Position numbers and translations under genes: made by a program. From positions 5,084,001 to 5,148,000 of the forward strand of contig CM035352.1 of the NCBI GenBank assembly GCA_020137815.1: 64,000 nt of DNA, in the 5' to 3' direction. Under the pieces are notes generated by a model that saw only the letters and a program-made list of their open reading frames with translations, did no database searches and had not been told where the DNA came from. Source of the stretch: Hormiphora californensis. Taxonomy: Eukaryota > Animalia > Ctenophora. Position 1 is the first letter of the stretch. Each line of letters opens with the position of its first letter. Positions 1 through 64,000 of this stretch are shown here, in pieces.

Positions 1-780
1 TATGACTGTCTAAAGACGAAATTCAACCAGCATTTTTGAGGGGATCACGTGTCCTCAACAAATGGGTAAAATGATTTGAAATTTACAAGAGCTTCATTGG
101 AATCGTCTAAGGTTCATCTTGATACCATGGTTTTTTTCCATAGCTCTACGTTTAAGTTGCGTTATGACTGTAGGAACATGAAGATTTTTCTATGCTGAGT
201 CTTAGTTGGTATCGGCTCACAACCCCTAATTAGGTGGCTCGGTGTCGTGTGTAATCCCATGATAATCAGCACATATCGTCTCAATTTCATCTAGACACTT
301 GACAGGGTTGTTATGACGATTTGGCAAGGCCCCTGTTAATGTGTAGGATACGCAAGTGGTCTATATCAACCCTATCATGCACTAAGATGTTATTCAAGCA
401 GCTATGAGCTTCATAACAGGGCAAAATGCAATGCGATACCTGAAACCACTTTTGGGAAAATTCCAGTTCTGACAGTCATAAGACATTCTAAACATTGAGC
501 TAGGATAAAAACCCGGGTACCAAAATGACCGCCAGACAATTTCCTACAACTCTTATGAGGGATGCAATGTGATCCAAGCAACTTTGCACTTGTGAATTTT
601 TCAAAACGTGAACCCCGGTCGGATTTCATGAACACGTAATTTTGACTTTACGACGATATATCTGACAATTGGTAAGACTTGGAAAGTCAATCTTGCAACC
701 AAAATGTTCGCCAGACAATTCTCTAGAACACTGGTTTTTGTTAGAACCATTTTGACCGATTTTTCGATCAGTTTTGGTTA

Positions 781-1711
781 ATTATTATAATGAGATCTGA
801 TCAGGATTAAATAGGGAGGAAACTAGAAAAATATCTGGCGAGGGCCGGGCTCGAACCGACAACCTCTGCATTACATGTACATTGCTCTAACCTATTGAGC
901 TACCTCGCCTACAATTTATCTACATTTCCTCTCTCTATATCACTGATCATGCCCTTAGATATTGCAGCTGTAACTCATATAGGAACAAGATAGATAGTAT
1001 CTTCACTCGCTGCATTCTCACGTTTCTCTCTTTTCTCACACAACACGCCCTACTGTACAACAGTGAAGGGGAAACATACAGCGGGCAGATCTCAGGGTGG
1101 AAGGGTCATTTGTTAATTATTATAATGAGATCTGATCAGGATTAAATAGGGAGGAAACTAGAAAAATATCTGGCGAGGGCCGGGCTCGAACCGACAACCT
1201 CTGCATTACATGTACATTGCTCTAACCTATTGAGCTACCTCGCCTACAATTTATCTACATTTCCTCTCTCTATATCACTGATCATGCCCTTAGATATTGC
1301 AGCTGTAACTCATATAGGAACAAGATAGATAGTATCTTCACTCGCTGCATTCTCACGTTTCTCTCTTTTCTCACACAACACGCCCTACTGTACAACAGTG
1401 AAGGGGAAACATACAGCGGGCAGATCTCAGGGTGGAAGGGTCATTTGTTAATTATTATAATGAGATCTGATCAGGATTAAATAGGGAGGAAACTAGAAAA
1501 ATATCTGGCGAGGGCCGGGCTCGAACCGACAACCTCTGCATTACATGTACATTGCTCTAACCTATTGAGCTACCTCGCCTACAATTTATCTACATTTCCT
1601 CTCTCTATATCACTGATCATGCCCTTAGATATTGCAGCTGTAACTGTGTGAGAAAAGAGAGAAACGTGAGAATGCAGCGAGTGAAGATACTATCTATCTT
1701 GTTCCTATATG
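781..1711 (-). mobile_element. Tandem tRNA-like retro-insertion, family A (2.6 x 335-bp units plus inverted 5' segment)
   Basis: Units start at 781, 1116 and 1451. 1645-1715 is the reverse complement of unit sequence. TSD AGTTTTGGTTA at 770-780 and 1712-1722; a single copy is present at the empty paralogous site 6699-6709. Confidence 0.9.
836..909 (-). ncRNA. tRNA-like cloverleaf (Thr-UGU-like, non-canonical A33); further copies at 1171-1244 and 1506-1579
   Basis: GGCGAGG/CCTCGCC acceptor stem, GCTC/GAGC D stem, loop CATGTAA, GTCGG-TTCGAGC-CCGGC T arm, followed by T5. Confidence 0.8.
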
Positions 1712-1887
1712 AGTTTTGGTTAGTTTAATGGAGCCCGGTCATGACCCAAAATCGCAGGTGATGCAAAGACAGTGGGACACCCTGTAGTATCCACTATCCA
1801 CTTTATTTATTGCTTATTATTCTTATAGATATGCTTATTCCCACATAGTAGTATCCACTGTAATTATTGCTTATTCCCACCACCCAG

Positions 1888-1998
1888 GTCGAGTTAGATC
1901 TGAACAACATGACAGAGTTGGCACCTGCTGAGGAAGACCCTGAGGAAACACCACCCCAATACCTGCCTAGCTTTACTATTGACATTACCAAGTCTCAG
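1888..1998 (+). CDS. Intact duplicate of C1QBP/p32 exon 3 in a partial gene copy
   Basis: VELDLNNMTELAPAEEDPEETPPQYLPSFTIDITKSQ, AG/GT bounded, 111 nt; paralog of 6873-6977. Confidence 0.7.
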
Positions 1999-2340
1999 GT
2001 AACACACCACCCCAATACCTGCCTAGCTTTACTAATGACATTACCAAGTCTCAGGTAACACGCCACCCCAATACCTGCCTAGCTTTACTAATGACATTAC
2101 CAAGTCCCAGGTAATACCTGCCTAGCTTTACTATTGACATTACCAAGTCCCAGGTAACACGCCACCCCAATACCTGCCTAGCTTTACTATTGGCATTACC
2201 AAGTCCCAGGTAACACGCCACCCCAATACCTGCCTAGCTTTACTATTGACATTACCAAGTCTCAGGTAACACGCCACCCCAATACCTGCCTAGCTTTACT
2301 AATGACATTACCAAGTCCCAGGTAATACCTGCCTAGCTTT
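1950..2340 (+). repeat. Minisatellite (~55- and ~43-bp units) made of the p32 exon-3 end plus splice donor; paralog at ~6930-7325
   Basis: Repeats of AATACCTGCCTAGCTTTACTATTGACATTACCAAGTCYCAG|GTAA. Confidence 0.9.
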
Positions 2341-2990
2341 CCGTAGTTTTCTTTATCAGGTTCGTTACAGCTCTGGTAGCACTATCAGCGAGTAACGATA
2401 TTTCACCCCCAACGGTCATTTTTACCTAACTTTGTCGATTTTTAATTCTTGAATCTTCCTGTCCAGGGATACTTGTGCTTCTAAATGCCTCCTAAGTCTA
2501 ATCCTGGTAATAGGGGTAGGGGTGGTAGGGGCGGTAGGGGAGGTAGGGGTGGCAATAGTGTTGATGGTGAGAGAGATGGTGTCCTAACTAGATCTAAGAC
2601 CAATAATGCACATTTCTCTAACTCCCCCAGCATGCCAGATATATCAAATTGCCCTTCTGAATTTGTAGATTTCTTCAAATATCTGTTACAAAAGATTGAT
2701 AATCTTGAATCACGCCTCGCTCAATCAGAGCAGTATAACCGTCGCTCCACCCTAATTGTATCTGGTTTTCCCGTAGCAGAGGGCGAGACTTCTGAATCTC
2801 TGAAAACCGCAGTATGCAAACATCTCACTGATGAGACCCAGGTACCCGTGCGTGAAAGTGATATTCAAGCTTTGCACCGCAATAAGCCTCCTAGTACTAG
2901 ACCTGTCGCTGACAAGAAGGATGCACCGAGACCAGCCGAGCTCCTTTGCAGATTTAGACTTCATTAAGCACCTTTTCTCAAATTAAACTG
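2341..2990 (+). mobile_element. 5' fragment of a non-LTR retrotransposon with ORF1 (2485-2967)
   Basis: RGG-rich N-terminus, coiled coil, then EQYNRRSTLIVSGFP..E....DIQALHR, the usual LINE ORF1 coiled-coil/RRM pattern. No ORF2 follows. Confidence 0.72.
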
Positions 2991-3299
2991 GGGCCCGTCG
3001 TCTGCCCTATATAGATCAGGAAACCGTACCGCATCAGGAAATACTGATCCCTGGATGTTATATTGGCTATTGATTAACCAGTCAGTGACATAAATAAAGA
3101 GGTCTGATAGTTGTTACTGGTCGGTCGGTCCTGCAAGATATGATTCTGATTCTGTCCATGTGAAATGTAGGGAGATGATTCGTCGACTATGATTTACATG
3201 TTATACATCTCCACAGACCACTCCTCCGTCGCTTCAATCACTCTCTTTTAACCTCTGATATAATGGCTTACTACATACAAATCTCGCTCCCACAACCAT

Positions 3300-4280
3300 G
3301 GCAGCTTCTCCCATCATACAGCACTTGCCATCCTTTCTAGCATACCCTCCACCATCGTAATCCCCACGACACCACACGTCACCATACCCCCATGACACCC
3401 CATCATAACCCCACCATACCACCTTGACACCCCATCACACCCCCGTGACACCCCCATCATACACCCATGACACCCCACTATACCCCCGTGACACCCCATC
3501 ATACCCCCGTGACACCCCATCATACCCCACCATACCCCCATGACACCCCATCATAACCACTACTGAACCATTCCAACACCGTGAACCCCATATACCCCCA
3601 CAACACCCCCTAACCCACCGTGACACCCCATCATACCCCGTGACACCCCATACCCACCCATACCCCCGTGACCACCCCCAACATACCCCAATGACACCCC
3701 ACATACCATGGGACACCCATCATACCCCCGTGACAACCCATCATACCCCGCGTGACACCCCATCATACCCCACCATACCCCCGTGACACCCCCATAACAC
3801 CCCCATGGACACCCCATATACCCCCGTGGACACCCCATCCCTACCCCGTCGTGACACCCCATCATACCCCGGACACCCCACTATACCCCCGTGACACCCC
3901 ATCACACCCCCAGTGACACCCCCCATCATACCCCCATGACACCCCACTATACCCCCGTGACACCCCATCATACCCCCGTGACACCCCATCATACCCCACC
4001 ATACCCCCGTGACACCCCCATCATACCCCCGACACTAACACACATAATGACACCCAATCATCCCCAGTGACACCCCATCATACCCCCCGTGACACCCACC
4101 ATAACCCGTGCACCCCATCATACCCCCGCTCGATCACCCCATCATTTCACCCACTTCATACCCCCGTGACACCCCACCATACCCCCGTGACACCCCATCA
4201 TACCCCGTGACACCCATATACCCCAGTGACACCACACCATACCCCACCATACCCCCACCATACCCCCATGACACCCTCAC
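3300..4280. repeat. C-rich minisatellite (~21-bp CCCCCGTGACACCCCATCATA)
   Basis: Degenerate tandem repeats visible directly. Confidence 0.92.
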
Positions 4281-4296
4281 CTATATCCTCCTACAG

Positions 4297-4601
4297 ACGG
4301 GTGTACTATAGACACACTACTGGAGAAGGCTGGTCTCACATCCAACATGTACGAGTTACCCGGGGACATTGACCCCGAGGGTGCCCCCGGTGGGGTCCGG
4401 TTTGGTGCCCACCCCCTCACATCTCGAGGTGCTACTGAGGACCATTTTAGAGATGTTGCCCAGATTGTTAACAGTGCTGTGGTTATGGCACGGAGGGTTG
4501 GTAGGGATGGATTGGGAGAGAGGGAGGTTAGAGAACTGGAGAGGATGGTCCGGAATGTTGCAGTACAATTAGCTGAACCCGGATCTTGGTCAGACATTTG
4601 A
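4297..4601 (+). CDS. Last exon of a serine hydroxymethyltransferase (SHMT)-like gene
   Basis: After CTACAG acceptor: DGCTIDTLLEKAGLTSNMYELPGDIDPEGAPGGVRFGAHPLTSRGATEDHFRDVAQIV. Aligns by eye with the SHMT C-terminal pattern DG..A..VLE...I..NKN..PGD....PSG.R.GT..LTSRG..E.DF..VA. Confidence 0.75.
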
Positions 4602-4778
4602 TTGGACGTATATCGTGTGTATTTTTGTGTATTTTAGTACTGTGATCACTGATGTTTTTTTACTGTTTTTATGGATTTTTGATGGAATATCCTTCGTTTA
4701 ATTTTGGAAACACCCCCGGCCCTTCAACTACTATACTAAGTATTATCATCAATTACCCCGTGTTATTAGCGTGTTGTA

Positions 4779-7700
4779 ATGAGTGCCTTGCGAGCAGCCC
4801 TCAGACCTGTATGTAGGATGGGCGGGGGGTCTACACTACAGAGAAACTACTACACCTGTACCCCTCCTTGCATCCCCGCCTCCTTGATTGCTCCTTCACG
4901 CCGCTTTTATCCCAAGGTACTGATTCAGGTTCGTCACACCCACTAACACACACCCACTAACATCGCACAGTTTTTAGTAAATCACATTTATTTGTTACAT
5001 AAAACAGAAACAAATGATATGTTTCCTTGCTTTCATGGTGAGTGGTGTCCAGGAAACCGACCCCAATCAGGAAATACTGGTCCCTGATTGGCTATATAAC
5101 CAGTCATCGTGACCTAAATAACGAGTTCTGATTGGTGTTTCGGTCGGTTCCTCCTGGTTGGTGTCACAATCAATATTCCGCACGCACCGGTTCGGAGAGG
5201 GGGTGGTCTAATCACAACTAATCACTGTATTATTGCCCCCCAGATTCACGCACTGGGTTATCAGCGCTGTCAATGAAATACAACACGAGGACGGTGCTGG
5301 TTCTGCACCTACATTACCGGGGGAGCTATCAGAGTTCAAGTTTATACCATGCAGAGGTGTAGTATTATATGTCGAAAACAGTTCCAGGATGAGAAGATTG
5401 CGGTTAGTGTTATAGAGCTCCACGGTGGGCCTCTCCTTAGTTGGTAGTTAGAACTTCATGGGTCCCACTACCTGTTAGAACCACACTCAAACTCTCTTGT
5501 ACCCCCCCTGAGAAGTGAGAACCACCACTCCCCATGTAACAATGAACCACTCTCCAGAAAGTTGGCCTACAAATCAATGTACAGGGTGTCCCACTGTCTT
5601 TGCATCACCTGCGATTTTGGGTCATGACCGGGCCCCATTAAACTAACCACAACTGATCGAAAAAATTGGTCAAAATGGTTCTAACAAAAACCAGTGTTCT
5701 AGAGAATTGTCTGGCGAACATTTTGGTTGCAAGATTGACTTTCCAAGTCTTACCAATCGTGCAGATATATCGTCGTAAAGTCAAAATACGTGTTCATGAA
5801 ATCCGACCGGGGTTCACGTTTTGAAAAATTCACAAGTGCAAAGTTGCTCGGATCACATTGCATCCCCATAAGAGTTGTAGGAAATTGTCTGGCGGTCATT
5901 TGGTACCCGGGTTTTTGTCCTAACTCAATGTTTAGAGTGTTTATGACGTCTAAAGAGAGAAATTCAACCAGCATTTTTGAGGGGATCACGTGTCCTCAAC
6001 AAATGGGTAAATGATTTGAAATTTACAAGAGCTTCATTGGAACGTCTAAGGTTCATCTTGATACCATGGTTTTTTCCATAGCTCTACGTTTAAGTTGCGT
6101 TATGACTGTAGGAACATGAAGATTTTTTCTATGCTGAGTCTTAGTTGGTATCGGCTCACAACCCCTAATTAGGTGGTCGGTGTCGTGTGTAATCCCATGA
6201 TAATCAGCACAATCGTCCTCAATTTCATTTAGGACACTTGACAGGTTGTTATGACGATTTGGCAAGGCCCCTGTTAAGTGTAGGATACGCAAGTGGCTGA
6301 TATCAACCTATCATGCACTAAGATGTTATTCAAGCAGCTATGAGCTCATAACAGGGCAAAATGCAATGCGATACCTGAAACCACTTTTGGGAAAATTCCA
6401 GTTCTGACAGTCATAAGACATTTCACATTGAGCTAGGATAAAAACCCGGGTACCAAAATGACCGCCAGACAATTTCCTACAACTCTTATGAGGGATGCAA
6501 TGTGATCCAAGCAACTTTGCACTTGTGAATTTTTCAAAACGTGAAACCGGTCGGATTTCATGAACACGTAATTTTGACTTTACGACGATATCTGACAATT
6601 GTGTAAGACTTGGAAAGTCAATCTTGCAACCAAAAGTTCGCCAGACAATTCTCTAGAACACTGGTTTTGTTAGAACCATTTTGACCGATTTTTCGATCAG
6701 TTTTGGTTAGTTTAATGGAGCCCGGTCATGACCCAAAATCGCAGGTGATTGCAAAGACAGTGGGGACACCCTGTAGTATCCAAATCCATTTATTATTGCT
6801 TATTATTCTTATAGATATGCTTATTCCACATAGTAGTTATCCACTGTAATTATTGCTATTCCCACCACCCAGGTCGAGTTAGATCTGAACAACAGACGAG
6901 TTGCACTGCTGAGGAAGACCTGAGGAAACACCACCCCAATACCTGCCTAGCTTACTATTGACATTACCAAGTCTCAGGTAACACGCCACCCCAATACCTC
7001 CTAGCTTTACTAATGACATTACAAGTCCCAGGTAATACCTGCCTAGCTTTACATTGACATTAACAAGTCCCAGGTAACACGCCACCCAATACCTGCCTAG
7101 CTTTACTATGGCATTACCAAGTCTCAGGTAATACCTGCCTAGCTTTACTTGACATTACCAAGTCCCAGGTAACACGCCACCCCAATACCTGCCTAGCTTT
7201 ACTATTGACATTACCAAGTCTCAGGTAATACCTGCCTAGCTTTACTATTGACATTACCAAGTCTCAGGTAACACGCCACCCCAATACCTGCCTAGCTTTA
7301 CTATTGACATTACCAAGTCTTAGGTACAATCACAATCATGAGTTCCCCTCCCTATTTTCCGCCAAAAATATTAAACAACAGATTTAAGGCTGCAAAAAAG
7401 TTGTGTGTTCTTAGTTACTCATATCACATGGCACACATTTACACACAAAAAAAGACAAACACACCAACACAAACCAACACATCTACGTCACATAAAATTA
7501 CTGTTTTTAATTCTCTGGTCCCCTCTCTCTCCTCGCATCACACGCCCTTGGGGCCACCACCACTGGGTGCTGCTCCATTATATAGAGTCACGTAGTGCTG
7601 CGGCGACGGCTGCAGCTGACATCTCCGTGAGATCTTCCTCTGACAAGTTGTTGGTGTTGTCGTGGTGCCCGCCAAGTGAGTCAAATACTGAGGGGAGGGG

Positions 7701-10700
7701 AGTGGGTTAGTGGTGTGCGCCAAGTGAGTCAAATACTGAGGGGAGGGGAGTGAGTTAGTAGATACAGAGGGGAGGGAGTGAGTTAGTAGATACAGAGGGG
7801 AGGGGAGTGGGTTAGTAACTACTGAAGGGAGCTGAGGGGAGTGGGTTAGTAGATACAGAGGGGAGGGGAGTGGGTTAGTAACTACAGAAGGGAGCCGGGA
7901 GGGGAGTGGGTTAGTAGATACTTGGGGGAGCTGAGGGGAGTGGGTTAGTAACTACAGAAGGGAGGGGAGTGGTTTAGTAGAAACGGAGGAGAAGTACTGT
8001 ATCGCACGGGGACAGTAAAAGATTCGATATATTAAGTGTTACTCTAAACCACTGGTACCAACCTCCATATGTAAAACACATGTTGACGAAGACGAACATT
8101 AGGACGATCGATCTGAAACAAGGGAGTAAAGGTGTAAAGCAGGGGGGTAAAGGTGTAAAGCAGGGGGGTTAAGGGGTAAAGCAGGGGTAAAGCAGGGGGT
8201 AGAGGTGTAAAGCAGGGAGGTAAAGCAGGGGGGTAGAGGGGTAAAGCAGGGGGGTAAAGGTGTAAAGCAGGGGGGTTAAGGTGTAAAGCAGGGGGGTTAA
8301 GGTGTAAAGCAGGGGGGTTAAGGGGTAAATAGCAGCTGAAATGAAACAATCTAATCGGTAAAATGTAAACATATCGTTCGGAGATAAAACTAAACTTACA
8401 AAATGATAGATTTCATATTGAGGCAGGGATCTTATGGTGCTCTTTTTTAACTCTGACTTGCCTGGGGATACCTTGTCCCTTTTATACTACAACATGCAGG
8501 GAGTGGATTAATGGAATTTGTATCTTACAGTCATGGGATTATGCCCATATAAGGGCAACACGTGATATTGTATCTCACGCGGGATTTGAACAAAGAGCAG
8601 TATGATGCACAACAATAGAACATAACGTTAAAACTAACACTTTAAAGGACTCGAGATAGGAGCAGAGGGGAGGAGGGGAGGGAGGTGTTGAATTAATCTC
8701 AACCAAAATAGAAATAAGGAGAAGATTAAAGGTGTTGTTTTTTGTAATGTACACAACATCGCAGAATTCCCAGGGAAGCAATATATCGCCGGCAACTTCT
8801 TCCCATAGATACATATCGCCGGCAAATTTCTCCCATATATCGCGATATTATCGCAAGAATGATAAGTAATCTCCTACCCCTCCCTCTTTCGTACGTAAAG
8901 CAAGAGAGGCTTCTCGATAGGGGGAGGGGTTCGACAAGCACAATAAATATAGCTCGATAATTTATGATCATATAACGGGTGACAACTAAAAATCTGGACA
9001 ATTTTCTGTGAGCTCTAGCGTCGGCCCCGCTTGAGATACAGCTTCAGGCCAGTGATAGAACGATTTTTCAGACAATTTTGAATCATAATTACACAATGGG
9101 AAAAACTAAAAAGTTCATTTTCATTGCGATATCGCATCATTTCCTCTTGACCCACCAAAGCATGTGTACGGAGATTTGAGATTTCTGTGTGATCAGAAAC
9201 GACCTTCCCGATGAGATAAAATTCTCAAATTTGAAATAATGGTTGTTCATGCCATAACCAACATAACTGCCAAGTTTCAACATTTTAGCTGATCAGGAAG
9301 TTGGTTTTCCACTTCATAAATGTTTCGAGAGATCGTCAAAATGGCGATTTCTCAAATTACCTGTAAACTACACTTTGAAGGGTTTGTTACAGATGATTCT
9401 GTGATTAGAATTGAGATTATCGGAGTGTGAAACAAAGTTAATTTCGTTCAAAATCGTCTGAAAAATCATTTTATCGCTGCCCCGAAGCTGTATCTCAAAA
9501 AGAACAGGCGCTAGAGGTGCTAGAAAAGTGTGTAAATTTCAAGTACTACATGCTTTGGTGGGTCAAGAGGAAATGATGCGATATCGCAATGAAAATGAAC
9601 TTTTTAGTTTTTCCCGTTGTGTTATTCTGATTCAAAATTGTCTGAAAAATCGTTCTATCACTGGCCTGAAGCTGTATCTCAAGCGGGGCCGGCGTTAGAG
9701 CTCACAGAAAATTGTCCAGATTTTTAGTTGTCACCCGTTAGTTCCCCTCCTCAAACTGATTTTGAATATATTAGCAATGGATAAAAAGGTACTGAGGTAA
9801 GTTGAGAACTAAGTGAGTTCTAAACTCACTATTGGTGAGTTACTAGTCTTGGTTACGAAGTCACCCATTTACGAACACGCGGTAAATTCATTTACTACTT
9901 TGGTGGTTCGGTAGATCATTTACTACTCTCTTTCCAAGAAACTGTTTCTTAGAAACAGCTCGTTTGGTCATTATATCAGCACGTCAAAGTAACGTCAATC
10001 GGGCCTAATAGGTAAAGTTTGACTCATTTGCCCCTCATTTCACCATTAGAGAGATGAGAGATTACGTATCCAGTGTGTGTGTGTGCTAGAGGGGTGATTA
10101 GTTTTACTTGTTCCTTAACGTCATGAAGTACACAAAAAACTTCCGACTTGTTACGCATCATTCTACGTCACGCCCATTAAATAGGGAGAGGTTTACTACA
10201 ACAATGACCCTACGGGAGCCCTATTATAACCGAGGCTGGTTGTAGTGAGAAACACGGTATTCATACACACTGTTTCGATGAAATACCATCATAAGATACG
10301 TTAGCTTGACCAATCACAGCGCTAGAATCTAGATCGTGCTAAACATGTTTACTTTAATAGTTTAGTAGCCGCACACTATCAAACTATGCAAACGGTGCAT
10401 CTGCATACCGTTTTTGAAAACATTTTCTCCACTACAATCGCCACTATACACTACAAGAGCCATATATGTAACATGGGGTACCAGAACAGGGTCTAAGGAA
10501 TGCTACGAGATTCTCTCTCTGTCAAACTGTTTAAAGTTCAAAGACCTATAAAAATTTCCCTGGACTGCCCCGCATTGAGCATTCTCATTTCCCAACCTCT
10601 TTATTCACTTTTCGTAGGAAATATATTTATCAAATGACTTTGAATAAAACTTAAAAGAATATTTTCTTTTATTCAAAGTCATTTAATGAATTTTATTCAC

Positions 10701-12287
10701 GCTCCTACGAATTCATTTTACACGGTCGCTTGTAGTGGGAAAACGGTAATGGAAAACGAAGATACAGTAAGACGACGTGCAACCGTGGCCAATCAGTACG
10801 CTAGTACGTGCTGACACATGAACTTTTTGCCGCGCGTTATGCACCGTGTGTGTCTCATTACTGTATTTCGCGATACCGTATTTTGACTGCAAGCAGCACT
10901 GTTATACAGCTCTACAGAGCTCTGACTCCATGTTTCTCCCTTGGTAAAATTACTCCCTGAGCTAGCCCCCAATGGCCACTTCGCCCACCATTTACCACTT
11001 TTTTTTACTCTTTTCCATATCCCCAACCTCCCAACCAACCTCCCAACTAACCCCCCCCCCCCCCAACTTCCCAGGGTTCCCTGCTGTTCAGCTGCAATTA
11101 CCACATGTCAAGTGAGGAACAAAATATTGATCAGTACGTGATCAGTGAGGTGGCATATGTTGCACCAGGCCAGAATCGATTAGACGCATTTACAACCGAC
11201 TTTGGAAATCTTGATTATGTAAGTGTATTGGAAACTAACTAATAATTAATTAGAAACTGTTAGTCTTATAAAAATAATTTTAAGTATTGTTCAATATAAC
11301 CAGCTAACTAACTAAGCAGTCAAAATTCGAAACGCTTGAATCAAAAGGAAGGTGACAAATGACAAGAAATACATATATAAATATCGGATCCATAAATCGT
11401 TTACTCGGAAATTGGAATCATCTCAGCCGACATTTTCAATTAGTAGCTCGACTGAAATGAACTATAATTGTGGTTCTGTCAATTTTATAAAAGCTTGTAT
11501 GACGAAATGGCAATTTGAAAAGTGAAGTTTACATGGCAGACAACTTCGTCGCCAATAGTATTGGCCCAATACGTGTTTCAATTTCAATAAATGAACAAAA
11601 GGAACTTTCATTATGAAACAACTTGTTTCCAAATAATTGTTTGGAAATAAGTTCAAAGTTGTTTCAATTTGTTGTTGCTCTCGGTTCATAATTGGATCGA
11701 TTGAGCTCTACCGTGCCTAGTCAACTATTGAAACTTTCATTATGTACAACAAGTACAGCACTGAACTAGTCAAATTAAGACCTCGTATTATGCTGCTGGG
11801 CTGATCTTTGTGTCTGTACTAATCAGTACACCGCGGTACTGTAACCATGTAATTTGTGTACTACTTGGCAATATATAGCAATTCCTTTGCCTCACTTTTC
11901 TTAGCAAAAAAAGAAACCCCCCCCCTGTGAATTTTGAAATCAAGGAGGGGAGTTTAGTTCAAGACCAAAGTTTGACTCATAATATTTTTCTGCGAGTTTG
12001 TGCGATAGAGTCAGAACTCATAACAATTAAAATGTATAATATTTATCAAAAAATCATTTCCATTATCCGTAATACACCCTTCTCTCTTCAAATTATCCCC
12101 CCTGAAACCCCCTATATATTCTCTAACACCATTTTCTCTCCCCCAGACATTGATTGAAGAGTTTGAAAGCTACCTCCATCGCAGAGGATTAGGAGCTGAG
12201 TTTTCCTCTGCTCTCTTCGAATGGTCCTCTTCCGTTGAGCATTCAAACTATGTTCAACTCCTAAAGAATGTCAGAGACTTTTTGTAG
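4779..12287 (+). CDS. C1QBP: C1QBP/p32 (MAM33 family) mitochondrial matrix protein, ~6 exons
   Basis: Exons: 4779-4916 (Arg-rich, acid-free transit peptide MSALRAALRPVCRM...), 5244-5402 (NEIQHE...RKQFQDEKIA, indels), 6873-6977 (indels), ~7586-7675 (uncertain), 11146-11218 (AFTTDFGNLDY), 12147-12287 (TLIEEFESYLHRRGLGAEFSSALFEWSSSVEHSNYVQLLKNVRDFL*, the MAM33 C-terminal motif). Confidence 0.82.
5582..6773. mobile_element. Tc1/mariner-type MITE with ~340-bp TIRs; second copy ends at ~1784
   Basis: TA|CAGGGTGTCCC...GGGACACCCTG|TA; no ORF. Confidence 0.85.
7660..7985. repeat. G-rich minisatellite starting at an exon/donor junction
   Basis: GCCAA|GTGAGTCAAATACTGAGGGGAGGGGAGTG is duplicated, then decays into ~30-bp units. 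Confidence 0.8.
8120..8330. repeat. 21-bp minisatellite GGTGTAAAGCAGGGGGGTTAA
   Basis: Tandem copies visible directly. Confidence 0.9.
8975..9738. mobile_element. MITE with ~190-bp TIRs and TA TSD
   Basis: TA|ACGGGTGACAACTAAAAATCTGG ... CCAGATTTTTAGTTGTCACCCGT|TA. Confidence 0.85.
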
Positions 12288-12552
12288 AGAGAGGGACACA
12301 GATTCGGAATGAAAGAGACTGATTTTAGGTGTGCGTGCACAAGGGTTGGTCTTTGTGTACCTTTTGATTTTGTAACCCCCTTTTTCTAACTTATTAAATC
12401 CTGCCACAATATGTTCTCTTTCATTTTGAATCATGGGAGTGGGCGGAATAATTCAAGCAACTAAATTTCACATCGTTAACTAATAAAACGGGTACAAATC
12501 ATAGTGGCTGGGTTACAAGGAAAGCATACCAAGTAAAATTTGCTACTGTAAC

Positions 12553-12824
12553 CAGGGGCGAAGCAAGGCTGAGTCCAGTGGGTCCAGGACCCACTTTTTG
12601 GACGAGAGAGGAGAAGAAAATGAGAAAACTTGCTAAAAAGTGAAAATATCGGCAAAAACAACCAAAAAAAGTGAAAAAATGAACCGATTTTCAATTGAAA
12701 AAGCGAATGCGCGCGAGAAAAAATTATGCGGCAGCGCTGGGTCCGGACCCACCTCGCGCGTTACATTTTCTGCAGCGCTGGACCCAAAATTTTTTTCGTG
12801 AATGAACGCCGCGCACCGCCCCTG
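12553..12824. mobile_element. hAT-type MITE
   Basis: CAGGGGCG...CGCCCCTG termini; 8-bp TSD ACTGTAAC on both sides. Confidence 0.85.
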
Positions 12825-12856
12825 ACTGTAACCCTTGCACTCCACCGTCTTCTATA

Positions 12857-13001
12857 CTCCATTTTTTTCAACTGTTCACCCCCTAAAGTCGTGCGCGGAA
12901 TTGTTTTGCGCGTTTATCACATGTTAACGTGTAGCGCGCGCCACCCAAATTCTAATTTTTATCAAATTTCAGTTTTTGGGTGAACAGTTGAAAAAAATGG
13001 A
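12857..13001. mobile_element. Short MITE
   Basis: TIR TCCATTTTTTTCAACTGTTCACCC / GGGTGAACAGTTGAAAAAAATGGA. Confidence 0.7.
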
Positions 13002-13656
13002 CTTTAATTCACCCCTCCCCCAATTTATCACTACGTGTTTCATTTAACGTGTGAGGATATCTCTGTGATATATCATGAATGAGAGAGAATGAACATGATG
13101 TGATCTTAAAATGTGTTGCCACAGAAAGTCCCAGAAAACTTGGTGTCATGTTCGGAGGGCGCGGTGCCAAAACTACGGTTCGGCACTCACCGCGCGGTAT
13201 TCTGGTCCTGCGCGCACTGAAGTCACGTGACCTAAATAAAGGAGATCTATTGGCGGAGAAGGAGGTGTGATGTAATAGGGACTGGTAAATGGTGAAAACG
13301 GGCAAGGTCGGGGTGTTAGGTGACACTTTCTGTCCTAACCGGTAGTACGTCTACCCGTCGCCCTTACTATCATGGACGGGATTTGGACGGAAATTCAAGG
13401 TCCAAGGATCATGGCCTTTAAGTTTCCTTGAACTTCCGGAAATGACACAATTGGATTCAAGATTTGGATAAATATGAAGTAAAAATAATAAGTTATGCAA
13501 TAAAAATACTCCTCGCATTACTTCCTACTTATAGCCGCCTTGGCCCTCTATCGCTTCTCTAGCTCAATCCACTACCACTTCTCTACATCAACAAGTCGCT
13601 TGTCCCTAAATGTCCCTCATTCATAGTGTGAATCACACTCATCAGTACACTGTGAA

Positions 13657-13826
13657 TCACACCCAGGCGTGCCAACCGACAAAGTGCATAGCTAGGTTTG
13701 CTGGGTCTTGGGCCTTAGCCAGAAGATGGTTGACCTGTCCCTCGACACTTAATGCTAGTCCCTCCTCTATGCCAGTCAGTTTCTGTCTGACCTTGTTTAG
13801 CACCCGCTGGGCTTGGCTGTTGTCAC
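13657..13826 (-). CDS. ATM: ATM terminal exon (FATC domain)
   Basis: Translates GDNSQAQRVLNKVRQKLTGIEEGLALSVEGQVNHLLAKAQDPANLAMHFVGWHAWV*, matching the ATM C-terminus (LSV.GQVN.L...A.DP.NL...F.GW.AWV). Confidence 0.95.
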
Positions 13827-16800
13827 CTGGTGGAGAGTGTTGTTATAATAGTGACAAACTGAGCCATGATATTTGTTGTCACTCAACAAGATTGGTTGGG
13901 AATATATTGAGAACTAATGAGTTGTAACAATAGTTTTGTGCAACTGGGTGACCCCTAACAAGCAGGAACCGACCGGACCAAGTCAATAACCAATCAGAGC
14001 TCGTTATTTAGGTCACGTGACTGGTTATCAGCCAATCAGGGACCAATATTTCCTGATTCGGTCGGTTCCTGCTAACAAGACTTACCGGGTGTGTGATCTT
14101 CTTTCTTCTTCTTCTTCCCTCCTGATGATGATTCCTTTCCCACCACCCAGTTGTAGAGAGGGTCGTGTAGGAACACCTCTAGAATGGATATCAGGAGTTC
14201 CTTACTCGCCTGAATATGGAATTATTGGTAACGGGGGAGCAATACAATAAATTGTATGAATGAAACTATGGTTTTATTGATAAAAGGGGGGTCGGTCAAT
14301 ATCCCGCGGGGGTATTATACCCCCGCTGAAGTCTGAACTTGACTATGTCCCAATAAACCAAGATAAGATCAGAGATTGAAGGAAATGAGATCCTGCAGGT
14401 TCCACTAAACTGTACCTTGAGGGTGGTCATTACTCGCTCACAGGAGTGTCTGAAGACACCCTCAGTGCCCATCACCCCGAGTCCGTCTACCATATCACGG
14501 GTCAAACGGAAGGGAACTCTCTCCGGGATCCTCTGGAACTGGCCCTGATACATATTGGGAACATTGGGAATTGTGATGGTCTTGAAAGTAATACAGAGCT
14601 GCTGGATTTTGATAATATTTGAGTCGCCACAATTGTTTATTCAATGTGTAGAATTGCCTAACTTGATTCTTGACGTATAAAACCACTTACCTGATCAAAC
14701 GCGATGCCCAGGTCAATATGAATCAACTCCCCTGTCCCCTGATCCAGTAGAATGTTGGCCAAATGCCGGTCTCCCAGACCCACTATATGCCCCACAATGC
14801 TGGTAGTCGCAAGGGAGCTAGTATAGGCTGCTTGGGCGGTGTACCATTGGGTAGGATTTGGGTATTGTTCCAGGAAGTAATGACGGAAGATTGGTTTGAA
14901 TTGAGTTGTCAGTCTCAGGTACTCCTGCAGAATGTTGGGAGACAGATGAATCATTGATGTAATGTCGTAATGAGGGTTTAGGTTGTCCTACTGCAGAGGA
15001 GGGGGAGAACATTCTATTGGTGCCAGGGTACTGAATGAGAATCAGCATGAGACGGGGGCGCACTACATGCTAGCACAATATAAACTACATGCTAGCACAA
15101 TATAAACTACATGTTTGAACATGGTCGCGGGTCTATTACACCTGTATACTCATGATAATAACCTGAACAAGTTTTGACGGATCCTCATCTCTACATTTCA
15201 TCATAGCCTTCTTGACATTAGTGTTTGTCATGTCCTTAGGACGGTGTCGGATGTGTGCTGCCTTGTCACCACCGTGGACTAGATAGTTACCAATTGGTAT
15301 TGTGTTATCACACCACTCTATCAGGCCCGAGACTTGGGACAGGGGCAGCACCTGGATATTGTGGGTGTTAGAGACGGGGGGAGATCAGGAATTAGCTGTC
15401 AGAGCATTGGCCTGACCCATTCTCGCGCGAGAACTGTGGTCAGAGCATTGGCATGACAGAGGTGATTAGAGAGGGGTTGTTTTACAAATACAATCAGACT
15501 ACAACCTCAAAGTCGCCTAAAAGAAGTGCAGGGAAGTTAGAAAGAGATTAGAAAAGTTCGAGAGACAACGACTTGGTTTACTAAACACACCTTGTAAGTG
15601 CGAATACGAAGGTTGTCCTTTGAAAGTAGAACGTTAGCAGCAGAGAAGAGCTGTTCCATAACCATATCTTGCCTCATGTCATCATTTCCCTGAAATATAT
15701 ATGGAGATGCAACTGGGGCCCAATGCCATGGGGGGTTTCCGTTTAGGGTACTGAATTGGGTTGAAGAAGTTCCCTGGTCTACATATCCTCCTTACAGGAA
15801 CCGACCGAATCAGGAAATACTGGTCCCTGATAACTGATTGGCTGATAACCAGTCACGTGACCTAAATAACGAGTTCTGATTGGTTGTTTACTTGTTTCGG
15901 TCGGTTCCTGCCTCCTTACCTTCACGAACTGTCTTCTCACAACACCATCAGAACAGTGAGCAAAGGTTGATTTGGGCACATTGATACCACCAGGTGTTGT
16001 GAACCTATTCTCAAATCCAACCAGGGTGGGATACTTTGAATAGTCACCGTTAGCTGTCACCTGTGGGGGGGGGGGGTCTCTGTGTCAGATATAATAAAGT
16101 AGAATAAAGTAGGGGGGAAGTAAAGGGGGGGTGCGACATGTTAATTTTGTTAACTTTGTTAATATTAACATCGAGAAAAGAGGTGATTTATTAACAAAAT
16201 TAACAAAAAGTTAACAAACGTTAACAAATGCCATTTATGCCATCTAAATCACCTTTAGCGCGTGTTTTTGGTATTAAACACTTGTTCTGCGAGCAAAGTT
16301 GTTCCTTCTGCACGATTTGCACACCCCTACTACCTCTACTACGGCTTTTCTACAGCGATTTGTTCCATTATGTAAATTTTGATAAAAACTAGCCAAACTA
16401 AACCGCAATTGAAGTCAATTGACCCTAATCCACATTTTTCAACCCTAAAAACTAAACAAGATTCTTAAACTTAACTTGAAACAAAAAATATCCCAAAAAT
16501 CAATTTTTCTAAAAAAACACAAGGATTTGTAGCGAAGCAAATTTTCAATTTTGGACCAAAAAATTGATTTTGGAAATATTTTGTTGTTTTTTTCAACAGA
16601 AACGTTGTACATCATCTTCTTTCGTCCAAAGAATCGATTATCAATGAAAAAATAACGTTAAAGTGAGATTTTATACGCTAAATTGAAATATTTGTAACTT
16701 TTGGATTTTTATCGATTTTGAGCCAAAAACCCTGTATGTCGGACTTTGGTTATCGGAAGAGGCTTTGTTTGGGTATATATCTATTAGAAAAGTCATTAAA

Positions 16801-19800
16801 CTATAAAATTAAACCAGTTAAAGTCGTATTATCAACCAATAAGAACAGTCTTTCCTGGTTTGTTAACTTTGTTAATTTTGTTAATTAACGTTAATTAACA
16901 AAATCGAAAAAAAGAGGTGATTTATTAACAATTAACATGTCGCCCCCCCCAAGTAAAGTCAGGAAGTTATGGAAGAGTATCATCTCCTCTGAGGAAGTGA
17001 GGAGTCCTCATGCCTGTTGAGTGTTGACCCCCTACACAACAAGCATAACCAGTGCAAACTAAAAACTAGACAGTCAACTGTCTAGATTTTTTTGGATAGT
17101 ATGGGGACGATCCAACAAACTAGACAGTAGACATGTTACCAGTGTACACATATAGACATATCTACATAGATATAAGTTTCAATACCGGTATATCAAGAGA
17201 AAGAACGGGGATACTAGACAGATTGCTTAGTTTCTTGATAGGTTCAGTGTCAGGTATCCTGTATTCTTGATCTGAAACAGGGTTATCAAACATGTCTTTT
17301 TGGAACAGGGAACATGTCTTTTTTGGAAAATCTAGATGCCATTTCTTTTGGTCATGTAGAAATTTGGTCATGTATTCCCATATTATGATACTTTAATTGA
17401 AGTGTGTCTCACCCAATGACTAAATGTATAACTTACTAGGAGTGATGTTGGTGTTTCCACTCTTCTTAGAGAGATAGTTAGCCCACTGCACATACGCATT
17501 ACACAACTGATCTAACTCCTTGATGGCAGTGGACAGCTTCTTCTCCCTCGATAGAGTATCTAGAATCTTAGCGGATACCTTACTTCGAGGCTGTGGGGGG
17601 ACATTGTAGTGAGCGAATTGTGGAACTAGTCTGTGGACTATTATAGTGGAGACTGTACGAACAGTATTTGAACTACACTATATTGTCTTGAACAGCACTA
17701 AAAAAGATTGTCTTAAACTTCAAGACATTCTAGTTAGTGGAAGCTCTTACGGTATTTCCCACGCCCCATGGGAAATACCGTAAGAGCTTCCACTAAGTGC
17801 AGTCTGACGACAGGAACAGATTCAAATGTGATCCGGCTAAATACACGGTTATCATACCTCTACAGGTGGTACTTTCTCTCCCGCCAATTTGGCATCAAGA
17901 TGGGCATTCCGGAGGGCAAACACAGTAGGAAGCACATGGAAAGGGTGTTCTCGGGCAGCACATGTAATTGCCTGAGAATAATATTGGGTTACCATGGCAA
18001 CAGTTTTCGTCTATACAGTGTTGGCCACTGTCTGGCGGTGCCAACCCGATCTAAGCGCACTGAGAATCGAAACGGGGTTTGGCGGCAGATAGAGCAGGGA
18101 GTAGTATAGCCCACACTTTTTTTCTCGCACAGTCCCACCTTGTCTATTCTTGAAACTTCTCGCTCAACCTACCTGTTCAATACTGTCATTGAGACCCCCT
18201 GCGGTTCCCAGCCGCGCTGCTAGTTGGTACATGGGTGGAATGAGCTTGTAGGTTGGTAGTTTGGATATGAAATCAGTTGCTAGGGAGCACACTTCTTTAC
18301 AATCTGTGTTATCAAGAAGCAGGGAGACCAACCTGGGGAGAGAGAGAGAGAGAGAGATATTAGAGGAGCAGAGGAGCAGAGGAGAAGGGGAGAAAGAGAG
18401 GGGAGGGGAAGTGGGAGTAAAGAAAAACGGTTAAATCTGTGTGTAAAAAGGCAGTGTCTTTCGTCTCTCCATGATTATGATTACCAGTAGGCAGTAACCA
18501 GTTCTCGATTCAGCAGTTACCTAAAGATGTGCAGGTCATCAGTGGGATTAGCGGAACTGATACGTAGGAATTTAGCGTAGTGAGTGATGGTCTTTATCAG
18601 ATATTCCTCCTCGTTTTCTTCCATACTTTTAATCTTACTCGCTTCCTCCCTTATCTGGTGGTGGTGGTGGTAGTTATTAAATAATTAGTTAACTAATATA
18701 AGCTAACTCTATCTGATACTGTTCATTCAGTTTTTTATTTGCTACGCAGAAAATTTAGGGTTGCCCCCCCCCCCCTAAGTGTCACATTGCCTTGCTTGAC
18801 CCTGTTCCCCTCCCCCCTCACTAAGTATCAGATAAAGGTACCTGGCCCCCCCTCCCCTCACTAAGTATGTACCACTATCAGATATATACCTGGCCCTCGA
18901 GGTAGTACAACTGCCTTTTATTGTATCCAGCCTTCACACTCTGCCTCAAGTCCGCGTGTTCACTTTGGACGTCATGGGAGCTCAGGTAACTACCTAGTTT
19001 CTGCATCTGCTCATCAGCAAATAGAGCCAAGGCGAGGTGGGCTCTGGCAAGAGTAACCGTATCATTCCTTTCTTCGCACCACCGTACTGCGTCCTGAATA
19101 GAAGGGAGAAAGAGAGGGAGATTCGAAGGTTGAGCTACACAAAACAACGCCATTAGCTTCTGTTTGGACAAAGCTTTGACGTACTTTTCATATTGCCAAA
19201 ACCCAACGTCTAATTCTACCTCAATACAGCAGTCAATGTCAGAGCTTGGTGCCTCCCTCTCAACCAACCACTTTGCCTTGGTCATCAGAAGGTGGGGGTA
19301 GTGGGAGCTGTCCTGGGCCTCCTCTAATAAGTTATCAACTAGTCTGAGAGCCAGGACCTGCTGGTTAGAGCCCCAGCTTAGTAGCGCTTCCTCTCTTCTC
19401 AGGGCGGTCCTTTCTTCAACACTTAGCAGGGAATCCAGGGCAGATCCTGGGGGTAGATTATCAGTAACATGAGTAATTAGGGTTCCAGCTGGCCAAAATC
19501 AGGGTACCGATGGCCTTTTTTTGGCTTTTTTTCCCGCCTTTCATCATTTTCGATTAGTTCTATTAGTACACCCTGTACGCCTCACCAGTATAAAATGTTA
19601 CCTTTTTGGAGGAATCTCTCTGCTTGTGGGTACTGCCCTGCTAATCGGGCGGCAGTAGCACATTCTAACTGTACTTGGACATCTCCCTCATACAGAACAG
19701 AGTTACACGCAAACAGCATCTCCCACCTCTTGTAGTCTCTATTGTTGGGGATTATGATAAAATAATAAAGTCTGGGGGCGATACAAAATAAAAATAAAAT

Positions 19801-22800
19801 CTAGGGGCGAATGAAGGATATTCAATAGATTGATGGCTGTTACACAATACAATAGAAATATTGGATTATTGAGGGCCCACCTGGTGTTATTATTATTACT
19901 AGTCCTCGTCCCACTCAGCTTCCTCTGTAACTCTTCTACAATATGGTGTAGTACAAAGCGATCCCAGGGTGTGGGTGTATCAACAGGGTGTTCCAGGTGA
20001 CACAGGTGATCCCTCGCCTAGATGTGGGACTGTCATTAACCCGGATGTTTCGTTTTCCCCCCCACTTTTTCCATGAGATTATAGTAATCATCATGTTTCC
20101 ATGTACAGATATATTTTGCAGGCGATAGAGTCATTATTCACTTCTCTATGACTTTCAAGTTTACGGTAACACTAACTTTACCACTCCTACCTTGTCGACA
20201 TTGTTGTTTCGTATACCCAGTATTGCCCCGTAAATGTGCCTATGGATCCCCTGATCTGTTTCAAGGGTATCTGAATCCATTGCCCAGTTGCCTATCCTCC
20301 ACGCACACTCATAGTGAACCTCACTCGCCTAGTGTGTGAGATGGTGTTTAGAATTATGGGTTCGTTCAATCGGGGTGCACAGAAAGAGAGAGGTTAGAGG
20401 AAGGGGAGTTGTTTTTGGTTTACACAAGAACTAACAGCTAGTCAATAGTTGAGGAGAAATGGAGTTGTGCAGTAGGAGCGATTTTTGGGGGAAAGAAAAA
20501 ATTAATGACCTTAAATCCGGCTAAACTCACCTGAGGAAGCTTATCAAGAAGGGCTGGAAGTAAGGTGGATGGTGAGGTATGTTTAGCAGCTGTTACCATG
20601 GCAGCCGTATCACCTGTGACGTCAGCATAACAAAGGAGTCGGTACCAGGCGTGTTCAAACTCCAATACTTGTCTCCTACCAATACCACTGGTACACTCTA
20701 GAGCTGATCGGGGAAGGAGTGGTGTTACTATGGTTACAATGCATTGTTACTAGTGTGTGTTACTATGGTTACCATGTATTATTAATAGTGGGTGTTACCA
20801 TGGTTACCATGCATTGTTACTGGTTGGTGTTACCATGGTTACAATGCATTGTTACTTGTGGGTGTTACCATGGTTACAATGCATGGTTACTGGTGGGTGT
20901 TACCATGGTTGTTGAAACCATTCTTAGCCAAACAGACTATTTCAATTTGAAACTGTGCTGTGACGACCTGTGTTACTCGTTTTGCCCCGGTAAGCTGTCA
21001 GAGCATTAGCGGAGCGTGCGAGAACTTTGTCATACACTGACTGTACATCGCGCAACCTCGGCCTTCGGCCCGGTGCGAAGAGGAGGGTCTTATATGAGAC
21101 AACGAGAACTGCGGTCAGAGGATTGGACTGACAGTGACAGCCAGTCAACCAACAAACTTTCCCTCGACTTATGTACAATTTACAAAAAGAAGACCAGGTG
21201 ACGGTCCTGTTGTTTCGAGTTGTTCGTGTTGTTTCGGTCGAGTTACTCATCTGTATCAAGGTACAGTCAGACCCGGACTGTAATTGTACCCCACTGTTTT
21301 TGTAAAGCCCATTACTCGGAGAGGTTACTAATTATTATCTCCCCGATCGTAACGCAACATATATTACAACCGACCCATCTCCTTGACAATTAGGTGGGTC
21401 ACTGAATTTATTGTGAGTCTTTCAGTCTACATTGAATTATTGATATCAATACGACTAATTTTCATCTGGCCATTTTCCGAAACCACCTGACTTTTCTCTC
21501 TTTCGTTGTTCCAATCTAATATATGTTTTCCACATGGCTTCCCCGCACCAATTTAGTTGTTTGCTTATACTAAGTAAAGAAGTTACTAGTTAGAGATTTC
21601 CAAATTGCTGTTTTTCGGAGCATTTACAGACAACAAAATCGGATATATCAAACGAGTGTCATAACAAGAAAAGTGGTCATATATCTCCTGTTCCTGATAT
21701 GAGATGGAGACTTAACGTCCCAATTGCGTTGGAAAGCCTCCAATGCAACCGGAATGATCTTATTTCGAACCGGATTTAGAAAGAAATTCAAAAGAAATTT
21801 AATTTAAAAGCTTTAACAACGACACTTATTTTTTCTCCCCTGCGCCTGGGTGAATGCCGAGGAAGTGCTTATTCTTTCCTGCCAGCCAAATACTCTGTAG
21901 AACTCTGTTTTTTTATAGAATATAGAGCGTAGTACCGTGTGGAACAACAGAGGTGACATATACGTCGCCCCTCGAGTTGAACAAAATGAGATTCTAGGAA
22001 AAATCCGTGAAATCTCACACGTACTTTAAGGTATAATCTCCACTATATTAAGGAATGGTATATTTTGTTTCTTTTTTCTAAGTTTTAGTGTCACTAGGTG
22101 GTCAGCGTCTATAGATTTTCTCCGTTTTGGGCATCCTTCCGTGTTATTATTTGTCAATTATCTTGATTACAGTTCTATAGTAATGGCATGAGGCGACATT
22201 GTCTACTAGTTCTAATTATTGGGATTCATGCCATCCCTGTGAAATGTGGCGTCTACAACTGCAGTGTCACTGAAATCGGTCCCTTTCTCACCGACATATG
22301 CACGACTCGTGCAAACGGATCAGGGCAGACATTTCGGTGTCCCAACTCGAACATCACATTTGAAGCCTACACCAGATTCTCAGCCTCAACTCGTACACAC
22401 TACAACATGGTGACGCGATTATGTCCAAACGATTTAGAAACCTACCAAGCCTGCCTTGCGAAATACCTTTATCAATACGAAGTCTTCTCCTTCAATGATG
22501 GTAACGAAATTCAGCTATTTGATTCGCCACCAGTTTGTGGTAGACTGTGTAGGGGTACCGACGATGAAAGCGCCTACCGGTTTACAGATGACCAACATTG
22601 CCCAGAGGACGCAAGGATTGCGGTTTTTGATAACTACGCCATGTCTCGGCGTCCATATCGCAGCTTCCCAATTTCCTCCAGTCTAGTGTGCGATGGGAAA
22701 TGCGACTATGGGCTTGCGACCATGGGAAACTTCGAAAACATGCCGTGGAGGTGCGTTGATGAGATCGATTGTAATGGTTTGTCGTACGGGATCGTTTTAC

Positions 22801-25800
22801 CCACATCTGGTATTTTCCCGCTAAATATTTCCCCCGGTCCATATATTAACAGCAGAAGGCGGGTGAAAGCTGCACATTTCGAGAAGTATTGTCCATATTC
22901 ATCCTCCCTTTTCAACGACGAAAACGGCAAGACATATCCACTGAACAACCGCACACGTTGTTTCCACATGCGTGAGGATCCAGGTAATCGCTATACCTAC
23001 CCGTACTGTAAGAATGGCCATGATCAGACCAACTGCTCCTACTCGGGGTTTGTAGCGGGACAATGCAAGGTAGACGGATTCCCCACCAACATTTCAACAC
23101 ACATTCTATGTGCAATTGATGTGCCGATACTGTGCGATGACAACCTAGATGGGAAGTGTTTTACCACGGATCGTCATTGTCGTCTGCACAAACACCGACT
23201 TTGTGATGGACACATTGATTGCAACTCGGGTGCGGATGAAAACTTTATGTCTGTAGCAGGCTCACTAAAATAAAGTGTAGACGGAGGATGACCCAGATAA
23301 CATCTCAGCTTCCCATTCCCTACAATTGGGTTCTAGACGGCGTTGTTGATTGTGTGGGAGGGGCGGATGAGGACATTGAAAGCTGGGGGAAATGTGGAAC
23401 TGGGTCAACCAACAGAGTTCAGAAAGATGGGAATTGTAGAGACGTGTTCCTTTGTCGACCGGAGGAGGAAGTCAACTATTTAGAGCTGAAAGATGTTTGT
23501 GCAAGTGCAGTAACGTGTGGAGCAAAAGCCTGTGAGAACTCCAACCCAGCAATTACTCGGTCAGCTTTGTCCGAAACTGTTGAAGGTAACAAGAGGATTA
23601 TACGGAGTGGATGGTGTCAAAAAGGATTGGAAAAATTTAGGCAATTGATAGGCGACCCGTGCACTGTAAAGGATTTCAAATATCCGTTTCATGAATTTTT
23701 TGGGAAAACATTGAAGACTCACTGATGCCTCAAAAATCATACACGATTGCCGCAACTTCTACGGCAAGCAGTACGTCTACCGAAGTTGCAGTGGCCAGTG
23801 TCGAAACGAAAAGTGTCCCCTGAAAAACCCAATCCTGCACTCGTCTTGTGGAAATATGAAAAGGCTACGGTATTCTGTCGCACAAACTGGCGTCACTGTG
23901 GTAGAAAAGGACAGATATGGCTACCATAATGACTTCTTTGCGTGTGATACTAGTCTTTGCATACCTTTTTCCAAGGTTTGTGATTTGGTGGACGATTGCG
24001 GAGATGGGTCAGACGAAGGGAATGTTCAAAACAGCGTGAAATGCAAAACAAACAACAAGATACGTCGCGATAAGCCAAATTTGCGATGGTACAATAGACT
24101 GTCCGATTTTTCCGACGAATGCAATAGCGACTGCAATCGGAATTTCATTGAAAATACCGGGATTATGGTCTGTGCAATGATGATGGGTATATTCGGGGCA
24201 GTGTTGAGTGGGAGCCCACGTCTACAAAAGCGTTTCTTTCGATGAACCCTCCAAGAAGGACAGTTTGTTTGTCAATAAAGTCTTTTCCACCCTCATCGCA
24301 CTTGGTGACCTTCTCACATCAAACCTAACTGATTCTGGTCGCATTTCACTGGGATAACCGAGATAGTTTCTGTGAGAAGCAGCAACTTGGGTCAGCAGCT
24401 GGACTTGCAGGACCCTTGGAATTTTGAGCCCAACCGGCAACCACCATCACATCTTCTCCATGGCTTTAGTCAGCCTCTTCAAGCTCCAGGGATACACACG
24501 TGGTCTGCGGTACCGGAGGTCCAAAGATATCGACCAGAAATTCAAGAGAAAGGTCCTTGTAATGGTTGCTGCTGTCATCATAGCAGTTGGTTTTGCTGTT
24601 GTCCCAATAATTCCCAACTTTGAGGATGGGTTTGTGAACGGGCTGGTCTACGAAGATGCAGTTCAGCTGTTTCTGGGAGTGATGACAAAAGAGAAGTCCG
24701 ACGACTATCCAGGGATACCACGGCACCAGGATGATCAACAAATCTGAAAATAGTCTCTTGGGCGAGGATCAGGAGTATTGTGAGCAGCATGTTTACTACA
24801 GATAACGGTGGGGTACATCACAGAAAGTTGTCCTTCTATGGAAATGATCCGTTTGTCTGTTCAAGTTCTTGTCCTTCCAGATGATCCCCAGGTGACCTTC
24901 GTGTGGCTATACATTTTCCTACATTCATTTGTTTCTTCACCGTGGCATCTGTCACGCTGTCATTGGTGTTCTGGTGGCACGGAGAAGCCCGGTCGAGGGG
25001 AGCGACCTTTCCTCAAAAACTAGCTTGAAAATAATGCTCATCTGTGCCACGGATTTCTGCTGCTGGATGCCCTTCCTGATTGTTGTGCCCTCCACACGGC
25101 CGAGGTGGTCGATATGTCACCATGGTACCAGGTTTCTCTTATCATATTGTCATTAAATTCTGTAATCAATCCACTGCTTTACAACAGCGAAATCTTCAAT
25201 AAAGCACTTGATTTTTGCAGAAGAGCCCTCGCCACTTAAAATCCTGAAATTGGCTATCAAGACAATGTAAACTATCACTAAGTCACGTACAAGAGTACCA
25301 AGAGTTAGGAAATTGTCGGAAATTGGGCCAGATCGCAGGAACCGACCGAATCAGGAAATACTGGACCCTGATTGGCTGATAACCAGTCACGTGACCTAAA
25401 TAACGAGTTCTGATTGGTTTTTTACTTGTGTCGGTCGGTTCCTGCCAGATTGAAACTCCTTTGTTTGCCTTGTTCGAGCCTCTATAGACCCTCTCTCTCC
25501 GTGCCACAAATGTAAAGATTCGGTTAGAACGTAAGAACTCTTTTGAATGAGTCAATTAAAAATATTTGTTTGCTGTTTTTAACTGTTGAGGTCGAGTTAG
25601 GGGCACTGCAGGTGTTGGGAAGAGGTGTCGGGATAAAAAGATGGCCAAAAAGACTGAATCCCTTGCCCACCGGATGCGAAGGCGTGCGTCTGCCGGAACC
25701 TCTTATCCCCAAACTGCCCCGTTGTACAATATAAAACTTTAAAAAAGCCGGTTCCTCCTTCATTTTTCAGTGTTGCTGTAATTGACATGCTTTATGGTTA

Positions 25801-28800
25801 TCCTGTGTGTTTTTTTTGGTTGTACTTCACTCGTAGGTTCCTGGTTCAAACCCGGTTTAAACTACAAAGACAGGGCGATGCACATTCTCACTCTCTATCT
25901 CTATCTCTATCTCTCGACCTCAAAAATCCGGCCTCGTTTAATTAGTCCATTACGGCCATTGACTGCAGGCAGGAGCTCGAGATCTTTTTCTGGGTGCGAG
26001 TTCTTTCCCTCTCCCTCTTATCTATCTGAGATAGTATCCCTCTCTATCCATGTACTATATTTCCCCCTCTAATCTTGCTGAGTCATGGGTGGATTCCTCA
26101 TCAAACTCAACAACTCTAATCCATCAACCCCCATGACGGTGCACCTGCCTGGATCACTGCACACCTGAACACTTCTCTTCTGAGTGGCCTGATTTCTAAT
26201 TAATATTATTTCTTCAACTTCTTCGTCCATTATTATTCTAATAACTTCAAATAAACTCTATTAAATATATATAATTGCTCTTTTGGTATAGTCCACCTGT
26301 CATCATATACTATTTAGATCAGGCCTATCCCAGCTCCCAGTGGGAGTCCCACTTGCTCCATGATCCTGCTTAAACGTATCCACCTGTACTTTAACAGTTT
26401 TACTGGCTCTTTGGGTGAGGACGAATGAGTAGATAATGCCCTAATTGCGGCTTACAAATGCTATTCGTCCTTGCACCGGTTTATAATATAGTGTTGTATT
26501 GTGGCGATCCAAAACAAATATTATTATGTTCTAACCCTCGTCCCTCCTTTATATTTGTAAAAGATAGGGCGTGGAGAGAGCTGTTGCCTCGCTGTCACCC
26601 CCGAAACACACCGACCTATTCCGCGATGCTGCGTTGTGGGGTTCACGTGCGTGTGATGAGTGCTGAAAAAAAGTACTCTGCGCTCTCCCTCGCAGTCTAA
26701 TCACTGTCTCTCACTTTTAGTGAGAGAGAGTTGATCACGTGTAAAGGGAGGGTTAGAACATAACAAGAGAGCTGAGAGAGGGTCGAACAAAGCAAAACTA
26801 AAACTCGTGTTCTTACTTTTGGGATAGTTTACGCTCCAGTTGCAGATTGGAGGCTGGCGCCAGTTTCTGGCGCCAGCCTCCAATCTGCAACTGGGAGAGT
26901 CCCTGTGCGCGCGAAATCTTCGTTGACTAGCAGGGTTTTCGATGTGATTTGCATCTAGAGTGGCGCGCGCGGCAGTGTCAGCAGTGTCAGCAGGGGCCTG
27001 CACCATTGTAACTAACTTCGGTCGCAAAATCTCTAACTGGACCCCTAGATGACATGCGAGAGAGATTACCGGAATTTTAGTCCAATGAAGCACGTGCAAT
27101 GCACGTCGTGCATCCAGTCATTATTTTCTTCTTTTCTCTTTTATAGGGGGGGGGGGACATGTTAATTTTGTTAACTTTGTTAATATTAACATCGAAAAAA
27201 CAGGTGATTTATTAACATAATTAACAAAAGTTAACAAACATTAACAAATGCCATTTATGCCATCTAAAGTCCCTTTAGCACGTGTTTTTTGGTTCTACAC
27301 TTGCTGCTGTTCCTTCTGCTGTTCCTTCTGCATGATTTGCATGCCCCCAAGCCGTCTACTACAGCGTTCCCACAACGATTTGTTCCATTTTGTTAATTCG
27401 AACAAAAACTAGCCAACCTGAACCGCAATTGAGGTCAAATGACACTAATCCACAATTTCCAACCTTAAAAACTTAATAAGACTCATAGATTTACCTCCAA
27501 TGGAAAAATATCTCAAAAATAATTTTCTCTAAAAAAACACAAGGATTTGTAGCGAAGCAAATTTTCAATTTTTGACCAAAAAAGCAATTTTGGTAATTTT
27601 GGGGGGGGGGGGTCCAGCCCTAAAAAAAGCTAAGCTAACGGCCAAAATCAGGGTACCTTTAGCTTTTTTAGCTTTTTTTTAGTTTTTTTTAGCTTTCTTT
27701 AGCTTTTTTAGCCTTTTTTAGCTTTTTTTTTAGCTTTTTTTAGCTTTTTTTAGGCTAAAAAAAGCTAAAAAAAGCTAAAAAAGCTAAAATTGAGTTTTTA
27801 GTGGATTCATATAGGTTCGAATCCCGCTGACGCCAAATTTTTTTAACTTTTATTATAACGTTTTATAACGTTTTTTGAACTTTTTTAAAACTATTTTTAT
27901 CAAATTTGAATAATATTTTTATCGAAAAAATGTCTCCAGAAAATGGCAGTAGGGGTGGATACAGAAATTGCTATGTATGGACATAAACGGTAGATTATGG
28001 TAAAAAATGTGCAGGAAATGAACAAATGCAGTCAATAGACGTCCGGAAGGATGAAAATTTAATGGAAAAGTGTCAAGATGAATGCTGAAAAAACATAAAA
28101 AGTAGGGCTAAAAAAAGCTAAAAAAAAGTTAAAAAAAGCTAAAATAAAAAACGCTATCGACCAAAATCAGGGTACCTTTAGCTTTTTTTTGGGGCTGGAC
28201 CCCCCCCCCCCAATTTTTTCCGTATTTTTCGAACAGAAACGTTGTACATCACTTTCTTTCGTCTGAAGAATGGATTATCAATGAAAAAATTACATTCAAG
28301 TGACATTTTACACGCTAAATTGAAATATTCGTACTCTTTGAATTTGATCGATTTGGAGCCAAAAAACTTGTATGTCGGACTTTGGTTATCGGAGGAGGCC
28401 TTGCATGGGTATACAAACGTTAGATAAGTCATTGAACTATAAAATTAAATCAGTTAAAGTCGTATTATCAACCGATAACACCAATATTTTAGCATTTGTT
28501 AATTTTGTTAATTTTGTTAATTAACAAAATCGGAAAAAAGAGGTGATTTATTAACAATTAACATGTCCCCCCCCCCCTTTTATATTCTTTTTGTTCTTCT
28601 CTGGCTCACTATAGTCACTATCCAAAGCCTACCATTTTATTGAATTCCCCTGATCCAGAGCATGACGTATGATGCATAGCAGTGCAGCGATTTCATTTGC
28701 ATTCGTTCTAGTTCTCTCTACTAGTCTTGTGAGTATCAAATAGCAAACAGCTTTCTCCAATTCCAGTGTGTCTGGTTGATTTGCGTCTTCCCTGTTATTT

Positions 28801-31800
28801 GTAACCATTACTCCGTGTTTAGAATCATGTCCCAGACAGCCAATACAACATCACCACACACTCCATACCGTGGAGACATTACAACTAATGGTTATGTCTC
28901 TTCTGTCTCGAAGCCATTCTTCCAAGGATCATACTTGGGAACGGATATGAACATTTTGTTGGCGGTTTTCTGCACCGTTATCGGCCTCCTGGCCATTTTC
29001 CTCAATGCTATTGTTGCAATCATCAAAGGACAGAAACCTCGGCATCTCTCGAACAATCTCTTCTTGATGCTGTCAACGAGTGATGGTATCACCGGGGTGT
29101 GCGCATTGTTTCATACTGCCATCTTCATAGTTTTCATGGCAATTCTACCACAGCAAAATGCGCTATTTGTCGATCCGGGTGACCCAAAGTTCGAAATTCT
29201 TTTCTATACTGTTCTGCCCCTTTTTTTTAGAATGAAGTATTTGCAATTTTGGCGATTTTGAGTTATTTATACCATCTTGATCAGGAGAAAAAGATCTACA
29301 AGATGGGCTAAGTCTCGTGTCTCAATCTTCAAAAAATAGAGTGAAGTGTTTTTTGTGAAGTACTTTTATTTTTGAAAAACTGCAGAAAAGTGAAGCAAAT
29401 GGCAATTGCTTCGCTAATATAATTCGGAAATAAATACTGCTTCGTTAAACTTTTCTACCATAGAAGTAATAACCGCAGAAAAATTTGCTTCAGTTGTTTG
29501 CTTCATTTAAAAAATTCTATTGAAATACTTCAATCAGCTGCAGATTTTGTTTGAAGTATTGTCCACTCAGAAGATACTTCACTTCATTTACTTCAATTTG
29601 AAAATGCTTCATAAATCAGTTGCAGATTTTGTTTGAAGTATTTTCAAATCAGAAGATACTTCACTTCATTTACTTCAATTTGAAAATGCTTCATAAATCT
29701 GTGGAATTCAAATGCTTCTTGTCGCATCCAGAAAAAATACTTCATAACTTAAGAATACTTCATTTTTTATTATAATATGTGCCATTTATAACACAAGTCC
29801 GGCCAAATGAAGTAATTTCCAAGATTTGTTCTTTGCTGCAGCATCATCATGATGAAGGTCGAACGGAGGCGATCCCTATAATAATTATTCTATTCTGAGT
29901 AATTATAATTATCGTTCACATCTCGAATTACTCATCCTCACCGTCACAACTACGTCACTCCAATCTCATTCTTCGAACTTAGAACCCCACATTCAAAGGT
30001 AGCATTATGTTCCAGTACCGTACTGTCGTAACGACACAACACAACCAGTTGTTAGGTAACTCAACAAGTGGAGAAGAGATGTCTGGGGGCCGGGGTGATC
30101 ATGATTCTGGGATTATCTCTATGTAAGAGTGTCACTCTGAGACAAAGAGAGAGAGACACCACAAACAGTGTTGTCAAACACTGACCTCATAAGGTTTTAT
30201 AAGTTATTGCCCTAGCGTTTGGTTTCAAATTTACATCATTCCGAAAGGCTAGGGGGCCAGCTGCAGCTGGTTTGAAAACTCAACCTGTCTGGAGTTCAAA
30301 TAGTAGCTAACGGACATCCGTGTGTATCGTATCATGCTGCAGCGGTACAATGTTTCTGTCACTCTCAGACATTTGTTGTAAAATAGTAAAAAATATAGGG
30401 TAAGCCATTTCTCCCACCACACGCAGCTGCTGCTTAGTTAGCCACCATGTACATTGAATGTATACCCGTTTCGTTTTGTCTCTCCTATTGCAATTACAAT
30501 AAACCGTTTTTATTATGATAATAATTATTGTTATCAGGACGTGATTTAAAAGCACGTTACCCTGTTTTTGATGAAACTTCGGAGCCACGAGGGTTAATTG
30601 ACTATGACTATGACTATGACTATGACTATGACTATGGTCTGTCATGGTCTGTCATGGTCTGTCATGGTCTGTCATGGTCTGTCATGCTATAGAGATATCG
30701 ATAAAGAAAGAGTAAAAAGTAAGAGAAAGAGTGAGACAAATTTGATAAAAAGATAGAGAAAAAATAGAGTTAAAAGTGACAGAGTCAAAAATACTTTTAC
30801 AAATACCGGGGACTCGAACCCGGAACCTCGAGGCTTATACGACAATGCCCTAACCACTACACCATCTCCCTTTGTCACACTTGCACCTTGTCTCCCTTTG
30901 TCACACTTGCACCTTGTCTCCCTTTGTAACCCTGTCACCTTGTCCCCCTTTGTCACCCCTGTCACCTTATCTCCAACTGTAACCCCTGTCACCTTGTCTC
31001 CCACAGTAACCCCTGTCACCTTATCTCCCTTTGTCATCCCTGTCACCCTGTCTTCCTTTGTCACCCCTGTCACCTTATCTCCCTTTGGCACACTTGCACC
31101 TTGTCTCCCATTGTAACCCCTGTCACCCTGTCTCCCTTTGTCACCCCTGTCACCTTATCTCCCTTTGTCACACTTGCACCTTGTCTCCCATTGTAACCCT
31201 GTCACCTTGTCCCCCACTGTAACCCCCGTCACCTTATCTCCAATTGTAACCCCTGTCACTTTGCCTCCCACTGTAACCCAGTCACCTTGTCATCCAATCA
31301 ATCATCCCGTCAGTGATCAGTCAGTGATCAGGTACTATCAGGAGGCAGGATAACCCGGGGAAGGGGGTGACCTAGGGAAGGAGGTGAGTTAGGAGGCAGG
31401 ATGACCTGGGGAAGGGGGGTGAGTTAGGGGTCAGGATAACCTAGGGAAGGGGGGTGAGTTAGGAGGCAGGATGATCTAGGGAAGGGGGGGGTGAGTTAGG
31501 GGTCAGGATGACCTAGGGAAGGGGGTGAGTTAGGGGTCAGGATAACCTAGGGAAGGGGGGTGAGTTAGGGGTCAGGATAACCTAGGGAAGGGAGGTGAGT
31601 TAGGGGTCAGGATAACCTGGGGAAGGGGGGTGAGTTAGGAGGCAGGATGACCTAGGGAAGGGGGTGAGTTAGGAGGCAGGATGACCTGGGGAAGGGGGGT
31701 GAGTTAGGAGGCAGGATGACCTGGGGAAGGGGGTGAGTTAGGGGTCAGGATGACCTGGGGAAGGGGGGTGAGTTAGGAGGAGGCAGGATGACCTGGGGAA

Positions 31801-34800
31801 GGGGGGTGAGTTAGGAGGCAGGATAACCTAGGGAAGGGGGGTGAGTTAGAAGGCAGGATAACCTAGGGAAGGGGGTGAGTTAGGAGGCAGGATGACCTGG
31901 GGAAGGGGGGTGAGTTAGGAGGCAGGATGACCTGGGGAAGGGGGTGAGTTAGGAGGCAGGATAACCTAGGGAAGGGGGTGAGTTAGGAGGCAGGATGACC
32001 TGGGGAAGGGGGTGAGTTAGGAGGCAGGATGACCTGGGGAAGGGGGTGAGTTAGAAGGCAGGATAACCTAGGGAAGGGAGGTGAGTTAGGAGGCAGGATG
32101 ACCTGGGGAAGGGGGTGAGTTAGGAGGCAGGATGACCTGGGGAAGGGGGTGAGTTAGGAGGCAGGATGACCTGGGGAAGGGGGTGAGTTAGGAGGCAGGA
32201 TGACCTGGGGAAGGGGGTGAGTTAGGAGGCAGGATGACCTGGGGAAGGGGGTGAGTTAGGAGGCAGGATGACCTGGGAAAGGGGGGTGAGTTAGGGGTCA
32301 GGATAACCTGGGGAAGGGGGTGAGTTAGGGGTGAGGATAACCTGGGGAAGGGGGTGAGTTAAGAGGCAGGATGACCTGGGGAAGGGGGTGAGTTAGGGGT
32401 CAGGATAACCTGGGGAAGGAGGTGAGTTAGGAGGCAGGATAACCTAGGGAAGGGGGTGAGTTAGGGGTCAGGATAACCTGGGGAAGGGGGGTGAGTTAGG
32501 AGGCAGGATGACCTAGGGAAGGGGGTGAGTAAGAAGGCAGGATAACCTAGGGAAGGGGGGTGAGTTAGGGGTCAGGATAACCTAGGGAAGGGGGTGAGTT
32601 AGGGGTCAGGATAACCTAGGGAAGGGGGGTGAGTTAGGGGTCAGGATGACCTGGGGAAGGGGGGTGAGTTAGGAGGCAGGATAACCTAGGGAAGGGGGTG
32701 AGTTAGGAGGCAGGATGACCTGGGGAAGGGGGGTGAGTTAGGGGTCAGGATAACCTAGGGAAGGGGGGTGAGTTAGGGGTCAGGATAACCTGGGGAAGGG
32801 GGGTGAGTTACGAGGCAAGATGACCTGGGGAAGGGGGTGAGTTAGGAGGCAGGATGACCTGGGGAAGGGGGTGAGTTAGGAGGCAGGATGACCTGGGGAA
32901 GGGGGGTGAGTTAGGGGTCAGGATAACCTGGGGAAGGGGGTGAGTTAGGAGGCAGGATGACCTGGGGAAGGGGGTGAGTTAGGAGGCAGGATGACCTAGG
33001 GAAGGGGGGTGAGTTAGGGGTCAGGATGACCTAGGGAAGGGGGGTGAGTTAGGAGGCAGGATGACCTGGGGAAGGGGGGTGAGTTAGGAGGCAGGATGAC
33101 CTGGGGAAGGGGGTGAGTTAGGAGGCAGGATGACCTGGGGAAGGGGGGTGAGTGAGGGCCTGTCACCTTATATCCCTTTGTCACCCCTGTCACCTTATCT
33201 CCAATTGTAACCCCTGTCACTTTGCCTCCCATTGTAACCCCTGTCACTTTGCCTCCCACTGTCTCCCATGTCACTGAACTATCACACTCACGGGAATTTG
33301 AAATGTTTGTAAAAAATTAAAGAATACGGATACAAATCATCCAAATATTAACAAAATATATTGTCATCTAACTGTTCTGTCCTTACATTCCCACACTCCT
33401 AGACAAATACTCCTCTTCGTGAATAACCCGAATGGAGACAATCTCACTCCCGTTCCCTCTCATCGATATTATCTCTCTGTCAGACCCTTTCTCTATCTCT
33501 CAGCAACCGACCGGACCAAATAAACAACCAATCCGAGCTCATTATTCAGGTCACGTGACTGGTTATCAGCCAATCGATTGTTAAAACATGTAATGAACTG
33601 GCCTGTGTGTCTGTCTGTGTGTCTGTCTGTGATCTGTTTGTATGTCTGTGATCTGTTTGTATGTCTGTCATATTTTATGAACACGGACCTGTGTAGAGGT
33701 CGGAAGAAAATTCTTGAATCTCCAATCTCCATGTTTCACTCTGATATTACAAGCCGAACTCAACCAATTTCAAAGTATGACTCGTACCGGAACAGATTAA
33801 TCTTCCAGATTTTATCTGCAGGTTCGTCTTAGTTTGAGGGTTGCCATAGCGTTTTTCTGTTTTCGCTCAATTTATCAGCACCATGATTTTAACATTCCGC
33901 CCGAAGGGCGGGCGGCCCATCTCTTTATAATGCTGCTGCAGGCTGCTGCAGGCTGCTGCAGTTGTAATTTGTGCGTCTGTTTGTCTGTGCGTCTGTTTGT
34001 CTGCAGCTGCTGCTCTGGAGTTACTTTCAAGACTAGCAAGAATTCTAACACATTTTATACTTCACTGCGTGTTAAATGAAAATTAACTTCGTTTGTGATT
34101 TTATCCAAAATATTGAAGTAAGATTGCGATTTTGAAGCACATGTACACTTTTGTTCGATTAAGTTACTTTTAGGCATTTTGAATACAGTTCTGAAGAAGT
34201 ATTTTTAGGAATGAAGTAATTACTGAAGTATATGCAAGTGAAGTACTTTTTAGGTGCTTTTGTTGCTATTATGATGAAGTATTTTTTTGAGTGAAGTAAT
34301 TACTGAAGTATCTACCACGAAAAATTATGCTTCAGTCGATATCAGTCTAGCAACGGAAGTATTTTCAAAACTGTAATATAAGTGAAGTAACCAACAGAGT
34401 AAGGCATCAATTTTGATGCCTGACATCAATTTGAGACAAATTTGATGATAGCTGATAATTGGAAGTCCTGCAGAATTCCTTCAGGATTCTTGTGGTATAA
34501 GTCATAAATCGTTTGACGTACTATTTGGGCTTCTATGACAATTTTAGTTCCGAAAAACCCTCTAAAAAACTTTAAAGTCGATTTTCTCGAAACTTAAAAA
34601 ATGCAAATACTTCATTCTAAAAAAAAGGGGCAGTGTTATGATCACATACTTCATCAGCGTCTTTTCTATTCGCATCTCGATGGCTACAAGTGTAATTTTC
34701 ATTGGCATCCGAACTGGAATTACCCTATTTCCGCTAAGGGTTAACACCGCCCGTCAGAAGTCTGTTAACATCGTTGTCGTGGTTACCTACTTGGTTACCT

Positions 34801-37800
34801 TAGCAACCGTCATCTTCGAAATCGGATCTTCTTTTACGGTCCCACAGTTGTTTGACACAGATTCCGATGAAGCTGAATCCGATGTTGTTCGTCAAATTAA
34901 AGGAATTATAGATGACTGCTTCTATGATCCAGGGAAGAGCTACTTCGTTGCAAGAGTATTCGGATGGACTAACAACGACTACGAATTTGGTGATATATTT
35001 TTGCTAAGAATTGGAATGACACTAGTCCCGACTATTCTGGTCTGCCTGGTTATTGCCATTTGCACCGGTGCTCAAGTGTACATCCTCCTCCGCAAGACAC
35101 CAGTGAATCAGGTCGGAAACAAAGAGAAAAGAGATCACGCCATAACTTTTACCATCATTTCCATCCTGTTTGTGGTATGTAACATCGCGCCACTCTACAA
35201 TACTGTCCATGACAGTTTGGAAAAGGGGAATCTACTTGAGCGGTACGTAACCAGCTACTTTTTCATGTTCCTGAATGCAGCCCTGAATCCAATGATAATC
35301 ATCTTAAGATCCAGCGGAGGGCTGCAGAGGTTGGGCACCAAACTCAAGACCCAGGCAAAGATGCGGAGAAGGAGCACGCCTGCAACTCTGAGGACCATGG
35401 CGGGAGACGAATCCAAGAGGATTAGTGTAGAATCCAAAAGAATCAGTGCCGAATTGGGCGGGATGAGGAGTGGAGATATGAGGGCGGGCAGCGTGGAGTC
35501 AGTAGCAGTCTGCAGGGTTTCAATGTCACAAATCGCCAGGGACCACAGTTCTCAAACTTTGAACGAACTGAGGTCTGAGAATAGGGTCAGACCAATGCTC
35601 TGACAGGTCTTCGAGGTTACTCTTATAGACAGACACTATAGACAGATGAACTATTCCCAACTATCTAATTATTAGTTGTCTATTTAGCACGCCCAAAGTA
35701 GCCTAAAGCTGAGTAAATCTGGCATCTTGTTAGTCTTCAGAGCGGACAGACTTCAGAAACATTTGGTCTTTAGTTTAGAACTAGTAACTAATAGCTGTAC
35801 ACGCATCATGTTTAGACTTTCCAATTTTAGTGATTGATTTTAACAATAAATCTTGTTTAGACATTCCAATTTTAGTGATTGATTTTAACAATAATTCTTG
35901 TTTAGATTTTCCAATTTTAGTGATTGATTTTAAGAATAAATCTTGTTTAGACATTCCAATTTTAGTGATTGATTTTAACAATAATTCTTGTTTAGATTTT
36001 CCAATTGTAGTGATTAAATCACTGATTGATTTTAACAATTCAACTTGTGCTATTTACTCTCGACCATCTTTTTAAAACCCCCTACGTCACAATCCCGCCG
36101 AACAGGTGTGATAGTCTTGTGGGACTACCTGGGGGCCCTCTAAACACTTCCAGGTGGCATGGTTAACAGTGTTATTATAGAGGAGGTGGTTGATGTAATC
36201 TTGGACCACATCCAAAAAAATTTAGTGTCGGGTCCCGGAACTATTATTGTACAATAGTCATCAGTCTTTACTACAAAGTAGAAACGAACACGTGAATTGG
36301 GTTGCGGACAAGTCTCATGCTGTCTGGCGGCGCCCACCTGAGCACACTGTCTTGTACCGGGGAATCAAACCGGGGTCTGGCGCTGCCAGACAGGTCTGAT
36401 GTAAGTGTGCATCAGGAACCGACCGAATCAGGAAATACTGGTCCCTGATTCGCTGATAACCAGTCACGTGACCTAAATAACGAGTGCTGATTGGTCGTTT
36501 ACTTGTGTCGGTCGGTTCCTGGTGTGCATGTTTTACCCTTGATTGAAGGTCCGGAGTTAATATTCAGGAAGACTTTCAGCAGTTCCTCCTGTACAGAGGA
36601 GTGCCCTGACTTGGTCTTGTCTCTGATGAGCTGACCCGTGGTATCACTCCTGAAATGATGATATATAATGATATATAATGGCTCTTAAGGGTACGCTAAC
36701 CAAAAATTTTTTTCGAGTGCAGGGAAATCTCTCACCGTAGGGTTGTAGGCCATGCCAAGGAGACCTCAAATATGCAATTTGAGCTCTCAAGTCGAATTCA
36801 TATTTTTGCTACAGCTGCTTGAAAAATGAACTGAAAATAAGTTTTTGGCATCTCAAAAAAATTTTTTTAAAAATAGGAGCAAGAAAATTTGGGGATTTGA
36901 AGAGGACATGAAGGTGAATAACCACAAAATGTTTTTTTGCAATCCGAGCTGATTTCCGGTCCTGAGATGGATTTCTTTTTTTCCACTTTAACGCCCTATT
37001 TGGCAAAGTTCCGAAAACATGTGAAAGCTGTAAATTGGTGAAAAGTTGCGTCTAACGATTATCTAAGTGGCCATAAATTTTGGGCGTGTCCTTATTTGAG
37101 ATAAGCTGTACAGAGTTTTTTTGTGAAAGCCGTCATTTCAGAAATAAATAAATTCCCTGTATCTCAAAAACGGCTGATCGTAGAGACCTGAGACTATGCT
37201 TAAACGATTCAGAAGGTCCGATTTTGGGGGGGTCTACTGAGAGACATTTTGCTCCTACTTCAACCGTTTTTGCTGTAATTGCGAAAAACAAAAACCCATC
37301 TTCGCCATCGTGGATTTTTTGTGATTTTGTTTTTGGTGATTATAGGGACCCATATGGACCAAATAGTGAAGGAATTAGCTTGTTACACATTTTTCCATAG
37401 TTTCGGTCCTTTCTTAGCTAAAATTCCCTAATTACAGGATATTGGAGTTTAGCTTTTGCCCTTTTCATAGAATTTGTTTTTCGCAATTACAGCAAAAACG
37501 GTTGAAGTAGGAGCAAAATGTCTCTCAGAAGACCCCCCCAAAATCGGACCTTCTGAATCGTTTAAGCATAGTCTCAGGTCTCTACGATCAGCCGTTTTTG
37601 AGATACAGGGAATTTATTTATTTCTGAAATGACGGCTTTCACAAAAAAAACTCTGTACAGCTTATCTCAAATAAGGACACGCCCAAAATTTATGGCCACT
37701 TAGATAATCGTTAGACGCAACTTTTCACCAATTTACAGCTTTCACATGTTTTCGGAACTTTGCCAAATAGGGCGTTAAAGTGGAAAAAAAGAAATCCATC

Positions 37801-40800
37801 TCAGGACCGGAAATCAGCTCGGATTGCAAAAAAACATTTTGTGGTTATTCACCTTCATGTCCTCTTCAAATCCCCAAATTTTCTTGCTCCTATCTTTAAA
37901 AAAAATTTTTTGAGATGCCAAAAACGTATTTACAGGACATTTTTTAAACAGCTGTAGCAAAAATATGAATTCGACTTAAGGGCTAAAATTGCATATTTGA
38001 GGTCTCCTTGGTATGGCCTACAACCCTACGGTGAGAGATTTCCCTGCACTCGAAAAAAAATTTTGGTTAGCGTACCCTTAATTGGTATCTACTATCTACT
38101 AGATAAGATCTAGTCTACAGCTCATGTATGGGTTATCATGGGACAGAAAGAGTTAGCACAGGTCTCCTCACCCCTCACAGTAAAAACTAATATCAATAGC
38201 TAACTGATACATGGCCTAATTTATCTACTGTTAAACGCAGCTCACCCCTCACAGTGTATCTCCAGGTATAGCAGTGCAGTTGTGAACTGGTTTAACTCCA
38301 ATGCAGCTCGACACATTTGCAGCCAATCCAGGTCTAGCCAACTGTAGTTTCGGAACCGAACTCTAATCAGGGGGGATTAAAAACGGTTTGTTTTTACATT
38401 TCTCTAGAAATGAAACCACCAGGAACCGACCGAACCAAGTAAACAACCAATCAGAGCTCGTTATTTAGGTCACGTGACTGGTTATCAGCCAATCAGGGAC
38501 CAGTATTTCCTGATTCGGTCGGTTCCTGCCACGTGGCCTGTGAAACCGACGTTTGTTTTTCATACATTTCTCCAATCTTTTATCAGAAGTAGAAATCAAA
38601 ATCGAATGAAACCACGTGACACAGTCTGACATCAAGTACCTGTTTTTGCTGTTGGCACTAATTGGTTTGGTAGAAAGATATTGGATAGCCTGGAGGTGCA
38701 TTAGTCGGGGGTTCTCCTGGACGTGATCCCGGAACAGCTGACTAACTCTCTTCCGGTGTGTGGGGGAGTCACTGAGCACGCTGTGCAGGGTTATACCCAG
38801 GAGACTCTCAGCAAGGGCCGGCTGAAGAAGGGTTATAACGTTTCAAGAAATATCTTGTTTCAATTGGACATATATATATAATATATATACTAGCAGCGAT
38901 CTGGATTCAAGTTGAATTGTTCATACACGAACACAGTGTCTGGCGACTCAAGATTCAAGCAGGATTCCATTCTAACTATACCAAGATATCATATGACTCT
39001 ATTTACCTGTAGTTTAATGAGAGGCAGAGTTTGTCGGATGCTTGTGGATGGTGCTGTTTTAGCTAAATCCATCAGACTGGTAACCGTGTCTACTACATCT
39101 GACACACCATCCTGAAATATCAAATTAAGTTAAATTGGTTATAACTACTCAACACCAACTTAATATGACTGCTTTGTTTCGTAGAGGGTCGAGCAAACAA
39201 TTCCACACGCGAAAAGGGGTTGAAAAGTGGAAAAAAGGACTTCATTGACATCACTCACCCTAGTGCCTGCCATACTGATATCACTCACCCTAGTGCCAGC
39301 TTTAGTAAAAGGTTGCAGCAACTCCACGGGTATATCGTTCTCTAGGCACATTTTAAAGAACTGCTTACCAACACTACTCTTTAGAATGTTCATCAGCAGA
39401 CGTTGTGATAACCTCTGTACTTCAGGACTGCAGGAAATGGAATGATAATAATGGGATAATAATGGGGTAATTATGGGATAATAATGGAATATTAATTGGA
39501 TAATAATGGGATAATAATGGAATATTAATGGGATAGTACAAATTGGATAATAATGGGGGTTAGTAGAATTTTAATGAAGCTATCAGAGAAGGAATTTGTT
39601 AGTTATAAAGCAGGGATCTTGATAATAAAATTGCATACTATAAGAGATGGTACCTAAGAGATGGTTATACCCAGGAACCGACCGAATCAGGAAATACTTG
39701 TCCCTGATTGGCTGATAACCAGTCACGTGACCTAATAGGCCAGTCATATGATGTCGAAAGTAGATCAAAAATCGGCGTTCAAGTTGTAAATCTAATTCCA
39801 CTTCTATGGCACTCTAATAGGTCCCTAGAACCACCAAAAAAATTCACCGCACTCTACGCGGTGGAGAACTTGACTTAATTGGGCATAATTGGTTACAGGG
39901 TACTTTCAGCCTGAAGCCAACACCGTAAGTGCCCTTAGAGTAGGAGTAGAGAAAAAAACAAGGGCACTAAAGTGATCAGTGCCCTCACATTAGTGGGGGT
40001 AGGTGCTGGAATTAAGTCTCTATCTCATCCTGTTAATTAGATAATTGGATAATTAGATGCGCACATAGCCGCTTTATGGTTATACGGTAAAAACCATCTT
40101 AGGAAACGAGTAGAGAAAAAACCAAGGGCACTAAAGTGTTCAGCGACCTCACATTAGTGGGGGTAGGTGCTGGAATTAAGTCTCTATCTCATCTGGATAA
40201 TTAGATAATTGGTTAATTAGATGCGCACATAGCCGTTTTTGGCCATATGGCTATATCTACTTAGGAGAGGCGTAGAGACTTTTTACAGGCGCCATTTTGT
40301 AGGCAATGGCCAAATTATGGGGGGTCTACGTCGGACTTTTAATCTCTATTTCCAACCGTTTAGCCGTTATTAGGCTTTAAAGGTGCTCAAAATCGGGCTT
40401 TTTACCGTTTTTTGCTCATTTTGAGCGCCTTTAAAGCCTAATAACGGCTAAACGGTTAGAGATAGAGCTTAAAAGTCCGACGAAGACCCCCCATAACTTG
40501 GCCATTGCCTACAAAATGGCGCCTGTAAAAAGTCTCTACGCCTCTCCTAAGTGGATATAGCCATATGGCCAAAAACGGCTATGTGCGCATCTAATTAACC
40601 AATTATCTAATTATCCAGATGAGATAGAGACTTAATTCCAGCACCTACCCCCACTAATGTGAGGTCGCTGAACACTTTAGTGCCCTTGGTTTTTTCTCTA
40701 CTCGTTTCCTAAGATGGTTTTTACCGTATAACCATAAAACGGCTATGTGCGCATCTAATTATCCAATTATCTAATTAACAGGATGAGATAGAGACTTAAT

Positions 40801-43800
40801 TCCAGCACCTACCCCCACTAATGTGAGGGCACTGATCACTTTAGTGCCCTTGTTTTTTTCTCTACTCCTACTCTAAGGGCACTTACGGTGTTGGCTTCAG
40901 GCTGAAAGTACCCTGTAACCAATTATGCCCAATTAAGTCAAGTTCTCCACCGCGTAGAGTGCGGTGAATTTTTTTGGTGGTTCTAGGGACCTATTAGAGT
41001 GCCATAGAAGTGGAATTAGATTTACAACTTTTACGCCGAGAAAAAAACGTCATATGACCGGCCTATAAATAACGAGTTCTGTCTGTGTTTCGGTCGGTTC
41101 CTGGTTATACCTATCGGAGAAGAGATATTTCTTTAGGTTGTCAGTGATGATTCCAGTGTACTGCTGCTCGTCTGACGTGAGGACCTCGTCCCAGTTCATA
41201 ACGTCTACAGGTGGGAGTCGAGCTGTTACCATGGTAACTATGTGTAGTGTGTAGTGGTAACTAAGGTAACAGTTAGTTATCCTTACCTGGATCATCCATC
41301 GTGTTAATCATGGTAAGATCTAGTTCCGGGACATTTCCTAAAACCTCCATCTCATAATCACGTGACATCTCATGATCACGTGACATCTCATGATCACGTG
41401 ACATCTCCATTAGGGTATGTATTGCCGTGTGGAGGGTAATGTTGTTGGGGAGAGCTGCCCCCATCCCACTCCTCAAATACCAATGTGCCCCCTCGACCCG
41501 CCGGACGGTATGAATGTCCGGGGTCGGGAGGGGTATCGATGTGTATTGGTTGTAAAGTTTGTTAATTTCTGTATCCGGGAAGGACGTGATGGGTAGAAAC
41601 TTGGGGGAGCCACAATCCGAGAGAAGGAGTTTAACAGTTTGAAACACTCTTGAAGTGTGTCCCGTTAGTTTTTGTAGCTCCTTGATGAGTGGGGTGATGT
41701 TTTGTTTTATGAAGGAGCAAGGTTTCGGTACACATGATAGGAGGGAGTGTAGGATCTCCATAGCAACGTCAGCGTTATTCCCTGATTTCAAGACCGTTGT
41801 CATGGTTGATACAACAAGCCGAACAACGAGACTCCACTCTCCCTCACTTTTCATTGGTTCACTTTTAGTCAACACTGACATAAACAACTGAAATGAGAGT
41901 AGTCAGTAGTGTATTAAACCACTGATATATCAGAGTTATGTGTATCAAATCACTAGCTTGAGATGTAAATCAGTCATGAGAGAATGAGTGGGCAGGTCAC
42001 CTGGTAGCTAAGAAGAACTGCTCGCTGGAAAGTGCTATTTTTAGCACTCCAATAGTAGCCGTATAGCTCCGTCAGCACACCATGAACGCCACCCTGTAAA
42101 GGGTGGGGGGTAAACGGTTATTTTGTGAAGGGAGTAGATAAGAAACAAACCGGGTGAACAACGTACCTCAGCGTTAAGAAGTAGCTTGAAGAATGACAGT
42201 TTAGTTTTGCTATGCTTCATATCAATTAGATACTCCACTGCATGTTTAACTTGGACCGAGGTTAGACTGGGGACACTCAGCGACTCAACACTGAAATGAT
42301 TAACCAGTTTACCCTATGAAGCTTCCTTCAGGGGGAGCGACAAGTATAGTATACAATATACATAGATCTCACTTGGTGACGCAGTCACCCTTACAACTCG
42401 TGCGCGTAGCGCGCCAAAACGAAGCCCGCAGAGAGGTGACGGCGCCACCAAAGATCTCACTTGCTGTACCGAACCCAACACAGAGCGGTGCAGTGAGCTA
42501 AACAAGTTCTCACCTGATAGAATTTTGGTTAGTCTTCCCCCAACATAATTTCAAGGTTTATAAATTTCACCTGATAGTATCGTGATAAGATGGTTCAGGG
42601 TGATATCGGATAAACAGAAGGGGTACAATTGCAGTCAGTTGTTTCTTTAGACACTCCTCCACTGCCTCCCTACTAACTGCTTTTATCACAGCCTCAAACT
42701 GTGCCGCCCCTGCCTCACTCTCTGCAGAACTGTAACACATTTGGTTATGGGTGAGGAATTAGGGGAGGGGGACTGGGGGATGCAGTATGAAAGGGAAAGA
42801 GGGAGATGATCAAAATCCGCTAGGTTCACAGTACATCGCTAAATGGACTCGAGGGGCAGGGGGGGTATGGACTCATTTACTCGCTACATTATGACTGTAG
42901 TACTTACTCCGCAACTCGTGGTATGATGGCTGAGAATACTGTTGGTAGGCCATCTTGCTTGAGGAGGGAAGAGAACTCATCTCCAAGGGGTCTACCATGG
43001 CTCAACAGAGCCAGACAGATCCTCCCTACGTTCTCTCTGTGGAAATGGAACAATATTGGTGGCTGACAGTTGACACTCTGTCCTTGGTATCGAAGACACC
43101 TCACACTCTGTTTCGCGCGCTGGCAAGGGGTAACTTCGTAACCAAACTCTGTCCCGGGTTATTACTCCTACATTAGTAATAGTTGTGTGTGTGAGGTTAA
43201 ATCAAACAAAGGAACGAAGAACTGCGTGTGTGTTTGAATCCCATGATGAGTCTCACCATACCATTTTACTGGGTATTATTATACCAATGTGTGTATCTAC
43301 TATCGACAGCTACTCAAACTTTACTGGTACTCTTTCTAAACATGCTAAAGATCCCAGAAAATTTGAAAATTGGTTGAATTATGGCCAAGAAATGGCCAAG
43401 TTATGATTTAATTTTCAACACATAAATCCCTTTTTTATTAGCCGTTTGTACTACTGAGAACGTTGGGCTCTAGTAATACATAAAACTTACGAACCATTTA
43501 TTCTGGAACCTCCCCAGTCCCCACGAGGCTATGGCCAGACAGGGGTACATTTTTGGTATCGAAGACACCTCACACCTTCGCGCGCACTGGCAAGGGGTAA
43601 CTTCGTAACCAAGGTACATTTAGGAGTTTAGGACGGGAAAACTCTCTAAATAGCCGGGGGGTAACTGTATTTACCCTGATTTTGGGTATAAAGTGGGTCT
43701 AAGAGGGACACTTTGACATTTTCATCTGTGCGATACTATGCTGACACGTTAAATAATACATGCAATAGAACATACTTTCTCTCCCCTCTCTCTCTCTCTC

Positions 43801-46800
43801 GGTCCACTACACGCACCACTCCCACATGGGGCCGTGAGGCCCCATGCGAGAGCAGGGTTAAATCCCCCGGACCCGGATCCTGTTGGATCTGAGGGCCCGG
43901 AGGGCCTGCGGAGTAAAGGTAGGGTAGGTAGAACAATGTACATACGGGTAAATTTAACAATGTACATATGGGATAAGGAAAGGGGATGATATGAAAAAGG
44001 GGGATTAAAGCTCATGGTGACGGAGCACAAGACCTCCTAAACTATCTGCAAAGAAGCCCAATCTGCTACAATGAATTCTAAGAAGAGACAACTTATCAGG
44101 AACTGAAGAAGCAAACCGTCTGAATCTAAGCAGCCTAAAACAAGCAGGAACGGGTTCGAGCGAAAAAAAAAATTAATACAAATGGATGATGATTACATGT
44201 CGAGCCAGAGAGGACAGCCAGCCCGCTCCAGAGAAGCCAGCTGACCCCGCCCCAAAGAAGACAGCCGACCCCGCTCCAGAGAAGCCAGCTGACCCCGTTC
44301 CAGAGAAGCCAGCTGACCCCGTTCCAGAAAAGCCAGCTGACCCCGCTCCAGAGAAGCCATCTGACCCCGCTCCAGAGAAGACAGCCACCCCGCTCCAGAG
44401 AAGACAGCTGACCCCGCCCCAGTAGGGACAGCTGACCCCGTTCCAGTAAAGACAGCTAACCCCGCTCCAGTAAAGACAGCTGATCCCGCTCCAGAGAGGA
44501 CAGCTGGCCCCGCTCCAGTAAAGACAGCTGACCCCGTTCCAGTAAGGACAGCTGACCCCGTCCCAGAGAGGACAGCCACCCCGCTCCAGAGAAGACAGCT
44601 GACCCCGCTCCAGTAAGGACAGCTGACCCCGTTCCAGTAAAGACAGCTGACCCCGTTCCAGTAAAGACAGCTGACCCCGCTCCAGAGAGGACAACCACCC
44701 CGCTCCAGAGAGGACAGCTGACCCCGCTCCAGTAAGGACAGCCGACCCCGCTCCAGTAAAGACAGCTGACCCCAGAGAGGACAGTCACCCCGCTCCAAAG
44801 AGGACAGCTGACCCCGTTCCAGTAAAGACAGCTGACCCCGCCCCAGAGAGGACAGCCACCCCGCTCCAAAGAATCATCTCCGATGTAGAACCCTATCAAA
44901 AATGGAAGAAGTGGGTTAGGGGGGCCAGTAGAACAAAAACAGTATTGGTAAGCGGATAAATTGGCGTTGGGGGTCCACAGTTGGCTGGAAGATGCCTGTT
45001 CCACTGGTAACCCTGAGCCGGAGAAGGCGGGGTAGGAACATAATAGTTGGCGTTGATACACTGTGGGCCACCTAGCCTTGTCGAAATGTTTTTGTATTTT
45101 GTATTTTCTGATTTTTTTCCGTATTTCTGATACACAGCCACGCTCAGCCGCGGCCACACGGACCTGGAAATCGAACAGGGGGAAAAGGGGATGGGGAAAA
45201 AGGTACTCCGTGTGACCCCGTTGCCCGGGGGAAACCGATTGGAGGTGGTGGCAGGTGGACCAACTCCCCCCTCTCTCTCTCTCTCTCTCTCTCCCTCTCT
45301 TTCTCTCTCTCCCTCTCTCACCGCATATGCTGCTTTATGGTGCACAAGAGACAACTAGGAAATCAAAGTGGTGCAGGGTAGAGAGGGTATCATGAGATTC
45401 TTAGAACTATGTCAGTACTGAGAAGGGAACTCTGTACTGAGAAGGATACTATGTCCGATACTGTGCTGACACGCCGTGTTAAATATAATACATATATTCT
45501 CCCTGGCCCTCTCCCTCTCCCTCTCACGGTGCCCCTGAAGGAAGTTCCACCTCGACCGAGTCCCCCAGCAAAACGAACGGTTGTGTGACCTAAAGGGGAC
45601 CTCTGGGAACTACGCAGGACCGTGGGGGAAAAGATTTAAAAGTAGCCTAAAAATTAAAACGATAGAAAGATAGCTATCGTTTTTTTCACTTTGAAAATAC
45701 GACATTTCTTTAACAAAATCCTTGATCAGGAAGATGCAAGTGCTCCCACCTATTTTTTGACGTAGAATCGAATGCCGTTGAAGTCAAATCTCTAAAATGT
45801 AGTAAAATGGTGAAAATCGCGTTTTTAGGTGTTTTTTGGTGAAAAAAAAAAGCGTTCAAACTGGTACTAGATGATGAGATAGAGTCCCAAAAGTATGACA
45901 AATCGCTTTTTTGGGACCTTTTCGCCCTAGAAGCAGATTTTTATGAAAATCTGGTTCAGCGCCTATTCTCTGTATACTTTCAAAGAAGGTGAATATTGCT
46001 CTAATTTAGCCAATTTTGATAAAAAGTCATCCAAAACAGTACTAGATGATGAGATAGTGGCCCAAAAAATAAACTAATCGATTTTTTGGGTCTTTTCCGT
46101 CCTAGAAACAAATTTGCATGGCGGTCGGATGATACGGTAGGCCTCGATGAAGTAGGTGGAAATAGCCAAAATATAGCGATTGCGGCAAATGAATGTGAAT
46201 AAACGTTGACCAAACCCACTTTAGCATCATGTATGACCTATCTCTGGGCTACTGGACTATGCAAGAGCCATACATGATGATGAAGTGGGTTTGGTAAACG
46301 TTTATCCACATTCATTTGCCGCAATCGCTATATTTTGGCTATTTCCACCTACTTCAGAGGCCTACCGAGAGGAAACGTATCATCCGACCGCCATGCAAAT
46401 TGTTTCTAGGACGGAAAAGACCCAAAAAATCGATTAGTTATATTTGTTGGCCACTATCTCATCATCTAGTACTGTTTTGGATGACTTTTTATCAAAATTG
46501 GCTAAATTAGAGCAAATTCACCTTCTTTGAAAGTATACAGAGAATAGGCGCTGAACCAGATTTTCATAAAAATCTGCTTCTAGGGCGAAAAGGTCCCAAA
46601 AAAGCGATTTGTCATACTTTGGGACTCTATCTCATCATCTAGTACCAGTTTGAACGCTTTTTTCACCAAAAAACACCTAAAAACGCGATTTTCACCGTTT
46701 TACTAACATTTTAGAGATTTGACTTCAACGGCATTCGATTCTACGTCAAAAAATAGGTGGGAGACACTTGCATCTTCCTGATCAAGGATTTTGTTAAAGA

Positions 46801-49800
46801 AACGTCGTATTTTCAAAGTGAAAAAAACAATAGCTATCTTTCTATCGTTTTAATTTTTTAGGCTACTTTTAAATCTTTTCCCCCCACGGTCCTCCGTAGT
46901 TCCCAGAGGTCCCCTTTAGGTCACACAACCGTTCGTTTTGCTGGGGGACTCGGTCGAGGTGGAACTTCCTTCAGGGGCACCGTGCTCTCTCTCCCTCCCT
47001 CTCTCTCCCTCCCTCTCACTTTGACGTGTCACTGCAACTATAGGAAATCAATGCAGTGCAGTGGTTTGTGCTGAGAGTGCAAATACATACAGTATGTAAG
47101 TAAGTAATTGGTGGCTAGATTTTGGACGTTTTCGGGTCTGACGCAGTAAACACTTTTGGGATATGAATTACATACCTGTAAAAGACACTGGGAGAGTGAT
47201 ACCCAAAATGTGAGTATGGGAAAGAGGATATTCCAGCATCTTTATCTATCCACCGATGTAATAGTACTTCCCCAAAGGTAACAAAGATCTCCCTTGCACT
47301 CCCATATCCCAGCACACTTGCTGCCCTTTCCACCATCTATTGACAGGGGAATCAATTAGCTAATGATAAATTCAGTTAATTATTGATAAATACGAATTCC
47401 AATTGACTGAGTCGGTGATGTGGGGTAATGGGTATAGGACTACTGCAGTATGCTGAATAGGTCGTGTCGTACTTGTGGATCACAGCGGGGCTCATATCTT
47501 GGCCTTGCCTAGCTAGACTGTGTTTCGCGGCCCGCCCCCGAAACATAAATGTAAAGGGAGGGTTGGGGGGGGGTCCAGCCCTAAAAAAAGCTAAGCTATC
47601 GGCCAAAATCAGGGTACCTTTAGCTTTTTTTAGCTTTTTTTAGCTTTTTTTAGCCTTTTTTTAGCTTTTTTTAGCTTTTCTTAGTTTTTTTTAGCTTTTT
47701 TTAGCTTTTTTTAGGCTAAAAATAGCTAAAAAAAGCTAAAATTGAGTTTTTAGTGGATTCATATAGGTTCGAATCCCGCTGACGCCAAATTTTTTAAACT
47801 TTTATTATAACGTTTTATAACGTTTTTTGAACTTTTTTAAAACTTTTTTATCAAATTTGAATATATTTTTATCGAAAAATGTCTCCAGAAAATGGCAGTA
47901 GGGGTGGATACAGAAATTGCTATGTATGGACATAAACGGTAGATTATGGTAAAAAAATGTGCAGGAAATGAACAAATGCAGTCAATAGACGTCCGGAAGG
48001 ATGAAAATTTAATGGAAAAGTGTCAAGATGAATACTGAAAAAACATAAAAAGTAGGGCTAAAAAAAGCTAAAAAAAGCAAACATAAAAAAAGCTATCGAC
48101 CAAAATCAGGGTACCTTTAGCTTTTTTTAGGGCTGGACCCCCCCCCCAGGGTTAGAACATAACAAACCTTGGTCACAGTAGGTGTGGTTAGTAGGACAGC
48201 GCTGGCCAGAGCCTCAGTTTGTGTCACCACGGTCCGGGGTGATAAAGGTGTACAACAAGTGCACGTAGGTACGTGTGTAGCTGGCGATATCGTCAGGGTC
48301 TATGTCCTGATGGGGATGGTTGGTTGGTGAGAGCGGTTGGTGCTGTTGTTAGCCTTGTTGAGGGTTAACGGTTGACCATGTAAGGTCACCATGGGGATGG
48401 AGGGGTCAGTAGAGAGCAGCCAGTGGATTCGTAGAACTGAGAGAGTAGAAGAAGTAGAGGTAGCATAAGATACTAGATAGCTGACTGGGTTGGGTGCGGT
48501 GCTGGAGTGGTGGTTAGTATAGAGAGAGAGAGAGAGGGATATAATCTCTGCTAATACTAACCAATAGTAACCAATAGTAACCAGTGCATGATCAATACTC
48601 TAACCTCACTTATGATGGAATGCAAAGCCCCGCCAAAGTGTGTGAATATCTCCGCTTGTTGGGAGGGTGCCAGGGTTGGTAGGACCTCTGCCAGGGTATT
48701 TACAACCGAAACTCTCAACCTGGGTACCTGCAGAAAATTAATTAATTGAATTAGGAGGTAGGAATCTAGTTGTTTTTGTGTGCGGATTGTGTTTGCAAAG
48801 TTAAAATTAACAGTAACATGGTTTGTCAAACACTGACTGTACATCGCGTAGCTGTACATCACGTAGGCCCGGTGCGAAGAGGAGGGTCTTATATGAGACA
48901 ATCCGAAGGCCCGGTGCGAAGAGGAGGCCGGTCTTATATGAGACAAGCCTAAGGCCCGGTGCGAAGAGGAGGGTCTTATATGAGACAAAACATGGTAAGG
49001 TGATCCCCTCTTTCTCTGCTAAGAAATGGGCGAATGTATTGTCACCATGCATGGTTACCATTGGTAACTTACAAATTCGCAGCATACCTTATCACAAAGA
49101 AGCCGTGCGAGGATGTTGTATTTATCAAGTTCGGAGTGGGGCAGGCCAGGACACCCCACAGTCACGGCCCGTACACAGGACAACAACGCGTGGGTAGCCA
49201 CCGGTGATAACCGACCCTTTTGGTAGAGGCCCCTGGAGTTGAGGGGGGTGTTAACATGTTGGGACAAGTTGGGTTAAAATGTTGGGACAGGCGGGGTTAA
49301 CGTGTTGGGTTAACAGGTGGGGTTAACATGTTGAGTTTAGGCCAGAGGGGGGTCAGGGGGTCTAAAAATTTTTTTAAGTCACTTTCGGGGTTAATAGTTG
49401 GAATCGTTTTAGTGTACACCGTTAAGGAGAAAATTAAGGTTAACTTTTCGCCCAAAATGAATGTAAACCTCAAAAAAGCTTGTATTTATGTCACCTACAC
49501 AGATGAATATGGTACCAATCGATAGATATTATCAAGGAAACCAAGTGTTCAAAGTTTCAGAGGTCTACGCCATATAGTTGTTCGGATATTTGAGGTTAAC
49601 ATATCTCCCAAAAAACAACCTTTTGTTGAAATAATAATATGTTGTACTGGGAGTGAGCAAACCCTGATGCACTAAGAGACTTTTACACGTCCAGTAACGT
49701 ATGGGAGACCCTGAGTATGTGAGGGTGAGAGAGAGAGAGAGAGAGAGAGAGAAACATAAAATAGGGACAAACTTTATAGTAGGCTCACAAGTCAAATGAC

Positions 49801-52800
49801 TTACTGTATAATAATGCGTGCTTGTTTAGTAACTCTGCTCCTAGTTGGTGCTGCCACCGCCGCCAATGTAATTTGTACTGACTACGGCAAAGATATTGCC
49901 GGTGATGATAAAATAACAGGTAATATATAGCGTCCGTTTGTTTTTGAACAAACACAGTTAATATTAATGGGGGGGGGGTGCAGCCCCAAAAAAATTCAAA
50001 CTTTTTCCGAAACCCAGGGTATGGTTGGTTTTTTTGGTCGTTTTTGGTCGTTTTGTTTTGTTGAAATTTCTTTGATTTTTTTTGGTCGTTTTTGATTTTT
50101 TTTTTTTGGTCGTTTTTGATTTTTTTGATCGTTTTGATTTTTTTGATCGTTTTTGAATTTTTTGATCGTTTTTAATTTTTTGATCGTTTTTGATTTTTTT
50201 GATTGTTTAATGTTGAACAAAAAATTTAAAAAAAATCAAAAACGATCAAATAAAATAAAAAACGATCAAAAAAATTCAAAAAAAATCAAAAACGATCAAA
50301 AAAGATCAAAAAAATCAAAAAAGATCAAAATAAATCAAAAAAAATCAAAAAAAGATAAAAAAAAATCAAAAAAAAATCAAAAAAAGATCAAAAAAAAAAA
50401 AAAAAAAATCAAAACCGACCAAAAAAAATCAACACTTTTGAAAATCCAGGGTATGGTTGGTTTTTTTTGGGCTGCACTCCCCCCCCCCTATTAATATAGT
50501 GAAATACATATCGAGAGGAAAGAAATACATATCTATTAACTACTGTCATATACCGATATTGCATCGAGTTCATACATTTGCAGTTTCATATTTGTTTCAT
50601 TTTGAATGCTCTGTTACACTGACATACACCCGTCTAAGTCTCTCTTTAATCCTAAATCTATCAATTTACAACCGCATCGCCTAGTCTGGTTCAGTCATTC
50701 TGTCAAATAGTGCTCCTTTCCTGTATCTTTCAACACAGTACCTCTAATATCTGATCTCTAACGCACTCAATACTTGCTCGTTTTCTTGTACTCAGGTCAC
50801 GTCCATAATATGCTCTGTCTCAAAACATACTCCTTGTGCCATGCTCCTCTATATCCCCTAATGATTCCAAAATTTCAAGTTTCTATTTCAAATGTGGTCT
50901 CAGTAGCATTAAAACTGTCAAATACATCATTCTGCATTCGGATACAGAATAACTTTGCGGATGTGACATAAACGAATTGCCGGGATTCTCCAGACTCTCT
51001 CACAATCAGTTCATACTTTGCAGTTTCATATTGTTTCATTTTGAATGCTCTGTTACACTGATACACCCGTCTAAGTCTCTCTTTAATCCTAAATCTATCA
51101 ATTTACAACCGCATCGCCAGTCTGGTTCAGTCATTCTGTCAAATGTGCTCCTTCCTGTATCTTTCAACACAGTACCTCTAATATCTGATCTCTAACGCAC
51201 TCAATACTTGCTCGTTTTCTTGTACTCAGGTCACGTCCATAATATTGCTCTGTCTCAAACATACTCCTTGCCAATGCTCCTCTATATCCCCTAATGATTC
51301 CCAAAATTTCAAGTTTCTATCTTCAAAACTGTGGTCTCAGTAGCATTAAAACTGTCAAATACATCATTCTGCATTCTGGATACAGAATAACTTTGCGGAT
51401 GTGTGACATAAACGAATTGCCGGGATTCTCCAGACTCTCTCACAATCAGTTTTACATTTGCAGTTTCATATTTGTTTCATTTTGAATGCTCTGTTACACT
51501 GACATACACCGTCTAACTCCTTTAATCCTAAACTATCAATTTACAACCGCATCGCCTAGTTGGTTCAGTCATTCTGTCAAATAGTGCTCTTCCTGTATCT
51601 TTCAACACAGTACCTCTAATATCTGATCTCTAACGCACTCAATACTTGCTCGTTTTCTGTACTCAGGTCACGTCCATAATATTGCTCTGTCTCAAAACAT
51701 ACTCCTTGTGCCAATGCTCCTCTATATCCCCTAATGATTCCCAAAATTTCAAGTTTCTATCTTCAAAACTGTGGTCTCAGTAGCATTAAAACTGTAAATA
51801 CATCATTCTGCATTCTGGATACAGAATAACTTGCGGATGTGTGACATAAACGATTGCCGGGATCTCCAGATCTCCTCACAATCAGTTCATACATTTGCAT
51901 TTCATATTGTTCATTTTGAATGCTCTGTTACACTGACATACACCGTCTAAGTCTCTCTTTAATCCTAAATCTATCAATTTACAACGCATGCCTAGTCTGG
52001 TTCAGTCATTCTGTCAAATAGTGCTCCTTTCCTGTATCTTTCACACAGTACCTCTATATCTGATCTCTAACGCACTCAATACCTGCTCGTTTTCTTGTAC
52101 TCAGGTCACGTCCATAATATTGCTCTGTCTCAAACATACTCCTTGTGCCATGCTCCTCTATATCCCCTAATGATTCCCAAAATTTCAAGTTTCTATCTTC
52201 AAAACTGTGGTCTCAGTAGCATTAAAACTGTCAAATACATCATTCTGCATTCTGGATACAGAATAACTTTGCGGATGTGTGACATAAACGAATTGCCGGG
52301 ATTCTCCAGACTCTCTCACAATCAGTTCATACATTTGCAGTTTCATATTTGTTTCATTTTGAATGCTCTGTTACCATGACATACACCCGTATTAGTCTCT
52401 CTTTAATCCTAAATCTATCAATTTACAACCGCTCGCCTAGTCTGGTTCAGTCATTCTGTCAAATAGTGCTCCTTCCTGTATCTTTCAACACAGTACCTCT
52501 AATATCTGATCTCTAACGCACTCAATACTGCTCGTTTTCTTGTACTCAGGTCACGTCCATAATATTGCTCTGTCTCAAAAAATACTCCTTGTGCCAATGC
52601 TCCTCTATATCCCCTAATGATTCCCAAAATTTCAAGTTTCTATCTTCAAAACTGTGGTTCAGTGCATTAAAACTGTCAAATACATCATTCTGCATTCTGG
52701 TACAGATAACTTTGCGGATGTGTGACATAAACGAATTGCCGGGATTCTCCAGACTCTCTCACAATCAGTTTATACATTTGCAGTTTCATATTTGTTTCAT

Positions 52801-55800
52801 TTTGAATGCTCTGTTACACTGACATACACCCGTCTAAGTCTCTCTTTAATCCTAAATCTATCAATTTACAACCGCATCGCCTAGTCTGGTTCAGTCATTC
52901 TGTCAAATAGTGCTCCTTTCCTGTATCTTTCAACACAGTACCTCTAATATCTGATCTCTAACGCACTCAATACCTGCTCGTTTTCTTGTACATCATTCTG
53001 CATTCTGGATACAGAATAACTTTGCGGATGTGGACATAAACGAATGCCGGGATTCTCCAGACTCTCTCACAATCAGTTATACATTTGCAGTTTCATATTT
53101 GTTTCATTTTGAATGCTCTGTTACACTGACATAACCCGTCTAAGTCTCTCTTTAATCCTAAATCTATCAATTTACAACCGCATCGCCTAGTCTGGTTCAG
53201 TCATTCTGTCAAATAGTGCTCCTTTCCTGTATCTTTCAACACAGTACCTCTAATATCTGATCTCTAACGCACTCAATACCTGCTCGTTTTCTTGTACATC
53301 ATTCTGCATTCTGGATACAGAATAACTTTGCGGATGTGTGACATAAACGAATTGCCGGGATTCTCCAGACTCTCTCACAATCAGTTCATACATTTGCAGT
53401 TTCATATTTGTTTCATTTTGAATGCTCTGTTACACGACATACACCCGTCTAAGTCTCTCTTTAATCCTAAATCTATCAATTTACAACCGCATCGCCTAGT
53501 CTGGTTCAGTATTCTGTCAAATAGTGCTCCTTTCCTGTATCTTTCAACACAGTACCTCTAATATCTGATCTCTAACGCACTCAATACCTGCTCGTTTCTT
53601 GTACATCATTCTGCATCTGGTACAGATAACTGTTCCGATGTGTGACATAAACGAATTGCCGGGATTCTCCAGACTCTTCACAACAGTTCATACATTTGCA
53701 GTTTCATATTTGTTTCATTTGAATGCTCTGTTACACTGACATACACCCGTCTAAGTCTCTCTTTAATCCTAAATCTATCAATTTACACACCGCATCGCCT
53801 AGTCTGGTTCAGTCATTCTGTCAAATAGTGCTCCTTTCCTGTATCTTTCAACACAGTACCTCTAATATCTGATCTCTAACGCACTCAATACCTGCTCGTT
53901 TTCTTGTACATCATTCTGCATTCTGGATACAGAATAACTTTGCGGATGTGTGACATAAACGAATTGCCGGGATTCTCCAGACTCTCTCACAATCAGTTCA
54001 TACATTTGCAGTTTCATATTTGTTTCATTTTGAATGCTCTGTTACACTGACATACACCCGTCTAAGTCTCTCTTTAATCCTAAACTATCAATTTACAACC
54101 GCATCGCCTAGTCTGGTTCAGTCATTCTGTCAAATAGTGCTCCTTTCCTGTATCTCTTCAAACACAGTACCTCTAATATCTGATCTCTAACGCACTCAAT
54201 ACCTGCTCGTTTCTTGTACATCATTCTGCATTCTGGATACAGAATAACTTTGCGGATTGTGACATAAACGAATTGCCGGATTCTCCAGACTCTCTCACAA
54301 TCAGTTCATACATTTGCAGTTTCATATTTGTTTCATTTTGAATGCTCTGTTACACTGACATAACCCGTCTAAGTCTCTCTTTAATCTAAATCTATCAATT
54401 TACAACCGCATCGCCTAGTCTGGTTCAGTCATTCTGTCAAATAGGCTCCTTTCCTGTATCTTTCAACACAGTACTCTTAATCTGATCTCTAACGCACTCA
54501 ATACTGCTCGTTTTCTTGTACTCAGGTCACGTCCATAATATTGCTCTGTCTCAAAACAACTCCTTGTGCCAATGCTCCTCTATATCCCTAATGATTCCCA
54601 AAATTTCAAGTTTCTATCTTCAAAACTGGGGTTCAGTAGCATTAAAACTGTCAAATACATCATTCTGCATTCTGGATACAGAATAACTTTGCGGATGTGT
54701 GACATAAACGAATTGCCGGATTCTCCAGACTCTCTCACAATCAGTTCATACATTTGCAGTTTCATATTTTTTCATTTGAATGCTCTGTTACACTGACATA
54801 CACCCGTCTAAGTCTCTCTTTAATCCTAAATCTATCAATTTACAACCGCATCGCCTAGTCTGGTTCAGTCATTCTGTCAAATAGTGCTCCTTTCCTGTAT
54901 CTTTCAACACAGTACCTCTAATATCTGATCTCTAACGCACTCAATACCTGCTCGTTTTCTTGTACATCATTCTGCATTCTGGATACAGAAAACTTGCGGA
55001 TGTGTGACATAAACGAATTGCCGGGATTCTCCAGACTCTCTCACAATCAGTTCATACATTTGCAGTTTCATATTTGTTTCTTTGAATGCTCTGTTACACT
55101 GACATACACCCTCAAGTCTCTCTTTAATCCTAAATCTATCAATTTACAACCGCATCGCCTGTTGGTTCAGTCATTCTGTCAAATAGTGCTCCTTTCCTGT
55201 ATCTTTCAACACAGTACCTCTAATATCTGATCTCTAACGCACTCAATACCTGCTCGTTTTCTTGTACATCATTCTGCATTCTGGATACAGAATAACTTTG
55301 CGGATGTGTGACATAAACGAATTGCCGGGATTCTCCAGACTCTCTCACAATCAGTTCATACATTTGCAGTTCTATTTGTTTCATTTTGAATGCTCTGTTA
55401 CACTGACATACACCCGTCTAAGTCTCTCTTTAATCCTAAATCTATCAATTTACAACCGCATCGCCTAGTCTGGTTCAGTCATTTGTCAAATAGTGCTCCT
55501 TTCCTGTATCTTTCAACACAGTACCTCTATATCTGTCTCTAAAGCATCAATACCTGCTCGTTTTCGTACATCATTCTGCATGCTGATACAGAATAACTTT
55601 GCGGATGTGTGACATAAACGAATTGCCGGGATTCTCCAGACTCTCTCACAATCAGTTCATACATTTGCAGTTTCATATTTGTTTCATTTTGAATGCTCTG
55701 TTACACTGACAACACCCGTCTAAGTCTCTCTTTAATCTAAATCTATCAATTTACAACCGCATCGCCTAGTCTGTTCAGTCATTCTGTCAAATAGTGCTCC

Positions 55801-58800
55801 TTTCCTGTATCTTTCAACACAGTACCTCTAATATCTGATCTCTAACGCACTCAATACCTGCTCGTTTTCTTGTATCTTTCAACACAGTACCTCTAATATC
55901 TGATCTCTAACGCACTCAATACCTGCTCGTTTTCTTGTACATCATTCTGCATTCTGGATACAGAATAACTTTGCGGATGTGTGACATAAACGAATTGCCG
56001 GGATTCTCCAGACTCTCTCACAATCAGTTCATACATTTGCAGTTTCATATTTGTTTCATTTTGAATGCTCTGTTACACTGACATACACCCGTCTAAGTCT
56101 CTCTTTAATCCTAAATCTATCAATTTACAACCGCATCGCCTAGTCTGGTTCAGTCATTCTGTCAAATAGTGCCCCTTTCCTGATCTTTCAACACAGTACC
56201 TCTAATATCTGATCTCTAACGCACTCAATACCTGCTCGTTTTCTTGTACTAGCCACCACCCACCCTCCACCCCACCCACCTCCCCACCCTTGCCCTTCCC
56301 AATTTAGAGGACTTTGTGAAACACGCCAGTACAGGGACAATCCTTGTGTTTTGTGCACTAAGTCGCTTATCGCGTGTAACAACTCACAATTGTTCTTATC
56401 TGTCCACCCGTCTTGTCCTATAGAACATCGTACACATTCTAGGGACGCTACAATCTGTCCCACCTCTTTTGTATTTGATCATTTTTGTTCATCTTGATCT
56501 CTACTGGAAGTGGGAATGGTACACCTCTCATCTGATCACCAACAACATCACGGTACCAATCATACATCAAAAAGCTGTAAGTTCATCTGTCTGTATTGTC
56601 TGTTCATCTATTGTGTACCATGATAATGATTCCGGAGTAAACCTTACCAATCAATAATTTAATTAGAGCTACTATAGACAGACTACCCCAGACCCAAGCT
56701 TGAGAAGTGTCCACTCGACGGACCGTCGTCGTAACAAACAAACGAACAGGCCTACCTGCACAGCCACCCAAGCCTGAAAATGTGCCCCCTAACTTGTCTT
56801 TTTGCTTATTCGCAAGATAACTGCAATGTCCTCACGGGGCGGGATGCGAAGAGTGCAACCGACCTTTAACCGTGGGGGCTGCGTAAGTGTCTTGCAAGTA
56901 CAATGACTGACTGACAATATGAATGCAATGATACAACTGACCACAACACGATGACAGACGCTATGACGAGGTTGCAAGTCGTTCTTGCCCTAACGGGCAG
57001 AGTTTGGCACGCTATAACCTATCTGTACCACCACCACCACCACCGATATTGCATCCTAGGTAAGACCGTGGTTGGACCTAGGAGTGGTCCCAATGATGAC
57101 AATACATCGGAGGCAAGATGTCCTGGAGGAACGATTGTGGGCCACTGCACAATGCGAGGTCAAGATTTCAAACGTGGTAGTGATGGCGTGACTATCGAGG
57201 ATAACGGCCGAAAGTGTGTTGCTCACGTTGGACATGGTGGTGGACATCTTCACGCTGTGGCTATATGTGTACCAGAGAACGAATATAGAGTTGTTAAAGG
57301 CCGAACAAACGGCGGGGCAAGGTGTCCTGGTGGTTTCAGACAGGTCGGGTGTATCGCACACTCAAACCATGGCACTCAGCTGGGTAAACCAGGAAAACAG
57401 TTGGGCTCCATGGAAAGATTAGGGAAGTTCGATGAACGTGGACAGCTGAAGAAGGATAGCAAGCAGCCGTGCGAGGCGAGGTGCGATGGCCCCAACTGCA
57501 TAGTGCATGCTATTTGCCGCCGAAACTAATTACGTGCCTCTATCGTTAATTTGATAAAGCAATTCTCCGATTTAATTATCTTTGTTGTCTTGGTGACATA
57601 CTAGACACATACGCGAGATCGAAGTCGCACAGCGACTGAGATCGAGCTCACACATAGCTCCGTTATTGATTTTGGAGCAAAGTTTTTTAAATCCGACTGC
57701 AACGAACTACTAAATCGATTTGCATCTGGTTTACAAAAAGCATGAAGTTGAAGACAATTTGGTAACCGTCAGGTTATATCAGAGGGCTATTATTATAATA
57801 CCATGATGAGTAGGGGCCGGGGGGGGGGGGGGCTATAATACCAATATACCATGATGGTGGATGATATCCCTGCATATCTTGAGGAAGACAGCTCGGTATC
57901 TCTCCTCAGTTGAGGTGTGTTGCAGTAATACAGACACAGAATTGAGGACGTCCCTGCACCTCCCACCCTCCTTCAGGTATTGCATTAGTAGGACTCTGAG
58001 GAGAATGGGTTTAGAGATCTGCCTTCCAGAGACAGGGTAAGTCACGTACACAATTTGGGCAAAATAACTCGTGTTTCCTTGCTTTTTGTCAGCAGGAGTA
58101 CAACACCCCAGGTATATTTACGATATATATTTGGGTTGTTTTGAGAAAAAACCATGTCCAGAACTATCGATATAATAATTAATAATGGTGAAAAGTATAA
58201 AATAGTATAAAATAGAGGCTGGGTATACTCACTGGGCAATGTCAGGTAGAGTCTCAGTATGCCTTATTGGGAGACTGGGAACCATGGTAACCAGAAGATT
58301 CAGTAGGGTGAACACGCACTCTGCCATTTGTCGCTCCTGGGCCATATCATGGCAAAATGCCACCAAGCTTTGGACCAGGTCACTCTGAATAGGGATCAGG
58401 GGTTCAGTATACAGTGTATACTATACACTCACTATACAGTCGGGCCCCGATTTACCGGAATGGTTGGGAATTTAAGCGTTTTGGCCGGTAAATCGGAGTT
58501 AATATATATGGAAGACCTGCAGTATAATAATATGTAGTACCCCTCTTCTAATCGATAGCTGGGAAATGAAATAGAGTAACAAATAGAATGAAAATGTTTG
58601 AACTTACAGCAGCAACAGGTACAGATTTGCACCAATTGAACAGAATGTTGATGATAGTTAGCCTCAACTCTACCCTTCCATCACCCGCTGACCGGGCCGG
58701 GTTGTCCGATATCTCATCCAGGGCACCCTGTATATAAAACAGGGTTAGTGGTGTCATTAGTAATGACAGGGTGATGACTCATCACTCTGAATAACAGACA

Positions 58801-61800
58801 CAGTTAGTGGTGTATAACGAGCATACTGTGTACCTGAGTACTAAAGGTACATGAGAGATCCATTTGTGTAGGGGTGATATTCTCCTTCCCACCCCACAGA
58901 TCACTGCCACCCTGATCAGTTGATGTGGAGTCTGGGGTGTCCTGGGATGCCATCACCGGGCTATCCATCTCTGAAACAAGTAGTAGTGGTGGACATTTTG
59001 GAGCGGGAAAGTAGAGATTATATGTAGTGGACATTTTGTAGCGGGAAAGTAGAGATATTAGATATTTAGTGGGCATTTGGAGCGGGAAAGTAGAGATATG
59101 TAGTGGACATTTTGTAGCGGGAATTAGGAAATAAGACTCTTGAACTGGTCGTTCGCATGAGAGAATCTGAAATCTGAATAAGACAAGCGAAGCATACATA
59201 CATTTATACCAACCCTCATACCCAATTATACAGTCCCCCTCACCTCTTGTTATGTTTTAACCCTCCTTTCCATTTGTGCAGGGCGCGGTGTAGTGAAACA
59301 GGGTCGAGCAAGGCAACTCACCTCTTAGCAAGGTGAACAGTTGGTTGGTGAGGGCAATGGGAATATCAATGGTCGTTACTTGGGATAACTCCAAGAGACA
59401 GGGTAACAGCTCCTGGGTTACTGTTACCCCCCTTAGGTACTGAAACAATAATTTAGTCTAAATAAGCGCTCAACTATAGGAGTTAAACAAGACAATTATT
59501 TCGGGCAAAAGTGGGAATTGTTGCACGCTAGGATAGCACATCACCATCACACCACTCATTTGCCCAACGTGGGTGCCTGAGCACATGATGGCGAGCCATG
59601 GTTCACGAGAGTACTAGCTCTACTCACCACGGGAAGGAAATCAAAATCCATGTTTAGCGTGTCAGTTTGCCGGTCTGTCAGCGTCAGTTCCTTAATCATA
59701 CTCTGTATCACAGTTGTGTAAAGGACCAGTAACTCTTGGTGGTTACCAATGGATAACTTGACACAGTACTCAAGTAGAGTCTTCTTGATAAGATCCAGTA
59801 GGTTGGAGTTGATTGGTGATGGTTTAGAGTTAACTACCCTCTTTTTCTTGTTGTCACCTATATAGGCCAGTCACTTTTTGCTTAATTGGTGAACTGAGAC
59901 ATAACAAAGGTTTTCCACTTGCATTGTACTCCTATGGGGTCCCAGAAACACCAAAAAAATCGTCCACTCCAACCGAGGTGAAGAAAGTGCCCAAAATGGC
60001 CACGCCTTTTTGCTGTATTTTCAGCCTTGCCAAAAATAGCAACTTTGCTTTGGATTGGAGTAGAAAGTAAATGAGGGCACTAAAGTGTGTAGAATGAGCA
60101 GCAGAATCGATTGGTACCAAGCAGAAGTCGCTATCTCATCAGGTTCGAGAGATAATTGGATAATTAGGTATGCGCATAACCGTTTTTGAGCCATATGGCT
60201 ATAGCCGCTCAGGAGCGGTTTCAGAAATTTTGCTTTACAGGAGCTTGTTCAGCATATAAAAATTAGTGGGGGTAACAAATATGAAGTTTTTATCGATAAG
60301 CAAACTTAAGTCGAAATGGGGGTAAAGTCGAAATTTGGTCATTTTCCTTCATTTTACCCTCATTTTTCGATCTTTAAAGTTGAATAACTCATTGACCTTA
60401 TGCGATAAAAACTTCATATTTGTTACCCCCACTAATTTTTATATGCTGAACAAGCTCCTGTAAAGCAAAATTTCTGAAACCGCTCCTGAGCGGCTATAGC
60501 CATATGGCTCAAAAACGGTTATGTGCATACCTAATTATCCAATTATCTCTCGAACCTGATGAGATAGCGACTTCTGCTTGGTACCAATCGATTCTGCTGC
60601 TCATTCTACACACTTTAGTGCCCTCATTTACGTTTCTACTCCAATCCAAAGCAAAGTTGCTATTTTTGGTCAAGGCTCAAAATACAGGCAAAAAGGGCGT
60701 GGCCATTTTGGGCACTTTCTTCACCTCGGTTGGAGTGGACGATTTTTTTGGTGTTTCTGGGACCCCATAGGAGTACAATGCAAGTGGAAAACCTTTGTTA
60801 TGTCTCAGTTCACCAAACGGCCCCAAAATGACAAAAAATGACTGGCCTAATATACACGGGGGAGAAGTGGACTTTTTAATGACAGTTCTCTGCAGTTTAA
60901 ATGGAACACCAAAAGATCAAAATAAAAACAGCTCCTAGATTATATTTCCTTCAGGTGTATCACTTCAACCCCCATTGCTTGTATCATTATTACCTTGCTT
61001 TGTGGGGTTATTTTCTCGAAACTGCAGCTGACAGAGGAGGGTCTCTGATTGTGGGATTGGTCCGGCCAGGGGGTTGTCAGGTTGTGATCCAGACACTATT
61101 CTTGCTAAAATCTGACCAATTTGGGTGGCGGTACCGGGCCTGCACGAGAATGTTTATTTAACACTGTTAATAAATGTACTCAGTACTAGAACTAGGGATT
61201 AATTGACAACAATACTTACTTCCAGTTGTATTGGTTGATAATCGGGGAAGAATCAGCGGCTAACTCTCTCCACGAGCCCACTAAAAGCCACTTGATTAGG
61301 GCTTCAGAGGGGTCCGGTGATAGCCACTTTATGTAGCCTGTATTTGACCTGGGTGTGGGGTGTTATATTAGCAACTCCTATCAGAAAAACCAACCAGTAA
61401 CCATTGAAATTAAGTCTGAACCGGCGAAAAAGAATTCAGTTAAGCCAAATCTAGCCAGAAAGTATAGGAGTTTGATTTATCTGAGAAGTTGGATTTACCA
61501 TTTAGGAACTTCAAAGTGAGCCACTTCAATCCGGCACCCACATTCTCTCATTATCTGGAGAGCAAGGTACTCCTGAGTGAATATACACATCCTTCGGACA
61601 GTTTCTCCTATTGTAGCCCTAGTTTCTAGTGACAGGGAGCCTTCTGAAAGAGTGTAAATCTCTTTTAGAGTGAAGGTGACACTTTCACTTTGCCGAAATA
61701 CTGACAACGTTTGGTAAACACTCAAAACTGACTGGAACTAACCCTCTAATATGGCAGATAGTAGGTCCAAGCAAGCTGGTACGAAAGGCCCAGCTCCCTT

Positions 61801-64000
61801 CCAATCCCTCAAACACTTCAGGACGTGAGTGATGACATCTGACATCGTTGAGGCGTCAAAATAACCACTGTTTACCAATTCCTCTGCTATCTTGCATCTG
61901 AGATAGAGAGAGGGGAGAGGGAGTCAGGAGAGGAAGAGGGGAGAGCGGAAAGATATATTTAGCAGAGAGAGATTTGAATTCAGAATTCGGGAATGCTTGC
62001 CAGAGCACGATGGAGAAAGTCCAAAATGAAAATGCGCCCCTCCCCCCTCTTCTGACGATGCGCGCCCCACTCCAAACTTTTATCATAACTGTGTCATCGC
62101 GCCCTACGTCAGGTTCTGTTACCGCCAATCAAAAACTGTGACTTGATCTGCCCCACAACCCACAAAATTCCGTCTCAGATAAGAAGACGTACACCGTTCT
62201 GATGAAATTATCACACTTCACAGCTGTCACTTGTCAGTTAACTTACAATATTATTTTCTTCTGGTCGAGTGTACGGTTGTTAAGATCTTGAAAGAGGAAT
62301 GGAAATGTGGTGGAGCGCCTCTCTTTAGCAAGGGGTTGATCATCGCTAGATCGGATCGAACTAAGTTGACCATGGGCCAGGATAGCTTTGGAGCACAGGT
62401 TACAAAATATAGTAGTCGCGCTGAAATAAAAAGAAATGTTATATAGCGGTGTCTCCTTGTCTTGTTCGACCCTCCCTCCCCTAAAAAGGGCTTGAACAAA
62501 ACAAGTGTCTCCCACTCAAATTATTATAGGAATTCAACTTACAGAGATCCAAAGGGGCTTGTGTCACGCATTTCCATGTCTGAAATCAGGCCTTCATAAA
62601 CCGATCTGATCACCTAAAAAATCTGAATTTTAGGATCGGGTATTCACTCACATTACACAAAAATAAAAACTCTCGAAACTTTTCCCGCACTATGTGTGTA
62701 AGTATGAGCGGCTAGGATGTTGCCAGTTGCCCGCACTAACCTCATCTAGATGTTGACCCCTCTCATTTTCATCCAGTTGCAACCAGAGGGAGATAACGGA
62801 TCCAGCAAACTCCATAACCTCACCCTGTATAATTGGGATCAAACTGGCAACATGTGTATTGTATTTCTCTCGGGGGAATTTGTAAGGAGGCATTATACAT
62901 GATATACTGTCTCGGTATAAGAGACTTTCTGGTACAAACAAGACATATTTTTTAGATCTGCGTTATGAGTTATGTTCCAACAGGGAACATAACGACAGTG
63001 CATGATATCCAGCACCTACCTTATTTCCTGAATAATGAGTTCAGAGCAAGAATTAAATAGGGAAGAAAATCGAAAAATACTGGGTTTGACCGGGAATTGA
63101 ACCAGGGACCTCCAGAGAGACATGCCAAACCCAGTATTTTTCGATTTTCTTCCCTATTTAATTCTTGCTCTGAACTCATTATTCAGAATACTAATTAATC
63201 TCTCCTTAACCGAGTTCTGCCCGTGTATGTGTGAGATTCCCCATTAAACTGTTGTACAGAGGGCGTGTGTGTGTGTTGATCACCAGAAGGAGATATCATA
63301 ATTACTTCCCTTTATCACATGGTGTCTAGCTAAGGGCAGGAGCTTGAATATAGAGCGATGAAATGCGATCAGTACATAGGGTTTGGTAGCTTAGTGGTTT
63401 ATAGCTCCGAGCATGTCTCTCTGGAGGTCCCTGGTTCAATTCCCGGTCAAACCCAGTATTTTTCGATTTTCTTCCCTATTTAATTCTTGCTCTGAACTCA
63501 TTATTCAGAATACTAATTAATCTCTCCTTAACCGAGTTCTGCCCGTGTATGTGTGAGATTCCCCATTAAACTGTTGTACAGAGGGCGTGTGTGTGTGTTG
63601 ATCACCAGAAGGAGATATCAAAATTACTTCCCTTTATCACATGGTGTCTAGCTAAGGGCAGGAGCTTGAATATAGAGCGATGAAATGCGATCAGTACATA
63701 GGGTTTGGTAGCTTAGTGGTTTATAGCTCCGAGCATGTCTCTCTGGAGGTCCCTGGTTCAATTCCCGGTCAAACCCAGTATTTTTCGATTTTCTTCCCTA
63801 TTTAATTCTTGCTCTGAACTCATTATTCAGAATACTAATTAATCTCTCCTTAACCGAGTTCTGCCCGTGTATGTGTGAGATTCCCCATTAAACTGTTGTA
63901 CAGAGGGCGTGTGTGTGTGTTGATCACCAGAAGGAGATATCAAAATTACTTCCCTTTACCTTATTTCCCTTGTAAAGCAATGCCCGGGTAGGTTTAACGA
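13657..64000 (-). CDS. ATM: ATM serine/threonine kinase (PIKK family), multi-exon; 5' end lies beyond the window
   Basis: GT-AG exons that join in frame: 15920-16060 (GGINVPK...RQFVK), 15591-15689 (GNDDMRQD), 15163-15351 (VLPLSQVSGLIEW), 14691-14924 (VGLGDRHLANILLD..GELIHIDLG), 14416-14544 (PERVPFRLTRDMVDGLG), 14086-14209 (LEVFLHDPLYNW), 13657-13826 (FATC). Upstream exons, e.g. ~47175-47337 (LLHRWI..SSFPYSHFGY...FYR), resemble ATM N-terminal/FAT regions. Exons above ~48 kb are assigned mainly from strand, splice sites and continuity. Confidence 0.93.
13963..14071. mobile_element. ~108-bp hAT-type MITE. Other copies: ~3017-3133, ~5050-5151, 15796-15910, 25337-25444, ~33502-33575 (partial), 36413-36521, 38420-38528, 39672-41103 (split)
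   Basis: CAGGAACCGACCG...CGGTCGGTTCCTG termini; 8-bp TSDs CTAACAAG, CCTCCTTA, GTGTGCAT, GTTATACC. Confidence 0.92.
14691..14924 (-). CDS. ATM: ATM kinase catalytic exon
   Basis: DRHxxN catalytic loop and HIDLG motif; AG/GT boundaries; 234 nt in phase. Confidence 0.95.
16124..16950. mobile_element. MITE with poly-G/poly-C termini (ACATGTTAATT family)
   Basis: GGGG..GACATGTTAATT / AATTAACATGTC..CCCC; TSD AAGTAAA(G); related copy at 27146-28577. Confidence 0.85.
18890..19446 (-). CDS. ATM: ATM FAT-region exon
   Basis: Long helical ORF (ARAHLALALFADEQ) bounded by AG and GT, lying between other ATM exons. Confidence 0.75.
21027..21102. mobile_element. 76-bp element, TTGTC...GACAA, 8-bp TSD
   Basis: TSD CGAGAACT; second copy at 48823-48988 with TSD AACATGGT. 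Confidence 0.85.
22188..25239 (+). pseudogene. Apparently intronless LDL-receptor class A repeat rhodopsin-type GPCR with several frameshifts, nested antisense in an ATM intron
   Basis: Signal peptide; LDLa motifs (CDGHIDCNSGADE, DGVVDCVGGADE, CDLVDDCGDGSDE); TM segments incl. LICATDFCCWMPF and NSVINPLLY. Frame breaks may be consensus errors. Confidence 0.8.
26522..26764. mobile_element. MITE; a related right end lies at ~47550-48163
   Basis: TIR TTATGTTCTAACCCTC / GAGGGTTAGAACATAA. Confidence 0.7.
27146..28577. mobile_element. Poly-G/C-terminus MITE with nested AGCTAAAA-family MITE (27601-28211)
   Basis: Outer TSD TTTTATA; inner GGGG-TCCAGCCC...GGGCTGGA-CCCC with TSD AATTTT; host element matches 16124-16950. 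Confidence 0.88.
28827..35603 (+). CDS. Rhodopsin-class 7TM GPCR, interrupted by a transposon, nested antisense in an ATM intron
   Basis: 28827-29213 has N-glycosylation sites, TM1 and TM2 (LSTSD). 34638-35603 has TM3-7 (LNAALNPMII). Removing 29214-34637 restores the in-frame FYTV-MITYF junction. Confidence 0.85.
30598..30868 (-). mobile_element. tRNA-derived SINE with compound microsatellite tail
   Basis: A box TGGTGTAGTGG, B box GGTTCGAGTCC, pyrimidine-rich body, tail (CATGACAGAC)n(CATAGT)n. Confidence 0.7.
30866..33270. repeat. Compound minisatellite: ~27-bp CCCTGTCACCTT-type repeats flanking a ~34-bp G-rich array (31340-33153)
   Basis: About 50 copies of GGGAAGGGGGTGAGTTAGGAGGCAGGATGACCTG. 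Confidence 0.93.
35805..36040. repeat. 42-bp AT-rich tandem repeat
   Basis: About 5 copies of TCTTGTTTAGAYWTTCCAATTTTAGTGATTGATTTTAACAAT. Confidence 0.9.
36689..38077. mobile_element. Foldback MITE with TTAA TSD and GG termini (Kolobok-like)
   Basis: TTAA|GGGTACGCTAACC...GGTTAGCGTACCC|TTAA; ~600-bp inverted arms. Confidence 0.88.
39736..41065. mobile_element. Near-perfect 1.3-kb palindromic element (TAG..CTA termini, 3-bp TSD, Academ-like) inserted in a hAT MITE
   Basis: TAA|TAGGCCAGTCATATGA...TCATATGACCGGCCTA|TAA; the MITE halves rejoin across it. Confidence 0.88.
41287..41887 (-). CDS. ATM: ATM HEAT/solenoid-region exon
   Basis: 200-codon open frame with CAG acceptor and GTAAGG donor on the ATM strand. 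Confidence 0.7.
44200..44870. repeat. ~24-bp minisatellite GACAGCTGACCCCGCTCCAGTAAA
   Basis: Tandem copies visible directly. Confidence 0.92.
45525..46984. mobile_element. Foldback element with CACGG..CCGTG termini and 4-bp TSD CTCT (Chapaev/CMC-like)
   Basis: ~710-bp inverted arms with a short spacer; no ORF. Confidence 0.88.
47565..48148. mobile_element. AGCTAAAA-family MITE
   Basis: Near-identical to 27601-28211; 6-bp TSD AGGGTT; the empty target GTAAAGGGAGGGTTAGAACATAAC is seen at ~26741. Confidence 0.9.
49814..57529 (+). CDS. Two-exon secreted Cys/His-rich protein with PCSK9-CHRD/resistin-like modules, nested antisense in an ATM intron
   Basis: Exon 1 49814-49919 (MRACLVTLLLVGAATAA signal peptide, phase-1 GT) joins exon 2 57060-57529 (CCTAG acceptor) in frame: KTVVGPRSGP..SEARC..C...KCVAHVGHGGGHLHAVAIC. 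Confidence 0.8.
49969..50488. mobile_element. Poly-G/C-terminus MITE
   Basis: GGGG-TGCAGCCC...GGGCTGCA-CCCC; TSD TATTAAT; T-rich and A-rich inverted arms. Confidence 0.85.
50566..57041 (+). mobile_element. 6.5-kb retroposed insertion: satellite array plus ~790-bp unique 3' end with (CCA)n tail
   Basis: 14-bp direct repeat ACCGATATTGCATC at 50552-50565 and 57042-57055; tail CCACCACCACCACC; stem-loop TGCCC-TAAC-GGGCA just upstream of the tail. Confidence 0.75.
50570..56248. repeat. Satellite array of ~440-bp and ~309-bp units
   Basis: About 16 units; the short unit lacks the CTCAGGTCACGTCC...AAAACTGTCAAATA segment. Confidence 0.95.
59863..60849. mobile_element. Foldback element with TAGGCCAGTCA termini and 3-bp TSD ATA (related to 39736-41065)
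   Basis: ATA|TAGGCCAGTCA...TGACTGGCCTA|ATA; ~430-bp arms. Confidence 0.88.
63029..63956 (+). mobile_element. Tandem tRNA-like retro-insertion, family B (inverted 5' segment plus 2.6 x 322-bp units)
   Basis: 63029-63125 is inverted; direct units run from 63126 with period 322. TSD TACCTTATTTCC at 63017-63028 and 63957-63968. Confidence 0.9.
63379..63455 (+). ncRNA. tRNA-like cloverleaf; second copy at 63701-63777
   Basis: GGGTTTGG/TCAAACCC acceptor stem, A box TAGCTTAGTGG, loop CATGTCT, B box GGTTCAATTCC, followed by T5. Confidence 0.75.

Follow-up and report, generated by a model that had tools for sequence, protein, structure and literature searches.

How does a unit of 335 bp that carries a tRNA-like gene come to stand in a genome as a perfect tandem array, with a flipped fragment of itself at one end and a short target site duplication (TSD) around the whole? 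This question is raised by an insertion in a stretch of 64,000 nucleotides from the ctenophore Hormiphora californensis (assembly GCA_020137815.1, contig CM035352.1, positions 5,084,001 to 5,148,000 of the forward strand), which in its full length we refer to as the window. An earlier note on this DNA had named the insertion a candidate for a new class of retroelement, copied from a multimeric or circular RNA. Here, we followed the insertion and its relatives, which we call family A, through the window and the genome.

The anatomy described in the earlier note was borne out. Tandem Repeats Finder reported 2.6 copies of a 335-bp unit at window positions 777-1645 with 100% matches and no indels. 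The surrounding 11-bp TSD was recovered, and the same 11-mer is present only once at an empty paralogous site. In a BLAST search with one unit, window positions 1645-1715 matched unit positions 192-262 in reverse complement; the direct arm ends at unit position q195, and the flipped arm, starting at q196, is the adjoining next stretch of the template. At the point where the cDNA starts, GTTA (777-780) is common to target and unit, and the 3' end of the copy carries neither a poly-A nor a simple-repeat tail. The plus strand of the direct arm is antisense to the tRNA, the RNA sense of the element being the minus strand. All features are collected in Table 1.

Table 1. Coordinates of the two insertions and of the empty target site, in window positions; q denotes positions within a unit, end1 and end2 its two start sites.
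Feature	Position	Strand	Remarks
Left TSD copy, family A	770-780	.	11 bp, AGTTTTGGTTA; its terminal GTTA is shared with the unit
Direct arm	781-1645	-	2.58 identical 335-bp units; starts at end1 (q1 = window 781), stops at q195
Trailer	781-835	-	55 nt from tRNA 3' end to end1
tRNA-like gene, unit 1	836-909	-	ARAGORN and Rfam tRNA
Leader	910-980	-	about 71 nt upstream of the tRNA
Y domain	982-1115	-	non-tRNA half of the unit (q202-335)
tRNA-like gene, unit 2	1171-1244	-	ARAGORN and Rfam tRNA
tRNA-like gene, unit 3	1506-1579	-	ARAGORN and Rfam tRNA
Flipped arm	1646-1711	+	66 bp, reverse complement of q196-262; outer end at end2
Right TSD copy, family A	1712-1722	.	AGTTTTGGTTA
Empty paralogous target site	6699-6709	.	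second host-repeat copy, single AGTTTTGGTTA; homologous flanks on both sides
TSD copies, family B	63017-63028 and 63957-63968		TACCTTATTTCC
Insertion, family B	63029-63956	+	322-bp unit, same kind as family A; flipped arm, then direct units

The flanks of the insertion belong to a very high-copy repeat. Alignment skips of 947-1,009 bases, seen in contigs from public runs, probably reflect empty paralogues and are no proof of an empty allele.

Each 335-bp unit is composed of a Pol III promoter module derived from a tRNA, a conserved stem of leader and trailer and a conserved Y domain. The single tRNA-like gene per unit scores 56.5 bits with the Rfam tRNA model (gathering score 29), in agreement with ARAGORN. 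Box A and box B can be recognised in the sequence, as can a perfect acceptor stem and intact D and T arms; the degenerate anticodon arm is read with the loop CAUGUAA by Infernal (anticodon UGU, A at position 33) and as Tyr-GTA by ARAGORN. We infer that the unit is transcribed by Pol III. The trailer contains a block conserved across subfamilies and a run of five T (827-831, RNA strand). Such a run directly follows each tRNA and should hinder long Pol III transcripts, which counts against a Pol III SINE model.

The leader is predicted to pair with the trailer in a stem of about 35 bp that encloses the tRNA cloverleaf. This long stem is predicted in all three subfamilies and shows some compensatory pairs; in terms of fold energy, the RNA strand of the tRNA domain reaches a z-score of only -1.9, and support for the stem comes from its recurrence in three subfamilies together with the few compensatory pairs, not from energy. 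The core of the Y domain is conserved in all three subfamilies as well, and its 3' end in RNA sense coincides with end2. Of the two start sites, end1 (q1) is situated about 55 nt downstream of the tRNA and end2 (q194-202, window 974-982) about 190 nt downstream of it, just 5' of the next leader; both sites flank the conserved long stem with the tRNA inside.

The 110.7-Mb genome yielded at least 101 matches to family A, and the trailer motif was matched 109 times, compared to 0 matches for a reversed control. Family A is small, young and of low copy number, and consists of three subfamilies; our sample comprises about 40 loci, those with the best scores among about 65 or more. The TSD of the window copy has its counterparts at other loci, as the earlier note had expected: exact terminal direct repeats of at least 8 bp were found at 26 of 40 loci, but at 3% of mismatched flank pairs, and measure 8-18 bp with a mode of 11-13 bp. 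Many target junctions show short microhomology, and the nick context is a weak W^GTT.

Outer or 3' termini are concentrated at two places of the unit, q1 (+/-9) or q194-202, which together account for 56 out of 62. The random start and end phases that the earlier note would have counted in favour of a circular template were not encountered in the copies of the family, and the fixed 3' phases point to two specific start sites rather than to random entry on a circle. The canonical termini always read inward in the anti-tRNA sense, from which it follows that the template is a tRNA-sense RNA. Inner ends are variable, and 5' truncations are present. Among the simple copies, 5' ends fall within q111-140 in 11 of 20 cases, around the tRNA 5' end at q129 and hence not more than about 18 nt from tRNA position 1 (binomial P 2e-7); monomers that begin at tRNA position 1 make up about a third of all loci and about half of the simple copies. 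Such starts are a signature of Pol III SINE RNA. The claim that the element does not begin at its tRNA thus describes the window copy, the 5' end of which indeed lies elsewhere, but fails at the level of the family.

Larger copies are built from the same parts. The longest array has at least 13 units, 12 of them without any differences, and in an array of 3.2 units the same two private substitutions occur in every unit. Flipped copies with canonical ends pair end1 with end2 in 17 of 18 cases (P 7e-5), and in these 17 loci 34 out of 34 outer ends are canonical start sites; some head-to-head pairs outside the sampled loci may carry one and the same start site on either side. The flipped arm takes up the template directly at the point where the direct arm breaks off in the window copy and in no fewer than three others (L049, L044 and L031).

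Could such arrays have grown in place, by unequal crossing-over or replication slippage acting on single-unit insertions? The perfect homogeneity of the arrays would agree with an expansion at the DNA level, as would three insertions found within 16 kb on a single contig (C7), but substitution-free copies at unrelated loci (the window copy, L001 and L005) are already multi-unit, partial units and flipped arms lie inside one TSD pair with the arms in template register, and slippage would find no internal repeat in a monomer from which to begin. We therefore hold such an expansion to be very unlikely. Even more improbable is an element that moves as DNA, be it a MITE or cut-and-paste transposon with tRNA cassettes, a rolling-circle DNA element or a re-inserted extrachromosomal circle: leader and trailer do form an inverted repeat around the tRNA, but the TSDs vary in length between 8 and 18 bp, the outer ends are not inverted repeats of one another, the inner ends vary as 5' truncation predicts and the orientation of the strands agrees with cDNA primed at each of the two DNA ends. 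A tRNA gene cluster or DNA transposon had also been considered and was ruled out, since the TSDs vary in length, the copies are truncated and dispersed, the anticodon arms are non-decoding and the strand logic does not fit.

TSDs, 5' truncations, flipped arms and the tRNA-sense template together uphold the earlier view of a non-autonomous retroelement that inserts by target-primed reverse transcription. Going one step further, we consider it probable, albeit with clear reservations, that family A is a SINE-type retroelement that employs Penelope-like enzymes and inserts in multimeric and flipped form. In the mechanism we propose, a tRNA-sense RNA, often starting at tRNA position 1, would be copied into the genome by target-primed reverse transcription, with the cDNA beginning at either of the two fixed sites per unit and using short microhomology to the nicked target. 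A template longer than one unit would give a copy with several identical units. Flipped cDNA would result when the second DNA end of the staggered break also primes, using a start site nearer to the 5' end of the RNA; priming of this kind could have produced the 66-bp flipped arm of the window copy. Mobility, RNA sense, both start sites, multimers, flipped arms and the 5' ends at the tRNA are established by the copies themselves; the origin of the multimeric template is something that we infer rather than observe.

Twin priming of the L1 type places the second primer at arbitrary internal sites and leaves poly-A at the end of the direct part. Family A resembles this process in having a TSD and a 5' flipped segment, which in the window copy directly adjoins the end of the direct part on the template, but differs from it in the absence of poly-A and in second priming at its own canonical start sites (17 of 18 loci). 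The earlier note had read the structure as a twin-priming signature; this reading stands for target-primed insertion, but not for arbitrary priming as in L1, since the outer ends are canonical, which is the pattern of Penelope-like elements. Pseudo-LTR partial tandems and an inverted 5'-truncated copy are known from Penelope-like elements and their non-autonomous derivatives, including MRC1 of Chlamydomonas (PMC8557442). Head-to-tail copies, an adjoining flipped and 5'-truncated arm, 5' truncation and outer ends that are both 3' termini of the element are common to these and to family A, and the same structures are seen in the Penelope-like copies of this very genome, which include a head-to-head inverted junction and a partial tandem. 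In contrast, family A shows no recognised 30-40 bp 'tail', no microsatellite target bias and no 3'-end similarity to two Penelope-like families tested, and we did not find two start sites per unit combined with a Pol III tRNA head described for Penelope-like derivatives. As multimers with a flipped 5' arm were already known from Penelope-like elements, their derivatives and retrozymes (PMC8557442, PMC7229834), to speak of a new retroelement class was too strong.

Which enzymes of this genome could serve family A? The genome contains 16 GIY-YIG matches with ORFs of 790-953 aa, among them Penelope-like elements with intact ORFs for reverse transcriptase and GIY-YIG, the RVT_1 and GIY-YIG domains of which were confirmed by Pfam. 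The genome also contains a Naiad-like element, in which GIY-YIG is the N-terminal domain. Penelope-like copies are 99.5-99.7% alike, and judged by their sequences, the autonomous elements are young in this genome. The insertion layout of family A, variable TSDs included, is that of Penelope-like elements, retrozymes and MRC1 and thus suggests a Penelope-like partner; we give about even chances that the enzymes for reverse transcription would be supplied by a young Penelope-like element of this genome. The earlier note had suggested a search for Penelope-like or LINE partners. Young Penelope-like elements are there, but a BLAST comparison of three unit types with five Penelope-like loci, one LINE (L076) and the whole window matched only the elements themselves. 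End-anchored local alignments of the unit with the 3' ends of two Penelope-like families, the canonical and the Naiad-like one, gave P >0.1 throughout when compared to shuffles, and clear TSDs were not seen at the few Penelope-like copies examined.

The 3' tail of a tRNA-derived SINE is poly-A, a simple repeat or a sequence shared with its partner LINE. Family A agrees with such SINEs in its tRNA-like head with box A and box B, in 5' ends clustered at tRNA position 1 and in being short, non-coding, dispersed and 5'-truncated, with TSDs and a conserved non-tRNA body. It differs in forming seamless multimers of up to 13 units and flipped arms, in having two alternative 3' termini, in lacking a poly-A or simple-repeat tail, and in a repeat unit that includes a leader upstream of the tRNA, pairing with the trailer. 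The most probable alternative is an ordinary LINE-dependent SINE, which we regard as a possible but distinctly less likely explanation. The reverse transcriptase of an APE-type LINE would recognise both sites, twin priming would cause the flips and read-through from a tandem source would produce multimers. More than 1,399 RVT_1 candidates were found in the genome, including abundant LINEs with APE and RT domains, in which numerous ORFs of about 1,000 aa are intact. Target-primed reverse transcription of the LINE type would agree with the TSDs of 8-18 bp as well as with 5' truncation and inversion, the flipped arms that adjoin the direct arm in the template (window copy, L049, L044 and L031) are as expected from twin priming, plain monomers starting at the tRNA are numerous and the 3' ends of two Penelope-like families showed no homology to the unit. 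What speaks against a LINE is that flipped arms nearly always terminate outward in a canonical start site and not at an arbitrary internal position, that a poly-A or microsatellite tail is missing, that the nick context is W^GTT and not TT^AAAA, that the unit has nothing in common with L076, the single LINE family compared, and that LINE-driven insertion of SINEs is not known to yield head-to-tail multimers of up to 13 identical units (PMC8557442).

Metazoan non-LTR retrozymes are defined by tandem units of 150-450 bp and TSDs of more than 4 bp (PMC7229834). Their likeness to family A, pointed out in the earlier note together with the lack of a hammerhead, was confirmed: both have non-coding units of a few hundred bp (322-335 here) with a GC content below 45% (0.42-0.44 here; PMC7229834; bioRxiv 10.64898/2026.07.22.740005), occur as dimers up to long multimers between TSDs of more than 4 bp and share their host genomes with Penelope-like elements. 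Retrozymes, however, carry a type I hammerhead in each unit, in the place of which family A has a tRNA-like Pol III module enclosed by a long stem. A cmscan search of region 600-1900 on both strands with all of Rfam returned only tRNA at E-values up to 10, without any self-cleaving ribozyme; at gathering score, tRNA was also the only Rfam family in the whole window, and no hammerhead was found in two Penelope-like loci. Furthermore, many copies of family A are sub-unit monomers that start at the tRNA, and whereas retrozymes form unit-length circular RNA, family A is known here from DNA copies and RNA contigs. Two marine RNA libraries contained a contig spanning the end1 boundary, but such contigs cannot separate a circle from a tandem transcript, nor do they reveal the strand or the ends of the RNA.

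We nevertheless considered a unit-length circular RNA as template, copied in several rounds by a reverse transcriptase of either enzyme source, with the tRNA-like domain in the role of the hammerhead. Arrays of 2.6-13 units without differences between units would result from such a process, and an array with the same two private substitutions in all units amounts to one monomer copied repeatedly. Two alternative 3' termini within a seamless repeat imply that the template extends past at least one of them, a Pol III transcript of 13 units is made unlikely by the five-T run after every tRNA, and the circles of retrozymes are made by the host tRNA ligase (PMC7229834). Against this stand the absent ribozyme, the fixed 3' phases and the monomers from tRNA position 1 at about a third of the loci, which mean a linear Pol III RNA. 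In addition, folds of three subfamilies revealed no consistent bulge-helix-bulge-like motif at the two start sites, and homogeneous genomic arrays could themselves yield linear multimeric transcripts. The circular template proposed in the earlier note is not needed, since linear multimeric RNA explains the same data, and we regard it as rather doubtful.

A more specific version, which we think unlikely, takes the tRNA in its long stem as the counterpart of the hammerhead. Multimeric transcripts would be cut at the stem base by host enzymes that act on tRNAs, either RNase P and RNase Z or the splicing endonuclease, and closed by the RtcB ligase to circles of about 335 nt; a Penelope-like reverse transcriptase would bind to the tRNA domain, begin cDNA synthesis next to it on one side or the other and travel round the circle. 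The reverse transcriptase of Penelope-like elements is related to telomerase. The idea that a bulge-helix-bulge joins the start sites was reduced to a low-probability one because the motif did not recur across the three subfamily folds. If the version with the tRNA in the stem were true, retrozyme-like circular RNA replicons could arise without a ribozyme, driven by Pol III; any circular template would likewise mean that retrozyme-like circles can form without a ribozyme.

Family A shows that a tRNA-headed SINE can take on the multimeric and inverted insertion mode, for which we found no report in the literature searched. If the partner is a Penelope-like element, a Pol III SINE would depend on one. 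Ctenophores branched off among the earliest of the animal lineages, and we came across no account of SINEs in this group within the literature searched. How tandem and flipped Penelope-like insertions are built is an open mechanistic question, for which an in vitro system has been called for (PMC8557442). Family A provides a compact natural substrate, as its units of 322-335 nt have two sharp cDNA start sites with a conserved RNA domain between them and occur in many near-undiverged copies.

The arrangement is found a second time in the window, near its other end. The insertion of family B begins with a flipped arm (63029-63125) that has end1 outward, and continues with about 2.6 direct units ending at end2.

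Within the window, the copy of family A, a tRNA-headed element, consists of 2.6 direct 335-bp units with 100% matches and no indels (Tandem Repeats Finder), followed by an inverted segment and enclosed as a whole by the target-site duplication (TSD) AGTTTTGGTTA. Numbering the unit from q1 (window 781) to q335, the direct part reads q1-335, q1-335 and q1-195, and the inverted segment is the reverse complement of q192-262. Target and unit have four bases in common at each junction, GTTA on the left and AACT on the right, and a poly-A tail is absent. A paralogue of the host repeat, with homologous flanks on both sides, contains AGTTTTGGTTA once. The earlier note had described the tandem units, the inversion, the TSD, the empty site and the lack of a tail, and this description of the sequence is accurate.

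Positions of the elements and neighbouring features in the window and at loci (L) and contigs (C) of the same genome
Feature	Position	Strand	Details
Tandem units	window 777-1645
Inverted segment	window 1645-1715
TSD	window 770-780, 1712-1722
Empty site	window 6699-6709
tRNA-like genes, one per unit	window 836-909, 1171-1244, 1506-1579	minus	ARAGORN and Rfam tRNA, 56.5 bits
Subfamily A	window 781-1711		335-bp unit
332-bp relative			86% identical to A; 'B' in our scripts
322-bp subfamily	window 63029-63956		family B of the earlier note; 'C' in our scripts
Host repeat	window 500-770, 1723-1800; paralogue 6430-6900
Minisatellites	window 1948-2340, 6931-7326		56 bp
C-rich degenerate satellite	window 3383-4276		periods 10 to 21 bp, CCCCATGACA-like
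ORF	window 34638-35603		321 aa
Insertion cluster	C7:827461-843347		L001, L060, L015-L026
Penelope-like palindromic junction	L072:3500-3600		two 32-nt arms, 14-nt spacer
Naiad-like element	L074:3040-5799	minus	920-aa ORF
Naiad-like 3' end	near L074:2784

A search of the genome (110,691,255 bases in 45 contigs, about 13 of them chromosome-sized) showed that the family is small: the unit gave at least 101 matches, and a conserved trailer motif occurred 109 times compared to 0 for the reversed control. Locus-level counts rest on about 40 loci read. At 26 of 40 loci, the insertion is bounded by exact direct repeats of 8-18 bp (mode 11-13 bp), a length of 8 bp being attained by only 3% of mismatched flank pairs. 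Sequencing runs that contain the window sequence stem from one organism and from marine metagenomes. Contigs from a second, related organism match parts of the unit (window 781-1571) at 90-95% identity, and the family is therefore not confined to one species. The genome paper of Hormiphora californensis contains no description of SINEs or Penelope-like elements (PMC8527503).

Outer or 3' termini fall at q1 (±9; end1) or at q194-202 (end2) in 56 of 62 cases. As it is always the anti-tRNA strand that is read from the flank into the element, every terminus is the start of a cDNA on tRNA-sense RNA. Junctions often have 1-5 bases in common with the target. The terminal 10-13 nt vary among subfamilies while the position of the terminus is constant, so that the start site seems to be set by neighbouring structure rather than by its own sequence. 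The predicted fold places both ends in single-stranded stretches flanking the base of a tRNA-in-stem domain, in which a 71-nt leader and a 55-nt trailer form a stem of about 35 bp around an intact cloverleaf in all three subfamilies. Between family A and the 322-bp subfamily, the trailer block (77%) is better conserved than the tRNA part (59%); acceptor stems differ in sequence but pair completely. The energy z-score of the tRNA domain (−1.9) is weak by itself. The anticodon arms seem unfit for decoding: family A carries an A at position 33, and the 332-bp relative has a different anticodon loop, in which CAUGU is not conserved.

Inner ends are variable, in line with 5' truncation. Of 20 simple copies, 11 end at q111-140 (P = 2e-7), around the tRNA 5' end at q129, which indicates that many templates were RNAs starting at the tRNA, as in a Pol III SINE. 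In two flipped copies (L001 and L054), an arm of 258-274 nt extends from end2 to near the tRNA start and has the appearance of a full-length linear element composed of tRNA, trailer and Y domain (q202-335).

Flipped copies with canonical ends carry end1 on one side and end2 on the other in 17 of 18 cases (P = 7e-5 against independent choice). Because end1 and end2 occur in alternation on a multimeric RNA, much of the bias is explained if second priming takes place at the closest site in the 5' direction. In template terms, the flipped arm of the window copy and of three further loci (L049, L044, L031) begins at, or close to, the point at which the direct arm ends; a first cDNA extending as far as the second primer would yield such contiguous arms. 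In L1 twin priming, the second primer is placed at arbitrary positions, whereas the tRNA-headed family uses its own start sites.

A locus on contig C7 comprises more than 13 units, 12 of them complete 332-bp units with zero differences, and a flipped arm at one end. All units of a 3.2-unit array on contig C1 share the same two private substitutions, and several substitution-free family A copies at unrelated loci already contain 2-3 units. A single template sequence therefore gives rise to the multimers, by the time of insertion at the latest, and these observations rule against slow expansion of arrays after insertion. On C7, three separate insertions are found within 16 kb, namely the array of more than 13 units, a 999-bp family A copy and a copy of the 332-bp relative with 2.4 units; the stretch may represent a hot spot for insertions or a source region.

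Two alternative termini in a seamless repeat require a template extending past at least one of them, hence a multimer or a circle, with internal starts by the reverse transcriptase possible. Repeated copying of one unit is favoured by the identical units, the array-wide private variants and the five-T run after each tRNA, which pairs with an A-rich leader stretch in the fold and should impede long transcripts by Pol III. The same features would suit a circular RNA, but we consider such a template unlikely: no cleavage motif was found, Rfam searches revealing no ribozyme in the unit, many copies are linear and start at the tRNA, and linear multimers could come from genomic arrays. Moreover, the 3' phases, by which the earlier note proposed to judge the template, are fixed at end1 and end2 and not random. 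In two marine RNA libraries, a contig covers q230-335 and continues with q1-121, thereby crossing end1; such public RNA data contribute little, as contigs cannot reveal ends, strand or circles.

The family is thus a young, non-autonomous retroelement headed by a tRNA. It inserts in a Penelope-like or retrozyme-like manner, and its two defined cDNA start sites flank a conserved tRNA-in-stem domain. Most features of SINEs are present. The earlier note's reading as a non-autonomous retroelement is upheld, but its 'new retroelement class' goes too far, as the insertion layout matches those of Penelope-like elements and metazoan non-LTR retrozymes. Such retrozymes have tandem, low-GC units of 150-450 bp and TSDs >4 bp (Cervera and de la Pena, PMC7229834); the family is excluded from them because the defining hammerhead is absent. 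The 3'-homology expected of Penelope-like derivatives is missing for the two families tested, neither of which has any sequence in common with the units.

Sixteen GIY-YIG hits were obtained in the genome. In one family, of canonical Penelope-like type, the GIY-YIG domain is C-terminal (Pfam), the ORFs measure 790-953 aa with Pfam RVT_1 below threshold, and the copies are 99.5-99.7% alike, including a head-to-head inverted junction (L072) and a partial tandem (L073). A second family shows the Naiad-like order of N-terminal GIY-YIG and C-terminal RT. Against a Penelope-like partner stand the lack of shared sequence, the absence of a ribozyme and the lack of clear TSDs at the few Penelope-like copies examined; on balance, such a partner is about as likely as not. 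A LINE partner is a rather doubtful alternative: the genome holds more than 1,399 RT candidates (one read), APE-type LINEs among them, but the pooled nick context, a weak W^G-T-T, differs from that of L1.

The palindromic L072 junction resembles the centres of two tRNA-family loci (L037 and L013). The Naiad-like L074 element has an intact ORF, and about 25 loci carry only its last 100 nt with a common start position, which points to either a distinct short derivative or a favoured site of truncation.

The window insertion sits in a sequence that is itself a very high-copy repeat, its summed contig depth in DNA runs reaching the hundreds of thousands, and minisatellites follow this repeat in both copies. 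In the window's first 4 kb, the C-rich satellite gives rise to a strongly negative GC skew. Further downstream, an ORF weakly matches the rhodopsin-family 7TM domain (E = 3e-4, short of the Pfam cut-off); it probably represents an exon from a GPCR gene.

Follow-up and report, generated by a model that had tools for sequence, protein, structure and literature searches.

Tandem non-coding units bearing a tRNA-like module in a ctenophore genome, probably copied by Penelope-like target-primed reverse transcription

No major retroelement mechanism is less well understood than Penelope-like retrotransposition. Insertions of Penelope-like elements (PLEs) are typically partial tandems accompanied by an inverted, 5'-truncated copy, with a tail on just one side; some PLE clades have no HHR, and non-autonomous derivatives present in many copies have also been described (PMC8557442). 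The PLE protein nicks and extends both strands, reverse transcription starts internally at two sites, and the intervening stretch forms the tail; a multimeric transcript serves as the template, and the hammerhead is dispensable (PMC11167929). The tandem and inverted products and the one-sided tail were linked to two internal RT starts only in 2024, for one lizard element and in vitro.

Here we describe family B, together with its relative, family A, from a 64-kb stretch of the Hormiphora californensis genome (the window) and from copies elsewhere in that genome. By analogy with the systems above, family B is probably a non-coding, non-autonomous retroelement copied by Penelope-like target-primed reverse transcription, for which we infer an RNA intermediate, a PLE motor and the form of the template. 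What is new here is that the 3' ends are not free, nearly all of those in TSD-verified insertions falling at two sites, End1 and End2.

Anatomy and copies of families A and B

The preliminary description of this DNA had placed an insertion at 63017-63968, composed of a 12-bp TSD, a 97-bp inverted piece and about 2.6 near-identical 322-bp units. Direct reading and a TSD search confirm that the insertion is real, and reading, TRF and BLAST bear out its build. The window copies are made up as follows, with unit positions prefixed t:

63017-63028, unstranded: left TSD copy, 12 bp, TACCTTATTTCC (direct reading, TSD search)
63029-63125, minus strand: short inverted arm, 97 nt, the reverse complement of unit t129..t32; outer end at the End2 hot spot, after CTCATTATTCA (BLAST to unit 100%, junction read)
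63126-63956, plus strand: long direct arm, 2.58 head-to-tail 322-bp units (t69..322, 1..322, 1..255); outer end at the End1 hot spot, after ACTTCC and before CTT
63626-63636, plus strand: internal copy of the End1 site (ACTTCC, then CTTTA); the same site terminates the insertion at 63948-63956
63957-63968, unstranded: right TSD copy, TACCTTATTTCC (direct reading, TSD search)
770-1722, minus strand: family A insertion of the same build with the mirror choice of ends, TSD AGTTTTGGTTA

TRF reports a period of 322, 2.6 copies and 99% for the direct arm, and a single base (A242T, in the innermost unit) differs among the units of this copy. Its 3' end reads ...ACTTCCCTT(TA), the TA being common to the element end and the TSD.

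A search of the genome returned 201 B-type and 101 A-type matches, which we grouped into at least ~35 B loci and at least ~50 A loci. TSDs are 10-14 bp long with a mode of 12 (20 sequenced insertions), and the insertion junctions show 1-4 nt of microhomology and sometimes extra bases. Copies are 96-100% identical, and there are subfamilies, B' (about 89%) and A' (about 85%). Each arm holds 0.4 to 24 units as head-to-tail partial tandems at about 32 sequenced loci, and the junctions between units are exact at 322 bp in arrays of up to 24 units. One insertion (L069/L070) is assembled identically on chromosome C7 and on a 25.7-kb contig, C15, which we regard as its haplotig. The match counts, TSDs, identities, subfamilies and L069/L070 together uphold the earlier view of a real, diversified and recently mobile group. 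For annotation purposes, such arrays should be called neither tRNA genes nor plain satellites.

Families A and B are 63% identical globally. When their similarity was checked against shuffled controls, as had been proposed, the alignment of the non-tRNA part scored 119 vs -43 +/- 13.5 for 300 dinucleotide shuffles, far above them (z = 12). On this alignment the two families are homologous, with B as a sister family of A. The preliminary description also gave B a "different permutation", its 3' end falling at another unit position from that of A. This is literally true against the window A copy, in which the long arm stops at End2 (..CTCATTATAATAAT) and the short inverted arm at End1 (..CTTGTTCCTATATG), but it is misleading, as the two end positions are homologous and common to both families. 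Because the choice of End1 or End2 on the long arm is mirrored between the two window copies, the different permutation amounts to a mirror choice.

Outer ends and RNA fold of the unit

The outer ends of these insertions are fixed at two spots. End2 follows CTCATTATTC, while End1 follows ACTTCC in B and CTTGTTCC in A. With hot-spot windows set after inspection of the data (B, t127-136 and t251-257; A, t120-136 and t262-273; at most 9% of the unit), and in a ~32-locus sample biased to long, young copies, 32 of 34 outer ends of TSD-verified insertions lie at End1 or End2. In the A/B alignment the windows of one family are homologous to those of the other. Of the two-arm insertions that are TSD-verified and have each outer end at a hot spot, all 12 combine an End1 with an End2, and a further 8 two-arm insertions do so by search coordinates, with 1 exception. 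Two arms are present in 18 of the 31 sequenced insertions, and all 18 run in (-) then (+) order with 3' ends outward. The two termini differ in sequence (End1 vs End2), and the stretch of 125-137 nt separating End1 and End2 is present at one end only, as a "tail". Of 12 single-arm 5' ends, 4 lie no more than 4 nt from the tRNA-like module's 3' edge, and some 12 short copies of A span the tRNA 5' end to End2.

It had been suggested that non-fixed 3' ends fit a circular template. We find instead that the ends are fixed at two hot spots common to A and B and used as complementary pairs. Since fixed End1 and End2 positions are as in Penelope-type retroelements, the ends alone give no pointer to circular RNA. 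Ends of this kind match the published hallmark of Penelope-like retrotransposition, in which initiation occurs internally on linear multimeric RNA.

The structured part of the unit, in the window copy of B, comprises:

63345-63363, plus strand: 5' strand of a long stem enclosing the tRNA-like module (TATAGAG..GAAATG motif; RNAalifold, pair counts for helices 3 and 4, MFE folds)
63379-63455, plus strand: tRNA-like module (second copy 63701-63777), with A box TAGCTTAGTGG and B box GGTTCAATTCC intact, a long, aberrant anticodon arm, and T5 four nt past the 3' end (after AGTA)
63465-63486, plus strand: 3' strand of the long stem (TCCCTATTTAAT motif; RNAalifold, pair counts)
63494-63539, plus strand: hairpin GAACTC / 34-nt loop / GAGTTC (helix 8, one compensatory pair; copies in other units at 63172-63217 and 63816-63861)

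The tRNA-like modules in B score 34.4 bits against the Rfam tRNA model (cut-off 29) and are also found by ARAGORN; the family A module scores 56.5 bits. We rejected a genuine tRNA gene array, as in B a 14-nt stretch, skipped by the model, stands in place of the anticodon arm, and the score only just clears the cut-off. Every unit also carries ~65 conserved nt upstream of the tRNA-like part, which pair with downstream sequence, and the End2 start site (about 63506-63513) sits in the 5' part of the GAACTC/GAGTTC hairpin loop.

Over 58 consensus pairs in B, B', A and A', 95% of cells pair, vs 36-49% with the partners slid. Compensatory changes occur at 13 pairs (5 of them in the tRNA acceptor stem) vs 1-2 with the partners slid. 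The sense-strand RNA is under selection. Fold energy is no better than that of shuffles (B, z = 0.1; A, z = -2.1), so that the evidence for structure comes from covariation and not from energy. An Rfam search with E up to 10 found no ribozyme on either strand of the A or B arrays, only tRNA matches, and the whole window at the Rfam gathering score likewise gave tRNA matches only, with no hammerhead or other ribozyme. We infer, and favour, a role for the tRNA-like module as a signal for processing or recognition; it may instead act as a Pol III promoter. T5 and T4 runs come right after the module, so that Pol III should stop before End2, which counts against our preferred explanation with respect to the source of its template RNA.

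Proposed mechanism and rival explanations

In the mechanism that we consider probable, each 322-nt unit encodes a structured RNA in which a tRNA-like cloverleaf sits on a long stem and further helices are present. The target would be nicked on both strands, 10-14 bp apart, and each 3'-OH would prime cDNA internally on an RNA that is multi-unit or reiterated, with End1 used at one nick and End2 at the other. The product would have two arms with 3' ends outward and a variable inner joint, the 125-nt inter-start stretch being present at one end only, and a single priming nick would yield a single arm with a variable 5' end. The window B copy, with its short End2 arm and long End1 arm, would be one such event, and the window A copy the mirror event.

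A GIY-YIG search of the genome gave 66 PLE matches, and neighbouring opposite-strand GIY-YIG matches of this same genome stand in (-) then (+) order in 13 of 13 cases. Among the A and B matches listed, none is near any of the 66, part of the candidates having been scored. We rejected an RT ORF within the B array of L061 as the partner, as it belongs to a nested LINE with an (ATT)n tail, the 3' UTR of which shares only chance 10-15-mers with A and B. No partner RT came out of these searches, which counts against the proposed mechanism. This LINE is a member of a family of >1600 candidate RT copies. Its subfamily has three copies less than 3 kb away from copies of A or B, which we take to reflect a common AT-rich target preference.

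The arrays themselves bear on the template. A private T245C is found in 21 of 22 units of L062 and a private T161A plus C251del in 20 of 20 units of L064, and array-private variants likewise occur in the units of both arms in L071, L075 and L060. Since private variants are found in all units and in both arms, the multiplication of one monomer genotype took place at insertion or later. The template may have been a monomer, circular or reiterated in some other way, the one observation in favour of this being these array-private variants. In L002 and L062, the innermost unit deviates from the rest. Contigs of marine metatranscriptomes from four studies contain B pieces with End1 and End2 borders, and contig X1 also holds an inverted joint; these contigs show only copies embedded in other transcripts, with no starts, ends or crossing of a unit border. 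A pattern scan of metagenome contigs for relatives returned 12 chance matches with no further similarity.

If a unit-length circular RNA were copied by rolling-circle reverse transcription, its endless template would give rise to multi-unit insertions and mid-unit ends. The variants shared by every unit and both arms in the five arrays above (L062, L064, L071, L075 and L060) would fit this, as would exact 322-bp junctions over up to 24 units, and animal hammerhead retrozymes do form circles (PMC7229834). The ends are fixed, however, and internal initiation on linear multimers accounts for them (PMC11167929). That 5' ends recur at the edges of the tRNA suggests linear RNAs, the deviating innermost units of L002 and L062 speak against an endless template, no metatranscriptome contig crosses the unit border, and later unequal exchange could homogenise units too. 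A ribozyme to make ligatable ends is lacking, and the products of RNase P and RNase Z are not known to serve as RtcB substrates. We regard rolling-circle copying as possible but doubtful. A more elaborate reading, which we put forward as a speculation and think unlikely, would make the family a ribozyme-free retrozyme counterpart and the first tRNA-bearing element on Penelope-type enzymes. The cloverleaf would recruit RNase P and RNase Z to cut multimers in place of the hammerhead, and a dimeric PLE enzyme would begin cDNA synthesis in two hairpin loops of a unit-length, possibly circular RNA, with a separate loop for each target strand, which would explain the single genotype per array.

An ordinary tRNA-derived SINE moved by a LINE could owe its flipped arm to twin priming and its tandem units to template jumping, and would account for the tRNA head with intact A and B boxes, for the roughly 12 short A copies running from the tRNA 5' end to End2, and for the setting, in which LINEs are very abundant (>1600 candidate RT copies) and one lies inside the L061 B array. 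Yet the elements end in ...ACTTCC or ...CTCATTATTC with no A-rich or microsatellite tail, and the 3' UTR and (ATT)n tail of that LINE are unrelated to A and B beyond the chance 10-15-mers. More than half of the insertions have two arms, and the L1 twin-priming rate is far below this share. Strict End1/End2 pairing is no LINE trait, and the units hold 65 nt upstream of the tRNA that a Pol III SINE transcript would lack; LINE-driven mobility is quite improbable. More improbable still is an origin at the DNA level, through a foldback-type transposon, reintegrated extrachromosomal circles or a local satellite spread by recombination. Inverted arms of tandem repeats do resemble foldback elements, and unequal exchange can grow tandem arrays, but the outer ends differ and form no terminal inverted repeats, the 5' truncation points vary, the junctions carry microhomology and extra bases, and compensatory changes keep the RNA fold on one strand. 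A foldback-type DNA transposon in particular was rejected on the unlike termini (End1 vs End2) and on a TSD length that is not fixed (10-14 bp). That the tandem units are an assembler artefact is scarcely credible: the same build recurs at dozens of loci with a separate TSD at each, C7 and its presumed haplotig C15 carry one insertion in identical assembly (L069/L070), and contigs from four independent metatranscriptome studies carry B pieces with End1/End2 borders, one of them (X1) with the inverted joint.

Significance and comparison with known systems

Under the Penelope-like reading, ctenophore families A and B would offer a small, young, high-copy natural read-out of the process, with start sites that are far apart (125-137 nt) and easily told apart. 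The strict complementary pairing on the two target strands hints at different jobs for the halves of the enzyme complex. If the reading is true, the Penelope type joins LINE-dependent SINEs and LTR-type TRIMs among the retroelement classes that have captured a tRNA-like module, and multimer insertion needs no hammerhead. Our literature search found no report of a tRNA-bearing PLE-type element, nor of ctenophore SINEs.

A and B share head-to-tail partial tandems and a presumed multi-unit template with PLEs and their derivatives, namely animal non-LTR retrozymes and the Chlamys-derived MRC1 (PMC8557442; PMC11167929; PMC7229834; bioRxiv 10.64898/2026.07.22.740005). Further likenesses to PLEs are the adjoining inverted 5'-truncated copy with 3' ends outward, the extension at one end only, the two internal RT start sites and the variable TSDs; the GIY-YIG PLEs of the same genome resemble A and B in their (-)(+) order and tandem layout. 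In contrast to PLEs, A and B lack both a hammerhead and any other known ribozyme, each unit bears a tRNA-like cloverleaf on a long stem, and the tail measures 125-137 nt vs 30-40 bp. A and B also pair their start sites strictly between arms, whereas the PLE sites were used alike on both strands in vitro and strict pairing is unpublished, and an autonomous PLE with a sequence link to A or B has not been found so far.

With tRNA-derived SINEs, A and B share a tRNA-related module with A and B boxes, short non-coding units, and some copies that start at the tRNA 5' end. They differ in having no LINE-type tail, in the T5 just past the tRNA-like part, in units that include sequence upstream of the tRNA, and in multi-unit, two-arm insertions being the rule. 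The SMalpha/Sjalpha elements of schistosomes reportedly carry Pol III promoter boxes, as noted by Ferbeyre et al. in 1998. These SINE-like retroposons resemble A and B in their tandem or dispersed ~335-bp units (PMC8490949), but have an active type I hammerhead, which A and B do not. Helenus, Ajax and Cassandra, TRIMs with tRNA- or 5S-derived sequence in their LTRs, are LTR elements with PBS, PPT and 4-5-bp TSDs, whereas A and B have no LTR, PBS or PPT and TSDs of 10-14 bp; the likeness is that a small-RNA-gene module has been captured by a non-autonomous, LINE-independent retroelement (PMC10886601).

The family B copy and its relatives in the genome

The preliminary description of the family B element at 63017-63968 matches the sequence exactly as we read it. 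The copy is a two-arm insertion, an arm being a run of units in one orientation, and it lies between the two copies of a target-site duplication (TSD).

Features of the family B copy
63017-63028 and 63957-63968: TSD, 12-bp direct repeat TACCTTATTTCC, bracketing 928 bp
63029-63125: inverted arm, 97 nt, perfect reverse complement of part of the repeat unit
63126-63956: direct arm, 2.58 head-to-tail units of 322 bp
63379-63455 and 63701-63777: tRNA-like modules, one per unit (Rfam tRNA, 34.4 bits, narrowly above threshold)

TRF reports a period of 322, 2.6 copies and 99% for this array, and a single base is the sole difference among its three units. The tRNA-like module passes only narrowly because a longer stretch replaces the anticodon arm. 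Searching both strands against Rfam up to E = 10 returned no self-cleaving ribozyme and no family besides tRNA. Unit positions (t) are numbered from t1 = 63380, base 2 of the cloverleaf.

The family A array at 770-1722 is built in the same way on the minus strand. Aligned from the tRNA start, the A unit (335 bp) and the B unit (322 bp) are 63% identical. With the tRNA part removed, the alignment scores 119, against -43 +/- 13.5 for 300 dinucleotide-preserving shuffles (z = 12). Because this is far above the shuffles, the two are homologous, as had been proposed, and B is the sister family of A.

A search of the genome (110.7 Mb, 45 contigs; the window is C3:5084001-5148000) found at least 201 B-type matches (345 candidates) and 101 A-type matches, which we grouped into at least ~35 B-type and at least ~50 A-type loci. 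They form four subfamilies: B (96-100% to the window unit), B' (88-91%), A, and A' (84-86%). Approximately 32 loci were read in sequence. Clean TSDs of 10-14 bp (mode 12) flank 20 sequenced insertions, and junctions show 1-4 nt of microhomology, at times with a few additional bases. Two arms are present in 18 of 31 insertions, in every case ordered (-) then (+), so that the sense 3' ends face outward. Arms are 0.3 to 16 units long, and each insertion has its inner joint at a unit position of its own.

One insertion was assembled twice in identical form, on C7 and on C15, a contig of 25.7 kb that we take as a haplotig of C7. B pieces with matching borders occur in contigs from four independent marine metatranscriptome studies, and one of these contigs also contains an inverted joint. 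Assembly stutter is therefore ruled out for practical purposes. The TSDs, the many loci and the four subfamilies bear out the earlier view of a real and recently active element.

Other repeats were seen alongside. The window holds a large compound tandem array at 50567-55874 (periods 437, 308 and 302 bp; 94-96% identity; strong negative GC skew, ~35-39% GC) that is unrelated to A and B. It also holds a 34-bp minisatellite at 31368-33157 (~52 copies, 91% identity), bordered on both sides by 27-bp repeat arrays (30865-31291, 33159-33275). Within a B unit at L062:2186-2947 (locus coordinates; C1:6446185-6446946) lies a 762-bp element bounded by inverted repeats of ~33 bp (GCGCACAGACTGTTCATGCGTGATCATGTCCAT...) and flanked by a TSD of 8 bp (GCCCTTAG), probably a MITE of a cut-and-paste transposon. 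A 500-aa open frame at L041:1729-3228 (C11:2920624-2922123) begins exactly at the border of an A insertion, at the end site designated End2 below. It has no Pfam match, and could be a host exon or an unknown element.

Outer ends of the arms

The preliminary description had called the 3' ends non-fixed. We found instead that 32 of the 34 outer ends of TSD-verified insertions fall inside two narrow windows, End1 and End2.

End sites in unit coordinates
End2, family B: t127-136, directly after CTCATTATTC(AGA)
End2, family A: t120-136, directly after CTCATTAT(AATAAT)
End1, family B: t251-257, directly after ATTACTTCC
End1, family A: t262-273, directly after CTTGTTCC

Together these windows make up at most 9% of the unit, so the clustering is far beyond chance, and in the A/B alignment the windows of the two families fall in homologous columns. 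Among TSD-verified two-arm insertions, 12 have both ends at hot spots, and every one of them has End1 on one arm and End2 on the other. About half would be mixed under independent choice, which gives 12 of 12 a probability of ~1e-4. Coordinates alone indicate mixed pairs at eight more A loci. The lone exception found is a 13-unit A' array (C7:838922-843347) with End2 at either end, for which no TSD was found. Insertions with a single arm stop at one site or the other, and do so at End2 about twice as often as at End1. Of the two copies in the window, B has its short arm ending at End2 and its long arm at End1; A has the reverse, with End1 on the short arm and End2 on the long one. The "different permutation" noted for them is thus correct as to their ends, which do differ, but these are mirror outcomes of one pairing rule rather than separate rules.

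Two B arms (left borders at L061:1155 and L068:1235) stop at t86, just beyond a T5 run (..CCAGTATTTTTCG); no TSD was found for either, and these borders may mark a rare third end site or later truncations of both. Two single units of a 19-unit array (L064:2608-2924 and L064:5949-6269) have lost 5 nt exactly at End1 (t247-251) and 1 nt at End2 (t133). These losses may be marks left by re-initiation, or by a jump between templates, at the start sites, or may be coincidence.

Fold of the unit and template of the insertions

We derived a consensus fold of 58 pairs from an alignment of B, B', A and A' units, each opened just past End1. Pairing is possible in 95% of its cells, against 36-49% with partners slid by 1-3 columns, and compensatory changes are seen in 13 pairs, where the slid controls have 1-2. 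With four sequences, and a structure derived from the same four, this is supportive rather than conclusive of selection on the RNA fold. The "ordered motifs" recognized earlier as common to A and B turn out to be its helix strands: TATAGAG..GAAATG pairs with TTTC..TCCCTATTTAAT in a long stem around the cloverleaf, CTAAGGGCA pairs with TCTGCCCG, and CTGTTGTACAG forms a hairpin. Within the tRNA-like module, covariation is seen at five pairs of the acceptor stem; therefore the tRNA-like fold is kept, beyond mere promoter boxes. In the consensus fold End2 lies in the large loop of a conserved GAWCTC/GAGWTC hairpin, and the loop holding End1 exists in a multimer, where it is closed by CACCA/TGGTG across the unit border. 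Folding energy is unremarkable (z = 0.1 for B, -2.1 for A).

Array-private variants occur in every unit and in both arms: T245C in 21 of 22 units at L062, T161A with a 1-nt deletion in 20 of 20 at L064, and variants similarly spread through the units at L071, L075 and L060. Apart from these variants, units differ by rare singletons. One monomer genotype has therefore been multiplied in each insertion, possibly by repeated copying of a circular monomer, by jumps between identical monomer RNAs, from a homogeneous source array, or by later unequal exchange. A circular RNA template had been proposed as fitting non-fixed ends. That argument fails because the ends are fixed. A reiterated monomer may nevertheless have been the template, and the single-genotype arrays are the sole observation in favour of a circle. 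Several 5' ends weigh against a simple circle. Of 12 single-arm 5' ends, four are no more than 4 nt from the cloverleaf 3' edge (t75-81), one of them heading a 7.5-unit copy; the direct arm begins at cloverleaf base 1, at the inner joint, in B insertion L073 and in metatranscriptome contig X6; and ~12 short A copies span the tRNA 5' end to End2. Such ends may reflect linear RNAs set at RNase P/RNase Z sites, or reverse transcriptase stops at the cloverleaf. T5 and T4 runs within ~15 nt downstream of the tRNA-like module should halt Pol III ahead of End2, and templates are therefore more likely to be read-through or Pol II transcripts. In contigs from oligo-dT and other marine metatranscriptomes, copies are embedded in longer transcripts, and none of the marine metatranscriptome contigs crosses a unit border.

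Proposed mechanism and comparison with Penelope-like elements

The best explanation for the architecture of A and B is target-primed reverse transcription of the Penelope type, acting on both strands and starting at two fixed internal sites. Both target strands would prime reverse transcription, at End1 on one and at End2 on the other. A SINE driven by a LINE would account for the insertions less well, and is unlikely: A and B lack a tail repeat, their units hold sequence upstream of the tRNA, and the End1/End2 pairing rule is foreign to LINEs. They also show no similarity to the tail of a LINE that is inserted in a B array. This LINE (L061:1466-2928; C1:6216965-6218427, minus) is 5'-truncated, with t98-101 duplicated at its borders; it has an (ATT)n tail and a 412-aa open frame containing RVT_1. 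The genome holds more than 1600 candidate copies of its family (ORFs ~1000-1100 aa), and among the 12 closest, 3 are no more than 3 kb away from an A or B element. DNA-level models fail because the two termini differ, TSD length varies and the covariation is specific to one strand.

The insertion layout matches the published signature of Penelope-like elements (PLEs). The purified lizard PLE protein (Frangieh et al.) nicks and extends both target strands; two internal RNA sites start reverse transcription without homology to the target, and the RNA stretch separating them is the tail; a multi-copy transcript is the likely template, and the hammerhead is dispensable (PMC11167929). There, too, the start lies within a stem-loop, like End1 and End2. 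PLE clades without a hammerhead ribozyme exist, and non-autonomous derivatives give multicopy head-to-tail insertions (PMC8557442); animal hammerhead "retrozymes" are now seen as such derivatives (PMC7229834; bioRxiv 10.64898/2026.07.22.740005). The genome contains at least 66 GIY-YIG endonuclease matches. All 13 neighbouring opposite-strand pairs among them are ordered (-) then (+), often followed by tandem copies ~3.2 kb apart, which is the layout of A and B. Among the A/B matches listed none is near a GIY-YIG match, nor was a sequence link to an autonomous PLE found. One B copy (L063:1100-1870; C1:411899-412669) sits within a minisatellite, (AAGTGAAGTGAAAACAA)n, which brings to mind reports that some PLE clades insert preferentially into microsatellites.

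When metagenome contigs were scanned by pattern for relatives, chance matches alone came up, and we found no description in the literature of a tRNA-bearing PLE-type element or of ctenophore SINEs. The nearest analogues are SMalpha of schistosomes, a SINE-like element that bears a hammerhead (PMC8490949), and Helenus, tRNA-bearing TRIMs of LTR type (PMC10886601). Unlike known PLE-type elements, A and B have no ribozyme, carry a tRNA-like cloverleaf in each unit, have start sites 125-137 nt apart, and strictly alternate End1 and End2 between the two strands.

What the first reader, a model, noticed from the sequence alone, without database searches (positions are those of the whole stretch)
63456..63700. 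Covarying three-way junction and long stem closing the unit around the tRNA
Seen on the tRNA-sense strand. Family A: CTGATCA|GATCTCA...TGAGATC|TGCCC...GGGCA|TGATCAG, three abutting helices. Family B: GCTCT|GAACTC (63489-63499)...GAGTTC|TGCCC (63534-63544)...GGGCA|GGAGC (63656-63665). Sequence differs while pairing is kept (GATCTC/GAGATC vs GAACTC/GAGTTC; CTGATCA/TGATCAG vs GCTCT/GGAGC). The sequence 3' of the tRNA pairs with the sequence 5' of it (A: TTTCCTC/GAGGAAA, CTAT/ATAG; B: TCG.ATTT/AAAT.CGA, CTAT/ATAG). An inner hairpin CCC..CTGT-TGT-ACAG..GGG is conserved. Inference: a selected RNA fold with the cloverleaf capping a rod, as expected for a monomer circle. It could be an RT-recruitment element or an unrecognised ribozyme.
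Basis: partly seen in the sequence, partly recalled or inferred. Interest (0 to 1): 0.85.

Follow-up and report, generated by a model that had tools for sequence, protein, structure and literature searches.

The report
Conserved RNA fold in tRNA-headed retroelement
The stems are real and conserved, but they belong to the body of a young comb-jelly jumping gene whose repeat units each look like a complete tRNA gene, and they most likely hold the RNA in the shape its reverse transcriptase needs rather than marking an RNA circle or a new ribozyme.

Summary
Observation confirmed. The helices are at the stated coordinates. Each family's own MFE fold gives the leader/trailer closing stem and P1. Pairing is 91% of cells against 32-47% when partners are slid. 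Eleven pairs changed on both sides (0-4 slid). Column-shuffle z is -3.9.

Limits: there are only three lineages. P3, the inner hairpin and most of the closing stem never vary. The exact three-way junction dominates the ensemble only in A. The antisense strand scores as well.

The 322/335/332-bp units are a non-autonomous retroelement with over 200 copies. It shows 8-23 bp target duplications, 5' truncation and two fixed reverse-transcription start zones: E1 in the P2 loop and E2 3' of a hairpin. All 11 double-armed insertions have one of each. Foldback axes put the RNA 5' end at A(-3) of the tRNA-like head, a transcription start and not an RNase P cut.

Each unit mimics this genome's real tRNA genes: TATA-like box, A/B boxes and a T5 run. 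This architecture matches Penelope-like elements, but no hammerhead and no partner was found. Circle and ribozyme readings are unsupported.

Other windows of this genome noted the same families.

The parts
63017..63028 (+). Left target-site duplication of the family B insertion (TACCTTATTTCC)
   Evidence: Exact 12-nt repeat of 63957-63968
63029..63125 (-). Inverted 5' arm: reverse complement of unit positions ~33-130. Its outer end lies in RT start zone E1
63126..63958 (+). Direct arm: 2.6 tandem units of 322 bp (unit 70-322, 1-322, 1-258), ending in RT start zone E2
   Evidence: TRF period 322, 99% matches; blastn segments
63379..63455 (+). tRNA-like head with intact A box (TAGCTTAGTGG) and B box (GGTTCAATTCC) and a non-canonical anticodon loop. 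A second copy lies at 63701-63777
   Evidence: ARAGORN; Rfam tRNA 34.4 bits
63459..63463 (+). T5 run 4 nt after the tRNA-like head, like the terminators of genuine tRNA genes of this genome. It is also part of the closing-stem 5' strand
   Evidence: Conserved in A, A2 and B
63456..63488 (+). 5' strand of the closing stem (trailer, unit 78-110)
   Evidence: MFE and base-pair probabilities 0.57-1.0; RNAalifold
63489..63493 (+). P1 5' strand (GCTCT). It pairs with 63661-63665
   Evidence: Alternative register in B alone
63494..63539 (+). P2 hairpin (GAACTC/GAGTTC) with a 34-nt A/U-rich loop that holds RT start zone E1 (63508-63521)
   Evidence: P = 0.94; E1 ends at unit 126-143
63540..63544 (+). 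P3 5' strand (TGCCC). It pairs with 63656-63660, or alternatively with GGGCG at 63583-63587
   Evidence: Invariant in all families. The two pairings compete
63561..63585 (+). Invariant inner hairpin CCCC..ACTGT-TGT-ACAG.GGG inside the most conserved block
   Evidence: 216 genomic copies of the motif
63601..63637 (+). Hairpin (helix 8 of the consensus) followed by RT start zone E2 (63631-63637, ...ACTTCCCTTT)
   Evidence: E2 ends at unit 253-269
63656..63697 (+). 3' strands of P3 (63656-63660), P1 (63661-63665) and the closing stem (leader). Includes the invariant TATA-like ATATAGAG at 63670-63677
63698..63700 (+). ATA leader. A at 63698 (-3 from the tRNA-like head) is the inferred 5' end of the template RNA
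   Evidence: Foldback junctions contain only TA/TATA/TATATA/TATATATA between two heads; three more junctions keep ATA
63957..63968 (+). Right target-site duplication of the family B insertion
770..1721 (-). Family A insertion. It has 335-bp units with tRNA-like heads at 836-909, 1171-1244 and 1506-1579. An inverted arm lies at ~1645-1715. It is flanked by the 10-nt duplication AGTTTTGGTT (770-779 and 1712-1721). It shows the same fold, with P1 CTGATCA/TGATCAG and P2 GATCTCA/TGAGATC

Best explanation
The helices are the conserved scaffold of the ~245-nt body of a young, non-autonomous retroelement. Its repeat unit is built like a whole tRNA gene: a TATA-like box at about -30, a tRNA-like head with A and B boxes, and a T5 run.

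Shown:
- The element inserts by target-primed reverse transcription of a tRNA-sense RNA.
- The 5' end of that RNA is A(-3).
- cDNA synthesis starts at two fixed internal zones: E1 in the P2 loop and E2 just 3' of a hairpin.
- The two target strands use one zone each.
- The arms meet at the RNA 5' end (foldback), or run on into further units (tandem arrays).

Inferred:
- The closing stem, P1, P2 and perhaps P3 bring the three conserved sequence blocks together into one junction.
- That junction is the platform a reverse transcriptase binds, which places it at E1 and E2.
- The 3' strands of P1, P3 and the closing stem lie beyond E2. So only transcripts that run from one unit into the next carry the full fold. 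This would explain why arrays, and not single copies, act as the sources.
- The enzyme is most likely a Penelope-like RT/GIY-YIG endonuclease. That class is known to cut and extend both strands and to start internally at two sites.
For: Fold:
- Independent MFE folds of B, A and A2 all give a cloverleaf, the closing stem and P1.
- 90.8% of cells pair against 32-47% in slid controls. 11 pairs changed on both sides against 0-4. 0 of 500 shuffles reach the observed values.
- Column-shuffle z is -3.9.
- The differences of a wild variant seen in marine RNA-run contigs fall on unpaired positions of the model. One exception is a C-G to U-G change in the T stem.

Retroelement:
- More than 100 hit segments per family.
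- Target duplications of 8-23 bp at about 16 loci, with 5' truncation.
- Ends cluster at unit 126-143 and 253-269. All 11 double-armed insertions with recognisable ends have one of each.

5' end: seven foldback axes and three other junctions stop at ATA|GGG.

tRNA-gene mimicry: genuine tRNA genes here have T4-T7 runs 2-12 nt downstream and a TATA-like box near -30.

Penelope-like behaviour in the literature:
- Both strands are cut and extended, there are two internal RT start sites, and a 'tail' lies at one end (PMC11167929).
- Insertions are tandem plus an inverted 5'-truncated copy (PMC8557442).

Intact RT/GIY-YIG ORFs with a hammerhead-like core exist in this genome.
Against: - Only three lineages. 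Most stems are invariant, so conservation could be for protein binding or promoter function rather than pairing.
- The exact three-way junction is not the favoured fold of B or A2 alone.
- The antisense strand gives an equal or better consensus score (z -5.7), so the strand that folds is not settled.
- Thermodynamic stability is modest.
- The T5 run directly after the head should stop Pol III before E1 and E2, so the polymerase that makes the template is unexplained.
- No sequence similarity to three Penelope-like copies was found.
- The E1-E2 distance of about 120 nt is three to four times the 30-40 nt 'tail' described for Penelope-like elements.
- No raw RNA reads were available to see the RNA itself.
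Confidence: 0.5

Rival explanations
1. Reader's model. The unit is excised as a monomer and circularised into a viroid-like rod capped by the cloverleaf. A rolling-circle reverse transcript of that circle gives the tandem arrays. The three-way junction is part of a new self-cleaving ribozyme.
For: - Arrays of up to about 16 plus 8 nearly identical units.
- A Pol III transcript could not cross 16 T5 runs, so unit-length templates that are reused are attractive.
- The closing stem holds unit position 322 next to position 1.
- One 283-nt contig in an RNA run crosses the unit boundary.
Against: - Ten junctions show a linear 5' end at A(-3). That site has the geometry of a TATA-directed start, like real tRNA genes.
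- No ribozyme family matches at E<=10 and there is no hammerhead core.
- The junction has no unpaired nucleotides to form a catalytic core.
- MFE z-scores are only -1.4 to -3.6.
- A boundary-crossing contig is equally expected from a tandem DNA array or a multimeric RNA.
- Arrays can also grow by template jumping or unequal exchange.
Confidence: 0.1
2. tRNA punctuation. Multimeric transcripts are cut by RNase P (and RNase Z) at each tRNA-like module, which thus replaces the hammerhead of retrozymes. The rod presents the cleavage sites.
For: - The acceptor, D and T arms are kept while the anticodon arm is free to change (A against A2).
- There is no hammerhead in the units, although Penelope-like elements of this genome have one.
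- 5' ends cluster at the head.
Against: - The ends are at -3, with the templated leader ATA retained, and not at +1 as RNase P would leave.
- Inserted copies keep head and trailer contiguous, so RNase Z had not cut the templates.
Confidence: 0.12
3. The complementarity has no RNA function. The conserved blocks are DNA-level signals (TATA-like box, terminator, protein sites), or a relic of an old foldback insertion around a tRNA gene. Alternatively it is the antisense cDNA that folds.
For: - 31 of 55 pairs are invariant.
- ATATAGAG sits where real tRNA genes have a TATA-like box, and the T5 run where they have terminators.
- The antisense consensus z is -5.7.
- This type of insertion creates inverted repeats routinely.
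Against: - A decaying relic would not show compensatory changes. P1 differs in all three families yet pairs in each. P2 (119-162) and closing-stem pair 108-319 changed on both sides and still pair.
- The wild variant spares the stems.
Confidence: 0.2
4. The helices are chance matches that a reader picked out of two related sequences.
For: The helices are short (5-7 bp). B alone prefers other pairings. B's MFE z is -1.4.
Confidence: 0.03

Closest known systems
Metazoan non-LTR retrozymes, the non-autonomous derivatives of Penelope-like elements
   Same: - Non-coding tandem units of a few hundred nt.
- Dispersed arrays with variable target duplications.
- Tandem plus inverted 5'-truncated arms.
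- Two internal RT start sites, with an extra segment at one end only.
- Such hammerhead arrays and their Penelope-like partner are reported in this same genome by earlier notes of the scan.
   Different: - No hammerhead or any other known ribozyme in the unit.
- Each unit carries a tRNA-gene-like cassette instead.
- The RNA 5' end is a transcription start at -3.
- The two start zones are about 120 nt apart rather than 30-40.
- No sequence shared with three Penelope-like copies examined.
tRNA-derived SINEs
   Same: - A tRNA-like head with A and B boxes at the 5' end of the transcript.
- A unique body.
- 5' truncation and target duplications.
- Dependence on a reverse transcriptase encoded elsewhere.
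   Different: - A conserved T5 run directly behind the head.
- No A-rich or simple-repeat tail.
- Two internal cDNA start zones.
- Foldback and tandem-array insertions.
- The upstream promoter-like leader is part of the repeat unit.
Penelope-like elements themselves (Penelope/Poseidon, Nematis, Naiad)
   Same: The insertion architecture, and the in vitro behaviour of the Anolis element: both strands nicked and extended, and RT starting inside the RNA at a site not homologous to the target.
   Different: The units encode no protein. Membership would only be as a passenger.
Plant retrozymes and viroid-like circular RNAs
   Same: Small non-coding RNA with a branched, rod-like predicted fold and a proposed multimer or rolling-circle stage.
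   Different: No ribozyme, no LTRs, no PBS/PPT, only moderate predicted stability, and no evidence of circles.
tRNA-like structures used by reverse transcriptases or processing enzymes (Mauriceville retroplasmid 3' tRNA-like end; MALAT1 mascRNA)
   Same: A tRNA mimic inside a longer RNA that is handled by host or element enzymes.
   Different: Here cDNA starts 55-180 nt downstream of the mimic, not at it. The mimic stays attached to the template.

Membership tests
Metazoan non-LTR retrozyme / non-autonomous Penelope-like element | Type I hammerhead ribozyme in every unit | tested here: not met
   Rfam at E<=10 finds only tRNA. No CUGANGA...GAAA on either strand of a dimer.
Metazoan non-LTR retrozyme / non-autonomous Penelope-like element | Tandem units plus an adjacent inverted 5'-truncated copy, variable target duplication, extra 'tail' at one end only | tested here: met
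   All 11 double-armed insertions have one E1 and one E2 end. Duplications are 8-23 bp. The tail is about 120 nt rather than 30-40.
Metazoan non-LTR retrozyme / non-autonomous Penelope-like element | Sequence similarity to the pLTR or RT-entry region of an autonomous element in the same genome | tested here: not met
   blastn and nhmmer against three RT/GIY-YIG copies with flanks found nothing. Other families in the genome were not examined.
Metazoan non-LTR retrozyme / non-autonomous Penelope-like element | Abundant unit-length circular RNA | not testable with these tools
   Only assembled contigs of RNA runs could be laid.
tRNA-derived SINE | tRNA-related head with A and B boxes at the 5' end of the retroposed RNA | tested here: met
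   5' ends lie at -3 of the head in ten junctions.
tRNA-derived SINE | No Pol III terminator between head and 3' end | tested here: not met
   A T5 run at unit 81-85 is conserved in all families and resembles real terminators here.
tRNA-derived SINE | 3' tail that is A-rich, a simple repeat, or shared with a partner LINE, with cDNA started at the RNA 3' end | tested here: not met
   Ends are ...ACTTCCCTTT (B) or ...TTGTTCCGATAT (A2). Arrays show that the template continues past both start zones.
Viroid-like rod or known self-cleaving ribozyme RNA | A known self-cleaving motif | tested here: not met
Viroid-like rod or known self-cleaving ribozyme RNA | Strongly stabilised rod-like fold | tested here: inconclusive
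   MFE z is -1.4 (B), -2.1 (A) and -3.6 (A2). Consensus z is -3.9.
Functional tRNA gene | Cloverleaf above the Rfam threshold, with gene-like flanks | tested here: met
   56.5 bits (A) and 34.4 bits (B). TATA-like box and T5 run as in 18 genuine tRNA genes.
Functional tRNA gene | Canonical anticodon loop (U33, purine 37) and a coherent identity | tested here: not met
   The B loop is CAUGUCU (A33, C37; read). A and A2 share all arms except a replaced anticodon arm. ARAGORN calls A2 'Ser', but at 73 nt it lacks the long variable arm.

The most novel reading that the evidence does not exclude
A retrozyme-like mobile RNA in which a host-type tRNA gene cassette has taken the place of the hammerhead. 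Unit-length RNAs would be closed by the leader/trailer stem into circles, or into end-to-end reusable templates, and copied by a Penelope-type enzyme from two structured entry sites. This would be a new class of tRNA-anchored rolling retroelement, and the first outside the ribozyme-bearing ones.
Probability: 0.15. Interest if true: 0.85.

Novelty: new variant of a known kind. Interest (0 to 1): 0.6.

Why it matters
If the fold is the RT platform, the two cDNA start sites of a Penelope-type insertion can be tied to defined RNA helices in a 322-nt non-coding RNA. That RNA is small enough to mutate and probe.

The system also shows that tandem-array, foldback-forming retroelements need not carry a hammerhead. 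A tRNA-gene cassette can supply the RNA 5' end instead. That bears on what the ribozyme does in retrozymes.

It is also a warning for annotation. These units look like tRNA gene clusters, MITEs or palindromes, and other readers of this genome described them in those terms.

Tried and rejected
- **Known RNA families.** Rfam at gathering and at E<=10 on both arrays gave tRNA only.
- **More families in this genome.** I ran pattern searches built to exclude A, A2 and B. The hits I fetched were chance matches, mutated copies or a segmental duplication. Sixteen further motif sites were ordinary truncated copies. So no further lineages were available for covariation.
- **Relatives elsewhere.** The metagenome scan with the core motif gave 120 loci. 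None has further similarity.
- **Partner element.** Three RT/GIY-YIG copies show no similarity to the units. A genome search with Rfam Hammerhead_1 found nothing, and its controls also failed, so it is uninformative.
- **Subfamily substitutions as a selection test.** Copies are too young; only four shared variants were found.
- **RNA ends from public runs.** Only contigs were available. Most are insertions inside longer transcripts at other loci.
- **RNase P end.** I considered it and rejected it after the junction sequences showed -3.
- **DNA transposon or MITE reading.** Rejected. The 'inverted repeats' vary in length and break point, the duplications vary in length, and copies are 5'-truncated.
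- **Random twin priming.** Rejected, because the outer end of the inverted arm is fixed.
- **A first shuffling script** timed out and was rewritten.


Full report
**1. What is at the coordinates**

The window ends in a 322-bp tandem repeat, family B, at 63126-63958 (2.6 copies, 99% matches). ARAGORN and Rfam find a tRNA-like module in each unit, at 63379-63455 and 63701-63777 (34.4 bits).

The stretch in the finding, 63456-63700, is the spacer between two such modules.
- P1: 63489-63493 with 63661-63665.
- P2: 63494-63499 with 63534-63539.
- P3: 63540-63544 with 63656-63660.
- The trailer/leader pairings and the inner hairpin.

Family A is a 335-bp repeat on the minus strand at 777-1645, with a better tRNA-like module (56.5 bits). 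A genome search added a third family, A2. It has a 332-bp period, is 85% identical to A, and forms a 13-unit array on another chromosome.

**2. Is the fold more than chance?**

Each family folded on its own gives a cloverleaf. It also gives a long imperfect stem between the sequence just 3' of the tRNA-like module and the sequence just 5' of the next one, continued by P1.

On that model 90.8% of cells pair, against 32-47% when every 3' partner is slid by 1-3 columns. Eleven pairs changed on both sides, against 0-4 in the slid controls. None of 500 shuffles reaches the observed values. The consensus energy lies 3.9 standard deviations below column-shuffled alignments.

The clean compensatory events are:
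- P1 in A against A2: CTGATCA/TGATCAG becomes CTGAACA/TGTTCAG.
- P2 column pair 119-162: U-A becomes A-U in B.
- Closing-stem pair 108-319: C-G becomes U-A in B.
- P1 of B is a different sequence altogether, yet it pairs.

A diverged B-like variant present in contigs of two marine RNA runs differs at eight places. Seven are unpaired in the model. The eighth turns a C-G pair of the T stem into U-G (positions mapped by hand onto).

**3. Limits of that support**

- There are only three lineages, and two are close.
- 31 of 55 pairs never vary. P3, the inner hairpin and the two inner parts of the closing stem therefore carry no covariation.
The second pairing wins in B and A2 alone (0.85 and 0.90), and the first wins only in A (0.78).
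- A2 has a mismatch in P2, and B has a U.U mismatch in the closing stem.
- Single-sequence stability is modest: z is -1.4, -2.1 and -3.6.
- The antisense strand scores at least as well (z -5.7). The calculation therefore does not say which strand folds.

I searched hard for more lineages and found none, in this genome or in metagenomes.

**4. What the units are**

They are a mobile element, not a tRNA gene cluster. Each family gives about 100 or more hit segments across all chromosomes, and the core motif occurs 216 times.

About 16 insertions examined have direct target duplications of 8-23 bp, mostly 10-13. In this window these are TACCTTATTTCC at 63017/63957 and AGTTTTGGTT at 770/1712.

Copies are 5'-truncated at many positions, but their 3' ends fall in two narrow zones. 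E2 is at unit 253-269. E1 is at unit 126-143.

Many insertions have two arms in opposite orientation. In all 11 with recognisable ends, one arm ends in E1 and the other in E2. Three others have an odd end. Both arms read as copies of the tRNA-sense RNA made from the outside inwards. Two rare copies end at the T5 run instead (L077 and L061).

**5. The RNA 5' end**

Where the two arms meet head to head, the axis is the 5' end of the tRNA-like module. Seven such foldbacks of family B contain only TA, TATA, TATATA or TATATATA between the two heads. Three further junctions keep exactly ATA before GGG.

The leader reads ...C|ATA|GGG. So both cDNAs ran to A(-3), and the self-complementary ends were joined with 0-4 nt of overlap.

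That is a defined linear 5' end three nucleotides upstream of the mature tRNA position. It is not the +1 end that RNase P would leave.

**6. Each unit looks like a complete tRNA gene**

I compared the units with 18 genuine tRNA genes of this genome. The genuine genes have T4-T7 runs 2-12 nt after the gene, a TATA-like box near -30, and an AATTGCA-like motif upstream.

The units have:
- an invariant ATATAGAG at -33 to -26;
- AAATTGT next to the head in A and A2;
- intact A and B boxes;
- a conserved T5 run 4 nt after the head.

The anticodon arm is not canonical, and it differs between A and A2 while every other arm is shared. So the 5' end at -3 is best read as a Pol III-type start.

The T5 run should stop most Pol III transcripts well before E1 and E2. 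I cannot explain how the template is made. Candidates are read-through, Pol II use of the same TATA and start site, or something else. Arrays of 16 plus 8 units cannot be single Pol III transcripts.

**7. Which machinery**

This architecture is what is described for Penelope-like elements and, according to those papers, for no LINE. Its features are tandem units, an adjacent inverted 5'-truncated copy, an extra segment at one end only, and variable duplications (PMC8557442).

The purified Anolis enzyme cuts and extends both strands. It starts cDNA at two sites inside the RNA, at sites not homologous to the target, and it needs RNA 3' of the start site (PMC11167929).

Here each start zone is likewise followed 3' by a conserved block. 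E1 is followed by the TGCCC-to-GGGCG block. E2 is followed by the GGGCA-to-GAAATG block.

This genome has intact RT/GIY-YIG ORFs of 808-953 codons. One has a hammerhead-like core 48 nt upstream of the ORF.

Earlier notes of this scan report hammerhead-bearing 460-nt arrays and foldbacks whose axis is the RNA 5' end in the same genome. I did not check those loci.

Against membership:
- the units have no hammerhead;
- they share no sequence with the three Penelope-like copies I fetched;
- E1 and E2 are about 120 nt apart rather than 30-40.

**8. How the fold most likely works**

The three conserved blocks of the unit are mutually complementary. The trailer block pairs with the leader block (closing stem). 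TGCCC pairs with GGGCA (P3). The variable stretches between them, P1 and P2, covary. E1 lies in the P2 loop, and E2 lies just 3' of a hairpin inside the P3 domain.

I therefore read the fold as the platform that a reverse transcriptase recognises and that sets its two entry points. This is inference.

One consequence can be checked. The 3' strands of P1, P3 and the closing stem lie beyond E2. Single-unit copies therefore cannot rebuild the fold, and only arrays can act as sources.

**9. Circle and ribozyme**

The fold does not need a circle. An RNA from -3 of one unit into the next contains every strand. There is positive evidence for a linear 5' end and none for circles or self-cleavage. Circularity was not testable here, so I leave it at about 10-15%.

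**10. Organism and expression**

An earlier follow-up note names the genome as the ctenophore Hormiphora californensis. I did not verify this. The size I saw is 110.7 Mb in 45 contigs.

Words of the unit occur in marine metatranscriptome runs from ten studies. The contigs I laid are mostly insertions at other loci inside longer transcripts, plus one 283-nt contig that crosses a unit boundary. This shows presence in RNA libraries. It does not show a unit RNA.

**11. Verdict**

I found no report of a tRNA-gene-headed, array-forming retroelement with two structured cDNA start sites. It is a new variant of known kinds (SINE and non-autonomous Penelope-like element) rather than a new category.

Noticed in passing
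L206-L223 (18 genuine tRNA genes of G000): Genuine tRNA genes share an upstream AATTGCA/AATTGCC-like motif at about -17 to -11 and a TATA-like box near -30. These look like lineage-specific Pol III upstream promoter elements.
   Followed up: partly
L225 (G000:C7:1748500-1752700, minus strand): An intact 953-codon RT/GIY-YIG ORF with a hammerhead-like core (CTGAAGA, 5-bp helix, GAAA) 48 nt upstream. The same core lies about 310 nt 3' of the 808-codon ORF at C4:2368361. Rfam did not report it in the C4 copy, the only one scanned.
   Followed up: partly
L077 (G000:C8:4508450-4509350) and L061 (G000:C1:6216655-6216965): Two family B insertions end at the T5 run (unit 87-90) instead of E1 or E2. 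L077 starts at -5 and spans two full units before that end, as if a transcript had read through two T5 runs and stopped at the third.
   Followed up: partly
G000:C1:6445559-6453250 and G000:C9:6472771-6478986: Head-to-head arrays of about 24 and about 19 family B units, with one outer end at E2 and the other at E1. It is not known whether they formed in one event or grew by unequal exchange.
   Followed up: no
L075 (G000:C7:838600-839040): The unit next to the A2 array is only 78% identical and full of A/T-run noise. It may be a poorly assembled or decayed copy.
   Followed up: no
window 50567-55874: Three adjoining tandem arrays with periods of 437, 308 and 302 bp (94-96% matches). They are unrelated to the tRNA-like units.
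   Followed up: no
window 31368-33157: A 34-bp G-rich minisatellite of about 52 copies, flanked by 27-bp C-rich repeats on both sides (30865-31291 and 33159-33275).
   Followed up: no
L202/L074 (G000:C4:2364800-2372300): The 808-codon Penelope-like ORF is flanked by a 56-bp tandem array upstream and a 31-bp tandem array downstream. A 177-bp repeat (85% identical) lies on both sides, as expected of pseudo-LTRs.
   Followed up: partly
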